Shown piece after piece: positions 1 to 4,757 of a stretch of 4,757 bases of DNA. A model generated the notes under the pieces. The model saw only the letters and a program-made list of their open reading frames with translations. It ran no database searches and was not told the DNA's origin. Source of the DNA: a virus (lineage: Duplodnaviria > Heunggongvirae > Uroviricota > Caudoviricetes); IMG/VR virus record IMGVR_UViG_2529292985_000017, positions 1-4,757 of that record; one strand, 5' to 3'. A program made the translations under genes and the position numbers. Positions within the stretch are counted from its first letter, which is position 1. Every line of letters starts with the position of its first letter.

Positions 1-863
1 TACTGTCACCGCTGGAAGAAGCGCTTCAGGATTATGTGCTGACTGACGGTAAGCTCCATGCTGATGACACGCCTGTCCCGGTGCTGTTGCCAGGCAATAA
101 GAAAACGAAGACCGGGCGGTTATGGACCTACGTTCGTGACGACCGTAACGCCGGGTCAACGCTGGCGCCGGCGGTGTGGTTCGCTTACAGCCCGGACAGA
201 AAAGGCATCCATCCGCAGACCCATCTTGCGGGGTTCAGTGGTGTACTGCAGGCGGATGCATACGCCGGGTTCAACGAGCTGTACCGGGATGGCCGGATAA
301 CGGAAGCCGCCTGTTGGGCTCACGCCCGCCGTAAAATCCACGATGTGCACGTTCGCACCCCGTCAGCCCTGACGGAGGAAGCGCTGAAACGGATCGGCGA
401 ACTGTACGCCATCGAGGCAGAGATAAGGGGAATGACGGCGGAGCAGCGCCTTGCCGAACGTCAGTTGAAAACGAAACCGCTGCTGAAATCCCTGGAAAGC
501 TGGCTGCGTGAAAAGATGAAAACCCTGTCGCGACACTCAGAACTGGCGAAAGCGTTCGCATACGCCCTGAACCAGTGGCCGGCGCTGACGTACTATGCAG
601 ATGATGGCCGGGCTGAGGCGGACAATAACATCGCTGAAAATGCGTTGCGGATGGTCAGTCTGGGCCGCAAAAACTACCTGTTCTTCGGTTCGGATCATGG
701 AGGAGAGCGGGGAGCGCTGCTGTACAGCCTGATCGGGACGTGCAAACTGAACGGAGTGGAGCCAGAAAGCTACCTCCGCTATGTCCTTGACGTCATAGCC
801 GACTGGCCGATAAACCGGGTCGGCGAACTGCTCCCCTGGCGCGTAGCACTGCCGACTGAATAA
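1..863 (+). CDS. tnpC: IS66-family transposase TnpC (orf3), C-terminal ~287 aa; 5' end outside window
   Basis: Frame is open from position 3 ([26 protein letters not shown]...) to TAA at 861-863. The translation has the hallmarks of IS66 TnpC as I recall them ([24 protein letters not shown]). The track ORF 36..863 is only the first in-frame GTG within a frame that is open to the window edge. Confidence 0.9.
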
Positions 864-868
864 CACAT

Positions 869-900
869 CCCCGTCAATACGGTTCTTGCTGCACGCTTAC
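869..900. repeat. IS66-family right terminal inverted repeat (copy A)
   Basis: Reverse complement of 869-900 matches the first ~30 nt at 4433-4464 at about 22 of 30 positions by hand alignment, including the shared GTAAGCGT start. The inner boundary is approximate. Confidence 0.6.
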
Positions 901-1086
901 AGATTAGCCCCCGTTCTGTTGTCAGGTTTTACCTCTCAACGTGCGGGGGTTTTCTCTTTCCAGCAACCAATGCCACCAGGGATAAAGCCCCCGCAACATT
1001 GCGCCTCACCGGATAATTCCGGCTTGGTGTGGATACTACGACTCAATTCATCTTCACTTCATCCCTGAAATGTTTGCAATGAAGAG

Positions 1087-2154
<1,068 letters not shown>

Positions 2155-2159
2155 ACGCT

Positions 2160-2633
2160 ATGGGTACGGTGACGTTTGACTGTCGGATGTTTGTCAGTCT
2201 GTACCCGGAGTTTTCCACGGTGACACCGGAGCTACTGACGGCGGTGTTTAACCGGGCGACCGCGTTGTACCTGGATAACACGGACGACAGTCCGGTTACC
2301 GACCTGAAGGAGCGGGAACAGCTTCTGTTCCTGCTGGTTGCGCATCTGTGCGCATTGCGGGGGCTGGGAAACGGGAGAGACGGGCAGGCTGGTCTGGTGG
2401 GGCGTATCACCAGTGCGTCGGAAGGTTCTGTATCGGTATCGGTATCGGTATCGGTATCGGTGGATAATAGCGGCAGTAATGATGCGTCGTGGTGGTATCT
2501 CCAGACCCCCTGGGGTGCTGACTACTGGCAGGCGACAGCGCCATACCGCTCAATGCAGTATCATTCCGGGGGGGCACCTTCGCGATATCCGGGGCATTAT
2601 TACCGGGGATACGGGAGGGGGCGTCGATGGTAA
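2160..2633 (+). CDS. DUF4054-like phage head-tail connector/neck protein
   Basis: 157 codons, with AGGAG about 10 nt upstream of the ATG. The N-terminal half ([21 protein letters not shown]...[12 protein letters not shown]) and the GSVSVS...WYLQTPWG region fit my recollection of the DUF4054 family. The stop overlaps the next start (ATGGTAA). Contains the (SV)n repeat. Confidence 0.7.
2430..2461. repeat. Perfect hexanucleotide tandem repeat (GTATCG)x5 plus partial unit, in-frame within the CDS 2160..2633
   Basis: Direct reading: gtatcg at 2430, 2436, 2442, 2448 and 2454, then gtg. It encodes [10 protein letters not shown] in the annotated frame; the overlapping frames read (YR)n and, on the reverse strand, (IP)n. 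Confidence 0.95.
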
Positions 2634-3211
2634 ATAAAGTCACAGGTGGCAAACAGTTCCGGCAGAAGCTGAAACAGGTTGCCGCGAACCTTTCATTGGG
2701 TAAAAAACTCAAAGTGGGTTTTCTTGAGGGAGCAACTTACCCTGACGGTACGTCAGTGGCTTATATTGCCGCAGTTCAGGAGTTTGGTGGAAGAGCGGTC
2801 ATACCCGCCCGTGAGCAGACGCTCCACTTTCGCTATAACGAAAAAACGGGAGAAACCGGGCACCGCTTTGTCAAAGCCGGTAAAGGGAATTTTGTTCAGG
2901 ATGTGGTTATTCCTGAGCACACGGTCACCATTCCCCCCCGTCCGTTCTTCCGTAAGATGATCGAACATAAAAGTCCCGAATGGGGCGAAAAAATGGCGAC
3001 CTTATTACGGGCGAATGATTTTGATACTGCGACCGCTCTGGTGTGTATGGGAGAACATATCAAAGGGCAGTTGCAGATGTCTGTTCGCGACTGGGAAAGT
3101 CCGTCCAACGCTGCATCCACTGCCCGGCAAAAGGGTTTTAACAACCCGCTTATTGAAACCGGACATATGATGGACAGCGTTGATTATTCTGTAGACGGGG
3201 GCAAAAAATGA
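2627..3211 (+). CDS. HK97 gp10-like phage head-tail joining / virion morphogenesis protein
   Basis: 194 codons; GGAGGG about 7 nt upstream. The motifs [10 protein letters not shown] and IPPRPFF resemble the conserved EfGT and RPF(L) motifs I associate with the HK97 gp10 family. Start overlaps the upstream stop and the stop overlaps the next start (ATGA at 3208-3211). Confidence 0.7.
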
Positions 3212-3573
3212 ACTTTCACGGTATTGTTTCCGGCGCAGTACGTCGGGTAAATCCCTTTACAGACGCGCTGGTTTATCGTTCCCGCGGGAGTACACAGCAG
3301 GCAGATTATTCCCGCGTACCTGAGTATGAAGATCCGGTTTCCGTCAGGGGGCAAAAGCAGGCTGTCACCCAGGCTGATTTACGTCATCTTGATAATCTTA
3401 ACCAGCAGGGAGTTTTCGCCACATTGTATACCGATGGTAACTGGTGCGGGCTTAACCGTGCCCGGCAACAGGGAGGCGATAAATTTGTTATTGGCGATGA
3501 AACGTGGCTGGTGATTGAGGTACTGGAAATCTGGCCTGACTGGACGAGGGTTATTGTATGCCTTCAGGTGTGA
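3208..3573 (+). CDS. Phage neck/head-tail module protein, unknown function
   Basis: 121 codons, translationally coupled to neighbours on both sides (ATGA overlap upstream, 16-nt overlap downstream). Position in the neck-gene run supports coding. I recognise no family. Confidence 0.7.
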   Translation: MNFHGIVSGAVRRVNPFTDALVYRSRGSTQQADYSRVPEYEDPVSVRGQKQAVTQADLRHLDNLNQQGVFATLYTDGNWCGLNRARQQGGDKFVIGDETWLVIEVLEIWPDWTRVIVCLQV

Positions 3574-4103
3574 CCCTCTCCGTTACGGAAAGCGCTCTTT
3601 ATCAGGCCCTCGGTGATTATCACCGGGGGCTTTTTTCTGATGCCGGGATTGAACGAACGCAGCAGAACCAGGTCCCGATGCCTCAGGGGAATTTCATCAC
3701 CATGACGGGCATTGATGTTACCGGATTATCCACTGCGGTAGTGGCATATTCTGCGCCAGCGCAGGCTGGTGAGGGCTCTCAGCATATCACCCGTACCACA
3801 AAATGGCGTTGCCAGCTTGATTTCTACGGCCCTCACGCGGCAGATAACGCTCAGGTGCTGGCAACGCTTTTCCGGTCTGAATTTTCCGTACGGCTTTTCC
3901 GGCAGGGCGGTGGGCTGATTTCCCCGCTGTATTGCTCAGAGCCCTTTAACACCACATTCCCCAACGGTCAGCAACAGTATGAACCGCGCTGGACGCTTGA
4001 TATTCAGATGCAGATTAACCCTGTGGTCACAACTTCCCTGATGTTTTTTGACAACGTGATCACCCGGACAACGGAGGCTGATAATGCCAATTCCACTCAG
4101 TAA
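3558..4103 (+). CDS. Phage neck protein, possibly tail-completion/terminator-like, unknown family
   Basis: 181 codons; GAGGG about 7 nt upstream. It sits immediately before the sheath-like gene, the usual position of a tail terminator or completion protein. The functional label is positional inference only. Confidence 0.65.
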   Translation: MPSGVTLSVTESALYQALGDYHRGLFSDAGIERTQQNQVPMPQGNFITMTGIDVTGLSTAVVAYSAPAQAGEGSQHITRTTKWRCQLDFYGPHAADNAQVLATLFRSEFSVRLFRQGGGLISPLYCSEPFNTTFPNGQQQYEPRWTLDIQMQINPVVTTSLMFFDNVITRTTEADNANSTQ

Positions 4104-4449
4104 AGATGTACAGATAAATCCCGGTGTGCTGGCTGTGGCGGGTAATGCCGTCGATCTTAACGGCCTGCTGTTGACCAGTAATCCGTTACTTCCGGTCGGC
4201 ACTGTGGTTCCGTTTTCCTCTCCGGATGATGTGGCCGCGTATTTTGGTGCATTATCCGATGAGTACGCACGCGCTCAGCTTTATTTCCAGGGCTTCAAAA
4301 ATGCCACCAGGACGCCGGGGCAATTGTTGTTTTCCCGTTTCAGTCCTGCCCCATCGGCGGCCTGGTTACGTAGCGGTTCGTTTAAGGGCGCGACTGTTGA
4401 ACAGCTACAAAAACTTTCCGGCACGCTGATGCGTAAGCGTACAGCCTGA
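4084..4449 (+). pseudogene. DUF3383-type phage structural (tail-sheath-like) protein, N-terminal ~116 aa only; interrupted by IS66-family insertion at 4432/4433
   Basis: GGAGG 6 nt upstream of ATG 4084. The N-terminus (...VVPFSSPDDVAAYFGALSDEYARAQLYFQGF...PGQLLFSRF) fits my recollection of the DUF3383 N-terminal region; full-length members are several hundred residues. The last codons and the TGA stop (4447-4449) lie inside the IS66 left inverted repeat. Confidence 0.7.
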
Positions 4450-4464
4450 ACCGTCTGGTCAGAA
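4433..4464. repeat. IS66-family left terminal inverted repeat (copy B)
   Basis: Imperfect inverted match to 869-900 (see copy A). The inner boundary is approximate. Confidence 0.6.
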
Positions 4465-4524
4465 TCTGACGAATTAGACAAAGTGGTGTCCACCAAATAA
4501 GTAGTGGGAACCAAAGTGTCAGAT

Positions 4525-4757
4525 ATGCAGAAAAATGTGAATCCCGGCAGGCGAAAAGGCTGCCCTAATTATCCTCCCGAATTTAAACAGCAGCTCGTTG
4601 CTGCCTCCTGTGAACCCGGGATATCCATCTCAAAACTTGCTCTTGAAAATGGCATTAACGCCAATCTGTTGTTCAAATGGCGACAACAATGGCGCGAGGG
4701 AAAGCTGCTATTACCTTCTTCAGAGAGCCCCCAGCTACTTCCTGTGACTCTCGATGC
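4525..4757 (+). CDS. tnpA: IS66-family accessory protein TnpA (orf1), N-terminal 77 aa; 3' end outside window
   Basis: Translation MQKNVNPGRRKGCPNYPPEFKQQLVAASCEPGISISKLALENGINANLLFKWRQQWREGKLL... is the helix-turn-helix N-terminal protein typical of IS66 orf1. In-frame TAA at 4498-4500; alternative starts GTG 4504 and GTG 4516; ATG 4525 chosen. The frame is open to the window end. Confidence 0.85.
   Translation, partial: MQKNVNPGRRKGCPNYPPEFKQQLVAASCEPGISISKLALENGINANLLFKWRQQWREGKLLLPSSESPQLLPVTLD

Follow-up and report, generated by a model that had tools for sequence, protein, structure and literature searches.

The window, as the whole stretch of 4,757 nucleotides under analysis is called here, is contig AERM01000079.1 of assembly GCA_000193895.2, which is that of Shigella dysenteriae CDC 74-1112 (PMC6397287). 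The 3′ part of a transposase gene of the ISEc8/IS66 family, together with the end of the element, occupies positions 1 to 900 on the plus strand, as judged from the Pfam domain DDE_Tnp_IS66 and from BLAST matches to ISEc8 copies. The orfB end of an IS911 element (IS3 family) lies at 1087 to 1808 on the minus strand and adjoins the phage DNA; it was recognized by Pfam rve domains and by matches in which IS911 is named, and the identical junction is present in other S. dysenteriae genomes. Between the 3′ end of ISEc8 and IS911 lies a 186-nt chromosomal LDR fragment (901 to 1086) of the ldr/rdl type I toxin–antitoxin kind, a repeat present in about four copies in every E. coli genome, in which the rdlD antitoxin RNA was detected (890 to 955, plus strand; Rfam RF01813, 73.2 bits, E 1.5e-14). 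A weak 11-nt tandem of 1.9 copies, TCAATTCATCT, was also noted at 1043 to 1063 in the LDR/IS911 junction region (Tandem Repeats Finder score 35), probably by chance.

The phage genes follow, all on the plus strand. A 112-aa ORF (1816 to 2154), defined by the ORF list, the annotation of intact copies and a BLAST boundary at 1809, precedes the gene for a head-to-tail adaptor of 157 aa (2160 to 2633), the ORF of which is intact. Downstream are a neck-region ORF of 194 aa without family match (2627 to 3211; ORF list and Pfam), the position of which is conserved in intact prophages, a gene for an E217 gp28-like collar protein of 121 aa (3208 to 3573; Pfam PF22755, E 2.7e-6, 28 bits against a cut-off of 27), and a neck/tail terminator gene coding for 181 aa (3558 to 4103; Pfam PF23961, E 2.2e-29). 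The last is the 5′ part of a tail sheath gene (4084 to 4432; N-terminus of DUF3383 / E217 gp31, Pfam PF11863), which is cut by ISEc8 at 4432/4433. The left end of this second IS66-family element, lying inside the sheath gene, fills positions 4433 to 4757 on the plus strand, as supported by BLAST and by matches in the phage collection that are annotated as ISEc8.

Homology to intact E. coli prophages was confined by BLAST to positions 1809 to 4432. In the intact relatives, the genes are arranged in the order of portal, MuF, scaffold-like, cement, capsid, a 115-aa ORF, adaptor, 194-aa ORF, collar, terminator and sheath, so that the adaptor gene is located within a head–neck–tail module, between the capsid gene and those for collar, terminator and sheath. 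The window retains this module from the 112-aa ORF to the 5′ end of the sheath gene, and the ORFs of the remnant are still intact, but the terminase, portal, scaffold, cement and capsid genes of the intact copies are gone. The boundary with IS911 falls within the start codon of the gene that precedes the adaptor, two bases in, and this junction removed the original start of the 112-aa ORF, which codes for 115 aa in intact prophages (L002, 3648 to 3995). In complete S. dysenteriae genomes that carry two repeat units at the locus (see below), the remainder of the sheath gene follows ISEc8, and IS1 interrupts the tube gene. The loss of head genes to IS911, the split of the sheath gene by ISEc8 and the interruption of the tube gene by IS1 together make this a defective prophage, which is unable to make particles; the decaying prophage suspected in the original prediction, made from the DNA letters alone, is thus borne out. 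When the phage part was compared with the phage collection by megablast, only the ISEc8 end was matched, and the protein-level search of the same collection gave no isolated phage above 48% identity. The prophage thus is without a close cultured relative in the collection searched. The same prophage also occurs in enteroinvasive or O121 E. coli (L001, RMDEC364; L003, O121 201805972; L029) with IS66, IS1, IS3-family and other IS at different positions, such as the collar and sheath genes, and all three of these IS-hit copies keep two repeat units.

The adaptor product matched Pfam PF13262 (DUF4054, now labelled E217_gp27) over profile positions 3 to 104 of 105, with an E value of 4.6e-15 and 56.1 bits against a cut-off of 23.9. 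The closest solved relative is gp27 of Pseudomonas phage E217 (PDB 8fvh, 8fvh_N; E 3.6e-9), and the counterpart from phage Pa193 (9b41) was also matched. The mean pLDDT of the AlphaFold model was only 71, with a confident helical core. Foldseek with the model of the two-unit allele gave 8fvh_G as the top match (E 5.1e-4, probability 1.00, TM 0.55), and, after it, neck proteins from phages FCWL1 and XM1. The adaptor, E217 gp27 and Pa193 gp28 therefore belong to the same family as judged by Pfam, by sequence match to the PDB and by fold, and what had been predicted as a DUF4054-like neck gene can be named a head-to-tail adaptor gene. The gene order of adaptor, collar (gp28-like), terminator and sheath is common to E217 and the prophage. 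The dodecamer of E217 gp27 sits under the portal and resembles P22 gp4, its C-terminal tail being inserted between portal subunits (PMC10329688). The window adaptor is about 27% identical to E217 gp27, and the two can be aligned at a G-x-VSV motif, GSVSVS in the adaptor with GEVSVA in gp27, after which the window copy carries a 6-residue insertion. Unlike E217 gp27, the window adaptor belongs to a prophage that lacks the genes for portal and capsid, and a role as adaptor is impossible here.

The insertion corresponds to a repeat in the DNA. Tandem Repeats Finder identified a perfect GTATCG array at 2430 to 2461 on the plus strand (period 6, 5.3 copies, 100% matches, score 64), the 6-bp copies being arranged head to tail as in a VNTR or simple sequence repeat. 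The letters at 2427 to 2465 are TCT, five copies of GTATCG, GTG and GAT, which are in frame with the adaptor ORF and code for S90, five Val-Ser pairs (residues 91 to 100), V101 and D102; by sequence and alignment, the array itself accounts for residues 91 to 101. The 30-mer of five units gave no match in 200 dinucleotide-preserving shuffles of the window, even at 3 mismatches. Position, unit, copy number and frame all agreed with the original prediction, and so did its argument that a change by whole units keeps the frame, as the ORF of 157 aa stays open because the unit is 6 bp. The hairpin potential of the repeat DNA was unremarkable (z = −0.12 for folding against shuffles), and hairpin-driven instability of the array was ruled out on this basis. 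At least 17 contigs, taken from independent assemblies of NCBI and Logan/SRA, code for the identical 157-aa product, and five units are present also in the complete chromosome CP026840.1 and in the Logan assembly of SRR5024450.

The array falls on a motif, ASEG-SVSVS, that is nearly invariant in an alignment of 44 homologues reaching down to about 45% identity. Residues S96, V97, S98 and V99 (window numbering) are invariant throughout this alignment, and the window is the only sequence in it with an insertion at the motif. The 135 family proteins fetched included 72 with SVSVSV, 56 with SVSVS, 4 with a shorter form (SVSV or SVS), 2 without the motif and a single longer one, P0128, which is a four-unit allele. 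The suggestion that a short SV motif is native to the family thus proved right, the motif being ancestral and its usual form SVSVSV or SVSVS. Such near-invariance marks the motif as a conserved core element and not a linker. The codons used for it differ between lineages. The prophage of E. coli and Shigella codes for the motif by TCT GTA TCG GTA TCG GTG, which contains a perfect 14-nt tandem, (GTATCG)2GT, while the codons elsewhere are mixed, namely GTT TCC GTC TCC in Salmonella, GTT TCC GTA TCC in Serratia and GTA TCA GTG TCA in Enterobacter. A perfect DNA tandem is thus found in only one of the four lineages compared, and it is likely to have served as the seed for slippage.

Unit numbers were counted in 35 loci. 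Every copy examined outside one S. dysenteriae lineage contains two units, including all intact prophages; these copies comprise eight of eight E. coli genomes, five IMG/VR contigs and the intact prophages L028 and L029. The E. coli copies align to the window with a gap of exactly 18 bp, equivalent to three units, and the long E. coli matches each fall 19 nt short of the query, of which 18 nt are repeat and 1 nt belongs to a G-run. A flank-anchored scan of viral contigs gave two-unit copies only, and variable-gap scans anchored in the same way gave no copy in metagenome contigs or in GTDB genomes, the latter being one genome per species with Shigella not represented. Alleles were also built on the protein background of the window (R32, A133 and C-terminal RRW) and looked up as exact sequences. 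Two units (P0136, 151 aa) were found on 77 contigs of S. dysenteriae, the longest being 4.80 Mb, three units (P0151, 153 aa) on one contig of 2671 nt, and four units (P0128, 155 aa) on five contigs, so that together with the five-unit allele of the window a series of 2, 3, 4 and 5 units, differing by whole units, exists on an identical protein background, as expected for a VNTR. Judging from this background and from the contig sizes, the three- and four-unit contigs (2671 to 2677 nt) probably represent the same IS-flanked locus. Alleles of 1, 6, 7 and 8 units on the window background were not found in the exact-sequence collection, which is a weak negative given that the collection is without the window's own allele. 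Four other protein backgrounds that are common, P0138 (342 contigs), P0140 (50), P0124 (32) and P0141 (21), served as a control; the absence from this same collection of their 1-, 3-, 4- and 5-unit versions is likewise only suggestive.

Genomes with the prophage remnant, found by its specific sheath–IS fusion ORF and the 112-aa ORF, comprised 10 assemblies with two units and one complete chromosome (CP026840.1) with five. Alignment of the two-unit locus L016 to window positions 1805 to 4757 showed no mismatch and a single 18-nt gap; for L017, L018 and L035, also with two units, alignment to 1087 to 4757 showed 3 mismatches and one 18-nt gap, and spanned both IS junctions. The copy number therefore differs between isolates at what is, by its flanks, one and the same locus. 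The counting of units in related loci, as proposed in the original prediction, thus gave no uniform number but 2, 3, 4 and 5 units on one background, in support of its idea of a typing marker in a decaying prophage that varies by single units between isolates. The word hypermutable, used in the same place, was too strong, as at least 17 contigs share one five-unit allele and 77 share one two-unit allele. The three- and four-unit alleles are rare and the five-unit allele does not vary across many assemblies, so that the rate of mutation may be low, and by these counts the array appears only modestly mutable.

Several other differences were observed around the locus. Close to the 3′ end of the adaptor gene, the length of a G5 homopolymer (2617 to 2621, plus strand) varies between copies, which makes it a second slippage-prone site. 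With G5 the C-terminus reads RGRRW, as in the window, other S. dysenteriae and some S. flexneri and S. boydii, and with G4 it reads RGVDGK, the form of the majority of E. coli copies, among them the intact prophages L028 and L029. The overlap of the adaptor gene with the next gene is 7 nt for G5 and 11 nt for G4, and the change affects the extreme C-terminus, the part inserted into the portal in E217 gp27. The possibility that G5 is a frameshift of decay was ruled out by the same RGRRW ending in Salmonella homologues. In some S. dysenteriae assemblies, adaptor and 194-aa ORF form one fused ORF of 344 aa, or two pieces of 110 and 84 aa stand in place of the 194-aa ORF (L019, L021, L031, L033, with GCA_002968215.1 and GCA_002968235.1; L020, L022 to L025); these forms may be either further frameshifts of decay or homopolymer errors of long reads. 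The left flank varies among five-unit assemblies, with panB-panC-panD in L010 and a holin gene in L022. In the five-unit chromosome CP026840.1 (L022 / L034), ISEc8 is followed by tail-fibre-type genes on the opposite strand in place of the remaining sheath gene, which points to an IS-mediated rearrangement or deletion that sets this lineage apart from the two-unit genomes.

On these grounds, we consider it highly probable that a lineage-specific VNTR of hexanucleotide units, kept in frame, arose here by replication slippage after the death of the prophage, and that it is neutral and without function. A point on the other side is that the remnant still has its ORFs intact. The IS junctions are common to the two-unit and five-unit genomes, and we infer that the IS insertions are older than the expansion. 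As two units are ancestral by outgroups, the same junctions would place the expansion after inactivation of the prophage. The course of events may then have been as follows. The adaptor motif was invariant from ancestral times, and its synonymous codons in the prophage of E. coli and Shigella would have made a perfect two-unit tandem by chance. In one S. dysenteriae lineage the prophage would first have been crippled, with head genes lost at IS911, the sheath gene split by ISEc8 and the tube gene cut by IS1, and this decay would have lifted selection on the adaptor. Slipped-strand mispairing at the two-unit seed could then have added single units, from 2 to 3, 4 and 5, and the five-unit allele, carried by CDC 74-1112, would have spread clonally. 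The only effect on the product would be the addition of six residues, VSVSVS, to a protein for which neither portal nor head is left as a binding partner.

A variant within this reading of slippage in a dead gene is that a single 18-bp duplication in tandem, whether from slippage or from unequal exchange, raised the number from two to five in one step, that the five-unit allele has hardly changed since, and that the alleles of three and four units are later contractions. Such a course agrees with the identity of the five-unit allele on at least 17 contigs, with the rarity of the four- and three-unit alleles (five contigs and one contig, respectively) and with the failure of exact-sequence look-ups to find alleles of 6, 7 or 8 units. 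Against it, all intermediate sizes are present on the same background, and a two-unit seed allows only a register shift of 6 nt, so that the gain of three units at once is less likely than gains of one. A single 18-bp duplication with occasional contractions fits the data about as well as stepwise growth; we nevertheless regard the one-step course as rather unlikely.

It is very improbable that the adaptor has in its (SV)n stretch a tunable linker or a β-extension, the length of which is selected, for instance for neck or portal interactions. In favour of this view, the unit keeps the frame and leaves the ORF intact, and in AlphaFold monomers of both the two-unit and the five-unit allele the helical core is unchanged and the SV segment is of low confidence (pLDDT below 50). 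However, few parts of the family are as strongly conserved as this segment, the window being the only one of 44 aligned sequences with an indel there, and its counterpart is ordered in the E217 neck, where residues 1 to 155 of gp27, including this segment, were built into the cryo-EM map (PMC10329688). Moreover, every intact prophage examined keeps two units, and the remnant has lost portal, capsid and the other head genes, while its sheath and tube genes are broken. The variable-length linker envisaged in the original prediction is, on the same points, not supported. A related idea is that ASEG-SVSVS might tolerate extra V-S pairs and that the remnant neck genes might continue to be expressed and find a use, for instance in a related prophage of the same cell, the repeat length modulating neck assembly. 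This is to be judged a very long shot; if true, the locus would be a natural experiment of length variation in a conserved phage neck interface.

Phase variation, in which repeat changes at a contingency locus would turn expression of the adaptor or of genes downstream on and off, has hardly any probability left: short tandem repeats in coding sequence are a classic substrate for it, but an in-frame 6-bp unit never shifts the frame, the alternative-frame ORFs over the repeat (YRYR and PIPI series) are mechanical, and no sigma-70-like promoter was found at 1700 to 2800 of the window, so that a change of repeat number leads to neither a frame shift nor an altered promoter spacing. Mis-assembly of a low-complexity stretch, which might be feared in a short draft contig bounded by IS, is next to impossible, as an array of 32 nt is easily spanned by one read and five units recur in independent NCBI assemblies, in Logan SRR5024450 and in CP026840.1.

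Neutral slippage in a dead prophage gene would place the array in a familiar class. Bacterial VNTR or MLVA loci with 6-bp coding units serve for typing E. coli O157 and Shigella, and replication slippage is the accepted mechanism for their variation. The window array resembles these loci in its perfect head-to-tail 6-bp units, in differences of single units between isolates with identical flanks, and in changes that stay in frame. It differs from them in being very short (2 to 5 units) and modestly variable, and in having arisen recently, within a dead prophage gene, from a two-unit seed inside the codons of an invariant protein motif. With the contingency loci of Haemophilus, Neisseria and Campylobacter it shares a slippage-prone simple repeat within an ORF, but its unit is a multiple of three, which leaves no on/off switching, and there is no sign of selection for variability. 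A literature search with the repeat string returned only unrelated papers on SARS-CoV-2, plants and IRF, and the locus was not found there as a described marker; it appears to be undescribed, while its kind, the bacterial VNTR, is thoroughly known.

The practical value of the array is small, and it has no bearing on open questions in phage or Shigella biology. At most, it could be used for strain typing, as a cheap PCR-sized marker (2 to 5 units, within an 18-bp range) for sub-lineages of S. dysenteriae that carry this IS-riddled prophage. The locus would otherwise stand as a clean textbook case of the birth of a microsatellite, in which a chance two-unit tandem expands once IS-mediated decay has lifted selection.

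Follow-up and report, generated by a model that had tools for sequence, protein, structure and literature searches.

An ISEc22-like insertion sequence (IS) of the IS66 family has almost certainly split the contractile-tail sheath gene of an E217-like myovirus prophage at codon 117, and this is one of several IS lesions in the prophage. The stretch of DNA analysed here, termed the window, is 4,757 nucleotides long and constitutes the entire draft contig AERM01000079.1 of assembly GCA_000193895.2, to which it is 100% identical over positions 1-4757; a published strain table gives this assembly as Shigella dysenteriae CDC 74-1112 (PMC6397287). In the proposed course of events, an element of ~2.44 kb transposed into sheath codon 117 in a Shigella ancestor, duplicating the 8-bp target GCTGATGC. 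The 5ʹ piece of the gene encodes 116 native residues followed by five read from the IS, and the 3ʹ piece 379 residues beginning at the duplicated Met116. In some lineages, the IS copy probably recombined later with another one, located in the tail-fibre region, and the two gene halves were thereby separated.

The phage-derived part of the window is a surviving prophage fragment of ~2.6 kb (about 1807-4432). Over 1809-4432 it is 99% identical to the intact, ipaH-carrying prophage of seven E. coli genomes, namely enteroinvasive E. coli CFSAN029787 and six others, in which the gene order is the same. The genes of this fragment, the signals around its sheath gene and both IS66-family pieces of the window read on the plus strand. 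Its neck genes stand in E217-like order: a 112-aa ORF (1816-2154), which is the first surviving prophage gene; a DUF4054 neck gene (2160-2633; Pfam); a 194-aa ORF of the neck region (2627-3211); a gp28-like collar (3208-3573; Pfam); and a neck terminator (3558-4103; Pfam). The sheath gene follows directly, with a GGAGG Shine-Dalgarno sequence (4073-4077) six nucleotides before its ATG at 4084. Codons 1-116 and the first base of codon 117 occupy 4084-4432, as recognised from Pfam PF11863 and from identity to the intact gene.

At 4425-4432 the sequence reads GCTGATGC, the left copy of the target-site duplication, which holds the in-frame Met116 codon. At 4433-4440 it reads GTAAGCGT, and the left end of the ISEc22-like element occupies 4433-4757, including the N-terminus of tnpA (4525-4757, start ATG at 4525; HTH_Tnp_1 match), before running off the contig. 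Translation of the ORF at 4084-4449 gives 121 codons, comprising 116 phage-derived codons, the junction codon 117 and IS-read residues. The IS inverted repeat supplies the last five residues, R-K-R-T-A, and the stop, with 4433-4449 contributing the rest of codon 117, K-R-T-A and TGA (4447-4449). The original prediction, in which a good ribosome-binding site precedes about 116 sheath-like codons that enter an IS66 left inverted repeat at 4433 and stop at 4447-4449, was correct in all of these coordinates.

The break itself was located by comparison with uninterrupted copies. In a base-by-base alignment with CFSAN029787, identity persists through 4432 and the sequences are unrelated beyond; all 349 nucleotides of 4084-4432 match the 5ʹ end of the intact 1485-nt gene in that genome. 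Over positions 3900-4432, agreement with seven complete E. coli genomes is 100% and ceases exactly at 4432; positions 4433-4757 have 100% identity with other copies of the IS66-family element from related loci. The exact IS-host junction that had been claimed is thus present, with phage identity to 4432 and IS66-family sequence from 4433, and the evidence for it is beyond chance. In the E. coli prophage copies, unlike in the window, nothing interrupts the sheath gene, the head module is complete and IS66 is absent from the site. The exact junction was absent from a species-representative genome collection, probably because this holds one genome per species.

The contig ends 325 bp into the IS, with the distal flank and the rest of the window's own copy lying outside it. 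The far end was studied in related loci, obtained by an exact-sequence look-up of the 121-aa product that returned ten Shigella chromosomal loci (L003-L012), most of them on megabase or complete records and taken with 10 kb on each side. The tnpA/tnpB/tnpC trio is complete in L003-L012, and the IS measures 2436-2441 bp in nine of the ten. One full copy (L003 10350-12790) spans 2441 bp with tnpA, tnpB and tnpC and is 99.7% identical over that length to the element that RefSeq annotates as "IS66-like element ISEc22 family", from which the name used here is taken. The left inverted repeat begins GTAAGCGTACAGCC at 4433 and the right one, as its reverse complement, GTAAGCGTGCAGCA; 19 of the first 22 positions agree between these imperfect repeats, which start with GTAAGCG (GTAAGCGT). 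Terminal repeats, a gene trio with DDE_Tnp_IS66, an 8-bp duplication (in the related loci) and near-identity to a named element together place it in the IS66 family. In length (2441 bp), identity (99.7%), tnpA/B/C content, repeats from GTAAGCGT and 8-bp duplication, it resembles ISEc22 of E. coli without notable difference, and it is a further copy of that element at a new site, the name being that of RefSeq labels and not of the ISfinder type sequence.

In nine of the ten loci, the IS finishes on the right with ...GCACGCTTAC; GCTGATGC follows, and after it comes TGAGTATTAACGG..., the in-frame continuation of the sheath gene, which leads on to the tube gene. Both the 8-bp duplication and the in-frame continuation anticipated at the far end were therefore seen in nine of ten related loci. 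Counting further contigs, some of them short, GCTGATGC stands 3ʹ of the IS right end in 19 loci or contigs (L003-L008, L010-L012 and L019-L028). The uninterrupted gene has a single GCTGATGC at the insertion site, and no uninterrupted relative with the octamer twice at that site was found. When the IS and one copy of the repeat were removed in silico, a 494-codon ORF was restored in six of the nine loci, with 1480-1481 of 1485 nucleotides identical. In the other three, additional frameshifts remain after reconstruction, due either to genuine decay or to errors in sequencing. Colinearity of both halves with the intact gene was in this way demonstrated in the related loci. The in-frame Met116 codon within the duplicated 8-mer is the reason why gene callers predict a 379-aa ORF beginning in the repeat; the window's own assembly was not among the listed places of this 379-aa fragment.

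The remaining locus of the ten, L009, has a different distal flank. The right end of its IS (10350-12790) is followed by GATTTTGC-CAGC... and then by tail-fibre and baseplate genes in inverted order, so that the recombined junction reads ...GCACGCTTAC|GATTTTGCCAGC. The reciprocal join is found in L023 (IS at 7556-9996), which reads ...GACA-GATTTTGC, IS, GCTGATGC and the sheath 3ʹ half, with an IpaH-type gene just upstream. In L003 and L010, a second IS66 copy (2109-4549 in L003) also has the octamer GATTTTGC on its left. Hybrid flanks, with GATTTTGC on one side and GCTGATGC on the other in L009 and L023, point to recombination between two IS66 copies. From these flanking sequences we infer that IS66 inserted twice, into the sheath gene and into the tail-fibre region, and that the two copies probably recombined in some lineages and thereby separated the sheath halves. 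A non-matching distal flank had been expected to signal a later rearrangement, and L009 with its GATTTTGC flank is such a case. At that position, L023 is without the whole neck-gene segment of the window, which fits a deletion or inversion between copies.

A short tandem repeat bears on how the window relates to these loci. The hexanucleotide GTATCG is repeated 5.3 times at 2430-2461, in frame within the DUF4054 neck gene, where it encodes (SV)n. Five copies are present in the window, in L009 and in several draft contigs, and two in the intact E. coli prophage and other Shigella genomes; the tract is slippage-prone and doubles as a lineage marker. Among the ten look-up loci, only L009 has the five-copy repeat in common with the window, which makes it the window's closest relative among the ten.

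The identity of the interrupted gene rests on both its fragment and its intact form. Residues 6-116 of the N-terminal fragment align with positions 2-113 of the 493-position Pfam DUF3383 profile (PF11863) with a score of 105.5 bits (cut-off 34.9). The intact 494-aa protein (L001 9185-10669) matches the solved sheath gp31 of Pseudomonas phage E217 (PDB 8env, 8fuv and 8fvg) and PDB 9b42, "gp32 Sheath", with E values of 1e-16 to 1e-17 over residues 18-457. The predicted DUF3383/sheath similarity is thus borne out by the fragment and, at E ~1e-16 to E217 gp31, by the intact form; sequence identity to gp31 is low over the alignable residues 18-457, indicating a distant relationship. Position agrees with this assignment, since in the intact prophage and the Shigella loci the gene lies between the neck terminator upstream (3558-4103 in the window) and an E217_Gp32-type tube gene downstream, gp32 being the tail tube in E217 (PMC10329688). 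The order collar, neck terminator, sheath and gp32-type tube is common to this prophage and E217.

In the E217 lattice, gp31 is held through the N-terminal arm (1-23), the C-terminal beta-turn (460-488) and the C-terminal arm (491-504) of neighbouring subunits (PMC10329688). A full-length sheath subunit comprises an N-terminal arm, globular domains, and a C-terminal beta-turn and arm, whereas the window copy corresponds to residues 1-116 only and lacks domains A-C, the C-terminal beta-turn and the C-terminal arm of gp31. It is a gene fragment (pseudogene) and not a functional member of the sheath family. As the lattice needs both the N-terminal arm and the C-terminal beta-turn and arm, neither sheath piece alone should polymerise, in which case the insertion alone would be enough to abolish tail assembly. 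From the gene structure and the E217 structure, we infer that sheath function has probably been lost.

The sheath gene is not the only casualty. The terminase, portal and capsid genes upstream of the neck are replaced by IS911 sequence at window position 1807, and a DUF2612 wedge gene has an IS3-type element inside it. The sheath remainder and the tube genes had been expected to lie beyond the far end of the IS; the sheath continuation does so in nine of the ten loci, but the tube gene is itself cut in the Shigella loci by a 768-bp IS1 after about 57 codons. The insertion had also been taken to date the prophage as defective. The prophage is defective, but with at least four IS-associated lesions the sheath insertion does not tell when or how it first became so. 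In E. coli O121 strain 201805972 (L002 6185-12354), IS1 (itself host to a nested IS66 element), IS421 and IS600 have independently cut the same sheath gene into three pieces, and the gene is thus decaying in parallel in a different lineage. The structural genes of the prophage are decaying under repeated IS insertion, and the damage is of the ordinary IS kind. IS-driven pseudogenisation and rearrangement are a known pattern in Shigella, where an enrichment of IS66 in particular lineages is reported (PMC8072062). The locus likewise has several IS families (IS66, IS911/IS3 and IS1) in one dispensable region and inter-copy recombination leading to inversion or deletion, with no difference in kind from that pattern.

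This setting also bears on whether the fragment has been kept for a function. With its N-terminal arm preserved, the 121-aa product might be expressed and act as a decoy that poisons the tail assembly of superinfecting DUF3383-type myophages; if so, prophage debris would serve as a defence factor. The ribosome-binding site has been retained, the ORF is unchanged on many Shigella contigs, and the N-terminal arm of gp31 is part of the beta-sheets formed between subunits (PMC10329688). However, recent common descent accounts for the conservation, as flanking DNA is 99.2-99.8% identical, and the same gene has been broken elsewhere by other IS elements in E. coli O121. Moreover, the neighbouring genes are decaying too, and nothing indicates expression or selection. 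A retained decoy function is therefore very improbable, and decay of a gene split by an IS is the reading followed here.

As a short draft contig bounded by repeats, the window also has to be judged for its assembly. Positions 1-900 are an IS66-family right end (Pfam DDE_Tnp_IS66 and IS66_C; 99.6-99.8% identity to the corresponding ends in the related loci), either another copy or a collapsed repeat; it comprises a TnpC C-terminus (36-863; DDE_Tnp_IS66, 273 bits) and a right inverted repeat that ends ...GCACGCTTAC at 900. Next come a 186-bp piece of a chromosomal LDR repeat (901-1086), recognised by an Rfam match to the rdlD antitoxin RNA, and, on the minus strand, a truncated IS911-like (IS3-family) element (1087-1806) with rve domains, matching copies of which RefSeq labels as IS911 family. 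LDR denotes an ldr/rdl type I toxin-antitoxin repeat of E. coli, and the rdlD match is full length (890-955, 73 bits). The first ~11 nt of this match lie inside the IS66 inverted repeat, so the IS cut the LDR element at or near its 5ʹ end. At its other side, the IS911 fragment adjoins the first surviving prophage gene two bases into the start codon (1807-1816). That gene has 115 codons when intact (L001 6928-7275); here an internal ATG at 1816 opens an ORF of 112 codons that lacks the native ribosome-binding site.

What lies left of the IS911 end (1086/1087) differs among assemblies: it is the LDR piece in the window, a phage holin gene in the loci on megabase contigs and closed chromosomes (L003-L012) and panB-side chromosomal backbone in the draft locus L013. 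Either a real IS911-mediated rearrangement or an assembler's repeat resolution could account for these flanks. The left-hand joins of the window at 900/901 and 1086/1087 may likewise reflect the assembler's repeat resolution, given repeats at both contig ends, and the left third of the contig should not be trusted for linkage. Such variation, together with a complete 4757-bp draft contig bearing IS66 sequence at both ends, could suggest that the assembler also wrongly extended the contig into a repeated IS at the sheath gene. However, the same junction with its 121-aa product is present on contigs of >1 Mb in 16 blocks of the collection, several closed chromosomes included, and the product occurs on 107 contigs under the NCBI name "MULTISPECIES: DUF3383 family protein [Shigella]". 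The junction at 4432/4433 is unaffected by the assembler issues, being the same in independent complete genomes, and the likelihood that it is an artefact is negligible.

Another alternative is that the 121-codon ORF is a naturally short DUF3383-type gene merely adjoining an IS. An open reading frame with a good ribosome-binding site does exist, but nothing more speaks for this. Over its 349 phage-derived nucleotides it is identical to the start of a 1485-nt gene, its last five codons and stop lie inside the IS inverted repeat, and its Pfam match covers only profile positions 2-113 of 493. Homologues are of full length: in the large protein collection, all but about 12 of the 120 listed measure 490-498 aa, and most of those that are shorter are cut off by a contig end or come from other disrupted copies. 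Of the 200 homologue records listed from the phage collection, 187 have at least 80% query coverage, the best match being the "tail sheath" of Pantoea phage PA-1 at 52% identity. Among the homologues listed from both collections, there was no DUF3383 protein of naturally ~116 or 120 aa with its own stop. A homologue ending naturally near residue 116 had been named as one finding that would overturn the truncated-sheath reading; none was seen, almost all being 490-498 aa. The alignment to the intact gene and the homologue lengths refute a naturally short gene, whose chances are practically nil. Programmed or recoded read-through was rejected as well, the last ORF codons being plainly IS inverted-repeat sequence.

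A further feature of the prophage is a neighbouring ipaH-type gene. The intact prophage of CFSAN029787 ends beside the type III effector gene ipaHa (L018 7168-8931), and in the Shigella loci an LRR_TTSS+NEL (IpaH-type) gene stands beside the prophage remnant (e.g., L003 1-1713). This arrangement suggests an association of the prophage with an ipaH gene, which it may have delivered and which persists while the phage genes decay.

Element, gene family and process have all been described before, and public annotation already contains the two pieces of the gene. The significance of the finding beyond correct annotation is very small, and it neither raises nor settles an open question. For annotation, the 121- and 379-codon "DUF3383 family proteins" of Shigella in the databases are the two halves of one sheath pseudogene. 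The locus illustrates clearly how repeated IS insertion and IS-IS recombination break down an ipaH-associated prophage in Shigella, and the common junction could serve as a lineage marker.
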